Origin: Candidatus Thorarchaeota archaeon | GTDB taxonomy: Archaea > Asgardarchaeota > Thorarchaeia > Thorarchaeales > Thorarchaeaceae | Assembly: GCA_048882045.1 (NCBI GenBank) | Contig: JBHLRZ010000007.1 | Span: forward strand, 1 to 64,000 | Length of the DNA: 64,000 nt | Reading direction: 5' to 3' | Part shown: positions 1 through 64,000 of the stretch, one piece after another | How positions within the stretch are numbered: position 1 is the first letter of the stretch | Layout of the letters: each line of letters starts with the position of its first letter | The notes under the pieces: model-generated | What the model saw: only the letters and a program-made list of their open reading frames with translations | Database searches by the model: none | Told to the model about the DNA's origin: nothing | Program-made: the position numbers and the translations under genes

Positions 1-312
1 GGTGTTTCCATCCCAGCGTATCCAACCCCGTTCAGTGTTGTATGGACCCAAGCAACTTCTCTCCGATTCCATCACAAAATCAGGCTCTCTCAAAGTCTGT
101 TGCTGGGCAATCACATCGGGATCAAAACAGTCCATGACAATCTGTTGAGCATCGTCAGTTGGACTCTGGTCTTGATCCCTATAGTTATTGGCCGCCATAG
201 CAAATCCACCAACAACCAATGCGAACACCAATCCCATAGATATGATCAATATCATTTGGTCTGTCCTCTGATTTGTTAGTGGTACGGCGGTACCCCTATA
301 GGTATCGCCCAT
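1..312 (-). CDS. Hypothetical membrane-anchored protein (partial, runs off window start)
   Basis: Manual translation from ATG at 312: MGDTYRGTAVPLTNQRTDQMILIISMGLVFALVVGGFAMAANNYRDQ...WIRWDGNT. Open to position 1, with one hydrophobic N-terminal helix. Not in the ORF track because its stop lies outside the window. Confidence 0.65.
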   Translation of the reverse strand, partial: MGDTYRGTAVPLTNQRTDQMILIISMGLVFALVVGGFAMAANNYRDQDQSPTDDAQQIVMDCFDPDVIAQQQTLREPDFVMESERSCLGPYNTERGWIRWDGNT

Positions 313-760
313 CTTTTCATCCTCTCTCAGACCAGGAAGAAGTGTTTCCTCCCGATCTCACGCTGTCAAATCCACGAACGATGATCGTTCAGGTCGAGTT
401 TGACAGAAAAATTGGTGTTGAGAGCATAATATATCCTTTCTCCACTTTCGCTTTTTAACAGGCTCTCATCCAATTTTGGAGCACTTGGAGAAAAAATCGT
501 TCATTCTGGAATGAAATTTCACAAAATCGATTCCATTGAGAGGATAATTTCGTATTTGTATTTCGGATTTTCGAAAAATAATAAACTTAGGCGATAAATA
601 GTTAATGATTTCACCCCATGTTTAGAGCAAAATGTCATCTCAAAAAGAAAAAATCAACTTATTTCTCTTTTTTGGCATAAAGTTCAATTTATCGAAGGTT
701 CTGATTCTCTTTGGAAAGATTTAACTCCAGTGCATACCCTACAAAATACAGGAGAGAGGA

Positions 761-1675
761 TTGAAGAGACTGGAAGGATTAAGGGAAGATGAGTCTCTTT
801 TTCATCAAATTAGATGTTCGTATGAAGAACAAATGGGAGACTTACTTCTCACAGACAAAGGAGTAGCTTATCTTCAGATCAAGGGCATTCTTGGAGAAGG
901 TCACGAACGCCTTCATGATTTTGGTTACAATGAGATAAGTCGTATTGGAACTAAAAGGAAGATGTCAGGAATTTACAGACATGGTATAGTCATAGGTCAG
1001 CAGAGTGATTCTGAAATAAACCACTCATTCTACTATTCGTGTGAAAAACACAAAGCTGTTCTCTTCCACTCATTATTTGAAAGACAGAAGCTCCTCCTCG
1101 AATCACCTGGAGACTTGACATCCACAATTCAGAGTTTGGAGATGATCAAACGCAACGCTGATTTGTTAAAGGTAGCCAAGAATCCTAATCTTCGACCGTA
1201 CTTCTTTGCATTCACTCTAGACAAGCTAGAAGGCGAAATCTTGAGCATTCTGAAATACAGATTCGAAGTCGACCTATTCGAACTTGCAGGAAACAAGGAG
1301 ATTCATTCACTCGTTTCGCTATTACATGAAGCCGATTCGAGAAAAATGCCAAAGGATCAAGTGTACAAAACAGTCTTGGATTTAGTAGGTCATCTGATTG
1401 AACAAGGAGAATTACAAGGTCTAATCACCGATCTAGGAACGTACGTTTCCAACAAAGCGTTGGACAGAATACCAGCACAATATGATACCATAGCTGATTT
1501 CAGGACTATCTTCTCTCAGCTGAATGAGAAGGGCTTACTTGTCTGGGCACTTGAGTGTCCAGCCTGTTCGAGAAAGCTAAAGTATCCAAAGATCGGAAAA
1601 AGTACTAATTGTCAATTCTGTGGAGAAACCATCTACGCAAGAGATGTCTTGAAGAAGTTCATAGATCTTCTTTGA
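761..1675 (+). CDS. Hypothetical protein: PH/GRAM-like N-terminus, winged-helix-like middle, C-terminal CxxC-CxxC zinc ribbon
   Basis: 304 aa. GDLLLTDKG motif, LIEQGELQGLI motif, CPAC...CQFC. SD-like GGAGAG upstream of TTG. Confidence 0.7.
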   Translation: MKRLEGLREDESLFHQIRCSYEEQMGDLLLTDKGVAYLQIKGILGEGHERLHDFGYNEISRIGTKRKMSGIYRHGIVIGQQSDSEINHSFYYSCEKHKAVLFHSLFERQKLLLESPGDLTSTIQSLEMIKRNADLLKVAKNPNLRPYFFAFTLDKLEGEILSILKYRFEVDLFELAGNKEIHSLVSLLHEADSRKMPKDQVYKTVLDLVGHLIEQGELQGLITDLGTYVSNKALDRIPAQYDTIADFRTIFSQLNEKGLLVWALECPACSRKLKYPKIGKSTNCQFCGETIYARDVLKKFIDLL

Positions 1676-1693
1676 TGCAGTGACGAAACTCAA

Positions 1694-3586
1694 TTACACT
1701 TCTCTTGAGAAAATAGCTTGCTTTGAAACCAAATTCGGAAGCAGAAGACGTTGTCGAGGTGCGAAATTTATTTTCTCTGCAATTTCTTTCGATAAATCGT
1801 CAATGCTCATTTTCACTTGATCCTTCAATTCTCGCCTCCTAACAGCCAATTCGCCACTCGTCTTTTCTTTCTCGCCTACAACAACAATATAGGGAATCCA
1901 CAGTTTCTCTGCAGCACGAACTTTCTTACCTACGGTCTGAGACCTATCGTCAATCTCATAGCGAATACCATTAGCATCGAGGACTTTGCCAAGCTCCAGA
2001 CAATATTCTATATAGCTGTCATCTACAGGTGCAAATCGCACTTGTACGGGGGTCATCCAAAGTGGGAGATGAGGAACCTTACCAGCTTTCATGTTCTTGT
2101 ATGCCTGTTCAAGAACCCCATAGAGGATTCTCTCAATGGCTCCTGAGGGCGAGGTGTGAAGGATGAGTGGATATTTCTCCTTGCCATCTTCATCAACATA
2201 GGTGATGTTGAATCGTTCTCCATTCTCAACATCAATCTGAACAGTACCTAGACAACCTGCTTTCTTCTGAGCGTCAACGACGTTATACTCCAGCTTGAAG
2301 ATGAAGTAAGCATATCTCTCATCAAACACTTCTACCAAAACAGGTTTACCTATTTTGTCTACAACTTTTTGCGCGAAATCTTTGTTCCTCTCATAGAAGT
2401 CTCTAAGAATTCTGTATGACACCTCGATAGATACTTCAAGTTCGTTGTGAAGTTTCTCTTCAAACTCCATCTGTCGCAGTACAGCCTCCATGGCCATCTC
2501 TTCATCAGCAACTATCTCGTGGATGTCCGGCATCGTGAATGCTCGTAGCCGTCTCATCCCAGCGAGCTCCCCACTCTGCTCACGACGATATGATGGAGCA
2601 ATCTCGAACAGTTTCAATGGTAGCTGTTTGTGGGACACAGTCGCCTGTGAAATCGTAAGGAATTGCCCAAAGCACGCACTGAACCTAGCAAAGTAATCAT
2701 GGTCTCCAGACTTCACAACATACTGCCTTGATGGGAATCTTTGGAGGTAAGATTTCAATGATGGATGTTGATAATCATAGATGAGCGGAGTCTGAAGCAC
2801 ATGAGCACCATAGTCGACCATCTCCTGAGTGACTCGTTCTTCTATCGCCTTCTTCAGGGTGAGCCCTCTTGGAGGCCATCTGAAGTTGCCTGCATCAGAT
2901 CCAGGTTCATAGTCAACAAGCTCAAGCTGTTTCATCAGCTCGATATGTGGTGGAGGTTCCTGGGCAGTTCGATCCTTCTCGGTCTCATAGTCCACGTAGA
3001 GTTTGAGTTCCTTGTGTTTGGCATAGTTGAAGTCTTTGATATCAGTGACCTTGCCGCCAGGCTCTATGATATAGAATACCGAGGTTGCTTTCTCTTCAGC
3101 GACTAATGCTGTAAGATCTTCTCCATCCGTGACCTCGACATCAGCATCCTTTGCAATAACTTTGGAAATGTCAAGAACCTTGGAACGCTCTGCAAGTGGA
3201 TGTCCCTTACAATGAAACTCGAACGCTTTGTACCATCCGAAAGGTACTCGAAGCACGTTGAATCCTCGCTCCTTCAGGTCTTTTTCAACAGACTTCAGCA
3301 GTTTCAAAGCGACACTCGGTTTCGAAGGATTCTCTGAGAGATGCACCCAAGGATATACAATGATGTTCTGTTCCTTGACCTCCTCAGCTGCACTGGCAAT
3401 CATGTCCGCAGTCTCTTTTGCTGCGAGACCCACATCCTTTGCATCTGTTGTTTCAGCAGCGATGAAATTGATCAGGCAGGAATCTTCGGTCTTGTAGAAT
3501 TTCTCTTTAACCTCTTCTGCGTTCTTCAATGCTTTTCTCTTCGCTTCATAGGCGAATCCATCGCTGTGAATCTGTAGCATTCTCAA
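1694..3586 (-). CDS. thrS: Threonine--tRNA ligase, archaeal type with N-terminal editing domain
   Basis: MRMLQIHSD and YPWVHLS editing-domain motifs, PFGWYKAF.CKGHP, class II motif 2 (YRREQSGEL..RLRAFTMPD), C-terminal anticodon-binding domain. Confidence 0.97.
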   Translation of the reverse strand: MRMLQIHSDGFAYEAKRKALKNAEEVKEKFYKTEDSCLINFIAAETTDAKDVGLAAKETADMIASAAEEVKEQNIIVYPWVHLSENPSKPSVALKLLKSVEKDLKERGFNVLRVPFGWYKAFEFHCKGHPLAERSKVLDISKVIAKDADVEVTDGEDLTALVAEEKATSVFYIIEPGGKVTDIKDFNYAKHKELKLYVDYETEKDRTAQEPPPHIELMKQLELVDYEPGSDAGNFRWPPRGLTLKKAIEERVTQEMVDYGAHVLQTPLIYDYQHPSLKSYLQRFPSRQYVVKSGDHDYFARFSACFGQFLTISQATVSHKQLPLKLFEIAPSYRREQSGELAGMRRLRAFTMPDIHEIVADEEMAMEAVLRQMEFEEKLHNELEVSIEVSYRILRDFYERNKDFAQKVVDKIGKPVLVEVFDERYAYFIFKLEYNVVDAQKKAGCLGTVQIDVENGERFNITYVDEDGKEKYPLILHTSPSGAIERILYGVLEQAYKNMKAGKVPHLPLWMTPVQVRFAPVDDSYIEYCLELGKVLDANGIRYEIDDRSQTVGKKVRAAEKLWIPYIVVVGEKEKTSGELAVRRRELKDQVKMSIDDLSKEIAEKINFAPRQRLLLPNLVSKQAIFSREV

Positions 3587-3663
3587 GGTGAAAACCTCAA
3601 CAGTTAGGGGGTATTTGGTTTCTCACTTAAGCTTGATGCATTGAACCAGATGTTTGACAAGTT

Positions 3664-4887
3664 TTAGTGACCGGGTCTATTCTTCAAAATTAAAACAGCC
3701 ATGACTATAATGATGACACTCGAACCCATTGCGAGGATGAGAGATAGTTGTTGTAGTGGTGTTTCATTCCCAGTTCCATTAGTTGTGGTTGTTGTGGTTG
3801 TTGTGGTTGTTATATTGCCACCATCAGGAATAGTGCCATTCGGAAAGTGGTCAATGCTTCCAGCTGGTCCAGGGATGAAATAGTAGCCTATCCCGGAATA
3901 GTCACTCCAGAAGTTTCCAATCTGGGAATATGAGTCATCCCAGGAGTTCTCTGTACCGCTATCATATGCATTACTTCCTGAGGTAGGACCAATTGTGTTG
4001 TTCACCACTGTAATATTATATGTTCCCTCTCCCAGATAGACACTACACTCTGTCGAATTAGAGAAGGAATTCTCCCATATCCATGACCCGTTAGTCATTA
4101 TCATTTCTAGTCCAAACTGACATTCATCAACGAAATTGTCATTGATCGCAATATTCCAAGAATCATGAGAGAATATACAGACACCCTCGAACATCTCTTC
4201 ATCCCATAAGTTGCTCGTGATATTGTTGTCACGGATGTAGGTGGATTTGTCACGAACACACACGACTGCATAATCGGGGATGGATATGATTGAATTCTCT
4301 ACTAGCGTACATTGATCTGTCAGAGTGAAGTTGACACCGACCCAATCATTCCAACCGAAGTTGTTGTTTTCCACATAGACAAATTGACTCTCCATAACTG
4401 TGAGCCCGGTGTAACAGTCATGAGTAGTTGTGTGACTAATTCTGATATTGAAGGAATCACAAATGAAGATCCCTGTGTCTTTCATATGAGCTTGTGAACC
4501 CTCAATCAAACCGTTTGAGCAGTTGATGAGTTTAATTCCCGTTGACCCCCAGTATTCTGAGTCCGTGTCATGTATATCACAATCAGTGATTGCAAAATGC
4601 AAGTCTACATTCATTATTGTGATGCCTTCATATGAGAACGAAATCCAATAGTTAGAAATCATTATTGGATTCCCTGGTTCTCCGCTCCCTGACCACTCAT
4701 TTGCCATCTGTTGTGAAAGGAGATCAGTATTGTTCCGGACTATGATTGGTTCGTGTACCTCCAGTTGTGCGAGAAGTACGTCAGTATCAATGGGTTCAAC
4801 CAGTGATGTCAAACTCTTCATCGAGCTTCCAAGAGTCCCTAATAGCAATAACATGAGCACTACACAGAATCCTGATTTGTATCTCAA
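3664..4887 (-). CDS. Membrane-anchored right-handed beta-helix (NosD/CASH-like) surface protein
   Basis: N-terminal signal, HEPIIV..N..W.GSG..GNP motif, PbH repeats, GNFWSDY motif, poly-Thr linker, C-terminal TM helix. Confidence 0.85.
   Translation of the reverse strand: MRYKSGFCVVLMLLLLGTLGSSMKSLTSLVEPIDTDVLLAQLEVHEPIIVRNNTDLLSQQMANEWSGSGEPGNPIMISNYWISFSYEGITIMNVDLHFAITDCDIHDTDSEYWGSTGIKLINCSNGLIEGSQAHMKDTGIFICDSFNIRISHTTTHDCYTGLTVMESQFVYVENNNFGWNDWVGVNFTLTDQCTLVENSIISIPDYAVVCVRDKSTYIRDNNITSNLWDEEMFEGVCIFSHDSWNIAINDNFVDECQFGLEMIMTNGSWIWENSFSNSTECSVYLGEGTYNITVVNNTIGPTSGSNAYDSGTENSWDDSYSQIGNFWSDYSGIGYYFIPGPAGSIDHFPNGTIPDGGNITTTTTTTTTTNGTGNETPLQQLSLILAMGSSVIIIVMAVLILKNRPGH
3782..3811. repeat. 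9-bp tandem repeat (GTTGTGGTT x3) encoding poly-Thr linker
   Basis: Seen directly in sequence. Confidence 0.85.
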
Positions 4888-5086
4888 TGGAAACTCCCAC
4901 CTATGTTGTGTTGATAGTTGGAGGATTATTTACACTTAAGTCAATTTGTAGTTTCTCGAACACATTTCTAACACAAGCTTGATGGAAGCGTGAATGGTAT
5001 TGTTGTTGTATCAGCTTGCTGAATCCTATTGGCACACTCAGAGGTTCAATGAAAGATTCGCACGCTCTGTCAACGTTGAACACCAA

Positions 5087-5094
5087 CTATATTA
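5087..5094 (+). promoter_or_regulatory. Putative TATA box of the aromatic operon leader
   Basis: CTATATTA ends about 25 nt upstream of the leader-peptide ATG (5120), the spacing expected for a leaderless archaeal transcript. Confidence 0.5.
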
Positions 5095-5119
5095 GGTCAC
5101 GTACCAGAATTTTGGTTTA

Positions 5120-5212
5120 ATGAAAATCTTGACTGAAAATGCAGTAGCCACTCGAACATACTTGACGGTAGACCGTCAGTATAGTGGCGTCTATTATAGC
5201 TATTATAGCTGA
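5120..5212 (+). CDS. Putative Tyr-rich leader peptide (30 aa, MKILTENAVATRTYLTVDRQYSGVYYSYYS)
   Basis: ATG 5120 to TGA 5212, followed by TAG. 6 Tyr codons, 5 of them in the last 10 codons. Directly upstream of a tyrosine-biosynthesis operon. Confidence 0.7.
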   Translation: MKILTENAVATRTYLTVDRQYSGVYYSYYS

Positions 5213-5352
5213 TAGACTGCAAGTCGAGATATTCAGCACTCATGTGCTGATACTTGTTCTGGTGGTTCTATGACTCTAAGCTCAAATCTAGTGGATGGGA
5301 GGTCTCCCTGTATTGGTCCCATAATCAATATGCTAAAGGAGGAGATAGAAGA
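5120..5352 (+). promoter_or_regulatory. Structured attenuator-like 5' leader
   Basis: Helices 5126-5134/5222-5230, 5147-5152/5183-5188, 5163-5168/5173-5178, 5189-5194/5212-5217 and 5233-5239/5244-5250. Alternative helix 5146-5158/5255-5267. Confidence 0.6.
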
Positions 5353-5356
5353 TTGA
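5270..5356 (+). CDS. Putative second uORF (28 aa, MTLSSNLVDGRSPCIGPIINMLKEEIED) coupled to first operon gene
   Basis: GGTGG SD-like motif at 5261-5265. Stop TGA overlaps the TTG start of the next gene (TTGA at 5353-5356). Confidence 0.35.
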   Translation: MTLSSNLVDGRSPCIGPIINMLKEEIED

Positions 5357-6756
5357 CAGATACCAATAACTTGAGCACTCTAAGAAAAGAGATTGAACAG
5401 CTAACCTTAGAGATTGTCAGACTTGCTGGTAAAAGGACCAAACTGACTACTGATATTGGATTGGAGAAGCAAAGGCTTGGTTTGTCTTTGGTCAACAGAG
5501 AAGTTGAACGGAATCTCCGGCTTAAAGTTCTGAGGCAGTGTGCTGAAAATGGCCATGATCCTAACTTTGCACTTAGACTAGTCAATGAACTAATCATAGA
5601 ATCGATCAGCAAACAAGAACTTCTCGAGGAACCTGAGGAACCTGAGGAACCATTGAGTGCGTATCACATCTTTGTAAAAGTAAAACAACTTGAGAATGAG
5701 GGCAAAGAGATCATTCATCTTGAAGTCGGAGAACCCGACTTTGGCCCACCAAAACCAGTTGCTGAATCTTTAACGAAAGCAGCAGTTTCAGGACATGCAG
5801 GATATACTCAGTCATCGGGAATTCGTGAACTGCAAGAAAAAATTGCAGCTTATGTAAACCAATCGTTTAATTCGGATATTGCAACTGAACAAATCATAGT
5901 CACTGTTGGGGGACGATTCGCATTATTCTTGGGCTTAGCTACAAATCTAAATCCTGGAGATGAAGTGATTATCATCGATCCATCATATCCGGGTTATTCT
6001 GATTGTGTCAAGGAAATGGGAGCAAGACCTGTTCACATATCCGCTAAACTTGATGATGGATGGAACATTGATCCTGATTTATTGAATGAAGCAATCAATC
6101 GAACTACAAAGATGATTATAATCAATAGTCCGGGAAATCCTACAGGCAAGATTGTTGAAAAAACTGACCTAAAGATGATTGCAGACCTTTCAATCGATAA
6201 TGGCCTCTTGATAGTTAGTGACGAGGTTTACTCAGCGTTCTCGTTCAGACCATTTACAAGTGTGCTTCAATTTCCAGAATGCAACCACATCCATGTCAGC
6301 TCATTCTCAAAGACATTTGGTATGACTGGATTCAGACTGGGATATGCAATATCTTCAGCTGAAACCATTCAGAGAATGATCCAGCTTCAAAACCTCTCAC
6401 TAACATGTGTCTCCGAATTCGTTCAGCATGCAGGTCTCAAAGCATTGGATTGCCTAGAAGAATCGAGAGACTATGTTGACCTGGTTATGCGTAGACAGAC
6501 CATTATTACCAAGGAGCTGGACAAACTACCCGTAAGGTATCATCAACCTGAAGGAGGATTCTATGTTTTTCCAAAGATTAGTTATGATCTCACAGGAGTA
6601 GAATTTGCGGAAAGGCTTCTTACAGAGAAAGATGTAGCTGTTGTCCCAGGAACAGCTTACGGGAAAGACTTCACTCAGTTTTTCAGAATCTCAGTTTGTC
6701 AACCTGAAAATAATCTCATTGAATCAGTCCGGAGAATGGAGGAGATTCTATCGTGA
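5353..6756 (+). CDS. Chorismate mutase (AroQ) - class I/II PLP aminotransferase fusion
   Basis: N-terminal LSTLRKEIE..IVRL..R..IG..K..REVE AroQ pattern. Aminotransferase motifs LEVGEPDF, NSPGNPTG, SDEVY, SFSKTFGMTGFRLGY. Start placed at TTG 5353 after SD AGGAGG. Confidence 0.88.
   Translation: MTDTNNLSTLRKEIEQLTLEIVRLAGKRTKLTTDIGLEKQRLGLSLVNREVERNLRLKVLRQCAENGHDPNFALRLVNELIIESISKQELLEEPEEPEEPLSAYHIFVKVKQLENEGKEIIHLEVGEPDFGPPKPVAESLTKAAVSGHAGYTQSSGIRELQEKIAAYVNQSFNSDIATEQIIVTVGGRFALFLGLATNLNPGDEVIIIDPSYPGYSDCVKEMGARPVHISAKLDDGWNIDPDLLNEAINRTTKMIIINSPGNPTGKIVEKTDLKMIADLSIDNGLLIVSDEVYSAFSFRPFTSVLQFPECNHIHVSSFSKTFGMTGFRLGYAISSAETIQRMIQLQNLSLTCVSEFVQHAGLKALDCLEESRDYVDLVMRRQTIITKELDKLPVRYHQPEGGFYVFPKISYDLTGVEFAERLLTEKDVAVVPGTAYGKDFTQFFRISVCQPENNLIESVRRMEEILS
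5626..5652 (+). repeat. 9-bp tandem repeat encoding EEP-EEP-EEP interdomain linker
   Basis: GAGGAACCT GAGGAACCT GAGGAACCA. Confidence 0.85.
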
Positions 6757-7616
6757 GAACTGCAGTCATTGGAGGAGCAGGAGGAATGGGGAAATTGTTA
6801 GTCGAGCACTTTCTTGGACTCGGTCACTCAGTAATAGTGTCAGACCCGAAGAGTATTGACACGAAAAACAGAGTTGAATTCACATCTAACAATACTATTG
6901 CAGTCAAAGATGCTGATCTTGTTGTGATATCTGTACCTATGGACCTTACTACACAAATCGTTCAAGAAGTTACTCCATTCATGAATGAGAATTCAATACT
7001 TTGTGAAATAGCCACACTAAAGTCGAACATTGTTGAGGAACTGAAAACGCTCGGAAATCTCGGTATTCAGCCGCTTTCAATTCATCCACTCTTTGGACCC
7101 AGCTCTGAGGACCTCAGGAAAAAGTACGCCTTAATACCCGTACTGGATATGCGACGTGAAAAAGACCTTGCCAACGCATTATTCCCTGACTCGCAGATTA
7201 TAGTGATCGAGTCATCAGAGCATGACAGGTTCATGGCGTTGACTCTTTCCCTTCCTTACTTTGCAAATATAATTTTGGCTTCAGTTTTGAAGGACGAGGA
7301 TTTCACACTCATTGAACAGCTCAGTGGAACAACATTCGCAATTCAATTCATGCTGTCAATGAGTATCATGTCACACTCCTCTGAGTTTCAACTAGCTCTT
7401 CAAACTGAAAATCAAAATTCAATTGGAGTTCTGAAGGCGTTCCAAACCAGATTTGCTGAGGAACTCTCGCAACTGGAAAATGATCCAATCGCATTTCAGA
7501 AATCCTATCGCAAGACAAAATCACAATTGGAAGAAAAGCTTGTTCTTGAACAGAAGTATCAAGATATGTACAGAATTCTGAAAGTCTTAGAGGAGGAGGT
7601 GGAGGAAAGATCTTGA
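6753..7616 (+). CDS. tyrA: Prephenate/arogenate dehydrogenase
   Basis: IGGAGGMG Rossmann motif, EIATLK, SIHPLFGP, EHDRFMA. Confidence 0.92.
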   Translation: MRTAVIGGAGGMGKLLVEHFLGLGHSVIVSDPKSIDTKNRVEFTSNNTIAVKDADLVVISVPMDLTTQIVQEVTPFMNENSILCEIATLKSNIVEELKTLGNLGIQPLSIHPLFGPSSEDLRKKYALIPVLDMRREKDLANALFPDSQIIVIESSEHDRFMALTLSLPYFANIILASVLKDEDFTLIEQLSGTTFAIQFMLSMSIMSHSSEFQLALQTENQNSIGVLKAFQTRFAEELSQLENDPIAFQKSYRKTKSQLEEKLVLEQKYQDMYRILKVLEEEVEERS

Positions 7617-8698
7617 TATTCTCTAAATTCGAAGTAGTGACAGAAAGCAGAAAATATCCCGTTATAGTAGGACTGAACCTTCTAATCCGAATTGGGGAAA
7701 TGCTTGAGGAGCGATTGGAACGAGTATTCATCATATGTGATGACGAAGTTTCAAATCTCTATTTAGCCTCATTAATCGAAGGTCTTGAGCGTTCAGGGAT
7801 TGATGCTATAACGAAGATTATACCCTCAGGGGAATCATCCAAGACCCTAACTTCAGTCGAGATCCTTTATAATTTCCTCACTGATAATACTGCAACGAGA
7901 TCTGATACCATTATTGCACTAGGCGGGGGAGTTGTCGGTGATATTGCAGGATTTGTTGCTTCGACATTCAAGAGAGGAATGAGGTTGATCCAGCTTCCCA
8001 CTACTTTGCTGGCTCAAACTGATTCGGCAATCGGAGGAAAGACCGGATTAAATCTGAAGGATGGAAAGAATTTGGTGGGAACGTTCTATCAACCACATGC
8101 TGTTATTATTGACATAGAAACCCTCAGCTCATTACCGATAACTGATTTCATTGGGGGCCTTGCTGAGGTAATCAAATATGCATTTACGATGGATCCAGAA
8201 CTATTCGAAATCCTCATTGAGAAAGAGAAAGAGATCCTCCAGAGAGAGCCTGAAGTAATATCCGTGATAGTTGAAAGAGCCTTAAGAAATAAGGCAAAAG
8301 TAGTAGAGGTAGATGAGAGAGAGGAACAGGGAAGAAGAGAGATACTGAATTTTGGTCACACAGTAGGTCATGCAATCGAAGTCTGTACCAATCACAGCAT
8401 TTTGCATGGTCAGGCTGTAGCCATTGGGATGGTAGAAGAAGCAAAATTAGCTGTAGGGAGAGGATTGTTAGTTAAATCAGTCCTTGAATCACTCATTCAT
8501 ATTCTAACACTGTTTGGACTACCGACAGAATTACCAAACAATGTTGATTTCAATCAACTTCAAAGAATAATGAAGCAGGACAAGAAAGTGAGGGATGGTC
8601 AACTCACGATTCCAATGTTAGTTGGACTAGGTAAGACCAAGATGATTGTCAATACTGTTGACATTCTGAATTTTGAAGGAGATACGACCCTATGTTAG
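7613..8698 (+). CDS. aroB: 3-dehydroquinate synthase (bacterial-type)
   Basis: ALGGGVVGD, PTTLLAQTDSAIGGKTG, LNFGHTVGHA, HGQAVAIG. Confidence 0.96.
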   Translation: MIFSKFEVVTESRKYPVIVGLNLLIRIGEMLEERLERVFIICDDEVSNLYLASLIEGLERSGIDAITKIIPSGESSKTLTSVEILYNFLTDNTATRSDTIIALGGGVVGDIAGFVASTFKRGMRLIQLPTTLLAQTDSAIGGKTGLNLKDGKNLVGTFYQPHAVIIDIETLSSLPITDFIGGLAEVIKYAFTMDPELFEILIEKEKEILQREPEVISVIVERALRNKAKVVEVDEREEQGRREILNFGHTVGHAIEVCTNHSILHGQAVAIGMVEEAKLAVGRGLLVKSVLESLIHILTLFGLPTELPNNVDFNQLQRIMKQDKKVRDGQLTIPMLVGLGKTKMIVNTVDILNFEGDTTLC

Positions 8699-9693
8699 TT
8701 GTAATGTATAGAAACGCAACAGAAGAACAAATAGAAAAAGTACTGCAGACTGTGAATAATCTTGGGTACACACCCATTCCCAATCCAGGTGCTCAAAGAA
8801 TGGTGATCAACATAACTGGCGATGTTGATCTGTTGGACTCTAGCAAGATTGAGGATCTAGAGGGAGTCATGAAGGTCATCCGAGTTACAAAGCCCTATAG
8901 ACTAGCGGACATCGAAATCAAACCTGAGCCAACAGTAATCGAAGTCGGTGACGTTGAGATTGGTGGAGGCAATATCACTATCATAGCTGGTCCATGTAGT
9001 GTTGAATCCAAAGAGCAAATTGTCGAAGCTGCGATTGCGGTGAAGGAATGTGGTGGAGATATCCTTCGCGGAGGCGCATTCAAACCAAGAACTTCACCAT
9101 ATTCATTCCAAGGACTTGGTATAGAGGGTCTCAAATATCTCAAAGAAGCGCGTCGTCGAACGGGACTTCCAATAATTACTGAGGCAGTAGATGTTGAAAC
9201 GTTTGGATATGTAGAGTCAATTGCAGATATTGTTCAGATTGGTGCCAGGAATATGCAGAATTACTCGCTCCTGAAAAGAGCAGGACTCTCACCCAAACCA
9301 GTTCTATTGAAACGAGGTATGTGGGCGACACTAACGGAACTGCTTGCTGCAGCAGAGTACATTATGTCTGAAGGAAACCATCAGGTCATACTCTGCGAGA
9401 GAGGAATACGGACCCAAGGCAATCATGTCAGGTTTACACTAGATTTGGCTAGTATCCCAGTCCTACGAACTCTTACACATCTTCCATTGATAGTAGATCC
9501 AAGTCACGCAGCAGGAAAGAGGGACATTGTTATTCCATTGGCTCGTGCAGGTCTAGCTGTAGGAGCAGATGGTCTGATTATTGAGGTCCACCCTAAACCA
9601 GAAGATGCACTTGTGGATGGAGCTCAGTCCCTCACAGTTGAGATGTTTCGTGACTTCATGGGAACGCTCAACGACAACAAAGTGAGAGTGTAG
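8692..9693 (+). CDS. aroF: DAHP synthase type I-beta with N-terminal ferredoxin-like regulatory domain
   Basis: [39 protein letters not shown]. Confidence 0.95.
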
Positions 9694-9708
9694 GAGTGCA
9701 TTTCGTGT

Positions 9709-10380
9709 ATGACCCGACTCTGTGTCTGCCTTACTGAGAAGACATCACTCAGTTGCAGTGACTTCGTGAAAAATACAGACGCTGATCTCATAGAGCACCG
9801 TATGGATTTCATGAATCCAATCCAAGGTCTGAGTGAAATCTATTCGAGTACAGAAATTCCAATCATAGCGACATGTCGTTCTCGCACGGAAGGTGGATTC
9901 TTCAAAGGGAAAGAAACTCAAAGAATCAATCATCTAATAGAAGCTGTCAAAGCTGGAGCTTCGTTTGTGGACGTTGAGGTAGAAACAAAGCAGCATCACT
10001 TCTTGAAGATACGTGATGTCATCTCTACCATGAGTTGTCAACTCATTATGTCAAAGCACTATTCTGAGTTCACACCAAGATATGACAAGCTAGTTGAACT
10101 AATCCAAAAAATGCAGAGAACAGATGCAGATATTCTGAAGATTGTGGTTACTCCTCAAACAATTCAAGATTGCATTCATGTACTGCAGCTTTACGCGGAT
10201 GAGAAAATAGAAACCCCGCTCATATCTTTTGGAATGGGTGATCGATGGAAATTCACTCGTGTGGTAGCTTTACTCATGGGAGCACCCTTCATGTATGTTT
10301 CACAAGATACTGGCCAGCCAGCAGCCTCTGGACAGATTTCTTTGTCTGAAATGAGGAGGATACTGGAGGTGCTGTCTTGA
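9709..10380 (+). CDS. aroD: Type I 3-dehydroquinate dehydratase
   Basis: EHRMD, ATCRS..EGG, KIV, FGMG..TR, A.GQ motifs and operon context. Confidence 0.9.
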   Translation: MTRLCVCLTEKTSLSCSDFVKNTDADLIEHRMDFMNPIQGLSEIYSSTEIPIIATCRSRTEGGFFKGKETQRINHLIEAVKAGASFVDVEVETKQHHFLKIRDVISTMSCQLIMSKHYSEFTPRYDKLVELIQKMQRTDADILKIVVTPQTIQDCIHVLQLYADEKIETPLISFGMGDRWKFTRVVALLMGAPFMYVSQDTGQPAASGQISLSEMRRILEVLS

Positions 10381-11222
10381 AGAAATTAGTCTTGATTGGG
10401 CATCCACTTGGTCACTCACTAAGTCCAGTTATGCATAATGCGGCTCTTCGAGAACTCGGCCTCGACGACCAGTATAGGTATGAATTACGACCAGTGTATG
10501 AACATGAGCTTGAGAATATTGTGGCATCGATACAAAACGAAGAGTTGGCTGGAGCAAATGTTACAATTCCTTACAAGTCCAAAATTATGAGGCACCTTTC
10601 AGATATTTCAGAAGATGCAAGAGCCATTGGCTCTGTTAATACACTTGTACGCATCGACAAGGAGGTTCGAGGGTACAATACAGATGTTTCAGGATTCATT
10701 CATTCCATGGCAGACCACTCCATTTCGCTTCGCGGAAAGAGAGCAATCATTCTTGGAGCAGGAGGAGCCGCCAGAGCAATAGCATACGCTCTCGTCAAAG
10801 AAGGAGTTACACAATTGGACCTAGTAAATCGGACTCTCCATAACTCGCAGAAGTTAGTGGATGATCTGAGTCTGAAAGAATATTGTGATGTCAAGCTCTG
10901 GTCAATGCATTCGATAAATTTGACGAGTGATAATTCAGACCTTCTGATAAACTGCACACCAATTGGAATGACAGGACACTCAATTTCGAAAACTCCAGTT
11001 AAGGCGGATTTCCTTCATCGTGACATGATTGTAACTGATCTTGTATACAATCCAAGAATGACCAAATTGTTGCAAATGGCTGAACGAGAAGGTTGCACCA
11101 TTATTGACGGGATTGGAATGTTGGTTCACCAGGGAGCCCAAGCGCTTGAGTTATGGACCAATGAGAAACCACCAATTGAAACGATGAAACGTTCTGTCAT
11201 TGATGTGTTGGGAGGGAAATGA
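10377..11222 (+). CDS. aroE: Shikimate dehydrogenase
   Basis: HSLSPVMHN, NVTIPYK, NTD, GAGGAARA, DLVYNP. Confidence 0.96.
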   Translation: MKKLVLIGHPLGHSLSPVMHNAALRELGLDDQYRYELRPVYEHELENIVASIQNEELAGANVTIPYKSKIMRHLSDISEDARAIGSVNTLVRIDKEVRGYNTDVSGFIHSMADHSISLRGKRAIILGAGGAARAIAYALVKEGVTQLDLVNRTLHNSQKLVDDLSLKEYCDVKLWSMHSINLTSDNSDLLINCTPIGMTGHSISKTPVKADFLHRDMIVTDLVYNPRMTKLLQMAEREGCTIIDGIGMLVHQGAQALELWTNEKPPIETMKRSVIDVLGGK

Positions 11223-11223
11223 A

Positions 11224-11745
11224 ATGAGAGGGAACTCAAGAAAGAACATTGGTCTCATCGGCTTCATGGGTACAGGAAAATCGACAATCGGTAAAGCCTT
11301 GGCTGAATCCACCAACAAACAATTCTTTGACACTGATAAAATCATAGAAGAGAAATCAGGAAAGACTGTAAGTCTAATATTCGAGAAATCTGGTGAGAAT
11401 GTTTTCCGTAGGTTGGAATCAGATGTCGTAGTAGAGGTATGTCAAAACGAGTCAGCTGTTATCAGTTTTGGCGGAGGAGTCGTTCTTTCATCGTCGAATG
11501 TTGAAACGATCAGGAAGAGTTGCGTAGTGGTCTTACTTAGAGCGACTGTTGATTCTATCTTTGAGAGAACTCATTCGATGAATGTTCGTCCGTTACTGAA
11601 TGAACAGGATAGGCGGAGCAAGATAGGTGAAATGCTCGACACCAGAATGGGAGCATACGAGAGTTCCATGGACATTGCAGTTGACACCGATTTCAGGGAT
11701 CCGTTGGACCTGGTCGAAGAAATCCGGAGGAGGTTGAAAATCTGA
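11224..11745 (+). CDS. aroK: Shikimate kinase, bacterial P-loop type
   Basis: GFMGTGKSTIG, DTD, FRRLE, SFGGG, RPLL. Start chosen at ATG 11224. Confidence 0.93.
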   Translation: MRGNSRKNIGLIGFMGTGKSTIGKALAESTNKQFFDTDKIIEEKSGKTVSLIFEKSGENVFRRLESDVVVEVCQNESAVISFGGGVVLSSSNVETIRKSCVVVLLRATVDSIFERTHSMNVRPLLNEQDRRSKIGEMLDTRMGAYESSMDIAVDTDFRDPLDLVEEIRRRLKI

Positions 11746-13037
11746 AGGCCATTGTCGGGAGGTCTGAGATAGGTGGTACAGTTCGAGCTCCTCCATCGAA
11801 GAGCTATACACATAGAGGGATAGTTTGTGGTTTTCTATCAAGACATACCACCAAGATCATCAATCCACTCATCTGCGACGACACCGAAGCTACTCAGCGC
11901 CTGTCGAGAATGATGGGAGCACATTTAGAAATTGAAAGCTCGATTCGAATTACAGGTCCTGAGAAGCTTCAAGCTCCATCATTGGAAATGGACTGCGGAG
12001 GTTCCGCAACAACTCTACGCATTTTTACTGCATTGTCCGCATTGACCGATGGAAAATGTGTGTTAACTGGAAACCATTCTTTGAGAGCAAGACCCATGTT
12101 TGACATGCTACGTGCCCTCGATCAACTCGGAATAAAGACATCATCCTATCAAGGGTCCAATAAGCCCCCTATAGAGGTATACGGCAGAGGATTACAGGGT
12201 GGTGTAGTGTCAATTCGTGGTGACATTTCGTCTCAATACATCTCTGGACTTCTCCTAGCATGTTCAAAAGCTGAGAATGAAACCAGAGTCGAGTTAACTA
12301 CTCATCTTGAATCGAAACCATATGTTGAGATGACAATTGAAGTAATGCGTCATTTTGGAATAGTTGTCGATCCATTGAGCGATCAGAACACATTCAGAGT
12401 TCCTGGAAAGCAGGAATACCGAGCCTCAGAATTCGTAGTTCCAGGGGATTTCTCATCTGCAGCTATTCCTTTGGCAGCAGGTTCTCTTTGTGGAAAAACC
12501 GAGGTCAATGGACTGAGTAGAGATTCAAGGCAAGGCGATTCATTGATCCTCCGTTTCCTTGAGAACATGGGAGGGTCAGTGACTTCGTCAGAGGGAGGAT
12601 TCACAACACAACTCTCAGAACTTCATGCGTCAGACATCGATGTTGCACATACCCCGGATTTGGTTCCGATATTGTCTGTCCTTGCCACGCAAGCTCTGGG
12701 AACAACTCGCATTTACAATGCAGGCAGATTACGAATAAAGGAGAGTGACAGATTGACTTCAATAAGAACTGAACTAAATAAGATGGGCGCACGAATAAAC
12801 GAAACAACAGACGGGCTAGTCATAGAGGGACCCACACCTCTTCATGGAGCAGACATAGACTCTCACAGCGATCATCGGATAGCTATGGCTTGTTTCGTTG
12901 CAGCACTCATAGCAGAGGGACAAACAATAATCAATGGAGTAGAGTGTGTAACCAAAAGTTATCCAACATTTCTGGAAGACATGCAATCTCTTGGAGCAGA
13001 ATTTGAGTTAGAGAGAGATAGGAGGACAGCAAAGTGA
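11742..13037 (+). CDS. aroA: EPSP synthase, probable CTG start
   Basis: The in-frame region upstream of ATG 11910 encodes APPSKSYTHR and DDTEAT. Other motifs: SSQYISG, RIKESDR, DHRIAM, KSYP. CTG 11742 overlaps the aroK stop and follows GGAGGAGG. Confidence 0.93.
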   Translation: MKAIVGRSEIGGTVRAPPSKSYTHRGIVCGFLSRHTTKIINPLICDDTEATQRLSRMMGAHLEIESSIRITGPEKLQAPSLEMDCGGSATTLRIFTALSALTDGKCVLTGNHSLRARPMFDMLRALDQLGIKTSSYQGSNKPPIEVYGRGLQGGVVSIRGDISSQYISGLLLACSKAENETRVELTTHLESKPYVEMTIEVMRHFGIVVDPLSDQNTFRVPGKQEYRASEFVVPGDFSSAAIPLAAGSLCGKTEVNGLSRDSRQGDSLILRFLENMGGSVTSSEGGFTTQLSELHASDIDVAHTPDLVPILSVLATQALGTTRIYNAGRLRIKESDRLTSIRTELNKMGARINETTDGLVIEGPTPLHGADIDSHSDHRIAMACFVAALIAEGQTIINGVECVTKSYPTFLEDMQSLGAEFELERDRRTAK

Positions 13038-14122
13038 CATTCACATTTGGGAAGATATTCAGAATCCAAGTATTTGGAGAATCTCACGGAAATGGTGTAG
13101 GTGTGGTTATTGAAGGAGTACCACCTGGGTTCCCTATTGATAAATCTCAGATTCAAAGGGAGTTAGATCGCCGACGTCCTGGCTCAGGAGAACTTGTTTC
13201 AGCGAGGTCAGAGATGGACAATTTCAGCATACGAAGTGGAGAGTTTAATGGAAGAGCGACAGGAGGACCGATAATGATGTTTATACCAAACATCGACATC
13301 GATTCCACTTCATATGAAGAGATAAAGGACACTCCTAGACCAGGTCATGCAGACTACACTGCTCGAATGAAATACAAAGGAAACAACGACTATCGTGGTG
13401 GAGGCTTCTTCTCTGGGAGAATAACTGCAGCTTATGTAATGGCAGGAGCCATAGCAAAACAGATACTGCAGACTCTCGAGATCGAGGTGCATGCTCACAC
13501 AACGCAAATTGGAAGAGTTATTGTCCAGAAGGATATCTCGAGTGAAGAGATCAAGAATAATGTATACACAAATCCAGTAAGATGTGCAGATACCGATTTA
13601 GTTTCTGAAATGGAATTGGAAATTGCGAACGCAAGAGAGGATGATGACTCGGTAGGCGGGGTGATTGAATGCCGAATTATCGGAGCTCCAGTTGGTCTAG
13701 GAGAACCGATTTTTGATTCAGTTGAGAGTGTAATCAGTCATGGAATGTTCAGTATTCCTGCCATCAAAGGAATTGAATTCGGTTCAGGATTTGAAGGCTC
13801 TGCGAAACGAGGTTCAGAAAATAACGACTTTCCAATCATAGAGAACGGTGAGGTCACTTGGTCGAAAAATGATTCTGGAGGTATCTTAGGAGGAATAAGT
13901 AATGGAGCCCCCATCGTTTTTCGAGTAGCTATCAAACCAACTCCGAGTATTGGAAGAGAGCAGAAGACTGTTGACCTAGGAACTATGAAAGAAACAATCA
14001 TTCAGATCAAAGGTCGCAATGATCCATCGATAGTTCCAAGGGCTGTTCCAGTTGTGGAATCGATGGCTGCTCTAGTTATTGTGGACTTAATGATGATGAA
14101 TTCAACAATTATCAATCCATGA
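13034..14122 (+). CDS. aroC: Chorismate synthase
   Basis: FGESHG, RRRPG, PRPGHAD, DSVGG, GGISNG, KPTPSI. Confidence 0.97.
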   Translation: MTFTFGKIFRIQVFGESHGNGVGVVIEGVPPGFPIDKSQIQRELDRRRPGSGELVSARSEMDNFSIRSGEFNGRATGGPIMMFIPNIDIDSTSYEEIKDTPRPGHADYTARMKYKGNNDYRGGGFFSGRITAAYVMAGAIAKQILQTLEIEVHAHTTQIGRVIVQKDISSEEIKNNVYTNPVRCADTDLVSEMELEIANAREDDDSVGGVIECRIIGAPVGLGEPIFDSVESVISHGMFSIPAIKGIEFGSGFEGSAKRGSENNDFPIIENGEVTWSKNDSGGILGGISNGAPIVFRVAIKPTPSIGREQKTVDLGTMKETIIQIKGRNDPSIVPRAVPVVESMAALVIVDLMMMNSTIINP

Positions 14123-14219
14123 AATTACTCCAATTAACTTGAGATCATGTTCAATTCTATCTGAAGCTTGGTGAAGAGCAACCAAGCTCGATATAAGGCA
14201 CGGGACTAGAAGCTCCACT

Positions 14220-15431
14220 ATGAAAGATATTGTTGTTGTGTCAGCATGCCGGAGCCCAATCGGAACATTCGGAGGTTCATTGAAGGATTTGCAAGCTCCT
14301 GAACTTGGGGGATTAGTAATCAAGGCAGCTGTAGAACGTGCTGGAATAAATCCACTAATTATTGGAGACCTTAGATTTGGGAATTGCTTCGAACCACCTA
14401 AAGCTCTGAACGTTGCTAGGATTTCTGCTTTACTTGGAGGAATCCCATGGACTGTGCCAGCTGTCACGATTAACAGAGTATGTACATCAGCTATGGAAGC
14501 GATCATAAGTGGTGCACTCCAGATTGAAACTGATTTTACTGATGTTGTGTTAGCAGGTGGAGTTGAATCGATGTCTAATGTGCCTTATTGCGTTGAGAAC
14601 GCAAGATGGGGTATGAGACTATTCGACGGTGTGTTCATGGATGCATTGACAACTGGTTTGCACGCTGGAAGTCATTTCTATCCGCATCCTGAAACAGGTA
14701 AACACTACATCATGGGCGAAACAGCGGAGTTTCTGAATGAGAAATATGGTTTTTCAAGAGAGGACCAAGACATAGTAGCTCTTCGATCACAGAACAATGC
14801 TGAGCGAGCAACAATTGAAGGTGATTTCAAAGAGGAGATAGTCCCCATAGAAATTGAAGGTAGAAAAGAAACAACAATTGTAGAGAAGGATGAACACTTT
14901 AGACCAGGTCTTACAATGGAAGACCTGTCCAAGCTAAGACCTGCATTCAGGAAAGATGGGACTGTTACAGCTGGTAACTCGAGTGGAATCAATGATGGTG
15001 CAGCAGCGATGATTATCATGACCCAGGAGAGAGCTGATGAGTTGAAACTCAAACCTATCGCACGTTTCACCGGATATGGAATGGGATGCAGTGAGCCACA
15101 TCTCATGGGTGAAAGTCCAATTGTTGCTGTTCAGAACCTAATTGATCGGACCGGACAGGGATTTGACGATTGGGATCTTGTTGAGCTCAACGAAGCTTTT
15201 GCCAGTCAGTTTCTTGCTGTCGAGAAAGGGTTGAAACCCCTTGGCTTTGATAGAGAGAAAGTGAATGTTAATGGCTCAGGAATCGGGCTGGGACATCCGG
15301 TTGGTTGCACAGGTGCAAGAATAGTAGTCACATTGCTTCACGCATTGAAAAAGAGAGGTTTCAAGACCGGGATGGCTACGCTTTGTGGTGGTGGAGGAAT
15401 CAGCACCGCGACGACATGGGAGCTCATTTAG
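14220..15431 (+). CDS. Acetyl-CoA C-acyltransferase (thiolase)
   Basis: NRVCTSA, TAGNSSGINDGA, NEAF, GHPVGCTG, LCGGGG. Confidence 0.95.
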   Translation: MKDIVVVSACRSPIGTFGGSLKDLQAPELGGLVIKAAVERAGINPLIIGDLRFGNCFEPPKALNVARISALLGGIPWTVPAVTINRVCTSAMEAIISGALQIETDFTDVVLAGGVESMSNVPYCVENARWGMRLFDGVFMDALTTGLHAGSHFYPHPETGKHYIMGETAEFLNEKYGFSREDQDIVALRSQNNAERATIEGDFKEEIVPIEIEGRKETTIVEKDEHFRPGLTMEDLSKLRPAFRKDGTVTAGNSSGINDGAAAMIIMTQERADELKLKPIARFTGYGMGCSEPHLMGESPIVAVQNLIDRTGQGFDDWDLVELNEAFASQFLAVEKGLKPLGFDREKVNVNGSGIGLGHPVGCTGARIVVTLLHALKKRGFKTGMATLCGGGGISTATTWELI

Positions 15432-15452
15432 AATTCCCAATCCACGACCGAA

Positions 15453-16745
15453 CTAGCCTAAACCAGCGAGCCCCCTTCTATCACGAATTATCAGAATGAC
15501 TGCAACCACCATGATGAGTCCACTTCCCCCAATGATTATCGATGCAATTAACGTATTAGAAAAAGGATCACCAATTATCGTCGGTGACGTTGTAGGTGTA
15601 GTTGTGGTCGTAGATCCAGTTGTGGTTGTAGTTGTAATTGTAGGTGGCGTGTATATCATTGGATAATGATCGATACTTCCAGCTGAACCAGGAATATAAT
15701 ACCACCCAGAGCCTTCATAGTCTGACCAGTAATTTCCTATCAATGAAACAGGATTGTCCCACGAATTTCCATCGCCAGAATCGTAGGCATTACTTCCTTC
15801 AGTCGGTCCAAGATAGTTTTCTTCAATGGTTGCACCAGATGAACCTTCACCAAGATAGATCCCATATTCGATAGTGTTGGAAACTGTGCAATCGGAAATC
15901 CTAGGATTATTAGCCATTATCATCTCGATTCCCGATTCACAGTTAGCAATATAATTGCTGACCAATTCAGTGTCGTTTGAAGCAAGGGTGTATACCCCGA
16001 TGTTTGAAAACTGAGGATCACCAAGGTATGTGCTCGTAATCGTGTTCCCCTCTATATACGTCTGATTATCATACAGACTGATGATTGCATAGTCTGGCAC
16101 CTCGAGTATCGAATTGTGAGCAATAACGCACAAATCATTCATTGTAGAATTGACTCCCACCCAATCATTCCAACCAAGATTGTTCTCCAAGATTTCGATG
16201 TTTTTGCTGTCAAGTATCTTGATTCCTGTAAAACAATCATGTACTGTTGTAGAGTTCACCTCGATGCTTGTGCAGTTTTGAATCAGAATGCCTGTGTCTT
16301 TCATATCAGCGACTGACATTTGAATTACGCCGTTGGAACAGTTGACGAGCTTAATACCTGTGGAACCCCAATATGGGAAAAAATAATCCAATGTTTGACA
16401 ATTTCCGATGTAGAAGTAAAGATCAACATTCATGATTGTTATAGCTTCGTGTGAGAACTCAATAATATAGTCAGAAATTAAGATGGGAGAGTCCCATTCC
16501 CCAGTCCCGGGCCAACCATTCGCAACTTTCTGTGTCAAGAAATCACTGTTATTCATGATTATTATTGGATCATGATAGACCATCTGAGCAAGAGTCGCAC
16601 TTTTTTCCATAGAAGAGTTATTTCGGAGTTTATAATCGAAAGTACTCACTGAAGAGCCAACTAAGATCAACACAAGCCCAACAAGTATAGCCGTCTTCTT
16701 CTCCAATGCGTACTCCCGCCTTTGTAACAATTTCATTTGAAACAA
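15453..16745 (-). CDS. Membrane-anchored beta-helix (NosD/CASH-like) protein, paralog of 3664-4887
   Basis: Shared segments YWGSTGIKL.NCSNG, GWNDWVGVN, SNAYDSG, GN.WSDY, AGSIDH. Thr-rich linker and C-terminal TM. True start probably slightly downstream of 16745. Confidence 0.85.
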   Translation of the reverse strand: MFQMKLLQRREYALEKKTAILVGLVLILVGSSVSTFDYKLRNNSSMEKSATLAQMVYHDPIIIMNNSDFLTQKVANGWPGTGEWDSPILISDYIIEFSHEAITIMNVDLYFYIGNCQTLDYFFPYWGSTGIKLVNCSNGVIQMSVADMKDTGILIQNCTSIEVNSTTVHDCFTGIKILDSKNIEILENNLGWNDWVGVNSTMNDLCVIAHNSILEVPDYAIISLYDNQTYIEGNTITSTYLGDPQFSNIGVYTLASNDTELVSNYIANCESGIEMIMANNPRISDCTVSNTIEYGIYLGEGSSGATIEENYLGPTEGSNAYDSGDGNSWDNPVSLIGNYWSDYEGSGWYYIPGSAGSIDHYPMIYTPPTITTTTTTGSTTTTTPTTSPTIIGDPFSNTLIASIIIGGSGLIMVVAVILIIRDRRGLAGLG

Positions 16746-16837
16746 GATAATTCTAATGTTTCTACTTGAATTCTAATTGATAATCGAAGAGAGTCAGACC
16801 CACACGTTTATTAAGAATATAACAATTGTTAATAAAC

Positions 16838-18265
16838 ATGAAGGAGTATGATTTGATTGTAATTGGATCTGGATCTGGAATGGCAGTAGCTTCAGGAGCC
16901 TATGAACAGGGCCTCAGGGTTGCAATTGTAGAAAATGGACCAATGGGAGGCATCTGTTTGAACCGGGGTTGTATCCCGACTAAGATTTTAACCTACGTTG
17001 CAGATATTATAACACAAGCAAAGCATCTAGAAGAACTTGGAGTCAAAGTCAAGATTGAGAAAATAGATTATCCCTGGATAATGAATCGAATGAGAAACGA
17101 AGTAGACAAGGACAGCAGAAACCAGGGAGAGTCAGTTGATGCGGCTGAAGGAATCGATTGGTACAAAGGAACCGGAACCTTCGTTGATGATTACACAATG
17201 GAGATTGACGGAGAGAGGATCAGGGCACCCAACATCATGATAGCTGCAGGTTCAAGACCCCTCATTCCTGACATCAAGGGTCTCGACGAAGTTGATTACA
17301 TAACCAATGATGGTGCTCTGCATCTGATGAAACAACCAAAATCGATGCTTATCGTCGGAGGGGGATACGTAGCTACTGAGTTTGGTCACTTCTTCTCAGC
17401 TGTAGGAACTGATGTGACAATCATTGGAAGGAATAGGTATCTAGTAAAGAACGAGGACCCAGATGTTTCAGAGATTCTGAAAGACGAACTGTCCAAACGC
17501 ATGAACGTCTACACGAATCATGAAGTAATCCAAGTAAAGGAAGAAGACGGTCTCAAAATTGTCATCGCTAAGGATAGGGACTCCGGGGAAAAAGTGGAGT
17601 TCAAGGGAGAAGTTCTTCTTGTTGCAGCTGGGAGAAGATCCAATGCAGACCTCTTCAAACCTGAAAAGACAGGAGTAAAGACTGACAAGAATGGATGGGT
17701 CATAGTAGACGAACACTTTCGGACTTCCAAGAAAGGAATTTGGAGCTTTGGAGACGCTATAGGACGGTACCAATTCAGGCACGTCGCAAATGAGGAATCA
17801 CAGATTGTCTGGTATAACTTTGTCAGAACACTCAATGCTCAACATGAAGGAAGGGAACCTGAACTCCTTACAATGACCTATCACGCTGTTCCGAGTGCAG
17901 TGTTCTCATACCCACCAATTGCGACAGTAGGCATGACACTCAAGGAAGCAAAGAAATCTGGTCGTAACCTGTTGGTTGGTGAGGGCAACTATTCGATTGG
18001 AGCAAAAGGTTTCGCAATGGGAGACCCTGCCTCATTAACAAGAGTGATAGCCGACGCAGACACGAGGAGAATCCTTGGAGCCAGTATCATCGGACCATAT
18101 GCTCCGATCCTGATTCAAGAGATTGTCAACCTAATGAACACTTCAGATGGCACATATGCACCCATGTTTCAAGCTATGCACATTCATCCTGCTCTTTCTG
18201 AGATTGTTCAAAGGACATTCGGTAGACTTGCGCCAATCAATGGTGGGCATGTACATCATCATTAG
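16838..18265 (+). CDS. Dihydrolipoamide dehydrogenase / mycothione reductase-like flavin disulfide reductase
   Basis: IGSGSG, GGICLNRGCIPTK redox disulfide, VGGGYV, HIHPALSE. Confidence 0.9.
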   Translation: MKEYDLIVIGSGSGMAVASGAYEQGLRVAIVENGPMGGICLNRGCIPTKILTYVADIITQAKHLEELGVKVKIEKIDYPWIMNRMRNEVDKDSRNQGESVDAAEGIDWYKGTGTFVDDYTMEIDGERIRAPNIMIAAGSRPLIPDIKGLDEVDYITNDGALHLMKQPKSMLIVGGGYVATEFGHFFSAVGTDVTIIGRNRYLVKNEDPDVSEILKDELSKRMNVYTNHEVIQVKEEDGLKIVIAKDRDSGEKVEFKGEVLLVAAGRRSNADLFKPEKTGVKTDKNGWVIVDEHFRTSKKGIWSFGDAIGRYQFRHVANEESQIVWYNFVRTLNAQHEGREPELLTMTYHAVPSAVFSYPPIATVGMTLKEAKKSGRNLLVGEGNYSIGAKGFAMGDPASLTRVIADADTRRILGASIIGPYAPILIQEIVNLMNTSDGTYAPMFQAMHIHPALSEIVQRTFGRLAPINGGHVHHH

Positions 18266-18311
18266 TTAAGAGTTAGAGAGAAGATGTTGGACCAATTCAA
18301 GGCTAATCTTC

Positions 18312-18659
18312 CTACCAGACCATAGGTGTATAGCCTTCTTCCATGAGGTCTGCAATCATAGCACCTACATAGTCAACAGAAATTCCGAGTTTCTCTATCC
18401 TCTTTGAAATCCCATCACGATCTGATAGGAACTTACATGCAACAGGTTGTCCAAGTCCTGCCAATTCATTAGCTGAATTTGTGACGTCAGTATCGCCAAC
18501 CAACAGATTTTCTGATGGTCCAAAGAAGATGACTCTTACGTCCTCAATCCATCCATACTTTATCGTGTTCTTGGCATACATGAGAGCAGTGAGAACTGTT
18601 TCGCGATTTCCTGAAGCAATTATCACTAGTAACTTCGTGTCCATTTTCTGGGTCTCCAT
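18312..18659 (-). CDS. DsrE-family protein
   Basis: LMYAKN..W..DVRVIFFGPSE, VAC motif, GYTPMVW end. Confidence 0.75.
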   Translation of the reverse strand: METQKMDTKLLVIIASGNRETVLTALMYAKNTIKYGWIEDVRVIFFGPSENLLVGDTDVTNSANELAGLGQPVACKFLSDRDGISKRIEKLGISVDYVGAMIADLMEEGYTPMVW

Positions 18660-18746
18660 TTGGTGGTCGTTGAACAAATTCCACAAAAAACAGCTGAATC
18701 CCGCACAACAAACAAAAAGGTGATGAACTCTTTATCTATGTAGTTT

Positions 18747-19751
18747 GTGAGAAATATGGTTCAATGTTTTGTAACTGGTGGAAATGGATTTGTCGGTTCA
18801 TACATTGTAAGACTTCTTCTGGCTGACAAACATGATGTGACTATCTTGAGAAGAGAAACATCAAATCTCGAACTCATTGATGGACTTTCCTTTACATCCG
18901 GAATTGGGGATGTTAGAAATCTCGAGAGTTTGGAGAAAGCAATACCTGATGATACTGAATGGTTCTTCAACAACGCGGCAATAATGAAGGACTGGGGAGA
19001 CAAGTCAAAGTTCTTTCCTGTGAATGTAGACGGAACACAAAATGTATTGGAGATGATTCGGAAGAAAGACATTCCAAGATTAATTCATACCTCCTCAACA
19101 GCAGTTTACGGTTTTCCTAATCGGGAAGAAGCTCTAACCGAAGATGCTCCGTGGGCTCCAATAAATTCATACCAACATTCCAAGGCAGCTGCAGAAACTT
19201 TGATTCGAGAATATGAGGAAACATATGGAATCAAGGCAACAATGGTCCGAGGCCCAACTGTACTAGGAAAAGGAGATTTCTTCACGGGTCCTCAGATAAT
19301 GGAACGGATAAAACAGGGCAAAATGGTGACGTTTGGGGGAGGTAACAATCAGCAGAGCTATGCCCATGGTGAGGACTTTGCTAGATGCCTCATCATTGCA
19401 GCGGAGAAATTTGACAAATCAGTAGGCAATGCCTACAATGTAACCTCTTTCACTTGTTCATTCAGGGAACTCTTGGAGAAACTTGCTGATGAAATGGCTG
19501 CTCCGAAGAAATTTACTAACTTCCCCTATCTCCCATCAGTTGCAATGGGAGCCGGAGCGGCAGGTTTCTATCGAGCCTTTCATAGAAAACAAGCTCCACT
19601 CATAACTCCATTCAGAGTCAAGCTCTTTGGTTCTTCATATGTCATAGATAGTACCAAGGCCAGAATTGAACTCGCATATGAGCCCAAATGGGACCTGAAT
19701 GCTACAGTTCGAGATATGGTTGAATGGAAAGGGGCGGTTAGAGAGAGATAG
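18747..19751 (+). CDS. NAD-dependent epimerase/dehydratase (3-beta-HSD-like extended SDR)
   Basis: VTGGNGFVG, HTSSTAVYG, YQHSK catalytic YxxxK. Confidence 0.9.
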   Translation: MRNMVQCFVTGGNGFVGSYIVRLLLADKHDVTILRRETSNLELIDGLSFTSGIGDVRNLESLEKAIPDDTEWFFNNAAIMKDWGDKSKFFPVNVDGTQNVLEMIRKKDIPRLIHTSSTAVYGFPNREEALTEDAPWAPINSYQHSKAAAETLIREYEETYGIKATMVRGPTVLGKGDFFTGPQIMERIKQGKMVTFGGGNNQQSYAHGEDFARCLIIAAEKFDKSVGNAYNVTSFTCSFRELLEKLADEMAAPKKFTNFPYLPSVAMGAGAAGFYRAFHRKQAPLITPFRVKLFGSSYVIDSTKARIELAYEPKWDLNATVRDMVEWKGAVRER

Positions 19752-19805
19752 AGTCGAAGGACTTTTGTTAACGGTTGCTCATAGATAGCTCTAGGTGTAA
19801 TTCAC

Positions 19806-20057
19806 ATGGGAGAAACGAGAGTAGGTATTGTTTCAAGATATTTCCATAAAATCGGTGTTGCTGCTATCGTTCTAGAGGATGAGCTAAAAGTAGGTAATAA
19901 AATCAGGATAGAAGGTTCAACAACCAATTTTGAGATGGAGATCAGATCTATGCAGATTGATAGAGCGAATATAGATTCAGGTTCAAAAGGGCAAGAGATA
20001 GCAATAAAGGTACCAGACAGAGTTCGTGAGAAGGATATCGTCTACATCATAGAATAA
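19806..20057 (+). CDS. Small translation-factor-like beta-barrel protein (U32 peptidase C-terminal-like)
   Basis: VG.VSRYF.KIGVA..L..LKVG..I.I.G.TT.F...I.SMQID family pattern. Confidence 0.75.
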   Translation: MGETRVGIVSRYFHKIGVAAIVLEDELKVGNKIRIEGSTTNFEMEIRSMQIDRANIDSGSKGQEIAIKVPDRVREKDIVYIIE

Positions 20058-20079
20058 AGATAGTGGATAAGGGAGCTTC

Positions 20080-23000
20080 TTACCCACCCAATCTATCTAT
20101 TGTTTCTTGAAGGTATTTCAAATCGTCAAAGCTCTGTGGGTCTACTAACAATGATGCTCTGATGACTTTCTCCTCACCTGGCATTAGCCAAGTCATCATA
20201 TCAACAGCTCCCAGAATCAGCGATTCACCGAGATTTATTGCTAGAGTGTGCGAATCAGATCCTCCAACCATGAAGCCAAACCCAGTCGTTTTTCCCTTTT
20301 TCTCATTTGGTTTTAACCATACAAGACTTCTTGATGGTGTCACTGCTACTGGAACCATTCCTGGCTTTAACTCTACATCGTTTCCATCCCAATCTGTTTG
20401 GAAGCTTCCATTGGCGAGTTGCTTTGTGTTTTCTGGATCTACTAGTAGTGTTGGCCAGAATCTGAGCGGGCTACTAGTCTTATTCTTAATGAACCATTGA
20501 ATCAGCACAAGGGGGCTCTGAGGTGTTGTGAGATATTGGAGCTTGAAACTCACTCCTCTCGCAAGCTTCTGCAGTTTTCCTACCCATGTAACCTCAACAC
20601 CACTCCAGTGCTCTGACTCCACCTTCCGACCTGACATCTTTTCTCTGTTCGTCCGAGCTTTTGAGAATTCCTCTCCCATTTCCTCATCGAAAATGGTGGG
20701 TTGGACTCCACCGAAGTAATTATCAAAAAACCCACCAGGTTTTGGTGCTGCTGTTGGAAAAGAACTTGTCATGAACTCGACACCGTTCTTGTTTTTCAAT
20801 GAGATAAGACAACCACCATAGTCTGGAGATACCGTATAGCTGATTAATCCATTTTCAACACGAAACACCTTCATGTTCTGATCGATTTCCTCAGAAACAA
20901 CCACTTCTCCTTCTGAGGATCCTAGTTGGATAATTGTAACTGGTTTTTTGACAGTCCAGACCGTCTTTAGTTCAAGTAATGCTCTCTGTATCGAAAAACC
21001 GTCCGGTTGCTTTGGTCCAGGTATCAACTTCAAATCAAAAGTTGCATCCTGCATCAACTGAACATCAACTGAAGCTTCTGAGGAATTTGCAGAGTTTGAT
21101 TCGATGCCTTCCGGATTCAGAGAGGCATTCCATAATTTGGGTACTGTGAGGGTAAGTCTTCCTTCCAGTGGAACAACTGTGGATTTCGTCAAGGTAATCT
21201 TTGTATCTACATTGCTGATGTGAGGCAAGACAATGGGTTCAGCTTCTATGTTGACTAATCCCTTTGGAGTTTCACGACGAATTGCCTTAGGTTCGTTCTG
21301 GTAGTAACCGCCAATTTTGGACCGCCAAGAAGTTTCAACCTGCTGCCAGTTTTGAGACCCATATACAAACCAAAGTTGAGATAGGCATCGCTCCTCTTTT
21401 GGTTCAAGAGTAACAAGAGGATAGCTTATCATACCTATCTGTCCAAGTCCGATACGAACTTCTTCAACCTTAGAGTGGTCCCAGAGTTGACCTGTCACAA
21501 ATCCTTGTTGTTCATTTGCAATCCATCCTTCAGCAAAACCAGAGGGATCACTAGGTATTGCTGGATAACCTGAATAGAAGTTCCCCAGTTTTGCTTCTAA
21601 GACTCCGGTAGCTAGAGGAACAAACATCTTCCCCTCAGCAAATGTTATGTCTCCACCTCTTCCAGTCAATCTTAGTTGGAAGGTTTCACTCTCTGTACTT
21701 GTGTTAGTCACCCACACTTCGTGAAGGATTATACCTGTTCCATGTTCAAATCTGGCACGTTCCTTGATGTCGAGAGGGCGATCGGGATGGCTAGCTGACA
21801 TTGTGACAACAGTTTCTGTGTCCAGTGTTTCCACAGATGCTGTTCGTTCTGCAAAACGGAATGGATTGATGCCGAAAGGTGGACCGATAGAAGCACGGAC
21901 TTGCATGGAAGCTTCAGCTGAGGAGTAATTATTGTTGGTTCTAAGGATTGCACCTTCCTCTGCTATTGATGCAGTATAAATAGGCGAAGTGATTAATAGA
22001 CGTCTCTCCCTATCGTCACGACCAACAGCAACTCCTCTCATTCCTAGGCAAAATACTGGCACCCGAAATTCACGTGTTGTCACACTCAATCCTGCTTTGG
22101 TATCAATCTCCAGACTAATCCAAATATCATGTACTCCTTCCTCCAACTCCGGATCAGCAGTGACCTTAAGGATAGTTCCGCCAAAACCATCTGAAGGTAG
22201 CCTAATTTCACCGTTAAGGCAAGATGCTTTGATTTGAGATTCCTGTGTCTTTAGGTGAACACGTGCTGTAGCTTTTGTTGAGAGATTACTAATAACAGTG
22301 AGAGGAATCTCAGTATGTCCACCTGCTTTAATTCGTGCTAAACCCCAACGTGTCCGAATTTCAGCTGCTGGTCTTACCTTGAGACCAGTGATCAGGTCTG
22401 ATGAATTTCCGTCGACCTCAATATGTGTGATTATTGTTGGTGCCTTGAACTCATTTCTGAAGAGAGGAGCCGAAGACTCGAGATGAAAGCGTACTGACCA
22501 TTCCATCCTGTTCCCAGCTGGGACTATCTTGGAGAGAGATGATTTGTCATCGAATATCATTCCCTCGAATGCTTCCAATTGAGCAGAGAATTCAAGATCA
22601 TCATCACTCTCGTTGACTACTTCTAAAGTATAGGTGTAGGGTAACCCACAAAGTACCTGATGCGAATCGACTCGCGAGCGGAATTTAATCCTTGAAGAGT
22701 CGATTGTCCTGTCTATTGATGAGATGCCCCGACCATATCTGTCGATTACTACAGACAGACTGTTTTTTCCGTTTTGAAACTCGTAGGGGTAAATCGCCAA
22801 CCCATCGATTTCATATTCGTCAGGTGCTTGTTCAGGTTTTCTTACATGCACATTGTACCACTCATGAGACTCTTTGAGTGGTTTGAAGAAGGGATTGCTG
22901 AGGGGATGTTTGAGGATACCAGGAATATAATCTTCCATATGAACTCCCCCAAGCTCCGGATTCCACATCATACCAATCTTCTTGTAAAGTGGGACAGCTT

Positions 23001-23400
23001 TCATGTTTCCTGCCCACGTGTTTAGGTCAACCCGTGTGTATCCTTTCTGAGAAGCACGATTGATCGATTCAAGAAGGAGACGTTTTCCGACCTTCTTCCC
23101 GAGTGCTTCAGGTGACACACCTAATGTACCAATATAAGCCGCTTCACTATCACGCCAATGTTTGAAGAGTGTACAAGAGCCTACTGGTTTCTTGCTCTCA
23201 TTATCGATTGCGATTAGAATAGCGAGTGCGTCTGACTTACCAAACTGCTTGTGAACGCGATCCGCAGTGTAAGGAACACCTTGAGTGAAACCACCTGGCC
23301 AAAGTTCGTCCCATGTATTCCACATAGTAGCTATGTCTGCAGCCAATGATTCTTCGTAATCGCGGAGTTCAATTTCAATCTGTTCAGTCATATTCATCAA
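20080..23400 (-). CDS. Large multidomain GNAT N-acetyltransferase
   Basis: N-terminal GNAT (LGVSPEALGKKVGKRLL, TWAGNMKAVPLYKKIG) followed by about 900 aa of beta-rich sequence. Confidence 0.8.
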   Translation of the reverse strand: MMNMTEQIEIELRDYEESLAADIATMWNTWDELWPGGFTQGVPYTADRVHKQFGKSDALAILIAIDNESKKPVGSCTLFKHWRDSEAAYIGTLGVSPEALGKKVGKRLLLESINRASQKGYTRVDLNTWAGNMKAVPLYKKIGMMWNPELGGVHMEDYIPGILKHPLSNPFFKPLKESHEWYNVHVRKPEQAPDEYEIDGLAIYPYEFQNGKNSLSVVIDRYGRGISSIDRTIDSSRIKFRSRVDSHQVLCGLPYTYTLEVVNESDDDLEFSAQLEAFEGMIFDDKSSLSKIVPAGNRMEWSVRFHLESSAPLFRNEFKAPTIITHIEVDGNSSDLITGLKVRPAAEIRTRWGLARIKAGGHTEIPLTVISNLSTKATARVHLKTQESQIKASCLNGEIRLPSDGFGGTILKVTADPELEEGVHDIWISLEIDTKAGLSVTTREFRVPVFCLGMRGVAVGRDDRERRLLITSPIYTASIAEEGAILRTNNNYSSAEASMQVRASIGPPFGINPFRFAERTASVETLDTETVVTMSASHPDRPLDIKERARFEHGTGIILHEVWVTNTSTESETFQLRLTGRGGDITFAEGKMFVPLATGVLEAKLGNFYSGYPAIPSDPSGFAEGWIANEQQGFVTGQLWDHSKVEEVRIGLGQIGMISYPLVTLEPKEERCLSQLWFVYGSQNWQQVETSWRSKIGGYYQNEPKAIRRETPKGLVNIEAEPIVLPHISNVDTKITLTKSTVVPLEGRLTLTVPKLWNASLNPEGIESNSANSSEASVDVQLMQDATFDLKLIPGPKQPDGFSIQRALLELKTVWTVKKPVTIIQLGSSEGEVVVSEEIDQNMKVFRVENGLISYTVSPDYGGCLISLKNKNGVEFMTSSFPTAAPKPGGFFDNYFGGVQPTIFDEEMGEEFSKARTNREKMSGRKVESEHWSGVEVTWVGKLQKLARGVSFKLQYLTTPQSPLVLIQWFIKNKTSSPLRFWPTLLVDPENTKQLANGSFQTDWDGNDVELKPGMVPVAVTPSRSLVWLKPNEKKGKTTGFGFMVGGSDSHTLAINLGESLILGAVDMMTWLMPGEEKVIRASLLVDPQSFDDLKYLQETIDRLGG

Positions 23401-23566
23401 TCCATAATATTGTAACTAGCTTCATCTACACTGGTCACTGGATATGCTGTTTCTGAGACAAACTGACCAGTTCAGTGACCATAACATTTTGCGATTCAGC
23501 AAGATTGTCTTTTCTCATTTAGTATAAATAGCGTAGCCACTTCTTAGGGTCGCAAGTTGTTACTTT

Positions 23567-24151
23567 TTATTTTGTCATTTTTCGTGTCCCTTCACGAGAG
23601 ATGAGCTGGTCACCATCACCTTCTTCTAGATTCTCATATCTTGCCATTACGAACAACAGGTCAGACAATCGATTGATGTATCTGATGAGCTCCTCATTGA
23701 CTGGTTTGTCTCTTGCATATTGAACGATTCGTCTTTCAGCTCTTCGACAGACCGTCCTACTTACATGGAGGAAGGCTGCAGCCTTTGTGCCACCGGGAAT
23801 GATAAAATTCGTGAGAAGTGGGAGCTCTTCAGATAACTCATCTGCAATCTTTTCGAGGAAATCAACATCTTCCGCTGTGACAGTCTTCACACTTCTTAGT
23901 GGATCATCTGCACCAAGAGAATTTGCATCGGTAGCAAGCTCCGCATTAATGACGAAAAGCTTCTGCTGTATCTCATGGATGTAGGTTGCGATTCTTTCTG
24001 ATGCATGAACCTTAGCAACCCCAAGTGTCGTACCTAGCTCATCCACAGTTCCGTATGCCTCGACCCGTGGGTCGTCCTTTGCAATCCGTTCTCCGGAGAG
24101 AAGACCGGTTTCTCCTTTATCACCAGCTCTAGTGTAGATCCTCTTTGACAA
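23567..24151 (-). CDS. pduO: ATP:cob(I)alamin adenosyltransferase, PduO type
   Basis: IYTRAGDKGET, EAYGTVDEL, FIIPGG, RTVCRRAER, NRLSDLLF. Confidence 0.95.
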   Translation of the reverse strand: MSKRIYTRAGDKGETGLLSGERIAKDDPRVEAYGTVDELGTTLGVAKVHASERIATYIHEIQQKLFVINAELATDANSLGADDPLRSVKTVTAEDVDFLEKIADELSEELPLLTNFIIPGGTKAAAFLHVSRTVCRRAERRIVQYARDKPVNEELIRYINRLSDLLFVMARYENLEEGDGDQLISREGTRKMTK

Positions 24152-24217
24152 GCTACCACCAACTCGTGGTTCACAGTGCTAGATGATTAGCCTTTCCATA
24201 GGTGAAATAACATCTCA

Positions 24218-25387
24218 TTATCTAGCCCAATTCGATAACCTTTCTGCTGCTTCAGTTTCCTTTCGGTGCAACTCATCAAGGAGACCTTCTGTTCCAAATA
24301 CTATTGAGTCGAAATGCTCAACTTCTTTTGAAGCAGTTTGCATGAGTGAAGGAACATCCGCCAACCTCTCCTTTACATCATCCAGAGCCCTCACACCTAT
24401 CTGCTCCATATCATGATTGTTCTTCACATAGATCTCTCTAATTCGTGCCATACTTGGCATATCATCCGGTGTCAATCGAATCGCAAGCTCAGACCAGTCG
24501 TCACATATGTCATCGTAGAGATGAGAGACCTTCTGAAGCTCTTGGTCCTTCATGACCTGTGCAGCCTCTTTCAGAAATTGCGAATACATCCGGCGGAAGA
24601 GAGACCCTCCGCTACCCCCGACTTCAATGTACACAAAGTGTTCTACCAAGGCATGCATTATTGACCTGCTGTCAGGTAGAATCTTGGGATACCTTCTCAA
24701 CTCCTTCTTCCATCTTAAAATCCCACTCGTACCCATATTGGAGATAGGAGGATTGAGCATGAACTCCATGTTTTCGCGAACTGCAGATGGAATGATCTCT
24801 TCAAGCGGTATTGTTTCTTCGGGCATGAAGACTTGCATCAACTTGTTCTTGGCAGGGAATGGATGGTACTCGGAAGCTCTTGCTTTCTGCAGCCTTGAAA
24901 GTGGGATTGTTATGGCCGTAGCAAAACGATCCGATATGTACGCTTCATCTTTCTCTTCGTCAATTCCATAGACCAGTATGGTGTGCATCCCAAAGTGGTC
25001 ATCTCCTCCAAGTGAGAGATAGTCAAGAAATCCTAAATCTGCACACACCAACACTGGTTGGTCCTGTAGAAGTGTTTCTCGAAGGTGTGAGTGTGCTTTC
25101 TTGATTGAGCTGGATTTCAGGACCTTCCATTCACCACCAAGACGGTCCACAGCGAGTCCTAGAATTGTTGGAAATCGTCCACCATTCATTCCTCCAACAA
25201 ACGGAGTTGGCATCTGTTTCATCTTCCAATAGATGAAACCTAGACCGGATCCAATTCCTACTAACATTTCTTCTGAAATCTTGTGTCCCCTGTGACCCAG
25301 CAATTTCCAAAGTGAACTAGTCATACAGTTTTTTCCACCAGGAAGGTGCTCAAAATCCAAAACTATTCTTTCACTCATCGTTTTCAC
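24218..25387 (-). CDS. BtrH N-terminal-like (papain-like fold) / DUF4872 protein
   Basis: NCMTSS, SEEML.GIGSGLGF.Y, HFGMH..LVYG.D, GG.GG.LFR.MY..FL.EA. Confidence 0.8.
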   Translation of the reverse strand: MKTMSERIVLDFEHLPGGKNCMTSSLWKLLGHRGHKISEEMLVGIGSGLGFIYWKMKQMPTPFVGGMNGGRFPTILGLAVDRLGGEWKVLKSSSIKKAHSHLRETLLQDQPVLVCADLGFLDYLSLGGDDHFGMHTILVYGIDEEKDEAYISDRFATAITIPLSRLQKARASEYHPFPAKNKLMQVFMPEETIPLEEIIPSAVRENMEFMLNPPISNMGTSGILRWKKELRRYPKILPDSRSIMHALVEHFVYIEVGGSGGSLFRRMYSQFLKEAAQVMKDQELQKVSHLYDDICDDWSELAIRLTPDDMPSMARIREIYVKNNHDMEQIGVRALDDVKERLADVPSLMQTASKEVEHFDSIVFGTEGLLDELHRKETEAAERLSNWAR

Positions 25388-26046
25388 CTCTTACTGGTTT
25401 TTCTGAATGTAAAACCTCTACCAGACTCTACTTGTTTGATAAATGAATCAAGCCAATCAATCTGACATCGAGTAGACATAGCTGGACGGTCAAACAATGC
25501 CCGAACTGCACCTATGTTTTCCAAGTTATCATACTCTTCAACCGTAATTTGACCAACTCTACTCGTTGGAGATTCTTTTCGAAGCTGTTCCAAGTTGTCG
25601 AAGTTTCGAACATTTGAATCGAGAAATTCTAATCCACTCCCTAAGTTGTTCCTATATTCTCGAAGAGCTTCTAGCACCTCCTCCTTTGTTATGAGACTCA
25701 TAGCCGAAACTCCGAGATCGAAGAGTGTCTTAGGTCTTGGAGGAGTGCTGAGACACATCTTGATTTGCTTCTTGAGTACTGCATGCCCCTTTCTGGTCAA
25801 CTTGTAAGTTTTCTTTGATGTCCTGACCGTTGCATCTCTCTTCTTGCCTTCAACTAACCCACGTTTCTCTAGTTCAGATAGTGCTTTGTAGACTGATGAA
25901 AACCTGAGATCAACCCATTCCCGATATCCAAACTGATCAATTATGCTGTTTACTTCATAGCCATATTCCGCTCCGCTTCCAAGGATAGACAGAACTGCAA
26001 GGTATGTTGAAGGAAGGAATTCGTCAGAGGTCGTCATAGTCCTCAC
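25384..26046 (-). CDS. PadR-family transcriptional regulator
   Basis: YGYEVN, SSVYKALSELEKRGLV, K.Y.LT.KG. Confidence 0.88.
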   Translation of the reverse strand: MRTMTTSDEFLPSTYLAVLSILGSGAEYGYEVNSIIDQFGYREWVDLRFSSVYKALSELEKRGLVEGKKRDATVRTSKKTYKLTRKGHAVLKKQIKMCLSTPPRPKTLFDLGVSAMSLITKEEVLEALREYRNNLGSGLEFLDSNVRNFDNLEQLRKESPTSRVGQITVEEYDNLENIGAVRALFDRPAMSTRCQIDWLDSFIKQVESGRGFTFRKTSKR

Positions 26047-26052
26047 ATTTGA

Positions 26053-26092
26053 TATTATACCAGTAGAATATATTTATTATACCAGTAGAATA
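26053..26092. promoter_or_regulatory. Tandem 18-bp operator repeats (TATTATACCAGTAGAATA x2)
   Basis: Identical copies at 26053-26070 and 26075-26092, each an imperfect palindrome, between divergent genes. Confidence 0.75.
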
Positions 26093-26143
26093 ATATAAGT
26101 GTTGTGAGACAGCAATCAGAAATGTTAATCTCACAGAAATTAG

Positions 26144-28534
26144 ATGGTTTCAACAATGGTGGTTGAAAAACATCGTTCAGCCTGTGCGTTGAACTGTCCT
26201 GACATATGTGCATACATAGTCCATATTGAAGATGACAGAATCACCAGGATAGAGGGAGACCCTGATCACCCGTATACACTTGGCAGATGCTGTCCGAAAG
26301 GGTATGCACATGTCCAGCGGATGTACTACGACGACAGGTTGCTTTACCCACAGAAAAGACAACCAGACGGAACATTCTCCGGAATCACATGGGGAGAGGC
26401 ATTAGACGAGATAGCCTACAGGATGAGGGAAGCGAAGGACAACTTTGGACCAGAGAGTGTGGGTATCTATTCTGGTTCTGGAAATGATGGTATGGCTTCA
26501 AGGTATGCTGCTCGTTTTGCGAATGCATTTGGGTGTAGAATGATCCCGGGAATAGTCGAAATCTGTTTTCAGGGAGCATATGAAGGAGCACGATTCAATG
26601 TGGGACCATTTCCACCTCATGAGCTTCAGGATTGGGCAAACTCGAAGTGCATCGTAATCTGGGGGACCAACAAGTATGAATCTAGTCTTCACAGCAAGAG
26701 AGTGATTGATGAAGCAATAGACAACGGAGCCAAACTCATCGTTATTGATCCACGAAAGACACCTTATGCCAAGAGAGCGGACCTCTACACAACAATTAGG
26801 CCTGGGACTGATAGTGCCCTAGCCTTGGGTATGGCGAATGAGATAATTCGCAGAAACCTCTATGACCACGATTTCGTGGAGAACCACGTTCACGGTTTTG
26901 AGGAGTTTGCGGCGCGAGCATCCGAGTATGATACCAAACGAGTGAGTGAGATCACATGGATCGAGGAGAGTATGATCCGAGAATTAGCGACTATGTTTGC
27001 CACTCATGGACCTGCGTTGATCATGACCGCCCCTGCTGGGATGAACCATTACACAAATGGTACATGGGCTGCACGAGCAGTCCATAGCCTTCTAGCCATT
27101 TGTGGATACTTGGGAGTTTCAGGGGGAGGTTTTCAATATCTGTCATCGGACAATAGCTCCTTCAATGGAGCGGCAGTAACTTTACCTGAATTACTCGATT
27201 CTTCAATAATGCCAGTCGTACCCTCAGGCACGTACGTACCAGACTATGTACTTGGACACGAAACGAGTCCATTCAAGGTCTTTGTCATTCAGGCCGCAAG
27301 TCCCATCACTCAATGGCCAAACACTAACAAAGTGATAGAAGCACTGAACAAGATACCGTTCAAGGTCTGCATTGATATCGAAATGACTGATACAGCCAGA
27401 CTTTGTGACATTGTACTTCCAGCGACATTCATCTTCGAACACGATAACCTAGTCCATTCAGAGCTACATAGGATTGTCCAATATGCTCCTAAGCTGGTCG
27501 AACCAAGAGGAGAGGCACGAAGTGAGCTGGATATCTGGAAGGGAGTTGCAGAGATATTAGGAATCGACGAACACTTCCAACTCACTGAAATTGATGCGAT
27601 TAGACTTGCACTTCAGAGTGAAGACTGCAAGGACATAACACTGGAGAAACTCATTGAAAAGCCCGAAGGCATTAGAACAAGAAGTCCAGCAATCCCATTC
27701 TCAGATAGAAAGTTCAAGACCAGAACAGGTAGAGTTCACCTCTATGTGTCTGAGCTAGAGGAGGAGGGTCTTGATCCTCTACCATTTCATGAAGAACCTC
27801 TTGAGAGCCCACTATCAACACCAAGGATCTTTGAGGAATATCCGCTAATCATGATTACTGGACGTCTTCGAGAACGACTTCACTCACAATATACAACAGT
27901 AACAGTGGGAGGGGCGGTCAAGAGTTATGCTCATTGCACTACATGTAAGAAGTGCGTTGAAGAGTGTCCAGATGAAGCAATCTTCATGACACAACCGAGT
28001 ACGAGCATCATTCAGAAGGATGTGGGAGTTGCACCAGACCAACAGGCCCCACTCAGAAAGAAATTGGGTCAACTTGTAGGAGAACTCGCAGTGCAGGTCT
28101 CCACAGATAGACTTCATATCCCTACAGACATCACTGGGTTACTTATCCCCGAATGGGATGCATCTAGGTGTATAGGTTGTCGTGAGTGCGAGGTTGAAGT
28201 GTGTCCATATGATGTCGTCACTGAGACCATAAGAATGCCAACCAAAGGAGAAGCGGGAAAGAATAGAGTCTTCATTCGCATGCATCCTCGAACAGCAAAT
28301 GAACTAGGTTTGAGGAGTGGAGATCGTGTTAATGTCGAGTCAAAGAGAGGGACTGTTTCAAATGTCAGACTCGAACTGACTGAGGATATTGATCCAAGAA
28401 TCGTGTGGTCTTCTGACGGGTGGTGGGATGAAGACGGGAACATCAACTACCTCACAGATGACAAACACACTGCTTTTGGTAGCACACCTGGATTCAACTC
28501 AGTACTGGTCCGAGTCAGACCGTCTAGAAACTAG
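26144..28534 (+). CDS. Mo/W-bisPGD oxidoreductase catalytic subunit with inserted 2x[4Fe-4S] ferredoxin
   Basis: CALNCPDIC...CPKG, WGTN, VIDPR, RPGTD.ALA, DIVLPA. CTTCKKCVEECP and CIGCRECEVEVCP lie inside the C-terminal dinucleotide-binding domain. Confidence 0.9.
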   Translation: MVSTMVVEKHRSACALNCPDICAYIVHIEDDRITRIEGDPDHPYTLGRCCPKGYAHVQRMYYDDRLLYPQKRQPDGTFSGITWGEALDEIAYRMREAKDNFGPESVGIYSGSGNDGMASRYAARFANAFGCRMIPGIVEICFQGAYEGARFNVGPFPPHELQDWANSKCIVIWGTNKYESSLHSKRVIDEAIDNGAKLIVIDPRKTPYAKRADLYTTIRPGTDSALALGMANEIIRRNLYDHDFVENHVHGFEEFAARASEYDTKRVSEITWIEESMIRELATMFATHGPALIMTAPAGMNHYTNGTWAARAVHSLLAICGYLGVSGGGFQYLSSDNSSFNGAAVTLPELLDSSIMPVVPSGTYVPDYVLGHETSPFKVFVIQAASPITQWPNTNKVIEALNKIPFKVCIDIEMTDTARLCDIVLPATFIFEHDNLVHSELHRIVQYAPKLVEPRGEARSELDIWKGVAEILGIDEHFQLTEIDAIRLALQSEDCKDITLEKLIEKPEGIRTRSPAIPFSDRKFKTRTGRVHLYVSELEEEGLDPLPFHEEPLESPLSTPRIFEEYPLIMITGRLRERLHSQYTTVTVGGAVKSYAHCTTCKKCVEECPDEAIFMTQPSTSIIQKDVGVAPDQQAPLRKKLGQLVGELAVQVSTDRLHIPTDITGLLIPEWDASRCIGCRECEVEVCPYDVVTETIRMPTKGEAGKNRVFIRMHPRTANELGLRSGDRVNVESKRGTVSNVRLELTEDIDPRIVWSSDGWWDEDGNINYLTDDKHTAFGSTPGFNSVLVRVRPSRN

Positions 28535-29019
28535 AACGATTTGTGGTCTTCCGTAGGCGGCCAGTACCCGAGTGCCTGTCTCGTTGCTACAATTTCTCCG
28601 ATATGATAGGCATTATGCTGACCAAAGACCATGAGAGCCTGGTAAGTTGGAACCTTTGGCCAAGCTGGAAGTGGCTCTTGGGATTCGATATCATCGGTCA
28701 TCTTCAGAGCTTCATCGAGACCTGTCTTGAATTTCTCCACAAGGTCTATCCAGTCCTTGTCATTCTTGGAAACCTTTGTTGCCCAACTCTGTTCATTGTT
28801 CTTTGGCCAAGCCACTTTCTCGTTCTTTCGTAGAGCTGCTAGCATCAAATCTTGCCAGTAGACTATGTGTCCCAGAATCTGCCAACATGAGTGCTCACTG
28901 TTTGCAGGGATTTCCCCTGCCATTTCAGCTGTCATATTCTTAAGAGCATGCACTGTGTCGACGTGTATGTGCTTCCCTGTGAGTGAGAACTTCAGGGCAG
29001 CAGTCATTGTATCTAACAT
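28531..29019 (-). CDS. DinB-family protein
   Basis: HSCWQILGHIVYW and HNAYHIGEI His pattern. Confidence 0.85.
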   Translation of the reverse strand: MLDTMTAALKFSLTGKHIHVDTVHALKNMTAEMAGEIPANSEHSCWQILGHIVYWQDLMLAALRKNEKVAWPKNNEQSWATKVSKNDKDWIDLVEKFKTGLDEALKMTDDIESQEPLPAWPKVPTYQALMVFGQHNAYHIGEIVATRQALGYWPPTEDHKSF

Positions 29020-29070
29020 GGGATAGGCATAGAGCCCATACCAAATGAATGTTTACAACTAAGCGGCTGG

Positions 29071-29838
29071 TCACATGAGGTCTGGTCCAACCTCAAGAAC
29101 GAACTCTTTTGAGCAGTTCTGACATTTCACTTGTCCCTGTTCATCTCTAGATGACAGAGCGTAAGCATATTTTGCTCCACAGTTTGGACACTTTTCAGAG
29201 CGATATTCAGAGGACATGTGTTCTATGGTGTCAATCCCCACAATTTGGAAATTCAGGGCAATGGCTCTGAATATATATCCATAAAGTATCGGGAGAACAG
29301 TCAAGTCCACTATTAATAAGATTAGAGAAGCGAAGAAGGATAGAGGAAGTAACATCATGCCAATGACTAGGATGATGACTAATACAATACCTCCCTGTCC
29401 AAGGACACTCTGTGCATCAGACTTTAACTTTAATCCCCAGATCGCACTCGCCAAACCGATGTTCGCTCCACCTAGCATAACCGCTAGAACTACCAATGAC
29501 AGGATCAATCCAACAATCCCTCCACCAAACACAAGAAAGACAGACAGGAATACAAAGATCAGTGCAATGAGGGAAGACAAAAGTGAGAATACAAATCCAT
29601 GAACCCACAATTTCGCAATGACTATAGCTGTATCTTCAGTTCTCTGTTCATATGGAACATATTTCTCCTCTGGAGTCGGTTCAGGAACAACAGAAAAGAC
29701 CTGTCCTTCAGCTATTATCCAGCGGCCACAATTCTGACAACACACCTGCCCTTCAGAATTCAGATTAGCTGAGCTATACAAATATCTTGCATTACAGTTG
29801 GGACATACTATTGAAAATCGATCATCAGACATCGACAT
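29071..29838 (-). CDS. Membrane protein with zinc ribbons at both termini
   Basis: CPNC..CQNC at N- and C-terminus flanking about 4 TM helices. Confidence 0.8.
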   Translation of the reverse strand: MSMSDDRFSIVCPNCNARYLYSSANLNSEGQVCCQNCGRWIIAEGQVFSVVPEPTPEEKYVPYEQRTEDTAIVIAKLWVHGFVFSLLSSLIALIFVFLSVFLVFGGGIVGLILSLVVLAVMLGGANIGLASAIWGLKLKSDAQSVLGQGGIVLVIILVIGMMLLPLSFFASLILLIVDLTVLPILYGYIFRAIALNFQIVGIDTIEHMSSEYRSEKCPNCGAKYAYALSSRDEQGQVKCQNCSKEFVLEVGPDLM

Positions 29839-30025
29839 GATTCATTCCACCCATCCCATAGGACCCAAGGGTCCATAATGATAATGAAGTTCTAGGATAT
29901 TAACTTTGAGTTGCATAATCATCATAGTGGGAGGATTCTTTGACGGAATGATGCTATCATGAGAATGAATGCTTGTATTCCAGTTCTGAATGAATCTTTA
30001 CAACAATGTTCATTCAATCTTGAAA

Positions 30026-30346
30026 TTAGGGGGGTTCTATCGGTAACAAAACCCATCCTGGAGGAATAATGGGCTCGAGGTCAAGTGTGCTGTGCATTAA
30101 AAGGAAGATAGTGAACAAGAGGAGCATCATTGTTGCAAAACCATAGACAAATCGTTTACTGAAAATTGGCTTCACTACAACATCTTCAATTAGAAATGTT
30201 TCCTGTGATTCCTCTGCAACTTTCATCAAAAGGTTACAATTCTGACATGCGACACTACCATCAGGATTGATATACTCAGAATGATACATATAGCGGGCTT
30301 GGCAATTCGGACAGCTCAGATAGAACTTCTCTGCCTGATGTGGCAT
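30026..30346 (-). CDS. Zinc-ribbon protein with C-terminal TM helix
   Basis: CPNCQARYMY...G.VACQNC plus a hydrophobic helix. Confidence 0.7.
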   Translation of the reverse strand: MPHQAEKFYLSCPNCQARYMYHSEYINPDGSVACQNCNLLMKVAEESQETFLIEDVVVKPIFSKRFVYGFATMMLLLFTIFLLMHSTLDLEPIIPPGWVLLPIEPP

Positions 30347-30471
30347 TTTGTCTTTTCCCTTCCTGTCTGATATTAGTGTCTGAAGTCATATATATTCTAA
30401 CAAGACCTTTGATTTATCATAGTGAAACCTATAACTTGTTTCTCAAGAGTAACATCACTAAGGTGCGTACA

Positions 30472-30879
30472 ATGTCCTCAGGAAAACGAGTCACGACCAT
30501 GGTCATCGGAATGATAATCATGATTGGTGGTTTCTTTGGCGGATTCATGATGTTCTTTTGGATGGATGCAAGAGATGTTGGAACTATTCTGTTATACATG
30601 ATGTTCATTCCAATGATGAGCTTCTGCGTCGGAGCAGGAATCATTGTATACGGTAACAAAGATGCAATGCCCACGGGAAGAACAGGATTTGGTCTATTTA
30701 GTGCCATGGCTCGTATGGATGAAGCACCAAAAGAAAAATCGTTCATTCATGAACCCCCAAGCTTCTGCTCAGATTGCGGAGCATCTTTGAGCTCTGAAGA
30801 GATTGAGTGGGTGGGTCCTCTCACCGTGAAATGCCCATACTGTGGGGCCATACACAAAACTGAGAAACGTGAGATATAA
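30472..30879 (+). CDS. Two-TM protein with C-terminal zinc ribbon
   Basis: Start at ATG 30472 (MSSGKR). Two TM segments, CSDCGA...CPYCG. Confidence 0.75.
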   Translation: MSSGKRVTTMVIGMIIMIGGFFGGFMMFFWMDARDVGTILLYMMFIPMMSFCVGAGIIVYGNKDAMPTGRTGFGLFSAMARMDEAPKEKSFIHEPPSFCSDCGASLSSEEIEWVGPLTVKCPYCGAIHKTEKREI

Positions 30880-31008
30880 GCAGCTTTTCTCGCAGCTATC
30901 AGAGAAGCACCTCAGTACTCTCAATGCTTTTTGCTTCTCAGGAGAAATCGCGCTTTTCGGAAGCTATTTGACCACGAATAATTTCTCCCCACCTCGAGGA
31001 ACCCATCA

Positions 31009-32073
31009 ATGGACCCCAGAGTAGCAGAACATGCGAAGATACTTGTTGAATGGAGTACCGAAGTAAAACCTGGTGACATGGTTGTTATTACTGCCTCTTC
31101 TGAGTCTCAAGAACTTGTTGTAGCACTCTATCGAGAGATAGCTAAGGCAGGAGGTAGAGCTGTAACTCTTATGCAGAATGAAGAGGCTGCGAAGGCGTTC
31201 TTTGATGCAGCATCAGATGAAACCCTAGAGACAGTGCCAGAACACTCTAAGGCTCTTATCGAAAAATGTGATGTCTACATCTCATTGCGTTCTCCAACAA
31301 ACACCAGAGCACTAGCGAATGTCGATAGAAACAAACTCATACTCAACTCCAAGACTTTACAAGAAATCCAAAACATAAGGTTGGGCAAGCGATGGTCACT
31401 TACTGTGCATCCTTGCCAAAGCTTAGCTCAAGAAGCTAACATGAGTTTGGAGGAATATAGAGAATTCGTATATAGGGCTACACTCATCGACTGGAGAGAA
31501 GAGAGTAAGCTCTTGAATGTAATGAAGGACCACCTCGAAAGCCACAATGACATTCGCTTCACAGGACCAGAAACTGATCTCTATGCATTAACCGAAGGAA
31601 GGATCTGGGTTGCCTCAGATGGAAAACACAATATGCCAAGCGGTGAGTGTTTCACAGCTCCTGTGGAGGACACGGTTGAAGGCAAGATCTACTTTGACAT
31701 ACCATTCTTGCAGCAAGGGAAGGTCATTGAAGGAGTCAGGTTGAACTTTGAAAAGGGAGAGGTTGTTGACTTCTCCGCAGAGAAGGAGGAGCTGACACTC
31801 AAGCGAATCATAGAAACTGACGAGGGGTCTCGCAGACTGGGGGAGATGGCAATTGGAGCAAATCGTGGCATCAAGCAATATACGCTGAACATGCTCTTTG
31901 ACGAGAAAATCGGAAACACAATACACTGTGCGTTAGGGAGAGCATACAAAGAAAATAACGGAACAAACGAATCCGCAGTGCATGTTGACATGATCAAGAC
32001 CATGCATGACGGAGAGATCTATGCTGGAGATGAGCTAATCTACAGCAAGGGCAAGTACTTCTATGAGATGTAA
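31009..32073 (+). CDS. Aminopeptidase, M29 family
   Basis: NMPSGECFTAP, RRLGEMAIG, LFDEKI..TIHCALG.AY, SAVHVD. Confidence 0.93.
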   Translation: MDPRVAEHAKILVEWSTEVKPGDMVVITASSESQELVVALYREIAKAGGRAVTLMQNEEAAKAFFDAASDETLETVPEHSKALIEKCDVYISLRSPTNTRALANVDRNKLILNSKTLQEIQNIRLGKRWSLTVHPCQSLAQEANMSLEEYREFVYRATLIDWREESKLLNVMKDHLESHNDIRFTGPETDLYALTEGRIWVASDGKHNMPSGECFTAPVEDTVEGKIYFDIPFLQQGKVIEGVRLNFEKGEVVDFSAEKEELTLKRIIETDEGSRRLGEMAIGANRGIKQYTLNMLFDEKIGNTIHCALGRAYKENNGTNESAVHVDMIKTMHDGEIYAGDELIYSKGKYFYEM

Positions 32074-32093
32074 AACACGTGGAGATGATTACA

Positions 32094-33158
32094 ATGGACC
32101 CAAGAATTGTGGATCATGCAAAGATACTGGTAAACTATAGCACCGAGGTGAAGAAGGGAGACAAGGTCGTAATTTCCGCGAATCCTGACGCTCATGAGTT
32201 GGCTGTAGCTGTTACTCGACTTGTTGCTGAAGCTGGTGGAACAGCAATCACATTGATGAGAAGTGAAGAAATCAAACGTGCCACATATGATGGAGCGGAT
32301 GATGAGACCCTTGAGGTCTTTCCTGCTCATCTAAATGCCTTGGCTGAGAAATCAGACGTTTACATAAGCCTAAGTTCTCCAGACAACATCAAAGCTTTAG
32401 CTAATGTAGACCCTAGGAGAAAGATGATACGTGCAAAGACGGAAAAGCCAATTTGGGATCTCTTGACGACGAAGAGATGGGTAACAACTGTTCATCCTAA
32501 TGCATCTCTTGCACAACAGGGCAATATGAGCTTGGAAGAGTATCGCGAGTTTGTATACAGTGCTTGTTTGGTCGATTGGGAAAAAGAGAGTAAGAATATT
32601 TACCTAATGAAAGAGCACCTTGAGAAGCAAAAGGACATCAGATTCATCGGTCCAGAAACTGATCTCTATGCTTCAACTGAAGGAAGGCTTTGGGAAGCAG
32701 CTGACGGTAAGTTCAACATGCCAGATGGTGAAGTGTTCACTGCGCCTGTTGAAGATACTGTTGAGGGTATGATCTATTTTGATGTTCCACTTCTTCAGGA
32801 AGGGAAGGTATTGGATGGGATCAGACTGACCTTTGAGAAGGGGGAGGTTGTTGATTATTCAGCAGAAAAAGAAGAGCCAACACTAAAACAACTTCTAGAG
32901 GTTGATGAGGGAGCTCGACGCCTTGGTGAGATGGCAATAGGCACAAATCGAGGCATCAAACAGTACACATTGAACATGCTATTCGATGAGAAACTGGGAG
33001 ATACAGTTCATTGTGCGTTAGGTATGGCATACCCAGAGTGCAATGGTGTCAATGAGAGCGCGATACATGTTGACATAATAAAGAAGATGCATGAAGGAGA
33101 GATTTATGCTGAAGAGGAACTGATCTACAGCAAAGGTAAGTACTTCTTTGAAATGTGA
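32094..33158 (+). CDS. Aminopeptidase, M29 family (tandem paralog)
   Basis: NMPDGEVFTAP, RRLGEMAIG, LFDEKL..HCALG.AY, SAIHVD. Confidence 0.93.
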   Translation: MDPRIVDHAKILVNYSTEVKKGDKVVISANPDAHELAVAVTRLVAEAGGTAITLMRSEEIKRATYDGADDETLEVFPAHLNALAEKSDVYISLSSPDNIKALANVDPRRKMIRAKTEKPIWDLLTTKRWVTTVHPNASLAQQGNMSLEEYREFVYSACLVDWEKESKNIYLMKEHLEKQKDIRFIGPETDLYASTEGRLWEAADGKFNMPDGEVFTAPVEDTVEGMIYFDVPLLQEGKVLDGIRLTFEKGEVVDYSAEKEEPTLKQLLEVDEGARRLGEMAIGTNRGIKQYTLNMLFDEKLGDTVHCALGMAYPECNGVNESAIHVDIIKKMHEGEIYAEEELIYSKGKYFFEM

Positions 33159-33240
33159 TACGATTAGAGATAGAGTACGGTATCTTCATATCATACAATG
33201 GGTTTCCACTCATAACCAGCACCAGGATGAATGCTGTATA

Positions 33241-34155
33241 ATGGACTCAGTTGACCGAAAACTCATGGACCTTCTAGCTATCAACTGCAGAATGAGTCTT
33301 CAGGACCTTTCAGAGAAGACAGGGATTTCTGCAAATGAGGTCAAAAGACGAATTGATTCCCTCGTAGAATCAGACATCATTCATAACTTCACAACTGTGT
33401 TCAGTCCTATAATGACAGATGAGGATCTTTCAATAGCTATCCTTGAGTTTAATTTGGTACCGAATGAGAAAGAAGTCCTTGAAGCATTGTCAAGAAACCC
33501 ATCAGTCTGGAAAGTCCACAGAGCCCTGGATGACAAGTATGTTGCTTTTGGAGTTGTCTATAGCGATGATGAACTGGCAAGACTAGGTATGACTTATCGC
33601 AGTCTCAGAGGAGTGGGCCGAGTAGACATCTTCACGAGTTTCATGCGTTACTGGGGTGGAGAGATACAACTGACTGGAGCACATAAGAAGGTTCTCAAAT
33701 GCCTGGCGACAGATGCACGTATGAGTGTGGCTGACATCGCAAAAAAGACACGATTAGAAACTAGTATGGTCATACAAACTATAGACCATCTTCGAGAGAG
33801 TGAAGCTGTTTTGTTTTCAATCAATGCTACAGACTACCTTAAGGACTCAAGAATCGAAATCCTCGCTAAAGTGCATTGGAATGTTGGAAAGACCAACCAA
33901 GAACAGGTCTCATCCTGGCTTCAGACGACATTCCCGACCATCTACCTTAGAGAGTTTGTATCAGTTGTAGAACCCACCCTGTTTTTCAACTTCACTGTGA
34001 ATCACGTTCGTGAAGTGGATATAGTGAAGAAACAGGTCATCGAGGCAGGTCTCATTTCTGTTTTCGAGCCGCTAATCCTATTCCCTGCTACAGTCCTATC
34101 AGATCCTCGGGTACGAAAGACAGACGAAGTCTTGACCGAAACTGGGTTCTCTTAG
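33241..34155 (+). CDS. Lrp/AsnC-family regulator with duplicated HTH
   Basis: MDSVDRKLM..L..NCRMS..DLS and a second LATDARMSVADIA HTH. Confidence 0.82.
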   Translation: MDSVDRKLMDLLAINCRMSLQDLSEKTGISANEVKRRIDSLVESDIIHNFTTVFSPIMTDEDLSIAILEFNLVPNEKEVLEALSRNPSVWKVHRALDDKYVAFGVVYSDDELARLGMTYRSLRGVGRVDIFTSFMRYWGGEIQLTGAHKKVLKCLATDARMSVADIAKKTRLETSMVIQTIDHLRESEAVLFSINATDYLKDSRIEILAKVHWNVGKTNQEQVSSWLQTTFPTIYLREFVSVVEPTLFFNFTVNHVREVDIVKKQVIEAGLISVFEPLILFPATVLSDPRVRKTDEVLTETGFS

Positions 34156-34167
34156 CAAAATATAGTG

Positions 34168-34357
34168 AAGTGACGGGGAGTAGACCGTCACTCCAGGTGT
34201 ACTACAATGACGCTTCGAACAATCCTTCCAATTCTTGGAGGAGATTGACATGAATATAATGTAAATTTCTAATATAACTCAAGTAGTTACAGATTTGGAA
34301 TCTACTTACCATCTGGTAAGTAAGGATTTGGAGTGATGGGGATCAACCCATCACTCC
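34168..34357. other. Convergent intergenic hairpin cluster with two related 28-nt stem-loops
   Basis: Stem-loops at 34167-34194, 34220-34247, 34303-34322 and 34330-34357. Confidence 0.6.
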
Positions 34358-35877
34358 GTGTTCGAAGTCACAACATGCTCTAGTTCATCAAGAAGATCAT
34401 CTGCAAGAGATATTTCACGCAGTTCTTCTTGTTGCTCAACATCTTTTGAAGCATCAGCTGATACAGCCTCATATTCTACGACCGGTTTCTCCAAAGTGAG
34501 AGCATACCTGATGATCATTGCTCCTATCAAGGATATACCAGCACAGATGAGAAGCGTCACTGGAAAACCGAGGATTGGAATCACCCACCCGAGTATTGCG
34601 ATTTGGGGTGTCGCAAGGATAAGCAGTATAGTTGGTTGAAGCGAATAGAGGGAGTTCCTGTTTCTATTTGGTATCGCGTCAAGGAGTTCTCGCTGAGTAA
34701 GTATCTCAGCAAACCCGCCAAAGAACATTGTCACTGTGAAGAGAGAGAATAGCATTATAATCGGGATAACATGCTGGACCGGTAACTCGATGAGTACTAT
34801 GGATGTGAAGGGCATCATTACCGTGACCATATCAGTAGCATTTGGTATCGGTGGGAAGAAGTACATCATTGCAGCGAGTATCACATAGAACGCAAATCCA
34901 CAGGCCTGCAGGAGCCTGAAACGAGGTATCCACTTCTTTGGTTCAAACTTCTGACTCCATACTCCAGACCGTTCATTAGCTGCTACTCCGGGAATGAACG
35001 CGATAGTGCGGTACGAAGCAACTGCGACATCTGTTATTAGATAGCTGAAATAGAGAGGGAATAGTATCAATTGGCCCCAAACGGAGATAGTGCTTGCACA
35101 CAGCATCGAACCAATAACAAGGAACTTGACGTATGGAGTATTCCAAAGATAACTCACTCCTTCCTTAAGCAATGAGGTGTATTCACTCATTGAGGGGTTT
35201 TCCTCCCTCATAGCTTCAACTTCTGGAAAATCACGAATGTATCGCATGACAAGTGCAGCAAAGAAGACCGCACCAAATGCCTCAATCTGAAAGACAGATG
35301 GTCGATTGAAAGCTGTTGCGAGAATACTTCCTGGAATCAAAGCAGCTGTCGAGGCAATCTGAGCGATCATTCCCATGCGTCCCCAGAATACTCCATACTG
35401 CTTCCGCTGTGTGTCTTGAGGCATTGCCACTCTGTAGTTATTGTCGAACCAAGCGTTCCAGGCTCCACTGATCTGAGACTGGGCAATCCCTTGAATCATG
35501 AATATTGCGACAAGATAGAGGAACGGAGTCGAAGAGTTCACGAAAGAGACCATGAAGAAGACAACTCCATAGAGTACGTTGCCAATAGCGATGACATATC
35601 TTTGTCCGATAGCATCACCAAGAGCGCCACTGGGATAATCGAGAATGGTCTGAGTAACCATCTCAATGGAAACGAGGATTCCAAGAAAACCCAGTCCTTG
35701 GATGAAATCTCCGCCACCCAGAGCCTCAGCAATGAAGATTGTATAGAAGGTCGTACTCAGTGTAAAGATGATATTTGCAGTTGGTAGGAGCAGCAGGAGA
35801 ATCTTGCCAAGATGGATGGCTTTCTCGTCTGCCTCGCTGAATCCCATGAAACTTGATGTTCGACTCATCGGTGCCAA
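34351..35877 (-). CDS. MFS transporter
   Basis: DYPSGALGDAIGQR motif A, SGAWNAWFDN, about 12 TM helices. Confidence 0.88.
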   Translation of the reverse strand: MAPMSRTSSFMGFSEADEKAIHLGKILLLLLPTANIIFTLSTTFYTIFIAEALGGGDFIQGLGFLGILVSIEMVTQTILDYPSGALGDAIGQRYVIAIGNVLYGVVFFMVSFVNSSTPFLYLVAIFMIQGIAQSQISGAWNAWFDNNYRVAMPQDTQRKQYGVFWGRMGMIAQIASTAALIPGSILATAFNRPSVFQIEAFGAVFFAALVMRYIRDFPEVEAMREENPSMSEYTSLLKEGVSYLWNTPYVKFLVIGSMLCASTISVWGQLILFPLYFSYLITDVAVASYRTIAFIPGVAANERSGVWSQKFEPKKWIPRFRLLQACGFAFYVILAAMMYFFPPIPNATDMVTVMMPFTSIVLIELPVQHVIPIIMLFSLFTVTMFFGGFAEILTQRELLDAIPNRNRNSLYSLQPTILLILATPQIAILGWVIPILGFPVTLLICAGISLIGAMIIRYALTLEKPVVEYEAVSADASKDVEQQEELREISLADDLLDELEHVVTSNTE

Positions 35878-36286
35878 ATCCTAACCAGAATTGAATAAGA
35901 ACTAACGGAAGTACGTAGGAATTCTGTATATAATGGAAAGGCACTACTCAGGGTCGCCTCTCGTGGTCACCTGTTGTGTCTTTTTACCTAACGTTTTTGG
36001 CTCGGATTTGGATAGTATATCAGTAGGCAAGGCTGTCAAGTATGCGAACAGCTTACGGGAACTCAGTACTCTCAGCAATGAAGTTAGGGACTAAATGTGA
36101 ACAATCAAACCTTTCTAGAATCGAACAGACAATGAAAGACTTGAGTATCGACATAGAAATCAAGCGTTCACGAGAACTTCGTTTAGCACCGATATGCTTA
36201 AGCAAATGGAAGATTACATTTTGAAGCTTGCAGATTTCAAACAGAAGTACAGTTGATGATAATCGAATCCTTTTTCGGTCACCAAG

Positions 36287-37039
36287 ATGTCAGTGACAAC
36301 CATGACTGACACCTTTGGGAAGATAATGAGAGACGTAGTCGAAGGAAAGGACTCCAGTTATATCATCGAGAGAGATGATGGATTCATTCGTTACACATCT
36401 GGGGATTCCTATATCAAACCAATCGATGAATGGAATGAATCTGAAAGGAAGGCAATGGAGGGAATTAAAGGTCCTGTCCTGGATGTTGGATGCGGAGTTG
36501 GACGTGTCGGTGACTACGTGAAGAGTATTGGTCTCGAATACTATGGCGTTGATCTCTCGCCATTGGCGGTAGAAATGTGTCATAAGCGGGGACATAGCAA
36601 AACCTACGTCATGTCTGCGGATGACATTAAACTGGACTGCTCGGACTTCAGAACAGTTATTCTCTTTGGCAACAACTTTGGTATCATGGGGGATCCAAAA
36701 GGAGTAGTTAGGATGCTGAAGGGATTCCATCATGTCACTACGAATGATTCGGTGATTCTGGCTGGTTCATTAGATCCGTTCAAGACGGACGATGAAATGC
36801 ATCTGGCATATCATGAGAAGAACAGAGCTGAAGGGAAACCGCCGGGACTTCTCAGACTGAGGAACAAATACAGAGGTGAGGTTGATGATTGGTGGTACCT
36901 CCTTATTGCAGACATAGATTTGATGTCCGAGTTGACAGAAGAAGCTGGGTGGTACCTCGATCATATAGTTGGCGCTCCGACAAAGCGTCGGAGGTTGGAA
37001 ACCTACAATGTTGGAGTATTGAAGAAGAAGAGGTCATGA
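36287..37039 (+). CDS. Class I SAM-dependent methyltransferase
   Basis: VLDVGCGVG, GVDLS, IERDDG, GNNFGI. Confidence 0.88.
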   Translation: MSVTTMTDTFGKIMRDVVEGKDSSYIIERDDGFIRYTSGDSYIKPIDEWNESERKAMEGIKGPVLDVGCGVGRVGDYVKSIGLEYYGVDLSPLAVEMCHKRGHSKTYVMSADDIKLDCSDFRTVILFGNNFGIMGDPKGVVRMLKGFHHVTTNDSVILAGSLDPFKTDDEMHLAYHEKNRAEGKPPGLLRLRNKYRGEVDDWWYLLIADIDLMSELTEEAGWYLDHIVGAPTKRRRLETYNVGVLKKKRS

Positions 37040-37045
37040 AGAAGG

Positions 37046-38020
37046 ATGTCGGAGAGTCCAATCTTAGAGATCAATAAAAGTGTTCAATTATTCATCCCCC
37101 CGCCCGATAAAATAGCTGGATGGCGAAGGTCTGGTAACATAGTCTTCCTCAGTGATTCTGAAGCACTGTACGTCATTGATAGTGGGGGTCCTTCGGTCAA
37201 GAAGCAATTGATTCGGATCGTGAATAACCTTGAGGCAAACGACAAGAATCCTGTTCACTGCATACACACACACGGGCATATCGATCATATGGCAGGTGCC
37301 CAAACATTATTGACAGAGTTCAAGGCCGAGATTTGGGCATCTGAAGCTGCCATTCCATTTGTTGAGAATCAGTCTCCAATTTATATGGAAAAAGAAAAGG
37401 AATCAATCATAGTATCACATCGTGAGCTCTTTACAGCTCCATCCTGGTTCGTAAAAGCTGCAATGCTAGTCGCAATAGGCAGGAGTAAGCCACTTTCATC
37501 CGTCAAACCGATTGATGAAAAATCAAACATTGGAACAACTGGTTTCCATCCCATTGAACTGCCAGGACATCATCAGGGTCATTTTGGGTTCTACAATGAA
37601 GACAGTGGGATTCTCATCAGTGGCGACCTGATTGATCCACGTCATAGAATGAAACCCAGTCTCACATCACCGTCATCAGACTTTGAAGGGATGATGAGGT
37701 CAATGGATATTGTACTGAAGCTTGAACCGGAAATCATTCTTCCTGGACACGGAGAGCCAGTCAACGGAAAAGAAACAGTCATGGATTCAATCCTAATAGC
37801 AAAAGATACAATGCAAACTGCTAGTGACCGAGTAATCGAGATTCTTGAAACACAACCATCGACACTACCAGAACTCTCTCGCCTGATGCAGAGGATGGGT
37901 CTCGGTCCTGGTGATGTCTTCAGAAGGATGTTCATCCACAGTATCCTTCATCATCTTGTGAACATTGGCAAAGTCAATGCAAGAAAAATATCTCGTGGAA
38001 GAACAGAATTTTCAATCTAG
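37046..38020 (+). CDS. MBL-fold metallo-hydrolase
   Basis: THGHIDHMAG, PGH, SGD, PGHG. Confidence 0.9.
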   Translation: MSESPILEINKSVQLFIPPPDKIAGWRRSGNIVFLSDSEALYVIDSGGPSVKKQLIRIVNNLEANDKNPVHCIHTHGHIDHMAGAQTLLTEFKAEIWASEAAIPFVENQSPIYMEKEKESIIVSHRELFTAPSWFVKAAMLVAIGRSKPLSSVKPIDEKSNIGTTGFHPIELPGHHQGHFGFYNEDSGILISGDLIDPRHRMKPSLTSPSSDFEGMMRSMDIVLKLEPEIILPGHGEPVNGKETVMDSILIAKDTMQTASDRVIEILETQPSTLPELSRLMQRMGLGPGDVFRRMFIHSILHHLVNIGKVNARKISRGRTEFSI

Positions 38021-39645
38021 TTGCTTTCCACATCCAGGTCCTTCAAGACTGTTCTTAATATCTTCCCATCTTCAGCAACGGGTAGTGATTTCTTTATAAC
38101 AATGTCACGAGGTTTTTTGTAAGAAGCCATTTTACCAGCACACCACTCGCTGACCTCGTCAGGTGTGATTTCTTTTCCAGCCACAGGAACAATGAAGGCT
38201 CTTACTGCTTCACCCCACACACGGTCCTGAATTCCTACAACAACAGCAGTGTCAATCTTGGGGTGTTGACACAAAATGTCCTCAACCTCTGCAGGAAAGA
38301 CTTTCTCGCCTCCAGTAAATATGATTTCGCTCTTTCTTTCGACATAGTAGTAATTGCCTTCTTCATCAACACGAAACAAATCACCAGTATAGAACCATTG
38401 CCCATCGAATGACTCCCTTGTTCTAGAGTCGTCACCATGATATCCACGCATGAGAGACGGACTCCTATAGATAGCTTCACCGACTTCACCAGGTTCCACA
38501 TCTTTCCCCTTGTCATTTACAACCCGCATCTCAACGCCACTAATGGGCTTTCCAATGTATCCTTCAGTGATCTTGGGAATATCATCCACAGTGAGGAACG
38601 AATAGATAGCTGCACCGATGTTCTCTGTCTGGCCATATCCATCAACGAGAACAGTGTTTGGAAACCGATGGAGTATCTCTTTCTTCATGGAGGCAGGCAT
38701 CTTCGATCCTCCTGAAGAGAGGAGAGTCACAGAGCTCAGATCGTATGAATCCAAGTCTGGATAGTCAAGGAAGATCCTGAACTGTGTTGGGACCATAAAG
38801 ATGGTTGTGACTTTCTCGCGCTCAACAATCTCAACAATCTCCTTTGGTTCAAAACTCAAAGATTTTGGAAAGACAACAGGTCTCTTCATTGCAGTCATGA
38901 TAATAGCAGGCATGAATCCTGACAGATGGTATAAGGGAGTTGGTACAAGGAATTTCAACTCATGTTTGGTAGGAAGAAGGGCAGACTCAGGAACCTCTCC
39001 TTCAAAAATGAGTTTAAGACCGTGGTCTGGAATTAATGTGCATGCATCTAGGAGGGCTTTGTGTGTGAAGTCTGTACCCTTGGGCAGACCAGTAGTCCCC
39101 CCTGTAAAGAGCTGGACTCCGAGAGCATCGTCAGAAACCGAGATGTTTGGATGTTTGGACGAAACCCCTTCTGTGAAGTCCTTCCAAGATCGAGTATTGG
39201 TCTTTGTATCAGTCTCGCCACCGACAACAATCATCGGTAGTCTCTTTTTAGCGTCAGGAAACGCATCAATGGTCTGCTGCTGATGATGAGTGCTACATAT
39301 GCAAACACCAGGTTTGCCGGTGTTAAAGACATGGCGGATTTCTCGTCCAACGAACCTCGTGCTGATCGGAGCTGGAACCAATCCAGCTCTTTGGGACCCA
39401 TATAATGAGGCAAGATACTCTGGTCTATTTTCCATAATTATTGCTACTCGCATACCTGAAGAATCAGGAAAAAACTTCAACAGAGCATTGGCGACAATGG
39501 AAATGGAGTCATCCAAATCTGACCAAGTCAGGTGACTATCACCATATACGACTGCCAACATGTCACCATAATCCAGTGCATTTCTCCTTAAGAGATCACA
39601 GAATGCTCTTAACGGAGCATCCTCTTCTCCATCTGAAGGACTCAT
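38017..39645 (-). CDS. Acyl-CoA synthetase (AMP-forming)
   Basis: FTGGTTGLPKG, YGQTE, TGDL, GGEKVFPAEVE, GKILR. Confidence 0.93.
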   Translation of the reverse strand: MSPSDGEEDAPLRAFCDLLRRNALDYGDMLAVVYGDSHLTWSDLDDSISIVANALLKFFPDSSGMRVAIIMENRPEYLASLYGSQRAGLVPAPISTRFVGREIRHVFNTGKPGVCICSTHHQQQTIDAFPDAKKRLPMIVVGGETDTKTNTRSWKDFTEGVSSKHPNISVSDDALGVQLFTGGTTGLPKGTDFTHKALLDACTLIPDHGLKLIFEGEVPESALLPTKHELKFLVPTPLYHLSGFMPAIIMTAMKRPVVFPKSLSFEPKEIVEIVEREKVTTIFMVPTQFRIFLDYPDLDSYDLSSVTLLSSGGSKMPASMKKEILHRFPNTVLVDGYGQTENIGAAIYSFLTVDDIPKITEGYIGKPISGVEMRVVNDKGKDVEPGEVGEAIYRSPSLMRGYHGDDSRTRESFDGQWFYTGDLFRVDEEGNYYYVERKSEIIFTGGEKVFPAEVEDILCQHPKIDTAVVVGIQDRVWGEAVRAFIVPVAGKEITPDEVSEWCAGKMASYKKPRDIVIKKSLPVAEDGKILRTVLKDLDVESN

Positions 39646-39980
39646 TTCATCAATGCCTGTAGTTTGATAAGGTCGTTCATTGGACCTTTCGCTTTCACTT
39701 TTCCACCCATGAATGCTCGAGTAGGGCTAAGAGAACCATCCATGATTGCCATAATAGCATCAGTAGTTGTGGTGATAACAAGTTCCGCTGAATCATCAAC
39801 GCCATCTACGATTTTTGCAGATCCTTCCTTAAAGACAATGTGACAGATTGCATCATTATTGTCCGTAAATTCAAATTGGAGGGTCCTGTTGAAGTCTGCA
39901 TAGCGTGCCTTGTATTTAGGATCGTCCATCTTCCCAACCATTTTTTCAAGAGATGAAATCACTTCTTCTTTTGTTGGCAT
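39642..39980 (-). CDS. SCP2 sterol/lipid carrier domain protein
   Basis: G.LSP..AFMGGKVKAKG SCP2 signature. Start at ATG 39980. Confidence 0.88.
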   Translation of the reverse strand: MPTKEEVISSLEKMVGKMDDPKYKARYADFNRTLQFEFTDNNDAICHIVFKEGSAKIVDGVDDSAELVITTTTDAIMAIMDGSLSPTRAFMGGKVKAKGPMNDLIKLQALMK

Positions 39981-39997
39981 CAATTCACTTCCTGTTT

Positions 39998-40756
39998 CTA
40001 TTTTCCCTTCCATTCAGCAGGGCGTTTCTCCATCCAAGCTTCAAAGCCCTCAATGACATCCTCTGAGCGGAAGAGCTCATTGAAAGGTTCCCAGAGTGCA
40101 CCTATCTCTCGGATGCCCCTCCTAAGGAACTCCTTTGTGAGCTTCTGTGATAAGGGAGCAACAAGTTTGATGTCTTCACAGAGTTCTGTTACTTCCTTTT
40201 CCAAATCAGCGTGTGGAACAACTTTATTCACGAAACCCATTCGATAAGCCTCATGAGCATTAATTGACTTCCCTGTGAACGTGAGTTCTTTGATGTGTCG
40301 CATGTTATACTCATGGGCTCTGATAATCAAGAGTCCTGACATCAGGCCGCGCCTATTCTCACGAAATGCGAAGATGGCTTGGTCTGATGCAATTGCAATA
40401 TCGCAGAAGAGTGTGAGTTCAAAACCTCCTGCATAAGCATACCCATTGACAGCGGCAATGACTGGTTTTGGATAACGTTGTAGTAGTTCAATCGGATCCA
40501 AGATGACACTCAGGAACTCACCGAGACCCTGGAAACCTATTGTACTCATTTCCTTGATGTCAAGCCCAGCACTGAAAGCTGTACCTTCACCAGTGAGTAC
40601 CAATGCTCTCACTGAATAGTCATCATAAGTATCTTGCAAAACTTGCATGAGCTCCATCCACGTTTGACGTGAGAGAGCATTTCTTACCTCGGGTCGATTG
40701 AATGTGATCCAACCAATTCCATCCTTAACTTCATACTTTATACATTCAAAGGTCAA
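39998..40756 (-). CDS. Enoyl-CoA hydratase/isomerase
   Basis: FSAGLD, PKPVIAAVNG.A.AGGFEL, CDI. Confidence 0.92.
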   Translation of the reverse strand: MTFECIKYEVKDGIGWITFNRPEVRNALSRQTWMELMQVLQDTYDDYSVRALVLTGEGTAFSAGLDIKEMSTIGFQGLGEFLSVILDPIELLQRYPKPVIAAVNGYAYAGGFELTLFCDIAIASDQAIFAFRENRRGLMSGLLIIRAHEYNMRHIKELTFTGKSINAHEAYRMGFVNKVVPHADLEKEVTELCEDIKLVAPLSQKLTKEFLRRGIREIGALWEPFNELFRSEDVIEGFEAWMEKRPAEWKGK

Positions 40757-40768
40757 ATGCTGTTCCTC

Positions 40769-42001
40769 CTATAGTTCATCTGGGTCTACACCTCGTAACA
40801 CTCTGGGAAGTGTATAAGGATTAGGAGTCTGTTTAAACTCCTGTCGTCCAATGAATAGCTTGAGAATATCGTTTCCTCCTCCAGTGACTTTGGTCAGCAA
40901 TGCGTTCTTCAGAATTGAGGAAGCAAGAAACTCCTCTGTGTATCCATCTCCTGAAAGGATGACTAAAGCATCCTGGGCAATATCGATGAGGGCATCTGTT
41001 GAGTAAATCTTGCAGATGGCTGCATCGATACCAAACTGAAACATATCAGCTTCGCCACTATCAAGTTGTGCTGCCAACCCGTAGAGATACGATCGAGCCA
41101 GCTTAAGTCTGATTATCATATCAGCCATTCTCATCTGAATGGTCTGATATCTTGAGATTGGTTCATCGAACTGGACTCTCCGTCGACCGTATGCTTTTGC
41201 AGTTTCAACAAGCATTCGCGCTTGACCTACAGTAGCTGCGATTCCAAGCCGCTCAATGTTTAGACCTGAAGTCATCACAGTCCACCCGTCCCCTTCAAAG
41301 AGGATCATGTTTTCCTCCGGCACACGAACATCTCTGAAGCGAATAACACTATTGAACATTTCAACGTCACCAGTCAGGTCATTCAGCTTCTCAATCGTAA
41401 TCCCTTTTGTTTCTCGAGGGATTAGAAATGCAGAGAGATGAGTGTGAGTAGCCTGAGCCTCAGGAGAAGGATCTGTAAGAGTATATGTCATTAGATAATC
41501 AGCTTTGGCTCCAAGAGTTATGAATCGTTTCCATCCATTGAGTACATACTCATCACCATCTTTCTCAGCAAAGAGTTGAACATTGGAAGCATCATTTCCA
41601 ACATCTGGTTCAGTCACACAGATAGCTGTCCATTTCTCACCATTAAGCATCGGATTGAGAAAGCGTTCTTTCTGTTCAGGAGACCCAAACAAATGGATAG
41701 GTCCGCCGCCAAAGACTGTTGTGAGTAATGGATTGATGTTTAGAAAGCATCTCCCGAATTCTTCATTGAGGATAGTATAACCAGTGTAACCCTCACCTCG
41801 ACCTCCGTGCTCCTCCTCAACTAGCATTGCTAGAGGATGAAAACCCTTGTCCACTACAAACTTGCTGAGTTCCCATTGGACATCCATTGCCTGTCTATAG
41901 TCCATTTTGTCTGCGCGTGGTCTAAGCTCTGAGTTCACAAAATCTTCAACCTCAGATGCAAACTTCTTGTTCCTCTCAGTCCACCATGGAAAAGTTTCCA
42001 A
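40769..42001 (-). CDS. Acyl-CoA dehydrogenase
   Basis: VTEPDVGND, LNGWKRFIT, LNIERL, RRVQF..PI..YQ. Confidence 0.92.
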   Translation of the reverse strand: METFPWWTERNKKFASEVEDFVNSELRPRADKMDYRQAMDVQWELSKFVVDKGFHPLAMLVEEEHGGRGEGYTGYTILNEEFGRCFLNINPLLTTVFGGGPIHLFGSPEQKERFLNPMLNGEKWTAICVTEPDVGNDASNVQLFAEKDGDEYVLNGWKRFITLGAKADYLMTYTLTDPSPEAQATHTHLSAFLIPRETKGITIEKLNDLTGDVEMFNSVIRFRDVRVPEENMILFEGDGWTVMTSGLNIERLGIAATVGQARMLVETAKAYGRRRVQFDEPISRYQTIQMRMADMIIRLKLARSYLYGLAAQLDSGEADMFQFGIDAAICKIYSTDALIDIAQDALVILSGDGYTEEFLASSILKNALLTKVTGGGNDILKLFIGRQEFKQTPNPYTLPRVLRGVDPDEL

Positions 42002-42002
42002 C

Positions 42003-42281
42003 TTATTTCACCTCCAGGCCATATCGAAGCTTTACATCTCCGATTTCATTGATTCCTCGCCATGTTATCTTAGCTAGCTTGATAATGTTTCGATGATCGA
42101 TCCATATAGTGATGAGACCCTCATGGTCCAGTTCTCGTAGTGCTTCATCAAACACCGTGGTGTCATCCACTCCAAGCTTTCTCATCATGTCTTCTTTCTC
42201 AGAATGGAGAGCTTGAGTATATTCGAACTCACGAACCAGTAGATTTAGGATTCGGCTTCTAAGGTCAGTAGTCATTACCAC
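42003..42281 (-). CDS. Small winged-helix-like protein heading the acyl-CoA operon
   Basis: 92 aa, L.EL..EGLI....A.IT.RG pattern, 1 nt from the acyl-CoA dehydrogenase start. Confidence 0.65.
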   Translation of the reverse strand: MVMTTDLRSRILNLLVREFEYTQALHSEKEDMMRKLGVDDTTVFDEALRELDHEGLITIWIDHRNIIKLAKITWRGINEIGDVKLRYGLEVK

Positions 42282-42430
42282 CTCTCCTTAGTTTTTGAAC
42301 AGCAAATGGCCGATTTAAATAATCTGTTGGAAATCTTCTGAATTGAAGTTTGACTGTGTTAGGAAGATGAAACTACTTCAGAGATTTGAAAACGCTCTGT
42401 CTTATATTCCCCCAATGTACATAGTAAGTA

Positions 42431-43075
42431 GTGTTTACATTGAATGACACAAAACAGAGAGAGTTCCATGGAGTTGTTGCAAGGTATAGCTTTCACGACG
42501 CTCGTTGGTTCGCAGTGATTGGCTTTGCACCATACTTCATGGCATTCTTGGGAATGGTCACCTCTAGTGTCAATTATCTGGGGTGGAGTTATGACATCGG
42601 TACGTTCTTCGGACTAGGGTCGTTCATTCTTACTGAGCCTATGTTGATGTTCATCCTCTACTTCATCGTCACCATGTTGTTCTTCGCAGGAGGATTAGAG
42701 TGGTATGTCTTGTGTCGCCATTGCCCTTGTTATGAGCACTCAGGTGGTGAGCATGGCAATGAGAATCGTTTCTATTGTTTAGCTAACTGGGCAAGTCCGA
42801 AACTTTTCAAATACAAACCTGGAAAAATCAGTAGAGGTGGTCAAGCAGTCTTCGTCATATTCGTTGCTTTCTTTCTCTTTTTCCCAATAGTATACTACGT
42901 TGGCAGCTGGGAATTCATCTTCTTCCAATCACTTTATGCACTGTTCTTCTATGTGTCCATAAGACACTGGACCTGTTCATCATGTCCGAATTTTGGTTGT
43001 ATTCTGAATTGTGTGCCTGAGGAGAAGAGGGAGGCATTCCTCAGAGCCATGGAATCAGGCGAAATATACCACTAG
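42431..43075 (+). CDS. Cys-motif membrane protein of unknown function
   Basis: About 4 TM helices, CRHCPCY and CSSCPNFGCILNC. Confidence 0.75.
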   Translation: MFTLNDTKQREFHGVVARYSFHDARWFAVIGFAPYFMAFLGMVTSSVNYLGWSYDIGTFFGLGSFILTEPMLMFILYFIVTMLFFAGGLEWYVLCRHCPCYEHSGGEHGNENRFYCLANWASPKLFKYKPGKISRGGQAVFVIFVAFFLFFPIVYYVGSWEFIFFQSLYALFFYVSIRHWTCSSCPNFGCILNCVPEEKREAFLRAMESGEIYH

Positions 43076-43126
43076 AATGTACCATCAATAACATTTTAGA
43101 CCCGAGGTCCAAGCACAAATTCACAG

Positions 43127-44029
43127 ATGCAACTACAAGCTGAATTTCTTATTGGGAGTCTAATTGGACTACTAGCAGCATTTCTCTGGGCGATGGCAAC
43201 CAATGTCTACAAGTCTCAGAGCGATGAGGCAACCCCTTTAGCTATATCTACATTAAAGACATGGTTGTCCTTGGTCGTTATGGCAGCTTTAGTAATGCTA
43301 CCATTTCGAACAGTTCCCTTCTATGTGTCAATTGATGCTACAATTTTTCTCGCCGCGTCAGTGACGATAGGACTGGTCATAGGAGACCTTGCATTCCTGA
43401 CAGCTCAGGAACGAATCGGAGTTTCGTATGCCTATCCCATTGCTACTACATTTCCTATTTTCACCTACATTATTGCAATATTCCTTGTTGACGAGGTGCT
43501 TCTGCTGACACGTTTCTTTGGCATATTCCTTGCTGTTGGAGGGGTGATGTTGATTACCAGAGCACAAGCCTCCTCACAGAATGAGGAAGGATCTGGTAAT
43601 TTTGATAAGATTGGATTCCTGCTAGCACTCTTCACAGCACTGTGCTGGGCTGTAGGTAGTGTCTTGCTTCAGATCGGGGTCGCTGATGTAGATCCAATAG
43701 ATGCAAACTTTGTGCGTATGGTTTTTGGGGCGGGAGTCATTGCACCTCTGTTTGCAGGGGCAGTGAAACGAGGTATGCCCAAACCTACGCGGAGAGCCAC
43801 AAAGATAGTGCTTGTTGCGGCTTTCTTCGGAATGGCTTGGGGGTCTCTTCTTTACACATATGCTGTGAAGGTGATTGGTGCAGCTGTTGCATCAGTTTTG
43901 GGATCGATCTCTCCTCTGTTTGCTCTCCCAATCTCAATTTTCTTCTTGAAAGAGAAATTCTCACATATGTCAATTCTCGGAGCCCTGATGACTGTATCAG
44001 GTGTCATCATGGTCGTCTTGATCGTCTAA
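43127..44029 (+). CDS. DMT/EamA-family transporter
   Basis: 10 TM helices in two EamA repeats. Confidence 0.88.
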   Translation: MQLQAEFLIGSLIGLLAAFLWAMATNVYKSQSDEATPLAISTLKTWLSLVVMAALVMLPFRTVPFYVSIDATIFLAASVTIGLVIGDLAFLTAQERIGVSYAYPIATTFPIFTYIIAIFLVDEVLLLTRFFGIFLAVGGVMLITRAQASSQNEEGSGNFDKIGFLLALFTALCWAVGSVLLQIGVADVDPIDANFVRMVFGAGVIAPLFAGAVKRGMPKPTRRATKIVLVAAFFGMAWGSLLYTYAVKVIGAAVASVLGSISPLFALPISIFFLKEKFSHMSILGALMTVSGVIMVVLIV

Positions 44030-45099
44030 ATCCACTCTCTCCCTTTGAAATACATCACAAGGAATCCTGTCACCAGAAGTGTAGCAACGAGAAAAACCGG
44101 ATACCCAAAAACGCCCAATACCTCAATCTCTGGAATCCATTGAAAATTCATTCCATAGATACTAGCCATCAGAGTGAGAGGAATGACAATAGTTGACACA
44201 ACTGTCAGGACCTTCATGACCTCGTTCATCTTGTTGTTTACGCTTGAGAGATAGATATCGAGCATCCCTGTTATTGATTCACGATAGGTTTCAACATGGT
44301 CAGTCACACGAATAACATGGTCGTACAGGTCCCTGAGGAAGACCTGAGTTTCCTCAACAACATAGCTAGTGGCATCTCTCTGCATCTTCAGTACAACCTC
44401 TCGTAAAGGCCAGATATGTCTTCTAAACGAAAGGAGGTCTCTTTTGATTCTGTAAATACGATTCAACATCTCAGGAGTAGCGCGTTCGATAAGTTCATCC
44501 TCCAGATCCTCAATCATGTCACCTAATTTTTCTAGAACTACAAAGTACTCGTCAACCAATAAATCAAGGATAGTATATGTCAGATAGTCTGAGCCACTAA
44601 ATCGAATTCGGCTACCTCCACTCCTCGCTCTCATACGAATTTGATCAAAGAGGTCATCAGCAGATTCTTGGAAAGAGAGTACAAAGTTCTTCCCGAATAC
44701 TAAAGAAACCTGTTCTGAATGGAGTCGGAGTTCCTTCTCTTGGAAGTTATATGCTCTAAGTACAATGTAGATACTTTTTGGCATCACTTCAAACTTTGGC
44801 CGCTGTCCCACACTGGGAATATCCTCCATAATTAGTGGATGAAGATTGTAGTAGTTCGATATAGTCTTCACGATTTCTACATCATGAACACCCCGAACGT
44901 GTATCCATTTGGTCACCGATGGATCCTTGGAGGGGCTACAATCATCAAGCGAATCTGCGAAGTACTCCCTCATCTGCCCCTCTGAAAATTCCATCACACT
45001 GATGATGACCTCTTCCACTCGTTCAATTCCAGTATGAATGACTGTTCCTGGTGGAAGTCCAACTTTCTCAGACATATCATCCTGACTCATTTGGACCAC
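44026..45099 (-). CDS. corA: Magnesium/cobalt transporter CorA
   Basis: GLPPGT, LHPL.MED, QRPK, NEVMKVLT, YGMNF. Confidence 0.95.
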   Translation of the reverse strand: MVQMSQDDMSEKVGLPPGTVIHTGIERVEEVIISVMEFSEGQMREYFADSLDDCSPSKDPSVTKWIHVRGVHDVEIVKTISNYYNLHPLIMEDIPSVGQRPKFEVMPKSIYIVLRAYNFQEKELRLHSEQVSLVFGKNFVLSFQESADDLFDQIRMRARSGGSRIRFSGSDYLTYTILDLLVDEYFVVLEKLGDMIEDLEDELIERATPEMLNRIYRIKRDLLSFRRHIWPLREVVLKMQRDATSYVVEETQVFLRDLYDHVIRVTDHVETYRESITGMLDIYLSSVNNKMNEVMKVLTVVSTIVIPLTLMASIYGMNFQWIPEIEVLGVFGYPVFLVATLLVTGFLVMYFKGREWI

Positions 45100-45236
45100 A
45101 CTGGAGAACAGATGAAACGAATATTAGAAAGTGAGGATTACCTAAGCGTTACTGAATATAACCTGCTCTATACAATGGTAAAGCATTATGGAATTTTGTT
45201 TTAGGTAAATTAGTCGAAAAAAAAATCGGTATTGGG

Positions 45237-46049
45237 TTACTTCTTGTTTACGTAATCCAAAAAAGCTTTAACGACCATGTGAAATTTGGGATCTGCGACA
45301 ACAGTAATGTGGTCTTTTCCTTCGATTTGGAATTGACAAGAATCTGGTATTAATTGAGCTCCTGTGGATTTACCTCTTTTAATAACATCGTCATCAGCTC
45401 CGAAAACAGCCATAACTGGCACATTGACTTTAGTAAGAGCTTTTTTCCTTTCAGGATTAGATGGGAGTATACCATCCGGACGTTGAATGTCCCCTTCCAA
45501 AACATACACCAAAGCTTCGAGATCTTGTGAGTCAGATTCAGGATATTCTGAAATTGCTTTTCGGAGTCTCATAGCTGCTTTATCGTTAACATCATCAAGA
45601 TTTGCTTTCTTTAGTCCTTTTATCCATCTTTTCATCATATTTTTTGCAAGGAATTTTGTAGTTCTGCTAGGATAGTAGAGTGGAAATCCTCCAAGAACAG
45701 CACTAAGAAAGCGTTCTTGCTTTTGAAGCAAAATATCTGTAGCTATCCGTGCTCCCATAGAATATCCAAAGAAATTAGCCTTCTTAATAGATAAATGATC
45801 AAGCAATTTAACGATATCATCGTTCATCATTTCTCCATACTGGGCCGAATCTTTCGGTTTATCGCTTTTCCCGTGCCCACGACAATCTACAAGTATTAGT
45901 TTATAATCATCCTTTAGAACATCTACCCAATTAGTAGCTTTCCAATTAGCTTCGATATTTGCGGCAAACCCATGAATCATTATAACAGGTGGCCCATCCC
46001 CTACAATCTCATAGTATATTTTGACTCCTTCATTATCAAAAAATGGCAT
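45237..46049 (-). CDS. Alpha/beta hydrolase
   Basis: HGF, DCRGHGKS, GYSMG nucleophile, Asp/His (GADD, KDH). Confidence 0.9.
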   Translation of the reverse strand: MPFFDNEGVKIYYEIVGDGPPVIMIHGFAANIEANWKATNWVDVLKDDYKLILVDCRGHGKSDKPKDSAQYGEMMNDDIVKLLDHLSIKKANFFGYSMGARIATDILLQKQERFLSAVLGGFPLYYPSRTTKFLAKNMMKRWIKGLKKANLDDVNDKAAMRLRKAISEYPESDSQDLEALVYVLEGDIQRPDGILPSNPERKKALTKVNVPVMAVFGADDDVIKRGKSTGAQLIPDSCQFQIEGKDHITVVADPKFHMVVKAFLDYVNKK

Positions 46050-46208
46050 TGTTATTATTCCTCATTAAATTCTTAGTTTATACATTCATCGTGTTACTTG
46101 TCGAACGCTCTTAAAACAACATTTGTATTCTGTTTGGCTTATCTAAGTGAGGATTACTTTCAAGTCAGATATAAGAAAGGAACCGATTCTTCATTTTCAT
46201 CAGTTGTA

Positions 46209-46796
46209 TTAGTCATTCATTCCTTTTCCGTCGAGAATCTTCTGCATATACTTTTCAATCCTTGACACCCGAGTTTTGGATTGCTTGGGTTGGGAAAAAT
46301 AAAGAAGGTAAGCTCTTTGTCGTCCCGGGGTTAATGCATCAAAGGCAGTTTTCAATGCAGGATTTTCATTTAGTTTGCTTTGAAATTCTTCAGGAATTTT
46401 GTATTCTCTAGTCTTTTTGAAATCCACCTTCAAACCGGATTTTTCCACTTCAATTGCTTTCTTGATGTAATCCTTCAGGATAGGTTCCATCTCGACTATT
46501 TCTTGAAGATTGGTGAAACGGATCTGACGCGCAGCTTGCGTATTCTCTGTCTGTTGAACTAGTATATTCTTGGTATCCTTCAGCAAAGCACCTTTCACAA
46601 AAAGAAATGCACAGTATTCTTTGAATCCATGAATTAAAACTACGTTACTCTTTTGAAATGTGTAACAAGGAACACCCCACTTGAATTCCTCTGTTAATCC
46701 ACAGTCAAGAGTAATCATTCTCAGCCTCTCAAATTCTTCCTGCCATTTTTTGGCTCTGTTTAGAAATGCATCAACCTTGGGATTGGTCTTTGTCAT
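46209..46796 (-). CDS. YdeI/OmpD-associated (DUF1801) protein
   Basis: EEFKWGVPCY, FVKGALLKD, LTPGRQRAY, KQSKTR. Confidence 0.9.
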   Translation of the reverse strand: MTKTNPKVDAFLNRAKKWQEEFERLRMITLDCGLTEEFKWGVPCYTFQKSNVVLIHGFKEYCAFLFVKGALLKDTKNILVQQTENTQAARQIRFTNLQEIVEMEPILKDYIKKAIEVEKSGLKVDFKKTREYKIPEEFQSKLNENPALKTAFDALTPGRQRAYLLYFSQPKQSKTRVSRIEKYMQKILDGKGMND

Positions 46797-46970
46797 GAAA
46801 TGTTATTCGAGATTGTGTGCTTATTTCACTTTGTTTATGCCCGCATCGCCTGATACTCGATGCTGTTTTCACGGAAATTGCAAATTGTCCGGACAAGTCC
46901 ATGGGTTTAGTATTTTTTATTAGGAATGGAGCTATGTTATCATATTCACTCTATTTGGGGGTCGTACGTA

Positions 46971-47537
46971 TTGAGCTCGTCTTTAACCACTGGTGGCACA
47001 TGGAAGACAGTGTTGATTGGTGATGCCGCTGTGGGAAAGACAAGCATCCGCAGGAAGTACTTAGGCGAGGGTTTCATCACCAGTCATATTGCCACTCTTG
47101 GTGTGGATTTCGCGCAGAAGCATATCTATCATGATGGAAGAACCCATCGACTGATCATCTGGGATTTATCAGGTCAGTCCGGTTTTGAAAGAGTCCGGAG
47201 GCATTACTATCATGGATGCAGTTCCATGATTCTCGTCTATTCAATATCTGATCGTGAATCGTTTGACAACGCATCAAAATGGCTTGTTGAAGCATTCAAG
47301 TACATGGGAGAGATTCCTCCAACAATCGTAGTTGGAAACAAAATCGATCTGCGTTCAACATATCCAGAGAAGGAATTCATAACAACTCAAGAAGGTTTGG
47401 ATTTCGCAGAGCGCTTCAAGAAGATACTTAACGTATCAACAATATTCATTGAAACAAGTGCGAAAACAGGAGAGAACATTCAGGACGCGTTTAGGCAATT
47501 GGTTGATCTCATGATAATAGAGGAGTCCAAGGGCTGA
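46971..47537 (+). CDS. Rab/Ras-like small GTPase
   Basis: GDAAVGKTS, TLGVDF, WDLSGQ, NKID, ETSAK. Start at TTG 46971. Confidence 0.92.
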   Translation: MSSSLTTGGTWKTVLIGDAAVGKTSIRRKYLGEGFITSHIATLGVDFAQKHIYHDGRTHRLIIWDLSGQSGFERVRRHYYHGCSSMILVYSISDRESFDNASKWLVEAFKYMGEIPPTIVVGNKIDLRSTYPEKEFITTQEGLDFAERFKKILNVSTIFIETSAKTGENIQDAFRQLVDLMIIEESKG

Positions 47538-47652
47538 TTAGTTCCAATTAGCAAATCCTAGCTGATTTCAATGATAGAGTATATTTCCGCATGAAATACG
47601 ATTAAAAAGAGAATTTCTATAGAAAACATATTTGAAACAGTGAGGCATTCTA

Positions 47653-48216
47653 GTGAGCTTTCTTACACCTGGTGGAGCCACCTTCAAAACGGTCCTTATA
47701 GGAGATCCAGCAGTAGGTAAGACTAGCATACGTCGGAAGTACTTGGGAAAGGGATTCATCTCAAGTCACATCGCGACTATTGGAGTTGACTTTGCACAGA
47801 AGTATACTCATCATAAGGGAGAAACTCATCGGCTCGTTATTTGGGATTTAGCAGGTCAGTACAGCTTTGAGAGTGTGAGGAGACACTACTATGTGGGGTG
47901 TAGCTCTCTGATATTTGTGTACTCAGTGATAGATCGTGAATCATTTGAGAGGGCGGCACAATGGTTTGTTGAAGTATACAAATATCTTGGTGAAGTACCA
48001 CCGACAGCCATCATCGGGAATAAGGTTGACCTCAAACCAGAGTTTTCTGGGAATGATATTGTCACCACTGAAGAAGGGCGAGCGTTTGCAGAGTATTTCA
48101 CTCAGAAGCTGGGAGTACCATCGGTGTTCACTGAAACATCCGCCAAGACTGGTGAACAAATCCAAGAAGCATTCAGTTCTCTTGTGGGTTTGATGTGTGA
48201 TGCAGCTGGAATCTAG
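47653..48216 (+). CDS. Rab/Ras-like small GTPase (tandem paralog)
   Basis: GDPAVGKTS, TIGVDF, WDLAGQ, NKVD, ETSAK. Confidence 0.93.
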   Translation: MSFLTPGGATFKTVLIGDPAVGKTSIRRKYLGKGFISSHIATIGVDFAQKYTHHKGETHRLVIWDLAGQYSFESVRRHYYVGCSSLIFVYSVIDRESFERAAQWFVEVYKYLGEVPPTAIIGNKVDLKPEFSGNDIVTTEEGRAFAEYFTQKLGVPSVFTETSAKTGEQIQEAFSSLVGLMCDAAGI

Positions 48217-48377
48217 GCTTTTTCCTCTCTAGAGGCCCAACTAGCCCTCTTTTTCCAAAACTCGAGAATGCTCTTCTTTAGAGGAATCTGTTCACCTATT
48301 CTGCAATCATGACAGAGATTGACTTCCTCTGATCCATGAACCTCATACTTGGCACCGCACGATTCACACTCCTTCAT
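48213..48377 (-). CDS. Small zinc-finger protein (54 aa), absent from ORF track
   Basis: MKECESCGAKYEVHGSEEVNLCHDCRIGEQIPLKKSILEFWKKRASWASREEKA. CxxC-x14-CxxC, CTAG stop overlap with the GTPase gene. Confidence 0.7.
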   Translation of the reverse strand: MKECESCGAKYEVHGSEEVNLCHDCRIGEQIPLKKSILEFWKKRASWASREEKA

Positions 48378-48525
48378 CCCTAAAATCAACCCTGACAGTA
48401 AGTGAGATCTGGAATAATAAGAAACGTCATCAACGCAGCCTTGCTCGAATTTTGGAGAAATTACGTTAAACGTTTCAATATTAAGTCAATAATCCATTCC
48501 TTAGAATCACTGAGGTGATTCGAGA

Positions 48526-49374
48526 TTGCGTCCAGCCAGGTCTGAATTGATTAACAAAATACTCCTGGCATTAGACAAGCAGCCATCATCCATCTATGAT
48601 ATACTCTATTCCTTAACCAACTACTCAGACCCAAGACGGACAAGGCTTCCAAAACTACTGAAATCTATGGAAGATGATGGACTCGTAAAAAGTGCACTTC
48701 AGCCCGGACCATTAGGCCCCTATAGACGTGTGTATGAACTTGGGCCTGAGGCTGAATCAAACATGAGACACAACCTCAAGAACAGTCTTGAAACAATTCT
48801 ACACTTCTATGATGCTTATAGAAAGGAGAACCCTCAGAAGCTGTATGACTTTCCCAATGAGATGCAAAATAAAAGACCTGCTGGAAAAATCCTATTTGCT
48901 GCATTCCCAGCGATGACAACAGATGATGTTGAAACGATCCGAGAAATCCTGACTTCATCTGAGCAGTCTTCTATCTCTATCATAGGCCCTCATCAGATAC
49001 TTACGAAGACTGGCATCAAGTTCGATTATGTTGGTGAAAATGCTACTAAAATTACTTCTGAGAATAAGACCTTCTCCGAAATCTATTTCAACGGAATTCC
49101 AAATCTCGATGATTTGGACAAAGCAATCTCTGAGTGCAAAAGGATAATGGTAAGAAAGGGAGTTTTGAAAATCAATATTCCATTTGCTTATTTCGAGGAT
49201 CCTGTTAGACCAGCAATTGGGGAGTTCATTCAGATCACTGCAACTAACCTATTTCCAGAACTGGGTATTGTTGAAGGAACGAAAGTGAAGGAGGTTCTAG
49301 AGAAGTACTTCCCAAAGAACGGTATGTACGAAACCAGTCTTGGGGAAGTGGTCTTTTGGGCTGTCAAATCATAA
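48526..49374 (+). CDS. PadR-like winged-helix regulator with methyltransferase-like C-terminal domain
   Basis: LL.SME.DGLV....GP.GPYRRVYEL. C-terminal ..AISECKRIM...G.L pattern. Confidence 0.7.
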   Translation: MRPARSELINKILLALDKQPSSIYDILYSLTNYSDPRRTRLPKLLKSMEDDGLVKSALQPGPLGPYRRVYELGPEAESNMRHNLKNSLETILHFYDAYRKENPQKLYDFPNEMQNKRPAGKILFAAFPAMTTDDVETIREILTSSEQSSISIIGPHQILTKTGIKFDYVGENATKITSENKTFSEIYFNGIPNLDDLDKAISECKRIMVRKGVLKINIPFAYFEDPVRPAIGEFIQITATNLFPELGIVEGTKVKEVLEKYFPKNGMYETSLGEVVFWAVKS

Positions 49375-49413
49375 CCTCAGCACCGAGTACCTGAAGAGCA
49401 AGAAAAATATGGA

Positions 49414-49872
49414 TTGATGCAAAGCGAATCTTTGCGGATAGTGAGGATATTGGCAGAGAAGAAACAGGAGCTAGTCAAGTTTGTGAACGAGGAGAATGTC
49501 AGTGCAATTGTCCTACTTGCAGATATGCTGGATCTCACAAATGATGAAGTAAGGACATTGATTACCGAATCCATAGCAGACGGTTCTCTAAAAGGGTCCA
49601 TCACTGAGGATGGCCAGCGCTTTTTTAAGAATGATATCTCGGTATCGGAGGCTCCTGTCATTCATAGCGATGAATCGCTTCCTGCTTTCATGGAGTTCGA
49701 TACAAGACCAGGGAGAATCACATCATTCATCGGACTCATTATCATTACAATTGGAGTCATCTTTTTTTCTGGAATGGGACAGCAGGATATAGGCGCAATC
49801 GTTCTCTTCGTTGGTGTTTTTCTCTTGTTCTCTGGGCTCTTCTGTCTGGCGAGAAGGAAGACTCCCTCTTAG
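49414..49872 (+). CDS. PCI-like winged-helix protein with two C-terminal TM helices
   Basis: LADML.L...EV..LI...I.DG.L.G.I pattern plus 2 TM. Confidence 0.65.
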   Translation: MMQSESLRIVRILAEKKQELVKFVNEENVSAIVLLADMLDLTNDEVRTLITESIADGSLKGSITEDGQRFFKNDISVSEAPVIHSDESLPAFMEFDTRPGRITSFIGLIIITIGVIFFSGMGQQDIGAIVLFVGVFLLFSGLFCLARRKTPS

Positions 49873-49946
49873 GGAGTATCATAGTCTGCAATGACATCCC
49901 TTAAGTAGCGGTCTGTTCGCGAAGCCGCTACGGGAAATGATCTACT

Positions 49947-50927
49947 ATGCAAGAGATGTTTATGGTAGCTGCGTTTATTGCTGCATATGCTATTGCTGTT
50001 GGTACAATTTCTTCGATGGTCGGAATTGGTGGGGGAATCTTCAACACTCCTCTTCTGATGATTATCTTTCTCCTGAGTGCACAATTTGCTCCTGCGACAT
50101 CGCTTGTGGCAGCATTGTTTCTCGCGGTTGCAAGTAGTATCTCATATTGGCAACAGAATCCTAGACCTATAATACCAAGAGTAGGACTGTTTCTTGCTGT
50201 AACAACAGCCCCCGGGTCAATCCTTGGTGTATTGCTCCGAACTATGATTACTGACGATTATGTTCTCCGCCTTATCTTTGGAATCTCGCTAATGCCTGTG
50301 GCAATCAAAATGCTGTTCGCTACACGGAGAGAGAAGGGAGACATCGCATCAGAACTTGCTGGTTACGATATGTCAACTCTCACTCAAAAGCGGCTGGTTA
50401 TCTCCCTCTTGGGTGGCTTTATTGGTGGTGTGTCAGCAGGTCTTCTTGGGATTGGAGGCGGGGCAGTGGTCGTTCCGGTACTTTCAATCCTCATGGGCTT
50501 ACCAATGCATGCTGCAGTGGCAACGAGTATGTTTACAATGATGGTCACTGCTTCTGCTGGAACTGCTATGAACTACATCAATGGGTTCATCAATCCGTAC
50601 TATGCAATATCACTCGGGATAGGAATGGTTGTAGGTGGTCAGATCGGTGCAAGGTTGGCATCAAGAGTGAACTCGGTCCAATTAAAGAGGGTTTTCGGTC
50701 TCATCCTTGTCTTTCCCCTCGTAAAGATGATGAAACTCGGACAGTTCTGGCTCGACCCAGCTGGTTCAAGCATACTAATCACTACGGTAGGGGACATCAT
50801 TATCTGGTTGTGCATTGTAATTCCCATTGGACTTCTAAGGTTATACCAAGTTAGAAAACAATCTCAACGGTCACAAGAACTCGAAATGACAGGTGATTCA
50901 ATAATCACAGAGAGTATGGATACTTAA
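49947..50927 (+). CDS. Sulfite exporter TauE/SafE family
   Basis: GIGGG...P motif twice, A.ATS. Confidence 0.9.
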   Translation: MQEMFMVAAFIAAYAIAVGTISSMVGIGGGIFNTPLLMIIFLLSAQFAPATSLVAALFLAVASSISYWQQNPRPIIPRVGLFLAVTTAPGSILGVLLRTMITDDYVLRLIFGISLMPVAIKMLFATRREKGDIASELAGYDMSTLTQKRLVISLLGGFIGGVSAGLLGIGGGAVVVPVLSILMGLPMHAAVATSMFTMMVTASAGTAMNYINGFINPYYAISLGIGMVVGGQIGARLASRVNSVQLKRVFGLILVFPLVKMMKLGQFWLDPAGSSILITTVGDIIIWLCIVIPIGLLRLYQVRKQSQRSQELEMTGDSIITESMDT

Positions 50928-50978
50928 TAGGGAGATTGCACTTGACTCTCAACCAAAGTGTTGCGTCAGGTGTACAAG

Positions 50979-51746
50979 ATGGTCAAATACAATTTGGATG
51001 GACAAGCAGTCATAATCACAGGAGCCTCTGCGGGTCTGGGCGAACAGTTTGCCCATGCATTTGCAGAGTCTGGTGCGAACGTAGTTCTCGGAGCTAGACG
51101 TGATGAGCTGCTAAAGAGAGTTGCAGATGATGTCACAGACAAATATTCGGTCAAAGCAATACCGATAAAGACCGATGTGAGAAGAGAGAAGGACATCATC
51201 AACCTAGTTGATAGAACAGTTAAGGAATTTGGAACAGTAGACGTGCTGGTCAACAACGCAGGTATGTACATAGTCAAACCTCTCATAGAACAAACATTGG
51301 ACGATTGGAATAAGGTGATGGATGTCAATCTGACCTCTGCATTTCTGGCGACTCGTGAGGTTGCTAAGGTCATGATACCAAAGAGATCGGGATCAATCAT
51401 CAATATCTCGTCCACCTTTGGTTTTGGAGGCACCGAGTTCACTGAGGTGAGCTATTACACTTCAAAAGGCGGTATGGTGACCATGACCAAAGCACTTGCA
51501 GTCGAACTCGGGAAGTATAACATTCGTGTGAATGCGATTGCACCTGGATTCTTCCCAACTGCAATGTCAATTGGAGCTATGGAAGACAAGAAGATCAGTG
51601 AATCCATGATCAAGCCTCGGACAGCCCTTCCAATGTTTGCAGAAAATGAGTGGATCCGAGGAGCAGCGTGCTTCTTGGCTAGCGAGGATGCCAAGTACAT
51701 AACTGGTCATACATTAGCCGTAGATGGTGGATGGTTAGCATACTAG
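50979..51746 (+). CDS. Short-chain dehydrogenase/reductase
   Basis: TGASAGLG, NNAG, YYTSKGG, RVNAIAPG, VDGG. Confidence 0.93.
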   Translation: MVKYNLDGQAVIITGASAGLGEQFAHAFAESGANVVLGARRDELLKRVADDVTDKYSVKAIPIKTDVRREKDIINLVDRTVKEFGTVDVLVNNAGMYIVKPLIEQTLDDWNKVMDVNLTSAFLATREVAKVMIPKRSGSIINISSTFGFGGTEFTEVSYYTSKGGMVTMTKALAVELGKYNIRVNAIAPGFFPTAMSIGAMEDKKISESMIKPRTALPMFAENEWIRGAACFLASEDAKYITGHTLAVDGGWLAY

Positions 51747-51787
51747 AAAAAGAAAGAGAAGAAAGGCAGGAGGTCCCACCTTTCCTG
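51747..51787 (-). terminator. Hairpin plus pyrimidine-rich tract downstream of the membrane repeat protein
   Basis: Minus strand: CAGGAAAGGTGGGACCTCCTG followed by CCTTTCTTCTCTTTCTTTTT. Confidence 0.5.
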
Positions 51788-51797
51788 TATTCTAGAT

Positions 51798-52895
51798 TTA
51801 GTCATCCCAGTCCATAGCTTCAAAGTCTCGGTATTTCTTCCACTGAGCTCCACCGCTGACTGCAGCAATGATTAGAAGAGAAACAAGGAATATTGCGAAG
51901 TTCTGGTATGGGGTGAAAGGTTCAGCAAAGAACCAGAACCAGATCGAGAGTGCAATAACCCAAGCAAATGCGAGTCCTATTGACCACCAATTCTCAGGTC
52001 CTTCACCACGCTTACGTGCCCAGGGTAGCCATGCTGCTACTACTAATGCACAGAAGATAGCGAATGAGAACAATGTAATCGCTATGTTTTGATTTCCTGT
52101 AATTCCTGGACTTCCAGCAAAAAACCACGACCAGATGTCAATGAATATCAACCAAAGCACGAAAAATCCTAGAGTGCCTCGGACCCTGTTATAGAGACCT
52201 GGATCTGCATCAATTTCAACTCGAATTTGACCTCTCCAAGGCGCGATGACTACTGCAATCATCAGAAGGAATGATGTCATGATGATCGAGAAATTCTGAT
52301 ACGGATTTATTGGATACACTAGTTCGCTGAAGTTATTGGCGAATGGGAGCCACAAGACAATGAAAATCAACCAGAATATGCCACCAAGGGCACTAATTCG
52401 ACCTCCTCCTTCTTCACCATGTTTTGGAACCCACAATCCAACATTGATAGCTCCAACAAACAAAAGCGATGCAAGAGCGATTCCAATATTCTCATAGAAT
52501 CCAAATCCACTAGCGAGGAAAATTATCCACACTATCAGAAATATCAACCATGCAACTCCACTCACTGCACTTGACCGTGCTCTCCATCCTCCTTCATAAG
52601 TTGGAATCCAGATAAGGGCATTCATAGCCATGACAATGAGCAGTGACACCAAAGCAATTGCGATGTTCTCAAAAATCCCGAAGCCACTTGCAAAGAAGAA
52701 CAACCAGATAATAACGAAACCAATCCAAGCGGCGAAACTCGCCATTGACCCGTACTGCTTTCCTTTTGATCTTCGTCGTCCCCTTCTGCCTCGAACATGA
52801 GTCGTAATCTCTTCTTCTATGTCATACTCCTCTTCTGCATCCTCATCCTCAGATGAATCATCAGTGGGAGTATCATCCTCATCAAATGGTTTCAT
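51798..52895 (-). CDS. Membrane protein with five internal helical-hairpin repeats
   Basis: Five copies of W..F...W..F.A...(E/Q)N..I...S. Acidic then Arg-rich N-terminus. Confidence 0.8.
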   Translation of the reverse strand: MKPFDEDDTPTDDSSEDEDAEEEYDIEEEITTHVRGRRGRRRSKGKQYGSMASFAAWIGFVIIWLFFFASGFGIFENIAIALVSLLIVMAMNALIWIPTYEGGWRARSSAVSGVAWLIFLIVWIIFLASGFGFYENIGIALASLLFVGAINVGLWVPKHGEEGGGRISALGGIFWLIFIVLWLPFANNFSELVYPINPYQNFSIIMTSFLLMIAVVIAPWRGQIRVEIDADPGLYNRVRGTLGFFVLWLIFIDIWSWFFAGSPGITGNQNIAITLFSFAIFCALVVAAWLPWARKRGEGPENWWSIGLAFAWVIALSIWFWFFAEPFTPYQNFAIFLVSLLIIAAVSGGAQWKKYRDFEAMDWDD

Positions 52896-53098
52896 TGTAT
52901 AGTCTCCAATCCAACGCTTACAACTCGTACGGAAAATGTATCCTCCTTAAGCGGTTTGCGCTGCATTTTCTAGTTAATAATTGATAATTCCTCTATATAA
53001 AGAAGAATCACAAATCAGGGTCACATTATGTTACTATCTGTAACTGGATAACAATAGTTAAATATTTCCTTTGGTTTCTATTTGATATATTTTCGGAG

Positions 53099-53587
53099 AT
53101 GAGAAAGATGTCCGATGAAGAAAAGATGACTCTGAAGGAATTCCACAAGAAAATAGCAGTACAATCAAACAATGGAATTTGGCCAACTCTGGATAAAGAC
53201 AATCCCACTAAGGAAGAACTAGAAGACGTCATGCATATGGCGCATACAGCAAGATATCATTGGAGCAAGGTCGGTACAATCGTTAATGCAGTCAGAGGAG
53301 AATACATGCTTGCAAGAGTCTATGCTCATATGAAGAGGGCTGAACCTGCTTTATATCATGCTAATAGAGGACTCGAGTTAGCCAAAGAGGCTGAGAAGAC
53401 TGATGAGAACTGGAAGGATTGGGATATGCCTTTCATTTACGAAGCTCTTGCTCGAGCACATGCTGTAGCTGGCAATAAAAAAGAGTGTATGGAATACAAG
53501 GAAACAGCTCAGAAAGCGATTGACAAAATAGCAGGAAAAGAGGACAAAGAGATCTGCCAGGGTGAACTCGACAAGGTCAAGTGCTAA
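53099..53587 (+). CDS. Conserved hypothetical helical (TPR-like) protein
   Basis: NN..W, HMAHTARYHW, LARVYA, YEALARAHA. Confidence 0.75.
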   Translation: MRKMSDEEKMTLKEFHKKIAVQSNNGIWPTLDKDNPTKEELEDVMHMAHTARYHWSKVGTIVNAVRGEYMLARVYAHMKRAEPALYHANRGLELAKEAEKTDENWKDWDMPFIYEALARAHAVAGNKKECMEYKETAQKAIDKIAGKEDKEICQGELDKVKC

Positions 53588-53640
53588 TCCAACTCGCTGA
53601 GACCAAAACAAGAATAAGAAGAGTTTCTCGCAGTTAACTC

Positions 53641-54537
53641 ATGCGTGAGATACCATACGTTCAAACCAGTGTATTTGTTGACGAAAGGAAATCCTTCGGC
53701 GGCAACCAACTGGCAACATATTGGAATATAGAGAAGAATGCATCTCTCACTCAAGAAGAGATGCAGGGCATGACTCTCGAAATGAACTTCTCAGAATCGA
53801 CTTTCATCGAGAAACCTACCATCGATGGATGTACTGCCAAGGTCAGAATCTTCACTCCTGCCCTAGAGATTTCCTTTGCCGGTCACCCAACTTTAGGAAC
53901 CGCTTATGTAATGAAAAACAAGGGTCTGATCAAAGAGCACCAAGAAACAGCTCTACTCCAGCTGGGTATAGGTCCAACTCCTGTTGAAATTCTCGACGAA
54001 GATCTAATTCAGATGACGCAACAGAAACCTGAATTCAAAAGATCTAATGACAGTGAAGACAAGATAGCTAGCGCAATTGGTTTGACAACCGACGACATCA
54101 ATTCAAAGTATCCAATACAGATCGTGTCTACAGGGTTTCCATATCTGATTGTTCCCATAACGAATCTTGAGTCATTGAAGAAAGCACATCCACCAATAGC
54201 CCAAGAATTACGGAATCTCTCACATCATGAAATCCTCGCGTTTTCGACAGAAACTGAATTTTCTGACTCACATGTGCATGCGAGAATGTTCGCACCTGAT
54301 GCTGGAGTCCCTGAAGATCCTGCTACTGGAAGTGCAGCAGGACCACTGGGCGCCTACGTTGAGAAACATCGGATACTTGAGAATCACCGGATTGGAGAGC
54401 CAATTCTGATCGAGCAAGGCTTTGAAATCAAGCGTCCAAGTCAGCTTGTTGCGAAAGTACCGGATAAGAACATGTCTGCAGTCCTTGTATCAGGAAAGGT
54501 CCGACTCATTGCAGAAGGTGCGTTTTATCTCCCCTAG
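53641..54537 (+). CDS. PhzF-family isomerase
   Basis: GGNQLA, EMNFSESTF, RIFTP..E..FAGHPT, EDPATGSA. Confidence 0.92.
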   Translation: MREIPYVQTSVFVDERKSFGGNQLATYWNIEKNASLTQEEMQGMTLEMNFSESTFIEKPTIDGCTAKVRIFTPALEISFAGHPTLGTAYVMKNKGLIKEHQETALLQLGIGPTPVEILDEDLIQMTQQKPEFKRSNDSEDKIASAIGLTTDDINSKYPIQIVSTGFPYLIVPITNLESLKKAHPPIAQELRNLSHHEILAFSTETEFSDSHVHARMFAPDAGVPEDPATGSAAGPLGAYVEKHRILENHRIGEPILIEQGFEIKRPSQLVAKVPDKNMSAVLVSGKVRLIAEGAFYLP

Positions 54538-54599
54538 TCTACTATCGACCAAGTAACTTCTTATGCCGAATTAAGGCTGAAACATCGGAGCTGCGGTGC

Positions 54600-55118
54600 T
54601 TGAGTACAATAAGACCCGTCTTCAAGACGGTCCTCATAGGAGAAGGCGGCGTTGGGAAAACCAGCTTAGCTGTGCGATACACCGAAGACCGTTTCGACCA
54701 GCAAATGAAGATGACCATTGGCGTGAATTTTGCTACCAAAACTCTAACTGCCGGTGGGAGAAAGATCACACTTCTTCTATGGGATCTTGGGGGACAACCA
54801 CGTTTCCAAGATGTCATCTCAGACTACTTCAAAGGGTCTAAACTAGCCATTGCTGTATATGAAGTGAATCGAGTCTTCACTTTGTATAGACTTGATGATT
54901 GGATAAATAGGCTACATACAAGTGTCCCGAACTGCAGAATCTTCTTTGTAGGAAACAAGATTGATGAGAGGATGGACACCATGGGAGTATCTCTTGATGA
55001 GGCCGATGAGTTTGCAGCCAAATATGATGCAAAGGTTTTCGAGGTCAGTGCAAAGACTGGCGAAGGCGTCTTTGAGATGTTCGATGCTGTGGGAGAACAT
55101 CTTCTCCAATACTTTTGA
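54600..55118 (+). CDS. Rab-like small GTPase
   Basis: GEGGVGKTS, TIGVNF, WDLGGQPRF, NKID, EVSAK. Confidence 0.93.
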   Translation: MSTIRPVFKTVLIGEGGVGKTSLAVRYTEDRFDQQMKMTIGVNFATKTLTAGGRKITLLLWDLGGQPRFQDVISDYFKGSKLAIAVYEVNRVFTLYRLDDWINRLHTSVPNCRIFFVGNKIDERMDTMGVSLDEADEFAAKYDAKVFEVSAKTGEGVFEMFDAVGEHLLQYF

Positions 55119-55195
55119 ATTGTTGATATTGGGAAATTATTAAATGACAAGCGAAGTATCCTTGTCTGAACGAAAAGGAAGAGGGAATTCAAGAC

Positions 55196-55420
55196 TTGGT
55201 GAAGGTCAAGCTGACACCATTCACATGTCCAGCCTGCGGTGATGGTACTCAGATTTCTCTTGAGATCGAAAAGAAGAAGATAACTCAGGCCAGGAGACAT
55301 CCAGCTTTATTCACGTTTAGGTGTAAGAAAGACCATTCGCTTGTTGTATTTGTCGATCTTAACTTCAAGATTCGAGATGTGGAAGTAGCCACAGATGCAA
55401 CTGTGAAAACGGTCAAGTAA
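55196..55420 (+). CDS. Small putative Zn-binding protein (CxxC...CxxxH)
   Basis: CPACG...CKKDH.LVVFVD.NF.IR. Confidence 0.7.
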   Translation: MVKVKLTPFTCPACGDGTQISLEIEKKKITQARRHPALFTFRCKKDHSLVVFVDLNFKIRDVEVATDATVKTVK

Positions 55421-55457
55421 GAACATATTTCTATCATGACCTCATAGTTCCCGTGCT

Positions 55458-56171
55458 ATGCAGTTTGAGAGCATTGTGATACGAGTTTTCGATGTAGACT
55501 TCATGTTCCTTGACTTAGCATTCACAATATTCTGGATTGCACTCCTTTATAGACGAGGTTACATCAAGCCCTTGCTGTTTGGTGTCTTGGGCATCATCTT
55601 GAACTTCATCATAGACTATGGAATCTGGTACAGTGTCATGGGAATTCGAACACTTGAGGGACTTCCAATCTGGATGTCACCTCTCTCCTTCTTCGTGTAC
55701 TTCTCAATAACATATGGTATGGTCCAGTACTCATATGTGCAAGTGATGTTCTCATTCCAAAGTACAGACGAGAATAGTGAGAGGTGGAGGAGATATAGAT
55801 GGTCAGCCCTCCTCTTCGGCGGATGGTTGGTCATTGGCTTCATCTCATTCTTCTGGTCTTTCATGGATTCAGAAGTGACCGTCATCAGATACATGAACGA
55901 ACAGCGATTCATCGAGGTCGCGGTCGTCATTGCAATGTACGCGCTCTTGGCATATCTTGCATCGAGGAAGAAGTTCGACCTCAATCTCAGACGAATTGCA
56001 TACATATTCTCGGTTGGATTCTTCGTTCACTTCTCAATGGAATTCACATTGCTACTAAGTGGTATTCGAAAGTCGGGAGTATTCGACCTTGTCTTCAACA
56101 GTTTCTTAGAGTTCAATATGGGCACACCTCTCCTCTATCTGATGCTTGTTGGACTTGTCCCAATCATCTAA
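55458..56171 (+). CDS. Hypothetical integral membrane protein
   Basis: About 6-7 TM helices. Confidence 0.7.
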   Translation: MQFESIVIRVFDVDFMFLDLAFTIFWIALLYRRGYIKPLLFGVLGIILNFIIDYGIWYSVMGIRTLEGLPIWMSPLSFFVYFSITYGMVQYSYVQVMFSFQSTDENSERWRRYRWSALLFGGWLVIGFISFFWSFMDSEVTVIRYMNEQRFIEVAVVIAMYALLAYLASRKKFDLNLRRIAYIFSVGFFVHFSMEFTLLLSGIRKSGVFDLVFNSFLEFNMGTPLLYLMLVGLVPII

Positions 56172-56195
56172 AGAAAGTTCAAGAGAAATGGGTAA

Positions 56196-56627
56196 CTACA
56201 GGGATTTCCGAAAGAAAACCTCTCCTATTCCTCCCTCATTGATTCCAGATATAATCCCACATTCTTCAAACCCAATTGAGCGGTGCCAAGCCTGAGGTTC
56301 AGGTTCGTTTGCTTGGGAAGAGCTATACAACTGATCATGTCCCCGGCTCTTCAAGTATTTCTCTAAGAAAGAGATTATCTTCTGACCGATTCCTTCATGT
56401 CTATAGAGTTCGATGACAAAGATGACTCCGATATACGGTATATTAGACCAGAGATACTCTAGTCTCAGATACCCAATTGGTTCACCATCGAGTTCTGCTA
56501 TGATGATCTCATCCTGGACTATCTTGTTGCGGATCACCTGTTCCGTCACATAGTCATCTTCTACTACACACCATTCAAGGTCTTCAGGTCCAGCAAACCT
56601 CACAACGACCCTATCATACACACTCAT
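56196..56627 (-). CDS. GNAT N-acetyltransferase
   Basis: YRHEGIG, WHRSIGF.ECG. Confidence 0.88.
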   Translation of the reverse strand: MSVYDRVVVRFAGPEDLEWCVVEDDYVTEQVIRNKIVQDEIIIAELDGEPIGYLRLEYLWSNIPYIGVIFVIELYRHEGIGQKIISFLEKYLKSRGHDQLYSSSQANEPEPQAWHRSIGFEECGIISGINEGGIGEVFFRKSL

Positions 56628-56787
56628 CCTAACTCACTGTTCCAAATCTAGGATGTCAATGCATCTGAAGTAGGTTTCGAATTCATTGTTCAGAAAATGA
56701 TATATCGAGAATGGAAGTTAGAAATTGTAATTTCAGTGGTCTAGGAGTGTGAGATAAGAGACCATTCTAGGTGTAGGTGGCTGAATC

Positions 56788-58749
56788 TTGCGAAGAAAGA
56801 TCCTAATTGTCATCATTTTCCTCCTGTCTACTCTAATCCCCTCTCCAATGTTTGACTCAAAATTAGGAAAGGTTGCAGAGGGAGTATCAGGAACCATAGA
56901 GTATCATACCATTGCATATACTCGACATGATCCCATCTACATTGCATCAGACGCAGAATTCATTGCACAGGCTGCTTTAGAAGGGTGGCCTGGGGACGGT
57001 TCAGAGTCCAATCCCTACAGAATTGAAGGCTACAACATTACTCACACGGGATTCATCATCCAAATTGAAAATGTCACTATGTTTTTTGAAATTAGGAACT
57101 GCTACCTGGCTTCAAATTCGTCAGGGGTGCACATCGAAAGCTCCTCAGACTGTGAAGTATATTCCAACGATTTCGATAATGCAAGTATTGAGATATGTGA
57201 CAGCGGTAATTGTGAAATCTATTCAAATGAATTCTATAATGGATCTGAGATACGAATTAACTGTTGTTTTCAAGTTTCGGTATCAGACGTTAGAGTCATT
57301 GCACCATCTGACCAGGGGATACTTGTTAGCAACTCAAGTCACTGCAATATCTCTAATTCCATATTATATTCATCACCAATAGCCGGGATTGTTGCAATGG
57401 ATTCGCTCTCCTGCTCCTTTACTTCCAACACCATATCACATTGTCAGAATGGCATACTAATTTGCAACGATACCTCCTCATCTCTATTTACTAACAACTA
57501 CATATTCAATCAATCAGAGTATGGAATAAAAGTTGAAAGTGGTTCTGATAACTGGATATATGCGAACATCGTAGCTAGTGAAGGAACAGGATTTTTCCTG
57601 GACGATGGTGTTCAGAATCACTGGGATGATGGATTTTTCCTAGGAAACTTTTTGCCTGGAATAACTGAAGGAATCTTTCCCATAGACGGTTCTGCTGGGA
57701 GCGAGGATCAATTTGCAAGGCCAGTAGACCCAGAGCCAGTTGAAGAGCCAGTAATCTGTTCAGATCCGATACTGGTGAAACTCGGTGATTTTGATGGAAT
57801 TCTAGCTTGTGTGGTTTGGCTGAGAGAAGAAACTCGTCTGTATAGGTTTGAGATTATCAGAAACAGATTCTACATAAATGGAGCGTTTGATCGAGATATT
57901 GAATGGTCAGGTCCATGTACTATTGTGATTGATGTAGAGGGTTTGGCTCCAGGTATTTACGAATTCAGCCTATTCCAAGATCTCTGGGTTCCCCCCTTCG
58001 ATGAGGGGGAAATACATCTGTTTGATTTTACAACCTACCTTCCCGGATTTTATTCTCCTATTGATAATGATGCTGATGACATGTTTGATGAATGGGAGAT
58101 TGAGCATGGTCTGGATCCTTTGAGCAATGATAGTGAAGATGATCCCGATAGTGATGATCTCTCCAATCTTCATGAATTTATGTGGAACACTGATCCACAA
58201 AATCCCGATACGGACTCAGACCTCATGCCAGACGGATGGGAAGCTCACTACGACCTGCGACCATGGGTCGATGACTCGGGATTGGATAAAGACTCAGATG
58301 GTTTGTGCAACCTCGATGAGTATCTTCATGGAACGGACCCAGAGGATAGCGACTCAGATTCCGATTCGATAACGGACGGATGGGAGGTGACCTTTGGTCA
58401 AAATCCATTGGATCCCTCTGATGCATTGATAGATTCCGATGCTGATACTCTAACAAATCTCCAAGAGTTTCTACTTGGAACCAATCCAACTAGTCCAGAT
58501 TCTGACTTCGATTCTTATCCTGATGCTTGGGAGGTGCGCTATGGATTCGATCCACTTACCCCTCCTGATACAATGTATGAAGAGATCGCATATTTTGCAC
58601 CTTTCATTATCACTGGATATCTGACTCTTAGTGCCATATCTGTGGTGACAATAGTCATGAATCGAATGGGAAAGATGCTCCTAAAAGAGCAGAGCCAACT
58701 TGATGAAGAGGAAGAGATCAAGCGTCAACTTCAAGCTCTGATGTCTTGA
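56788..58749 (+). CDS. Surface protein: beta-helix (NosD-like), Ig-like segment, seven acidic Ca-binding (TSP3-like) repeats, C-terminal TM
   Basis: HDPIYI..GWPGDGS..NPY, PbH repeats, D.D.D...D.WE...G.DP repeats. Confidence 0.82.
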
Positions 58750-61361
58750 TCTCTATATTCCTCAGGATTCTTGTCGAAGGTTTCTTTACAGTAAGGATTG
58801 CAGAAGTAGTACCTCTTTCCTTCATAGTCAGAGTAGAGATCAGCGGATGCAATGTCGACTTTCATGTTACAGATTGGGTCGATTGCTACATCTCCCTCAA
58901 GGTAGGCTGCAGGAGGAACTCCTTCTTCCTTTAATTCCACAACCTTAGGCTTAAACCTATTCAGTGTAAGAGCGTTTGCTACAACACTGACACTTGATAG
59001 TGCCATTGCTAGTCCTGCAAATTGCGGCTGAAGATAGAGACCGAGAGTAGGGAAGAGAAGTCCTGCGGCTACTGGAAGGAGAATGATGTTATAGATAAGT
59101 GCCCAGAAGAATCCCTGTTTGATCTTTGTCATTGTCTTCTGACCAAGTTGAATTCCTGTGACAACATCCATGAGGTCATCCTTTACTAGGACAATGTCCC
59201 CTGATTCCACAGAAACATCGGTGCCTGAGCCTAGCGCAATGCCAACATCAGCTTGAGCTAGAGCTATCGCATCATTGACACCATCGCCTGTCATTGCGAC
59301 AATCTTTCCCTGAGCTTGAAGTTTCTTGATTTGTTCTGCCTTCTGATCAGGAAGGACCTCGGCCAATGCATGTTCAATACCAACAGATTCTCCAATCGCT
59401 TTGGCGGTTATCTCCCTGTCACCTGTAATCATCCAGACATCGATACCCATACCTTTGAGTGTACTCACAGCCTCTACCGAGCTTGGTTTCAGATCGTCAG
59501 CAATTGCCAAGACTGCAAGCTGCTTTCCATTGACAGACGCATAGATTACTGTCTTCCCTAGTTGCTGGAATATTTCTGATTGGTCATCAATGTTGGAAAA
59601 GTCCACTCCGAGATCTTTCATGAACTGTTGACTGCCAACAGAAACAGTTTCTCCCTCAACAACTGCACTCACTCCTTTCCCAGTAGTGTATTGGAAATCT
59701 TCTGATTGTGGAAAAGCAATTCCCCTTTCATTGACATAGTAAACAACTGCTTCTGCCAAAGGATGTTCGCTGTTCTTTTCCACCGATGCAATGAGTCGAA
59801 GAGATTCCTCTTCTTTATAGCTCCCCACAGTGATGACATCGGTCACAGTCGGTCTTCCTATGGTGAGAGTTCCAGTCTTATCGAAAACAATTGTATCGAT
59901 TTCTGGGATTATTTCAAGACCATCTCCTGTCTTGATTAGGATTCCATGCTGAGCTCCCTTTCCTATACCAACCATAATTGCAGTAGGAGTGGCGAGTCCC
60001 AGTGCACACGGACAAGCTGCGACCAGAACTGCAATTGTAAAGTTGAGTGCAAGGTCCCATTGAACGTTCATGACGAAGACCCAGAACAGGTATGTGGCAA
60101 TCGAGATGACCAGAACAATGGGCGTAAACACCTCTGCGATTGAGTCTGCCTTTCGCTGGATGGCTGGCTTGTTCGTCTGAGCCTCTTCCACCATTCTGAC
60201 AATCTGTGAGAGGACAGTGTCCTGACCTACCTTGGTAGCCTTGACTCTAAGAACTCCATTCTTATTGACTGTGCCACCTACAACAGAATCGCCCACTGTC
60301 TTATCAACAGCAACCGACTCTCCAGTGATCATCGACTCATCAACCGAGGACTTCCCTTCTAGAACACTTCCATCAACAGGTACTCGATCACCCGGACGAA
60401 CTAGGACAAGATCATCAACTTCGACATCTTCAATGGGTAGAATCAGTTCTTCTCCATTGCGAATCACAGTTGCAACTTTAGCCTGAAGATCCATCAATCC
60501 TCTAATGGCCTTTGATGTGCGTCCTTTTGCAACCGATTCTAATGTGCGACCCAGTAGTATGAATGAGATCAGCAAGACAGCAGCATCATAGAAGGGGGCA
60601 TAGCCAGAAAGGACGAATGTTGTTGCAACCGAGTAACCATAGGCTGCAGTTGTACCCAGCATTACAAGAGTGTCCATATTTGTCTTGAAATGTCGTAATC
60701 CTCTGAGTGCTGCTTTGTAGAACGGGTATCCTCCAATGAACTGAACAGGAGTTGAGAGGAAGAACATCAGTAGCATTTTCGTACTTTCTAGAGGAATCAG
60801 CGCATTAAGTACTCCAAAGTGGATTAGAACTACAGGAATCGTTAGTATCACTGAGAATGTTAAGAGTGTAGCATAATATCGGATTTCTTTTTCTCTTGCG
60901 AGGGATTCTCTATCTCTCTCCACACCCTCACTAGACTCTAATTTGAAACCCAGACTCAGAATTGTCTTCCGAACAATCTTGAAGGTGACCAAATCCTCGT
61001 CGTATTCGATTAGTAGACGTTTTGAATCAGGATAGCTCCTCGCTGTTATTACTCCTTTTATCTGACTAACTGCAGTGGTAATCTCATCCCATTGAGACTC
61101 ACTAGGACTTTCAGAAAGCGTTAAAGTCATCGATGCTCTTCGAGCGCGATAACCAACGGAATCCACAGCCATTTCCAACACAGACCGATCTACTGAATCT
61201 GCGTAATATTCGACAACAGCTTTCTCATCGAGAAGACTTACACTAGCTTTAATCACACCATCTTGAGAAAGCAGTGACTTCTCAATTGTGGCAACACAGG
61301 AAGCACAATGCATTCCTTCAATTTTCATCGAAAGTCTTTCGGGAGTTTCATTTTTGGTCAT
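58731..61361 (-). CDS. copA: Cu(I)-translocating P1B-type ATPase with C-terminal YHS domain
   Basis: GMHCASC, TGES, CPCALG, DKTGT, EHP, GDGVND, YN and MALSS; C-terminal DPICNM...YFCNPYC. Confidence 0.95.
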
Positions 61362-61392
61362 CTATTTTACAATCCTTTATGCAATATATTAT

Positions 61393-61434
61393 ATCGTTGT
61401 AGATATATAGACGTAGATATATCGGTGTCGATAT
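61393..61434. promoter_or_regulatory. Three tandem ATC-N6-GAT-AT operator units next to the copA TATA box
   Basis: atc gttgta gat at ata gacgta gat at atc ggtgtc gat at, 14-bp period. Confidence 0.7.
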
Positions 61435-61480
61435 ATAAGTTTTTTGATTGGGCGGGTTTGGAAGGAAACCATATTGTCAA

Positions 61481-61951
61481 TTATAAACTCTGTTTGAACG
61501 CTTTTGCACAATGAACACAACAAAAAGTAAGATTTGTTCCATTGACTTCTTCGTAGTGCGCGCCTTCGAAAACCCTAGCTCCACAACTTGCACAAACCTC
61601 TAGGCTGGACCCGAGGGCAGATACTGTGATCGCAGCAAAACGTTTGAATAACTGGTTGCTAAATCGCTCTCCTTTCTTCGTCATTGAATAGACAATCTTA
61701 CGTTTCTTCCCTATGTCTTCTTGCTTCTGGGTGACCAGCTTCTTTTCTTCGAGTTCCTGCAAAAATGGGTATAGTGTTCCTGGACTTAATTTCTTCCCAG
61801 TTCGTTTTTCATAACTTTTCATAAGACCATAACCATGCAATGGCTTTTCGTTCAACATCAACAAGATATAGAAATGCGAGAAATCAGCTAGTATTTCCTG
61901 AATGTCAGGATGGGGCACTTTCATGTCTTGAATTGTTTTTTCATTCGTCAT
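61481..61951 (-). CDS. PadR-family regulator with C-terminal TRASH/YHS-like metal-binding domain
   Basis: HGYGL, SPGTLYP.L..L, CASC...FCCVHC. Confidence 0.88.
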   Translation of the reverse strand: MTNEKTIQDMKVPHPDIQEILADFSHFYILLMLNEKPLHGYGLMKSYEKRTGKKLSPGTLYPFLQELEEKKLVTQKQEDIGKKRKIVYSMTKKGERFSNQLFKRFAAITVSALGSSLEVCASCGARVFEGAHYEEVNGTNLTFCCVHCAKAFKQSL

Positions 61952-62145
61952 TTTTGTGTCAACCCAAGGAAGCTCGAATATTTTGAGTCACACAGATAAG
62001 GAATAAAGAAGTTCCCGTGTGTGACATATAATCCAATCCACGAAGCATTTTCCTATAATAGTTGCCTATTTGATTAAACTCTTCCCGATCATGCCGAGAA
62101 ATGGACTACATTATATGAGATTTTGATGAGTAGCAATATAAATGT

Positions 62146-62171
62146 ATCTTAAGGGATATATCCATAGGGAT
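62146..62171. promoter_or_regulatory. Two tandem ATC-N6-GAT operator units
   Basis: atc ttaagg gat at atc catagg gat. Confidence 0.6.
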
Positions 62172-62276
62172 AATTAATGCCTGCTCTCAGGAATCCCACC
62201 GGGGCTCTATCAATGTTAGAAACAGATTTCGGATAAGAAAAGCCAATATAGGGTGCCCGACAGAATATTTATATAT

Positions 62277-62331
62277 ATCGAGTGGGATATATCTGATTGG
62301 ATACTATTGTTTGCGATATATCTGAAGAGAT
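62277..62331. promoter_or_regulatory. Four tandem ATC-N6-GAT operator units upstream of the YHS gene
   Basis: atc gagtgg gat at atc tgattg gat act att gtttgc gat at atc tgaaga gat. Confidence 0.65.
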
Positions 62332-62355
62332 TTACATAAAGCAGAGGCAAAGGAA

Positions 62356-62511
62356 ATGGCTAGAGACCCAATATGTGGAATGATAGTAGATGAGAACACA
62401 ACCAAGCTAAAGACAGTTCATAAAGGAGAAACTTTCTACTTCTGTATGATGAGCTGCAAGAAAGCCTTTGACAGTGATCCAGATCGCTTTGCCATCGAAT
62501 CCACAAATTAA
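62356..62511 (+). CDS. Stand-alone YHS/TRASH domain protein (51 aa), putative copper chaperone, absent from ORF track
   Basis: MARDPICGMIVDENTTKLKTVHKGETFYFCMMSCKKAFDSDPDRFAIESTN. Confidence 0.88.
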   Translation: MARDPICGMIVDENTTKLKTVHKGETFYFCMMSCKKAFDSDPDRFAIESTN

Positions 62512-62532
62512 TAATAGAGCAGGAGATTATCT

Positions 62533-64000
62533 ATGAAAAAACTGACACCAGAAGAAATTCGGGTTCGTTGTGATGATAGGGAGTTTGCATGCAGAACTAG
62601 TGCAGAGCTTTTTCCCCTAGATAATATCGTTGGACAGAAACGTGCTCTTGAATCATTGCGATTCGGACTAATGATAAAGGATAAGGGATTCAATGTCTTT
62701 GTTGCGGGTATTCCAGGAACTGGTCGCACCACTGCAGTTTCAAAATTCCTTCAAAATCTTGCAACAAACGAATCGAATGCATCAGATTGGTGCTATGTAA
62801 CCAATTTCGAGAATCAGTATCACCCACGGGCTCTTGAGCTTCCATCAAGTAGAGGGATGCAATTAGAGCAGCAAATGGAGAGCTTCATTGAACTTGCTCA
62901 AATGACGCTTTCTGAGATGCTGGAAAGTGAGGAATATATTATACAAAGAAATCAACTTCTGAAGGTTTTCAAAGACAAACAGCAGGAAATAAGCAATCAA
63001 ATGGAAAATGAAGCACGAAAAAACGGGTTCATATTGCAAGGTTCTAAGACGCGACTACTCTTACTTCCAATAATCAATGGTGAGCCTCTCGATCCTGAAG
63101 CAAACGTCCACCTGCCCAAGGAAATCGAAGAGAAAATCGCAGAAAATCGTGAAGTCGTGGAAAAGCAAATGCGAGTGCTTTTCCGCAAGTTACGTCTTAT
63201 TGAACGTGAACTTCGTGAAGCTCTTCAGAATAAAGAACGAGAAGCTGTGCTTTACGCCCTCTCCCCACTTATTGATGACCTTAAGGAGAACTTCAGGGAT
63301 CTGCCAAGGGTTACACAGTGGATTCAGGAAGTAGCTGAGGATATCACCGAACATCTTCAGGAATTCATCGGACTCTCAGAAGTTGATTCATCAGATGAGC
63401 TGGATTTATCGCAATCGGGATCAATCACACGGGAAGATTTCACTCATAGATATAGAGTGAATCTGTTCGTTGATAATTTGGGAGCAGATGGCGCTCCTGT
63501 TGTAATCCTTGCAAATCCTTCTTATAACAACTTATTTGGTGTAATAGAGAAAGAACCACGATATAGCGGACTTAGAACAGACTTTTCTATGATTCGCCCA
63601 GGAGCCCTGCATAAGGCAAATGGTGGTTATCTAGTTGTTCCAGCACTGGAACTTCTAACTTCTCCACATGTCTATCAATCTTTGAAGAGGGCCCTTGAAC
63701 ATAGCGAGATAGTTATCGAAGAACCTCAGGAATCAAGCAACTTCTTTACTGTGAAGAGTTTACGTCCGGAACCAATCCCATTGGATGTGCAAGTAATTCT
63801 AATTGGCGAGGAAGAGATTTACCAAGAGCTTTACAATAAGGACCCCGAATTTCGGCAACTTTTCAAGGTAAAGGCAGAATTTGACATTTCGATGGATCGC
63901 ACGCCTGAAAACATCCATGTATTTGGCTCGTTCATTTGTATGATTCACTCAAGGGAAGGGCTGAACCCTTTGAAAGCAGACGCCATTGCAGAAGTAATCG
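62533..64000 (+). CDS. Lon-like AAA+ protease (LonC/AAA_32 type), partial, runs off window end
   Basis: MKKLTPEEIR...IVGQKRAL..L.FGL....GFNVFVAGIPGTGRTT, DWCYV.NF, NPSYNNLFG, PGALHKANGGYL, LFKVKAEFD. SD GGAG upstream. Confidence 0.88.
   Translation, partial: MKKLTPEEIRVRCDDREFACRTSAELFPLDNIVGQKRALESLRFGLMIKDKGFNVFVAGIPGTGRTTAVSKFLQNLATNESNASDWCYVTNFENQYHPRALELPSSRGMQLEQQMESFIELAQMTLSEMLESEEYIIQRNQLLKVFKDKQQEISNQMENEARKNGFILQGSKTRLLLLPIINGEPLDPEANVHLPKEIEEKIAENREVVEKQMRVLFRKLRLIERELREALQNKEREAVLYALSPLIDDLKENFRDLPRVTQWIQEVAEDITEHLQEFIGLSEVDSSDELDLSQSGSITREDFTHRYRVNLFVDNLGADGAPVVILANPSYNNLFGVIEKEPRYSGLRTDFSMIRPGALHKANGGYLVVPALELLTSPHVYQSLKRALEHSEIVIEEPQESSNFFTVKSLRPEPIPLDVQVILIGEEEIYQELYNKDPEFRQLFKVKAEFDISMDRTPENIHVFGSFICMIHSREGLNPLKADAIAEVI

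What the first reader, a model, noticed from the sequence alone, without database searches (positions are those of the whole stretch)
5087..5356. Candidate tyrosine-sensing leader-peptide attenuator in an (Asgard) archaeon
Seen in sequence: a TATA-like box (5087-5094) lies about 25 nt before an unannotated 30-codon ORF (5120-5212, MKILTENAVATRTYLTVDRQYSGVYYSYYS). The ORF has 6 Tyr codons, with YYSYY just before the stop. The operon downstream makes chorismate and, through chorismate mutase, TyrA and an aminotransferase, tyrosine. It has no pheA or trp genes, so the enriched amino acid matches the end product. Established knowledge: short leader peptides rich in the cognate amino acid are the hallmark of bacterial ribosome-mediated attenuation (trpL, pheL, hisL). 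To my knowledge this mechanism is not well established in archaea. Inference: a leaderless uORF senses Tyr-tRNA supply and controls the operon.
Basis: partly seen in the sequence, partly recalled or inferred. Interest (0 to 1): 0.92.

Follow-up and report, generated by a model that had tools for sequence, protein, structure and literature searches.

The report
Tyrosine-sensing leader gene, Asgard archaeon
A tiny tyrosine-rich gene sits inside an RNA that can fold two ways, in front of the tyrosine-making operon of this Thorarchaeota archaeon and all 24 relatives that carry the operon; it very probably lets the ribosome gauge tyrosine supply, a control known in bacteria for which I found no published archaeal case.

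Summary
The 30-codon ORF at 5120-5212 exists as described. It lies 24 nt after a TATA box and before an operon encoding chorismate mutase-aminotransferase (CM-AT), TyrA and seven shikimate-pathway enzymes.

- **Distribution:** a homologous leader precedes the CM-AT gene in all 24 Thorarchaeota-family genomes that have that gene. It was found in none of the 62 that lack it.
- **uORF1:** across about six clades it stays open in one frame (23-32 codons). It begins at the predicted transcript 5' end, and its last eight codons always include 2-4 Tyr codons. Tyr codons 26 and 28 are the only invariant triplets in the 3' half of 23 aligned leaders.
- **Two competing RNA folds:** the 20 nt after the uORF1 stop pair either back into uORF1 (a helix junction with compensatory changes) or forward onto the Shine-Dalgarno box and AUG of a second uORF.
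- **uORF2:** it is open in 26 of 26 leaders, and its stop overlaps the CM-AT start (UUGA/AUGA).

My reading is a ribosome-mediated tyrosine attenuator built as a two-uORF relay. The sensor is well supported. The output step and the sign of regulation are inferred only; no RNA data could be obtained. This scan has already noted the same leader in another Thorarchaeota genome (e1-5555012).

The parts
5088..5095 (+). TATA box (TATATTAG) with an A-rich upstream flank; promoter of the leader and operon
   Evidence: Conserved as TATA(T/A)(T/A)A(G/A) in relatives. It lies 23-25 nt before codon 1 in 23 of 26 leaders, and the spacer is not conserved. The TSS was not mapped.
5120..5212 (+). uORF1: 30-codon Tyr-rich leader ORF, predicted to start at the 5' end of the transcript (leaderless)
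   Evidence: Open in the same frame in 26 of 26 leaders, while the other two frames carry 1-7 stops each. Internal indels are +3 and +6 nt. The start is ATG at codon 1, or GTG at codon 1 plus ATG at codon 5.
5192..5206 (+). Regulatory Tyr cluster, codons 25, 26, 28 and 29 (TAT TAT AGC TAT TAT)
   Evidence: Every leader has 2-4 Tyr among its last 8 codons. Codons 26 and 28 are invariant at all three positions in 23 aligned leaders. Tyr is kept where hairpin P4 is not (L074, L101).
5126..5133 (+). P1 5' strand (ATCTTGAC, uORF1 codons 3-5)
   Evidence: Pairs with 5223-5230. Compensatory changes occur across clades (pair 8:111 is AU 7, CG 3, UA 3; pair 9:110 is CG 11, GC 3).
5141..5220 (+). Inner helices of fold A: P2 (5141-5145 with 5216-5220), P3 (5147-5152 with 5183-5188), P3b hairpin (5158-5182), P4 hairpin (5191-5215)
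   Evidence: RNAalifold consensus for the genus and for 15 leaders of other genera (where 7 of 22 pairs show compensatory changes). MFE folds.
5212..5232 (+). Switch strand: the 3' strands of P4, P2 and P1, which also form the 5' strand of hairpin T
   Evidence: Pairs backward in fold A or forward with 5251-5271. It starts 2-7 nt after the stop in most leaders (0-7 over all), and by my count 8-16 nt after the first base of the last Tyr codon.
5233..5250 (+). Hairpin H (TCAGCAC-TCAT-GTGCTGA), variable in sequence but always present; forms the tip of hairpin T
   Evidence: Flagged as terminator-like. A different stem sequence sits at the same place in every clade.
5253..5272 (+). Pyrimidine/U-rich tract (CTTGTTCT), Shine-Dalgarno box of uORF2 (GGTGGT, 5261-5266) and its ATG (5270-5272); together the 3' strand of hairpin T
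   Evidence: A block of the form YUUGUUYUGGUG(G/A)U...AUG is conserved in nearly all leaders. SD2 is paired in T in nearly every clade, with a clade-specific partner.
5270..5356 (+). uORF2: 28 codons; its TGA stop overlaps the TTG start of the first enzyme gene (ATTGA)
   Evidence: Open for 25-52 codons in 26 of 26 leaders. The stop always lies about -8 to +8 nt from the main start, mostly as UUGA or AUGA (start positions).
5337..5344 (+). Shine-Dalgarno box of the first enzyme gene (AGGAGGAG)
   Evidence: Read from the sequence. A GGAGG-like box lies 7-13 nt before the start in most leaders.
5353..6756 (+). Chorismate mutase-aminotransferase fusion gene (CM-AT), first enzyme gene of the operon
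   Evidence: Pfam CM_2 (1.2e-9) and Aminotran_1_2 (6.5e-61). The leader occurs only with this gene.
6753..14122 (+). Rest of the operon: tyrA, aroB, DAHP synthase, aroD, aroE, aroK, aroA, aroC
   Evidence: Pfam. The genes are co-directional and overlap or abut.

Best explanation
This is a ribosome-mediated tyrosine attenuator built as a two-uORF relay.

**Sensor.** Transcription starts 0-2 nt before uORF1, so a ribosome loads on the 5' end of the RNA. How far that ribosome gets depends on charged tRNA-Tyr, because 2-4 Tyr codons sit among the last eight codons.

**Switch.** The 20 nt after the stop codon (the switch strand) can pair in two ways.
- *Fold A:* it pairs backward with the start of uORF1 (helices P1 and P2). 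This closes a four-helix domain and leaves the ribosome-binding site of uORF2 free.
- *Hairpin T:* it pairs forward and buries the Shine-Dalgarno box and AUG of uORF2.

**Geometry.** A ribosome stalled on the last Tyr codon ends just short of the switch strand. A ribosome at the stop codon must melt or cover it.

**Relay.** uORF2 ends on the start codon of the chorismate mutase-aminotransferase gene. That junction resembles the overlapping stop-start junctions seen further down the operon (open frames), so uORF2 is the likely entry point for ribosomes into a translationally coupled chain.

**Proposed logic (inferred).**
- When Tyr-tRNA is scarce, the stalled ribosome spares P1 and P2, which form before the uORF2 site is transcribed. 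P1 also blocks further loading at the 5' end. The uORF2 site stays open and the operon is expressed.
- When Tyr-tRNA is plentiful, the ribosome runs to the stop and unwinds P2 and P1. The nearby hairpin T then forms and closes uORF2. The untranslated U-rich leader may in addition be exposed to termination.

**Shown:** conservation of the ORF, the Tyr codons, both folds, the geometry and the stop-start overlap.
**Inferred:** translation of the uORFs, stalling, the direction of the response, and whether the output is translational, transcriptional or both.
For: 1. **Co-occurrence.** The leader occurs once per genome, always directly before the CM-AT gene. It is present in all 24 family genomes that have the gene: 16 were found with covariance model R1 and 8 by reading the upstream DNA. 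No match at E <= 0.1 was found in the 62 genomes without the gene, nor in the 125 genomes of other Asgard families sampled.
2. **Signs of a translated frame.**
   - The frame is open in 26 of 26 leaders, while the other frames hold 1-7 stops.
   - About 6% of random substitutions would create an in-frame stop, and clades differ at 20-43 of 90 nt, yet no stop has been fixed.
   - Internal length changes are +3 and +6 nt.
   - An in-frame ATG is always present, at codon 1 or at codon 5.
   - Codon 1 lies 23-25 nt after the TATA box.
3. **Tyr codons.** uORF1 has 10-20% Tyr in 25 of 26 leaders, against 3.5% in the proteome. Codons 26 and 28 are invariant. The Y-Y-x-Y pattern persists in leaders where the P4 hairpin sequence is lost (L074 YYWY, L101 YYIY).
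4. **Fold A.** There is a consensus structure in two independent alignments, and 7 of 22 pairs show compensatory changes outside the genus.
5. **Hairpin T.** It is predicted in 23 of 25 leaders when the stop-to-AUG2 stretch is folded alone, with z from -1.6 to -4.0. It is the consensus fold within the genus. The switch strand to SD2 duplex beats shuffled controls at p <= 0.05 in 10 of 17 leaders. The anti-SD partner differs by clade (ACUGC, GUCACC, CGCUAC, CACC) while SD2 stays paired.
6. **Balance of the two folds.** Their predicted energies differ by less than about 5 kcal/mol in most leaders (range -9 to +6).
7. **uORF2.** It is open in 26 of 26 leaders, and its stop lies about -8 to +8 nt from the main start.
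8. **Closest tested precedent.** Leaderless poly-Cys short ORFs of mycobacteria act as translational attenuators (bioRxiv 10.1101/834739).
Against: - There is no transcript, ribosome-profiling or reporter evidence.
- The direction of regulation cannot be read from the sequence. In the simplest equilibrium view, any ribosome on uORF1 breaks fold A and favours hairpin T. That would switch the operon off in starvation, which is the wrong way round for a biosynthetic operon.
- Folding with ribosome-sized stretches masked gave no consistent change in accessibility of the uORF2 site (0.2-0.6 unpaired in all states).
- The proposed on state needs P1 and P2 to pair around a stalled ribosome, which is unusual.
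- Hairpin T has no single register across clades, so RNAalifold on all clades together finds nothing. The support for T rests on per-sequence folds, which always yield standard pairs.
- In 14 of 26 leaders codon 1 is GTG.
- The whole uORF lies inside a stable structure.
- Within the genus, nearly every base is conserved, so the Tyr codons there are not separately informative.
- One leader (L100) has only 2 Tyr codons.
Confidence: 0.7

Rival explanations
1. The leader is a structured RNA sensor, and the ORF is incidental. The four-helix 5' domain would bind a small molecule, a protein or uncharged tRNA-Tyr. Binding would stabilise P1 and so decide between fold A and hairpin T, as an aptamer and expression platform do in a riboswitch.
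For: The architecture is riboswitch-like: a junction closed by P1, whose 3' strand is shared with a helix that hides a ribosome-binding site. DNA conservation inside the genus is extreme. Substitutions in uORF1 are spread evenly over the three codon positions, and amino-acid conservation in the middle of the peptide is poor (my count).
Against: - No Rfam family matches, even at E = 10.
- Junctions and loops are not conserved between clades (J1/2, the P3 internal loop and the P3b loop all vary). A ligand pocket would require them to be conserved.
- The invariant bases are helix strands plus two Tyr codons.
- This reading does not explain the open frame in 26 of 26 leaders, the frame-preserving indels, the switch of the ATG between codon 1 and codon 5, the fixed distance from the TATA box to the start codon, or the stop codon lying just ahead of the switch strand (0-7 nt).
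Confidence: 0.12
2. uORF1 encodes an arrest peptide that senses free tyrosine. Like TnaC with tryptophan, the nascent peptide ending in (Y/F)SG-Y-x-Y would stall the ribosome at or near the stop codon when free tyrosine is bound. The ribosome would then hold the switch strand.
For: The peptide motif (Y/F)SG-x-Y-x-Y lies near the C-terminus in nearly all clades. The stop codon lies 0-7 nt before the switch strand, so a ribosome arrested there would mask it. TnaC is a tested precedent (PMC8429421, listed).
Against: - The S-G codons are also the 3' strand of helix P3, so their conservation needs no peptide-level explanation.
- The residues after the Tyr cluster and the distance to the stop vary (YYSYH*, YSYSYSL*, YSYRA*).
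- Holding the switch strand would open uORF2 when tyrosine is high, the wrong direction for a biosynthetic operon if uORF2 couples positively to the first enzyme gene.
Confidence: 0.08
3. The leader is an ordinary conserved 5' region: promoter, RNA-stability structure and a coupled start. The small ORFs have no sensing role, or uORF1 encodes a small protein with a function of its own.
For: No expression data exist. A single shuffled leader keeps an ORF of this length 7-9% of the time. A crude genome scan found no cognate-amino-acid mini-ORF before other biosynthetic genes.
Against: - The Tyr enrichment matches the operon's end product and is unique in the genome.
- The ORF, the Tyr cluster and the position of the stop survive sequence turnover across clades.
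- The peptide is poorly conserved outside the motif, which argues against a working small protein.
Confidence: 0.07

Closest known systems
Enterobacterial leader-peptide transcription attenuators (trpL-trpE, pheL-pheA, hisL, thrL)
   Same: A short leader ORF lies ahead of an amino-acid biosynthesis operon. Codons for the end product cluster near its end. The stop codon is placed so that a terminating ribosome covers a strand that a stalled ribosome leaves free. That strand chooses between two exclusive RNA folds.
   Different: - The host is an archaeon with a TATA promoter, and the leader ORF is leaderless.
- No Rfam leader family matches.
- The alternative fold hides a ribosome-binding site rather than forming a proven terminator.
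- Hairpin H plus its U-rich tract is not in competition with any other helix.
- A second uORF relays the signal.
- From memory, archaeal RNA polymerase stops at U-tracts without needing a hairpin. It does so with the help of aCPSF1/FttA (PMC8716108, PMC11616081, by title and abstract).
Mycobacterial leaderless poly-Cys short ORFs (Cys-responsive translational attenuators; bioRxiv 10.1101/834739)
   Same: A leaderless short ORF sits at the transcript start and has a run of codons for the pathway's amino acid. [quoted passage not shown] Regulation is by ribosome position and acts on translation.
   Different: There, the stalled ribosome itself blocks the structure that hides the binding site. 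Here, the partner of the uORF2 site starts at or beyond the edge of a ribosome stalled on the last Tyr codon. The hidden site belongs to a second uORF rather than to the enzyme gene, and a large competing 5' domain exists.
ermC/cat-type translational attenuation
   Same: Ribosome stalling in a leader ORF re-pairs the downstream RNA and controls access to a Shine-Dalgarno box.
   Different: Those systems sense a drug through the nascent peptide, not the supply of a charged tRNA, and they are bacterial. This comparison rests on memory and was not tested here.
Eukaryotic uORF relays (GCN4, ATF4)
   Same: Two upstream ORFs lie in series and respond to amino-acid supply. The last one overlaps the start of the main ORF out of frame.
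   Different: Those systems work by scanning and reinitiation governed by eIF2. Here there are Shine-Dalgarno boxes, RNA refolding and stop-start overlaps of 1-8 nt. The resemblance is formal only and nothing here tests it.

Membership tests
Classical leader-peptide attenuators (trpL/pheL type) | Short leader ORF directly upstream of a biosynthetic operon, conserved as an ORF | tested here: met
   Open in 26 of 26 orthologous leaders in one frame. Translation itself was not shown.
Classical leader-peptide attenuators (trpL/pheL type) | Cluster of codons for the pathway's end product near the end of the leader ORF | tested here: met
   There are 2-4 Tyr among the last 8 codons of every leader. 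Codons 26 and 28 are invariant in 23 aligned leaders.
Classical leader-peptide attenuators (trpL/pheL type) | Mutually exclusive RNA folds sharing a strand placed just after the leader's stop codon | tested here: met
   Fold A competes with hairpin T. The shared strand starts 2-7 nt after the stop in most leaders.
Classical leader-peptide attenuators (trpL/pheL type) | A regulated intrinsic terminator (hairpin plus U-run) whose stem competes with an antiterminator | tested here: inconclusive
   Hairpin H with a U-rich tract is present in nearly every clade, but no helix competes with its stem. Whether termination occurs there cannot be tested with these tools.
Classical leader-peptide attenuators (trpL/pheL type) | Sequence and structure match to a curated leader family (Rfam Trp_leader, Phe_leader, His_leader and others) | tested here: not met
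   cmscan of 4800-5500 at E <= 10 gave only two chance-level matches, to unrelated families.
Leaderless short-ORF translational attenuators (mycobacterial Cys type) | The short ORF begins at the transcription start | tested here: inconclusive
   The TATA box lies 23-25 nt before codon 1 in 23 of 26 leaders. The TSS was not mapped.
Leaderless short-ORF translational attenuators (mycobacterial Cys type) | [quoted passage not shown] | tested here: met
   Hairpin T pairs the SD and AUG of uORF2 in nearly every clade.
Leaderless short-ORF translational attenuators (mycobacterial Cys type) | The stalled ribosome physically covers the strand that sequesters the binding site | tested here: not met
   By my count, the partner strand begins 8-16 nt after the first base of the last Tyr codon. 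That is at or beyond the leading edge of a stalled ribosome.
Riboswitch / T-box | Conserved unpaired core nucleotides forming a ligand or tRNA pocket, or a match to a known class | tested here: not met
   Junctions and loops vary between clades. There is no Rfam match.
TnaC-like arrest peptides | Conserved peptide residues at a fixed distance from the arrest site | tested here: inconclusive
   The motif (Y/F)SG-x-Y-x-Y is kept, but its distance to the stop varies from 1 to 4 codons, and its S-G codons are also a helix strand.

The most novel reading that the evidence does not exclude
Asgard archaea would use a true two-uORF relay for amino-acid control. In it, a leaderless sensor uORF latches an RNA switch around its own stalled ribosome. 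That switch gates a second uORF, which feeds ribosomes into a translationally coupled operon. A possible second output would be hiding or exposing a U-rich tract to the archaeal termination factor aCPSF1/FttA. This would be the first ribosome-mediated attenuation mechanism described in Archaea. It would be built differently from the bacterial ones, and it would sit in the lineage closest to eukaryotes, which also use uORF relays.
Probability: 0.3. Interest if true: 0.95.

Novelty: new variant of a known kind. Interest (0 to 1): 0.86.

Why it matters
Ribosome-mediated attenuation is a textbook bacterial mechanism. It depends on translation acting on a nascent or freshly made leader RNA. Five full-text searches found no paper describing a leader-peptide attenuator in any archaeon.

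This locus is a clean, phylogenetically supported case in Thorarchaeota. It has a defined sensor (Tyr codons), a defined switch strand and a defined target (the ribosome-binding site of uORF2). The question therefore becomes directly testable with reporters, structure probing and in vitro transcription-translation.

It would show how archaea, with eukaryote-like transcription and bacteria-like coupled translation, wire amino-acid feedback without a protein regulator. It also gives a search template for further cases: a cognate-codon uORF at the TSS, followed by a competing helix over the next start site. Notes from this scan suggest that Trp, Met, branched-chain and aromatic versions exist in other archaea (unchecked by me). 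If so, this would be a general and overlooked layer of archaeal gene control.

Tried and rejected
- **Rfam.** No match at E <= 10. Known leaders, T-box and riboswitch classes are rejected as families.
- **Aromatic in-frame extension.** In the other genera the block reads GGUGAU, which puts a UGA in that frame. In genus relatives the open frame reaches only up to about 15 codons upstream of the start. I rejected it as coding; the block is a Shine-Dalgarno box plus a helix strand.
- **Other sensing mini-ORFs in this genome.**
  - pheA has no Phe-rich leader.
  - Mini-ORFs with FFFF, YYYY or HHH runs precede a T2SS-F-like gene, an MFS transporter, a TPR gene and a NYN-domain gene; a fifth has no Pfam match. 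I treated these as noise.
- **Ribosome-masked folding.** It showed no consistent opening of the uORF2 site in either the stalled or the terminating state. A simple model of a stalled ribosome uncovering the binding site is not supported.
- **Consensus for hairpin T across clades.** RNAalifold finds none, because the register differs between clades.
- **Masking of the enzyme gene's own ribosome-binding site.** Predicted accessibility varies from 0.19 to 0.72, so there is no conserved masking.
- **UAG-repeat protein site (TRAP-like).** The spacing is irregular and the repeats are lost in L074 and L101. Rejected.
- **C/D-box sRNA and a pseudoknot from the 5' end to the P4 loop.** Considered by eye; neither is conserved.
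- **CM-AT fusions outside the family.** A word-based protein search gave only two Thorarchaeota proteins, so the origin of the operon was not pursued.
Full report
**What is there.** The window comes from a Candidatus Thorarchaeota genome assembled from a metagenome; record titles of near-identical relatives say so. At 5088-5095 lies TATATTAG. Twenty-four nucleotides later, ATG 5120 opens a 30-codon ORF that ends in TGA TAG. Its peptide has 6 Tyr residues, four of them at codons 25, 26, 28 and 29.

Downstream, Pfam identifies a chorismate mutase-aminotransferase fusion (CM-AT; TTG 5353, preceded by AGGAGGAG). It is followed by TyrA, AroB, DAHP synthase, AroD, AroE, AroK, AroA and AroC. pheA lies on another contig and has no comparable leader. 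No anthranilate synthase was found in this 93%-complete genome. The divergent upstream gene encodes a NosD-like beta-helix protein.

**Is it more than chance?** Tyr makes up 3.5% of the proteome. Of 11,987 ATG ORFs of 25-40 codons in the genome, only this one has at least 6 Tyr and at least 4 Tyr in its last six residues. A single shuffled leader keeps an ORF of this length 7-9% of the time, so the argument rests on comparison with relatives.

**Relatives.** In the genus, 7 of 28 genomes have the leader, once each. They are exactly the genomes that have the CM-AT fusion. The leaders are about 80-85% identical in DNA, whereas the CM-AT proteins are 46-59% identical. The 23-25 nt between the TATA box and the ATG, and one hairpin, are free to vary.

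A covariance model built from nine leaders found diverged copies in four more genera of the family. It found nothing convincing in 125 genomes of other Asgard families. A search with the CM domain found the gene in 24 of 86 family genomes. Sixteen of these had been hit by the model. In the other eight I read the upstream DNA and found the homologous leader each time. The 62 genomes without the gene gave no match at E <= 0.1. Two further copies came from metagenome contigs.

**uORF1 behaves like a translated frame.**
- In all 26 leaders an ORF of 23-32 codons is open in the same frame, while the two other frames carry 1-7 stops each.
- About 6% of random single substitutions would create an in-frame stop. 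Clade representatives differ at 20-43 of 90 positions, yet none has a stop.
- The two internal length differences are +3 nt (in the P3b hairpin) and +6 nt (an extra UAUAGY unit).
- The only frame-shifting change is a 1-nt deletion one codon before the stop in this window. The next stop follows two codons later.
- Where codon 1 is ATG, codon 5 is ACN or AAG. Where codon 1 is GTG, codon 5 is ATG.
- Codon 1 lies 23-25 nt after the TATA octamer in 23 of 26 leaders. This spacing predicts a transcript that begins 0-2 nt before the start codon.

**The Tyr codons.** The peptide ends are GVYYSY(Y/H/Q), GYYSYSYSL, GYYSYYL, GYYWYTL, GYYIYIL, GYYRYYL, GSYSY(R/G/S)A and GFYYFIL, plus one weak case, VFYHSYRDHR. 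In a 23-leader alignment, the only triplets in the 3' half that are invariant at all three positions are Tyr codons 26 and 28.

The P4 hairpin that contains these codons in the genus is not maintained in L074 or L101, yet Y-Y-x-Y is. The changes seen at these codons are synonymous (UAU/UAC) and never produce UAA or UAG. The rest of the peptide is poorly conserved, and substitutions spread evenly over the three codon positions. That is what is expected of a leader peptide whose sequence does not matter apart from its regulatory codons. UAU accounts for 80% of Tyr codons in the leaders, against 59% genome-wide.

**Two folds.**
- *Fold A* is a junction closed by P1. Codons 3-5 (5126-5133) pair with 5223-5230, just after the stop. 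Inside are P2, the P3/P3b hairpin and P4. In 15 leaders from other genera, RNAalifold again finds P1, P3 and P3b. Seven of the 22 pairs carry compensatory double changes, for example P1 pair 8:111 (AU 7, CG 3, UA 3) and pair 9:110 (CG 11, GC 3). P1 starts within 7 nt of the 5' end, and in one genus it includes the GUG start itself.
- *Fold B (hairpin T)* appears when the stretch from the stop to the second AUG is folded alone. In 23 of 25 leaders a long hairpin forms, with z from -1.6 to -4.0. The strand that follows the stop, which is the same set of bases that make the 3' halves of P4, P2 and P1, pairs with a pyrimidine-rich tract, a Shine-Dalgarno box (GGUGGU or GGUGAU) and the AUG of a second uORF. 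A hairpin of variable sequence (H) forms the tip.

The partner of the SD box differs by clade (ACUGC, GUCACC, CGCUAC, CACC), while the SD box stays paired. Within the genus, T is the consensus fold. There, one substitution (G to A in L043) breaks a P2 pair and improves a T pair. The duplex beats shuffled controls at p <= 0.05 in 10 of 17 leaders and trends that way in all but one. The register shifts between clades, so an all-clade consensus fails. Support for T is therefore weaker than for fold A. The two folds are predicted to be within about 5 kcal/mol of each other in most leaders.

**uORF2.** After the SD box comes an AUG (5270) that opens an ORF of 25-52 codons, open in 26 of 26 leaders. 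Only its first few codons are conserved. Its stop lies about -8 to +8 nt from the CM-AT start, mostly as UUGA or AUGA. In this window the junction is ATTGA at 5352-5356. Stop-start overlaps also occur further down the operon, for example at 6753, 7613 and 10377. uORF2 therefore looks like the first link of a translationally coupled chain.

**Geometry.** By my count, the first base pair of T, which is also the start of the P2/P1 3' strands, lies 8-16 nt (mostly 12) after the first base of the last Tyr codon. It lies 2-7 nt after the stop codon in most leaders (0-7 over all). A ribosome waiting for Tyr-tRNA therefore ends just short of the switch strand, while a ribosome at the stop codon must melt or cover it. 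This is the defining geometry of classical attenuators. The footprint sizes are from general knowledge and were not measured here.

**How it most likely works.** The sensor part follows from the above: the position of the uORF1 ribosome decides what the switch strand can do. The output is inferred, and a simple equilibrium reading gives the wrong direction. In that reading, any ribosome on uORF1 breaks fold A and favours T, which would shut off uORF2 in starvation. Masked-ribosome folding showed no clear effect either. I see three ways to obtain negative feedback.
- *(a) Kinetic latch (my preference).* The switch strand is transcribed 35-50 nt before the uORF2 site. A ribosome stalled on the Tyr cluster leaves both P1/P2 partner strands free, so they pair first. 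This also blocks further loading at the 5' end and leaves the uORF2 site open. A ribosome that reaches the stop unwinds P2 and P1, after which the local hairpin T wins.
- *(b) Hairpin T as antiterminator.* T would be the starvation-specific structure and would partly bury the U-rich tract at 5253-5260. Archaeal termination uses U-tracts together with aCPSF1/FttA (PMC8716108, PMC11616081).
- *(c) uORF2 as repressor.* uORF2 translation would repress the enzyme gene by occluding its start.
The experiments under the next steps separate these.

**Rivals.**
- *Riboswitch-type sensor.* The architecture fits. The lack of conserved unpaired bases, the lack of any Rfam match and all the reading-frame evidence argue against it.
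- *TnaC-like arrest peptide.* Possible, but the direction fits poorly and the distance from the motif to the stop varies.
- *No sensing role.* Hard to reconcile with the match between the enriched codon and the pathway, and with the retention of ORF, Tyr cluster and stop position across clades.

**Known or new.** Five full-text searches found no archaeal leader-peptide attenuator. The closest tested system is the set of leaderless poly-Cys short ORFs of mycobacteria, which act on translation.

This scan's own notes, which I have not checked, describe the same Tyr leader in another Thorarchaeota genome (e1-5555012). They also describe Trp, Met, Val/Leu and aromatic leader ORFs in other archaea. 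I file this locus as a new variant of a known kind. It works like a ribosome-mediated attenuator. It is not a member of any curated leader family, and it differs from them in domain of life, promoter type, leaderless start, two-uORF relay and the nature of the controlled structure.

Noticed in passing
window 11742-11910: With the first ATG (11910) as its start, the EPSP synthase match begins only at Pfam model position 67. The true start must therefore lie upstream, in the apparent gap after aroK. This agrees with an earlier scan note that proposes a CTG start at 11742.
   Followed up: no
window 5192-5209: The YYS-YYS ending in this genome is a perfect 9-nt tandem copy (TATTATAGC twice). There is also a 1-nt deletion relative to all genus relatives, which end Y-Y-S-Y-(Y/H/Q) at a TAG three bases earlier.
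   Followed up: partly
L102 (G175, genus g54), leader upstream of the CM-AT gene: This outlying leader carries a second copy of the start-like sequence and of the Y-F-S-G-Y-Y motif. The copy lies inside what aligns as uORF2 and ends on the main start. It may be a tandem or rearranged attenuator.
   Followed up: no
L043 (G012), position equivalent to window 5219: A G-to-A change breaks a P2 pair (C-A) and turns a G-U pair of hairpin T into A-U. In this leader the predicted minimum-energy fold is T rather than fold A.
   Followed up: partly
G000 contig C8, about 111,400-111,440, minus strand (locus L106): A 12-codon ORF, MLDCGYYYYKFG, with four consecutive Tyr codons lies about 65 nt before an MFS transporter gene. 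A TATA-like box sits too close to its ATG for a leaderless start. Its conservation was not examined.
   Followed up: partly
whole genome G000: No anthranilate synthase (PF00425) was found in the 93%-complete assembly, while pheA is present on contig C9. The chorismate made by this operon may therefore serve mainly Tyr and Phe.
   Followed up: partly
window 5254-5352: In this genome only, the reading frame of the CM-AT gene stays open upstream to TTG 5254 and reads L-F-W-W-F-Y through the conserved block. In other genera the same block contains an in-frame UGA, so this is a coincidence of the Shine-Dalgarno sequence.
   Followed up: yes

Follow-up and report, generated by a model that had tools for sequence, protein, structure and literature searches.

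What does the 270-nt leader region between a divergent beta-helix protein gene and a run of overlapping genes do in a Candidatus Thorarchaeota archaeon, and how might it act on the genes that follow? The locus lies in a window of 64,000 nt (GCA_048882045.1 JBHLRZ010000007.1:1-64000). The first gene of the run encodes a chorismate mutase-aminotransferase fusion and is followed by genes for prephenate dehydrogenase, DHQ synthase and DAHP synthase (Pfam PDH_N, DHQ_synthase and DAHP_synth_1), with overlapping junctions at 6753, 7613 and 8692. The operon contains tyrA and is without pheA, and an adjacent threonyl-tRNA synthetase carries an archaea-specific editing domain. Positions 5084-5356 are the leader of a tyrosine-branch aromatic amino-acid operon of this Thorarchaeota (Asgard) archaeon. 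We read the region, with a probability of about 0.6, as a ribosome-dependent translational attenuator that senses tyrosine; the analysis establishes its helices with their conservation and covariation, two conserved open reading frames (ORFs) and the rival pairings, and we infer the transcription start, the translation of the ORFs, their coupling and the direction of control.

5353-6756, plus strand: first operon gene, chorismate mutase-aminotransferase fusion, TTG start, Pfam CM_2 and Aminotran_1_2

The TTG start at 5353 aligns with an ATG, GTG or TTG in relatives. An aromatic-rich N-terminal extension of the first gene from a TTG at 5254 (5254-5352) was rejected, orthologs having stops in that frame. 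On the other side of the leader, the divergent neighbour (3664-4887, minus strand) is a NosD/beta-helix protein with a ten-threonine run and a C-terminal hydrophobic segment, and is probably a surface protein.

The leader opens with a promoter element and a short ORF, uORF1.

5084-5096, plus strand: archaeal promoter element CAACTATATTAGG, TATA box with upstream flank, conserved in all leaders
5120-5212, plus strand: uORF1, leader peptide MKILTENAVATRTYLTVDRQYSGVYYSYYS followed by a stop codon, frame kept in some 23 leaders of six or more genera

The 13-nt TATA element reads CAACTATATTAGG or AAAGTATAATAGG in every leader, and its distance to the uORF1 start (ATG or GTG) is constant at 35-37 nt with variable intervening bases. 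Since this spacing fits the usual archaeal TATA-to-start distance, the 5′ end of the transcript would lie at the uORF1 start codon or a few bases before it. In many leaders the promoter-proximal start is a GUG with an in-frame AUG four codons on; the true start of uORF1 is uncertain and may differ between clades. Genome-wide, SD-like pentamers peak sharply 12-16 nt before ORF starts (at least one quarter of 1467 genes, with crude starts), and no leaderless signature in the form of a TATA-like hexamer peak about 30 nt before starts was seen, again with crude gene starts, so that mRNAs of this thorarchaeon appear to be mainly SD-led and short-leadered. The 3′ end of the 16S rRNA, sought for its anti-SD sequence, was not found in the assembly.

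Six of the 30 uORF1 codons encode Tyr here (codons 14, 21, 25, 26, 28 and 29), compared with a background Tyr frequency of 3.4% in the proteome; as in an attenuator, codons cognate to the pathway stand before the pathway operon, in this case its tyrosine-branch genes. Across the leaders uORF1 measures 29-32 codons, and the indels inside it (3, 3 and 6 nt) are all in-frame. A Tyr cluster that follows ‘SG’ within the last eight codons is present in all of the roughly 23 leaders. Its arrangement differs (YYSYY, YYYDY, YYSFY, YSYSY, YYRY, YYWY, SYSY) and both UAU and UAC are used, while the rest of the peptide is mostly variable, chiefly at unpaired RNA positions. Tyr codons 14 and 21 pair with each other within helix P2 (described below) in this genome, and one relative (L063) changes both together, to Leu and Phe. 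The Tyr codons to which the first-pass annotation had drawn attention belong to a conserved leader ORF that, judging from these comparisons, is probably translated.

A genome-wide scan for small ORFs with amino-acid runs before genes placed the Tyr leader about 19th of 7192, so that enrichment by itself is not unique. None of the other top candidates that were checked lies upstream of an amino-acid biosynthesis gene, and a second amino-acid leader was not found in the genome. A YYYY mini-ORF before an MFS transporter was rejected as a second Tyr leader, its orthologs being without that ORF. Two loci deserve mention in their own right. The YYYY mini-ORF lies in a conserved block of about 150 nt that precedes an MFS transporter gene in 19 of 27 genomes of the genus (G000 contig C8, about 111400-111600; L047, about 1500-1700, minus strand); the block contains a long inverted repeat GGGGGCC...GGCCCCC followed by GAATATATTTAAGCAAATGTCAGATTGCGGATAC, its downstream flanks differ, it has no Rfam match, and it may be a small RNA or a promoter element. 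An EamA-family transporter gene (G000 contig C5, 20080-20985; L087) has a TTG-started small ORF with CHSCCC 2 nt upstream. EamA relatives export cysteine or O-acetylserine; the ORF may be there by chance.

BLAST retrieved six orthologous leaders within the same genus, and pattern scans added two more from metagenomes. Fusion gene and leader co-occur in the identical 7 of 28 genomes of the genus, and the leader core is 94% identical at the nucleotide level where the adjacent fusion protein is only 46-59% identical. More distant leaders came from the DNA upstream of remoter fusion-gene homologs, and two covariance models were built. With these models the leader turned up as a single copy in each of 12 genomes among the 86 of the family, and 10 of 26 sampled family members were positive; 124 genomes from 26 other families of the phylum had no match. 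Altogether some 23 different leaders were collected, spread over at least six genera of a single Thorarchaeota family and always accompanied by the fusion gene. Exact-pattern scans of genome and metagenome collections returned only the same clade, plus one chance match in a Bacteroidales MAG. At two Bathyarchaeota-type loci (L064:1290-1420 and L067:1330-1450) a hairpin AUAGCCACU...AGUGGCUAU lies upstream of the same fusion gene, with a U-run and then GGUG or GGUU farther on; a Tyr-rich ORF is absent there and the Thorarchaeota covariance models do not match. This hairpin could belong to an unrelated leader or to a very distant relative.

The uORF1 RNA is predicted to fold into four helices, P1, P1b, P2 and P3, which together we call fold A and which are followed by a hairpin, P4; X and Y denote the 5′ and 3′ strands of P1.

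5126-5133, plus strand: X, P1 5′ strand AUCUUGAC, uORF1 codons 3-5, pairs with 5223-5230
5141-5145, plus strand: P1b 5′ strand GCAGU, pairs with 5216-5220
5147-5188, plus strand: P2 arm GCCACU...AGUGGC with apical GACGG-UAGA-CCGUC, supported by minimum free energy (MFE) folding and covariation
5189-5217, plus strand: P3 arm made of Tyr and Ser codons plus the stop codon, supported by MFE folding and conservation
5223-5230, plus strand: Y, P1 3′ strand GUCGAGAU, with CUUG at 5253-5256 as alternative partner
5233-5250, plus strand: P4 hairpin UCAGCAC-UCAU-GUGCUGA, tip of the sequestering hairpin

The first-pass annotation had proposed, by eye, a multibranch fold closed by 5126-34/5222-30 with arms at 5147-5188 and 5189-5217 and a separate hairpin at 5233-5250; all of these are found at those positions in the MFE structure, and the multibranch fold is conserved in the approximately 23 orthologous leaders from at least six genera. 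The MFE of 5100-5360, with P1, P1b (GCAGU/ACUGC), P2, P3 and P4, is -84.9 kcal/mol compared with -65 +/- 5 kcal/mol for 200 dinucleotide shuffles, none of which was equally stable (z -4.0). P4 alone has -11.1 kcal/mol (z -3.85). Fold A is the MFE structure in 8/9 close and 6/6 divergent leaders, with alternative folds 1-10 kcal/mol above it.

Covariation in support of the fold is strong as soon as divergent leaders are included. Among the nine closest leaders 99% of the pair cells are kept with one compensatory pair, a non-significant result (46 of 500 shuffles), and covariation is scant there because the sequences are so alike. In the 19-sequence alignment, which was fitted to a structure model and therefore leans toward structure, 93.5% of the fold A cells are paired and ten compensatory pairs are seen in 38 cells, a covariation that comes from a few deep lineages; none of 500 shuffles did as well, and slid-alignment controls gave at most five pairs. 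Within P1, one pair is A-U nine times and C-G eight times, a second is U-A ten times, C-G eight times and U-G once, and a further one is found as C-G, U-G, A-U and U-A; the changes are thus from A-U to C-G and from U-A to C-G, with U-G in this genome. The ninth P1 pair (5134/5222) is not conserved. P1b is replaced in other clades (ACAGAA:UUCUGU, UUCAC:GUGAA, UGAAU:AUUCA), the base of P2 is compensated (ACCACU:AGUGGU in L082, GGAAUC:GGUUCC in L083), and an apical P2 pair is G-C here and A-U elsewhere. P3 of the divergent clade is a hairpin of the type CUAUAG:CUAUAG built from UAU-AGY repeats, and P4 is found as a hairpin in every leader, with unrelated sequences and a stem of 4 to 12 bp.

A fold of this kind might bind a ligand, a protein or tRNA-Tyr in the manner of a riboswitch or T-box, the ORF being incidental to it. 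The close clade is indeed highly conserved at unpaired and paired positions alike, and a UAGCCACU...AGUGGCUA hairpin stands before the same gene at the two Bathyarchaeota loci that are without a Tyr ORF. However, the covariance models fail to match those loci, and in divergent leaders the junctions, the loops and even GCCACU change, whereas the frame, the start spacing and the Tyr cluster stay. Furthermore, the search of Rfam that had been suggested as a way to exclude a T-box or known riboswitch gave no match: Rfam 15 at the gathering threshold had none in the whole 64-kb window, and at E values up to 10 there was none on the plus strand of 5040-5360, T-box (RF00230) included, with weak unrelated matches only further upstream. 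We therefore consider a binding site highly improbable and continue with the ribosome-dependent attenuator.

Downstream of fold A a ribosome binding site, SD2, heads a second short ORF, uORF2, whose start codon is referred to as AUG2.

5252-5269, plus strand: Z, pyrimidine-rich tract plus SD2 (GGUGGU, 5261-5266) plus spacer, conserved
5270-5356, plus strand: uORF2, 28 codons, its TGA stop overlapping the TTG start of the first gene (TTGA)

Z is an invariant UGGUGGUUCUAUG in clade I, and SD2 reads GGUGAU or GGUGCU elsewhere. Among 23 leaders uORF2 is 25-52 codons long; the first 13 or so codons are similar, after which sequence and length diverge freely. Its end nevertheless overlaps, or lies within 2 nt of, the start of the fusion gene in 23/23 leaders. 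The junction is TTGA here and ATGA, ATGnnnTGA, TAGTG or a 2-nt gap elsewhere, with GGAGG 11-15 nt upstream. All nine close leaders keep the uORF2 frame open from AUG2 to the fusion start, for which the chance probabilities multiply to about 5e-5 (calculated over 8-9 close leaders), and the other two frames over this region are mostly closed. At three loci (L063, L070 and L071) the deposited annotation has uORF2 itself as a hypothetical gene of 41-51 aa, and in GCA_048882205.1 (L066:1501) the deposited call of the fusion gene is 16 codons too long and starts inside uORF2.

The junction of uORF2 and fusion gene has the features of a translationally coupled overlapping pair, namely the overlap of stop and start and an internal SD. 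Overlapping stop-start pairs are tightly coupled by termination-reinitiation in archaea (PMC6728339, PMC10666635), and by analogy with the pairs studied there (PMC6728339) uORF2 would be translationally coupled to the fusion gene. The internal SD (SD3) has a predicted partner of its own.

5303-5308, plus strand: UCUCCC, predicted partner of SD3 (GGAGG, 5338-5342), probability 0.7-0.9, in this genome only

The pairing of TCTCC with the SD of the first gene, which had been put forward from inspection, is thus predicted for this genome; it is not conserved in orthologs, where the partner of SD3 differs.

SD2 is in turn subject to pairings that compete with fold A, and the central element is a strand that we call the anti-RBS2 mask.

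5212-5221, plus strand: anti-RBS2 mask AUAGACUGC, common to the 3′ strands of P3 and P1b

When the 5′ part of the leader is withheld, 17/17 leaders fold into a long hairpin that is capped by P4 and in which the mask is paired to SD2, its spacer and the beginning of AUG2. Y pairs in this hairpin with the CUUG of the pyrimidine tract, a pairing that is mutually exclusive with P1. X, Y and Z change in concert at one position: most leaders have U/A/U, this genome has U/G/U and L063 has C/G/C. In clade II the mask is GAGAGUCACY and doubles as the P1 3′ strand. The mask lies in 3′ strands of fold A in both clades, so that one strand is always common to fold A and the sequestering hairpin. A compensation is also seen between mask and SD2, where position 5 of SD2 changes from G to A and its partner from C to U (G-C to A-U). 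Duplex energies of mask and RBS2 range from -6 to -15 kcal/mol; on shuffling of the 5′ arm, no clade I sequence taken singly has a mask pairing that exceeds chance expectation (control fractions 0.2-0.8).

That the leader holds mutually exclusive pairings involving the GGTGG SD-like motif, as claimed at the outset, is borne out: at the leader ORF, X:Y stands against Y/mask:Z and against pairing of the P2 5′ strand with Z. The particular competitor named there, 5146-58/5255-67, does form 12 of 13 pairs and, at -14.0 kcal/mol, is the strongest competitor in this genome, with -8 to -12 kcal/mol in close relatives. It is not a conserved competitor, however, since in the divergent clade, where SD2 is GGUGAU and the GCCACU strand itself is replaced in two genera, the P2 5′ strand pairs with SD2 at only about -5 kcal/mol, whereas mask and SD2 pair there at -12 to -15 kcal/mol. 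The competitor that is conserved is the mask, which the first-pass annotation had overlooked and which we regard as the most important alternative.

The same hairpin could be seen differently, namely as a signal for premature transcription termination, with P4 extended by Y:CUUG and followed by the U-rich tract as the terminator and P1 as the antiterminator, the choice between them being made by the ribosome. P4 is kept as a hairpin despite free variation in its sequence; the divergent clade has a GC-rich P4 with UUGUUUU, UCUUUUCU or GUUUU immediately after it; and Y:CUUG both excludes P1 and covaries with it. In this genome and in G020, however, the tract is UUGUUCU, with no run of more than two U, and archaeal RNA polymerase terminates on oligo-U and is not known to need a hairpin. 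A conserved antiterminator partner for P4 was searched for and none was found. The tract itself forms part of the stem of the sequestering hairpin and directly abuts a conserved SD and start codon, a position suggestive of a role in translation. We regard termination as unlikely. Every leader is predicted to sequester SD2; only some members of the family show a terminator-like hairpin followed by a U-tract. Because SD2 heads a conserved, putatively coupled uORF2 and no U-run follows the hairpin here, the evidence favours a translational rather than a transcriptional output of the attenuator.

We modelled the footprint of a ribosome on uORF1 by equilibrium folding of 17 leaders, taking the median probability that SD2 is unpaired. 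Free RNA, without a ribosome, gives 0.25. A ribosome on the start codon lowers this to 0.09 and one on codon 5 to 0.06; with the ribosome at the first Tyr of the cluster the value is 0.18, at the last Tyr 0.10, and at the stop codon 0.23. The effects are only 2- to 4-fold, and the RNA is predicted to be most open when it carries no ribosome. The first-pass annotation had held that the position of the ribosome on the Tyr codons selects the fold. A footprint on uORF1 does alter the predicted accessibility of SD2, but one on the Tyr cluster lowers it: in none of the modelled states did a Tyr-stalled ribosome open SD2, accessibility falling relative to the free RNA. The robust rule in these models is that SD2 is predicted to be open as long as fold A, above all X:Y, is formed, and to be closed by occupation of X or disruption of fold A.

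These values also bear on an explanation with the opposite amino-acid logic, or none, in which a ribosome that has come to the end of uORF1 would cover the mask and thereby open SD2, coupling uORF1, uORF2 and the operon in series as a positive relay. The Tyr codons would then throttle expression at low Tyr-tRNA, or would simply result from the UAUAG palindromes of which P3 is made. In the model, a ribosome at the stop leaves SD2 about as open as it is in free RNA, and one on the last Tyr makes it less accessible; the clade II stop of uORF1 lies 3-4 nt before the mask strand, which is also Y; and UAU-AGY repeats do build the P3 stem. Closing the tyrosine pathway during tyrosine shortage would, however, be physiologically senseless, and the Tyr cluster persists where P3 is built otherwise, with UAC codons and the arrangements YYYDY, YYRY and YYWY being unfit for a palindrome. 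Such a relay is in our view decidedly unlikely.

In the tyrosine-sensing attenuator that we favour, uORF1, ending in its Tyr cluster, lies almost wholly inside fold A, and the position of the ribosome on it, arrested at the Tyr cluster when Tyr-tRNA is scarce or running through to the stop, would set the partner of the shared strand. An intact fold A would lock the mask away and leave the uORF2 site comparatively open. With fold A opened, above all with X occupied, the freed mask would close the hairpin over SD2, the spacer and the AUG, with P4 as its tip, and in this genome the freed P2 5′ strand would also be able to close SD2. Initiation at uORF2 would be handed down the operon by termination-reinitiation via the overlapping gene starts. 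We take the direction as ON at low tyrosine, on kinetic grounds alone. An arrested ribosome would stop short of Y and leave X free, P1 could form before Z is transcribed and may also hinder further loading at the 5′ end; run-through ribosomes would keep X busy and, at the stop codon, would sit on or beside Y. An OFF state at high tyrosine would need kinetic assumptions, since the models have free RNA as the state with the most accessible SD2.

The nearest experimental precedent is found in mycobacterial leaderless polycysteine short ORFs (Ms5788A), which control translation initiation with the effect passed to downstream operon genes (bioRxiv 10.1101/834739). Both are short ORFs at the 5′ end of the mRNA, presumed so in our case, that end in codons for the pathway product, and in both the leader RNA pairs with the next SD, here by prediction. 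The mycobacterial system, however, is bacterial and senses Cys, and its codon tract itself pairs with the SD, so that a stalled ribosome uncovers the SD directly. In the Thorarchaeota leader the strand that pairs with the SD is found downstream of the Tyr codons and also takes part in a four-helix fold, uORF2 is interposed as an additional ORF, and the promoter is of the TATA type. With the trpL, pheL, hisL, ilv and leu leaders it has in common a shared strand in mutually exclusive helices and a stop codon near that strand. Compared with the trpL type, this genome is without a convincing intrinsic terminator and the output is most likely SD sequestration, and in place of the 1:2/2:3/3:4 scheme there are three or four competing partners. 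In ermC/cat attenuation, too, hairpins in which the next SD is hidden are remodelled according to where the ribosome stands on a leader ORF, but there a drug-bound ribosome is sensed via the nascent peptide, whereas here it would be the supply of charged tRNA-Tyr and the regulated ORF would be a short relay. T-box leaders (tyrS/tyrA in Firmicutes; translational ones in Actinobacteria) likewise report the status of tRNA-Tyr in cis and some of them free an SD; the Thorarchaeota leader does not match the T-box model, lacks a specifier loop and the conserved T-box bulge, and has a conserved ORF running through it. To our knowledge Rfam contains no family of tyrosine leaders.

In bacteria, leader-peptide attenuation is a textbook mechanism that relies on transcription-translation coupling and hairpin terminators, and cis-acting RNA regulation in archaea is generally sparse. 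No description of an archaeal leader-peptide attenuator was found in the literature searched. On balance we are inclined to see in this locus the first ribosome-mediated leader-peptide amino-acid attenuator in Archaea, combining a probably leaderless Tyr sensor ORF, a covarying four-helix fold and a relay uORF that would gate the translation of an entire shikimate/tyrosine operon. The work adds a new RNA family, represented by two covariance models, with some 23 members spread over six or more genera, and corrects gene starts in several deposited MAGs. If our reading is true, ribosome-stalling attenuation would not be confined to bacteria and could rely on translation only, in a domain whose polymerase has no hairpin-dependent terminators. 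The chain from sensor uORF via relay uORF to overlapping genes suggests a route to purely translational control of a whole operon, and the leader offers a concrete testable case of ribosomal amino-acid sensing in the closest prokaryotic relatives of eukaryotes, the Asgard archaea.
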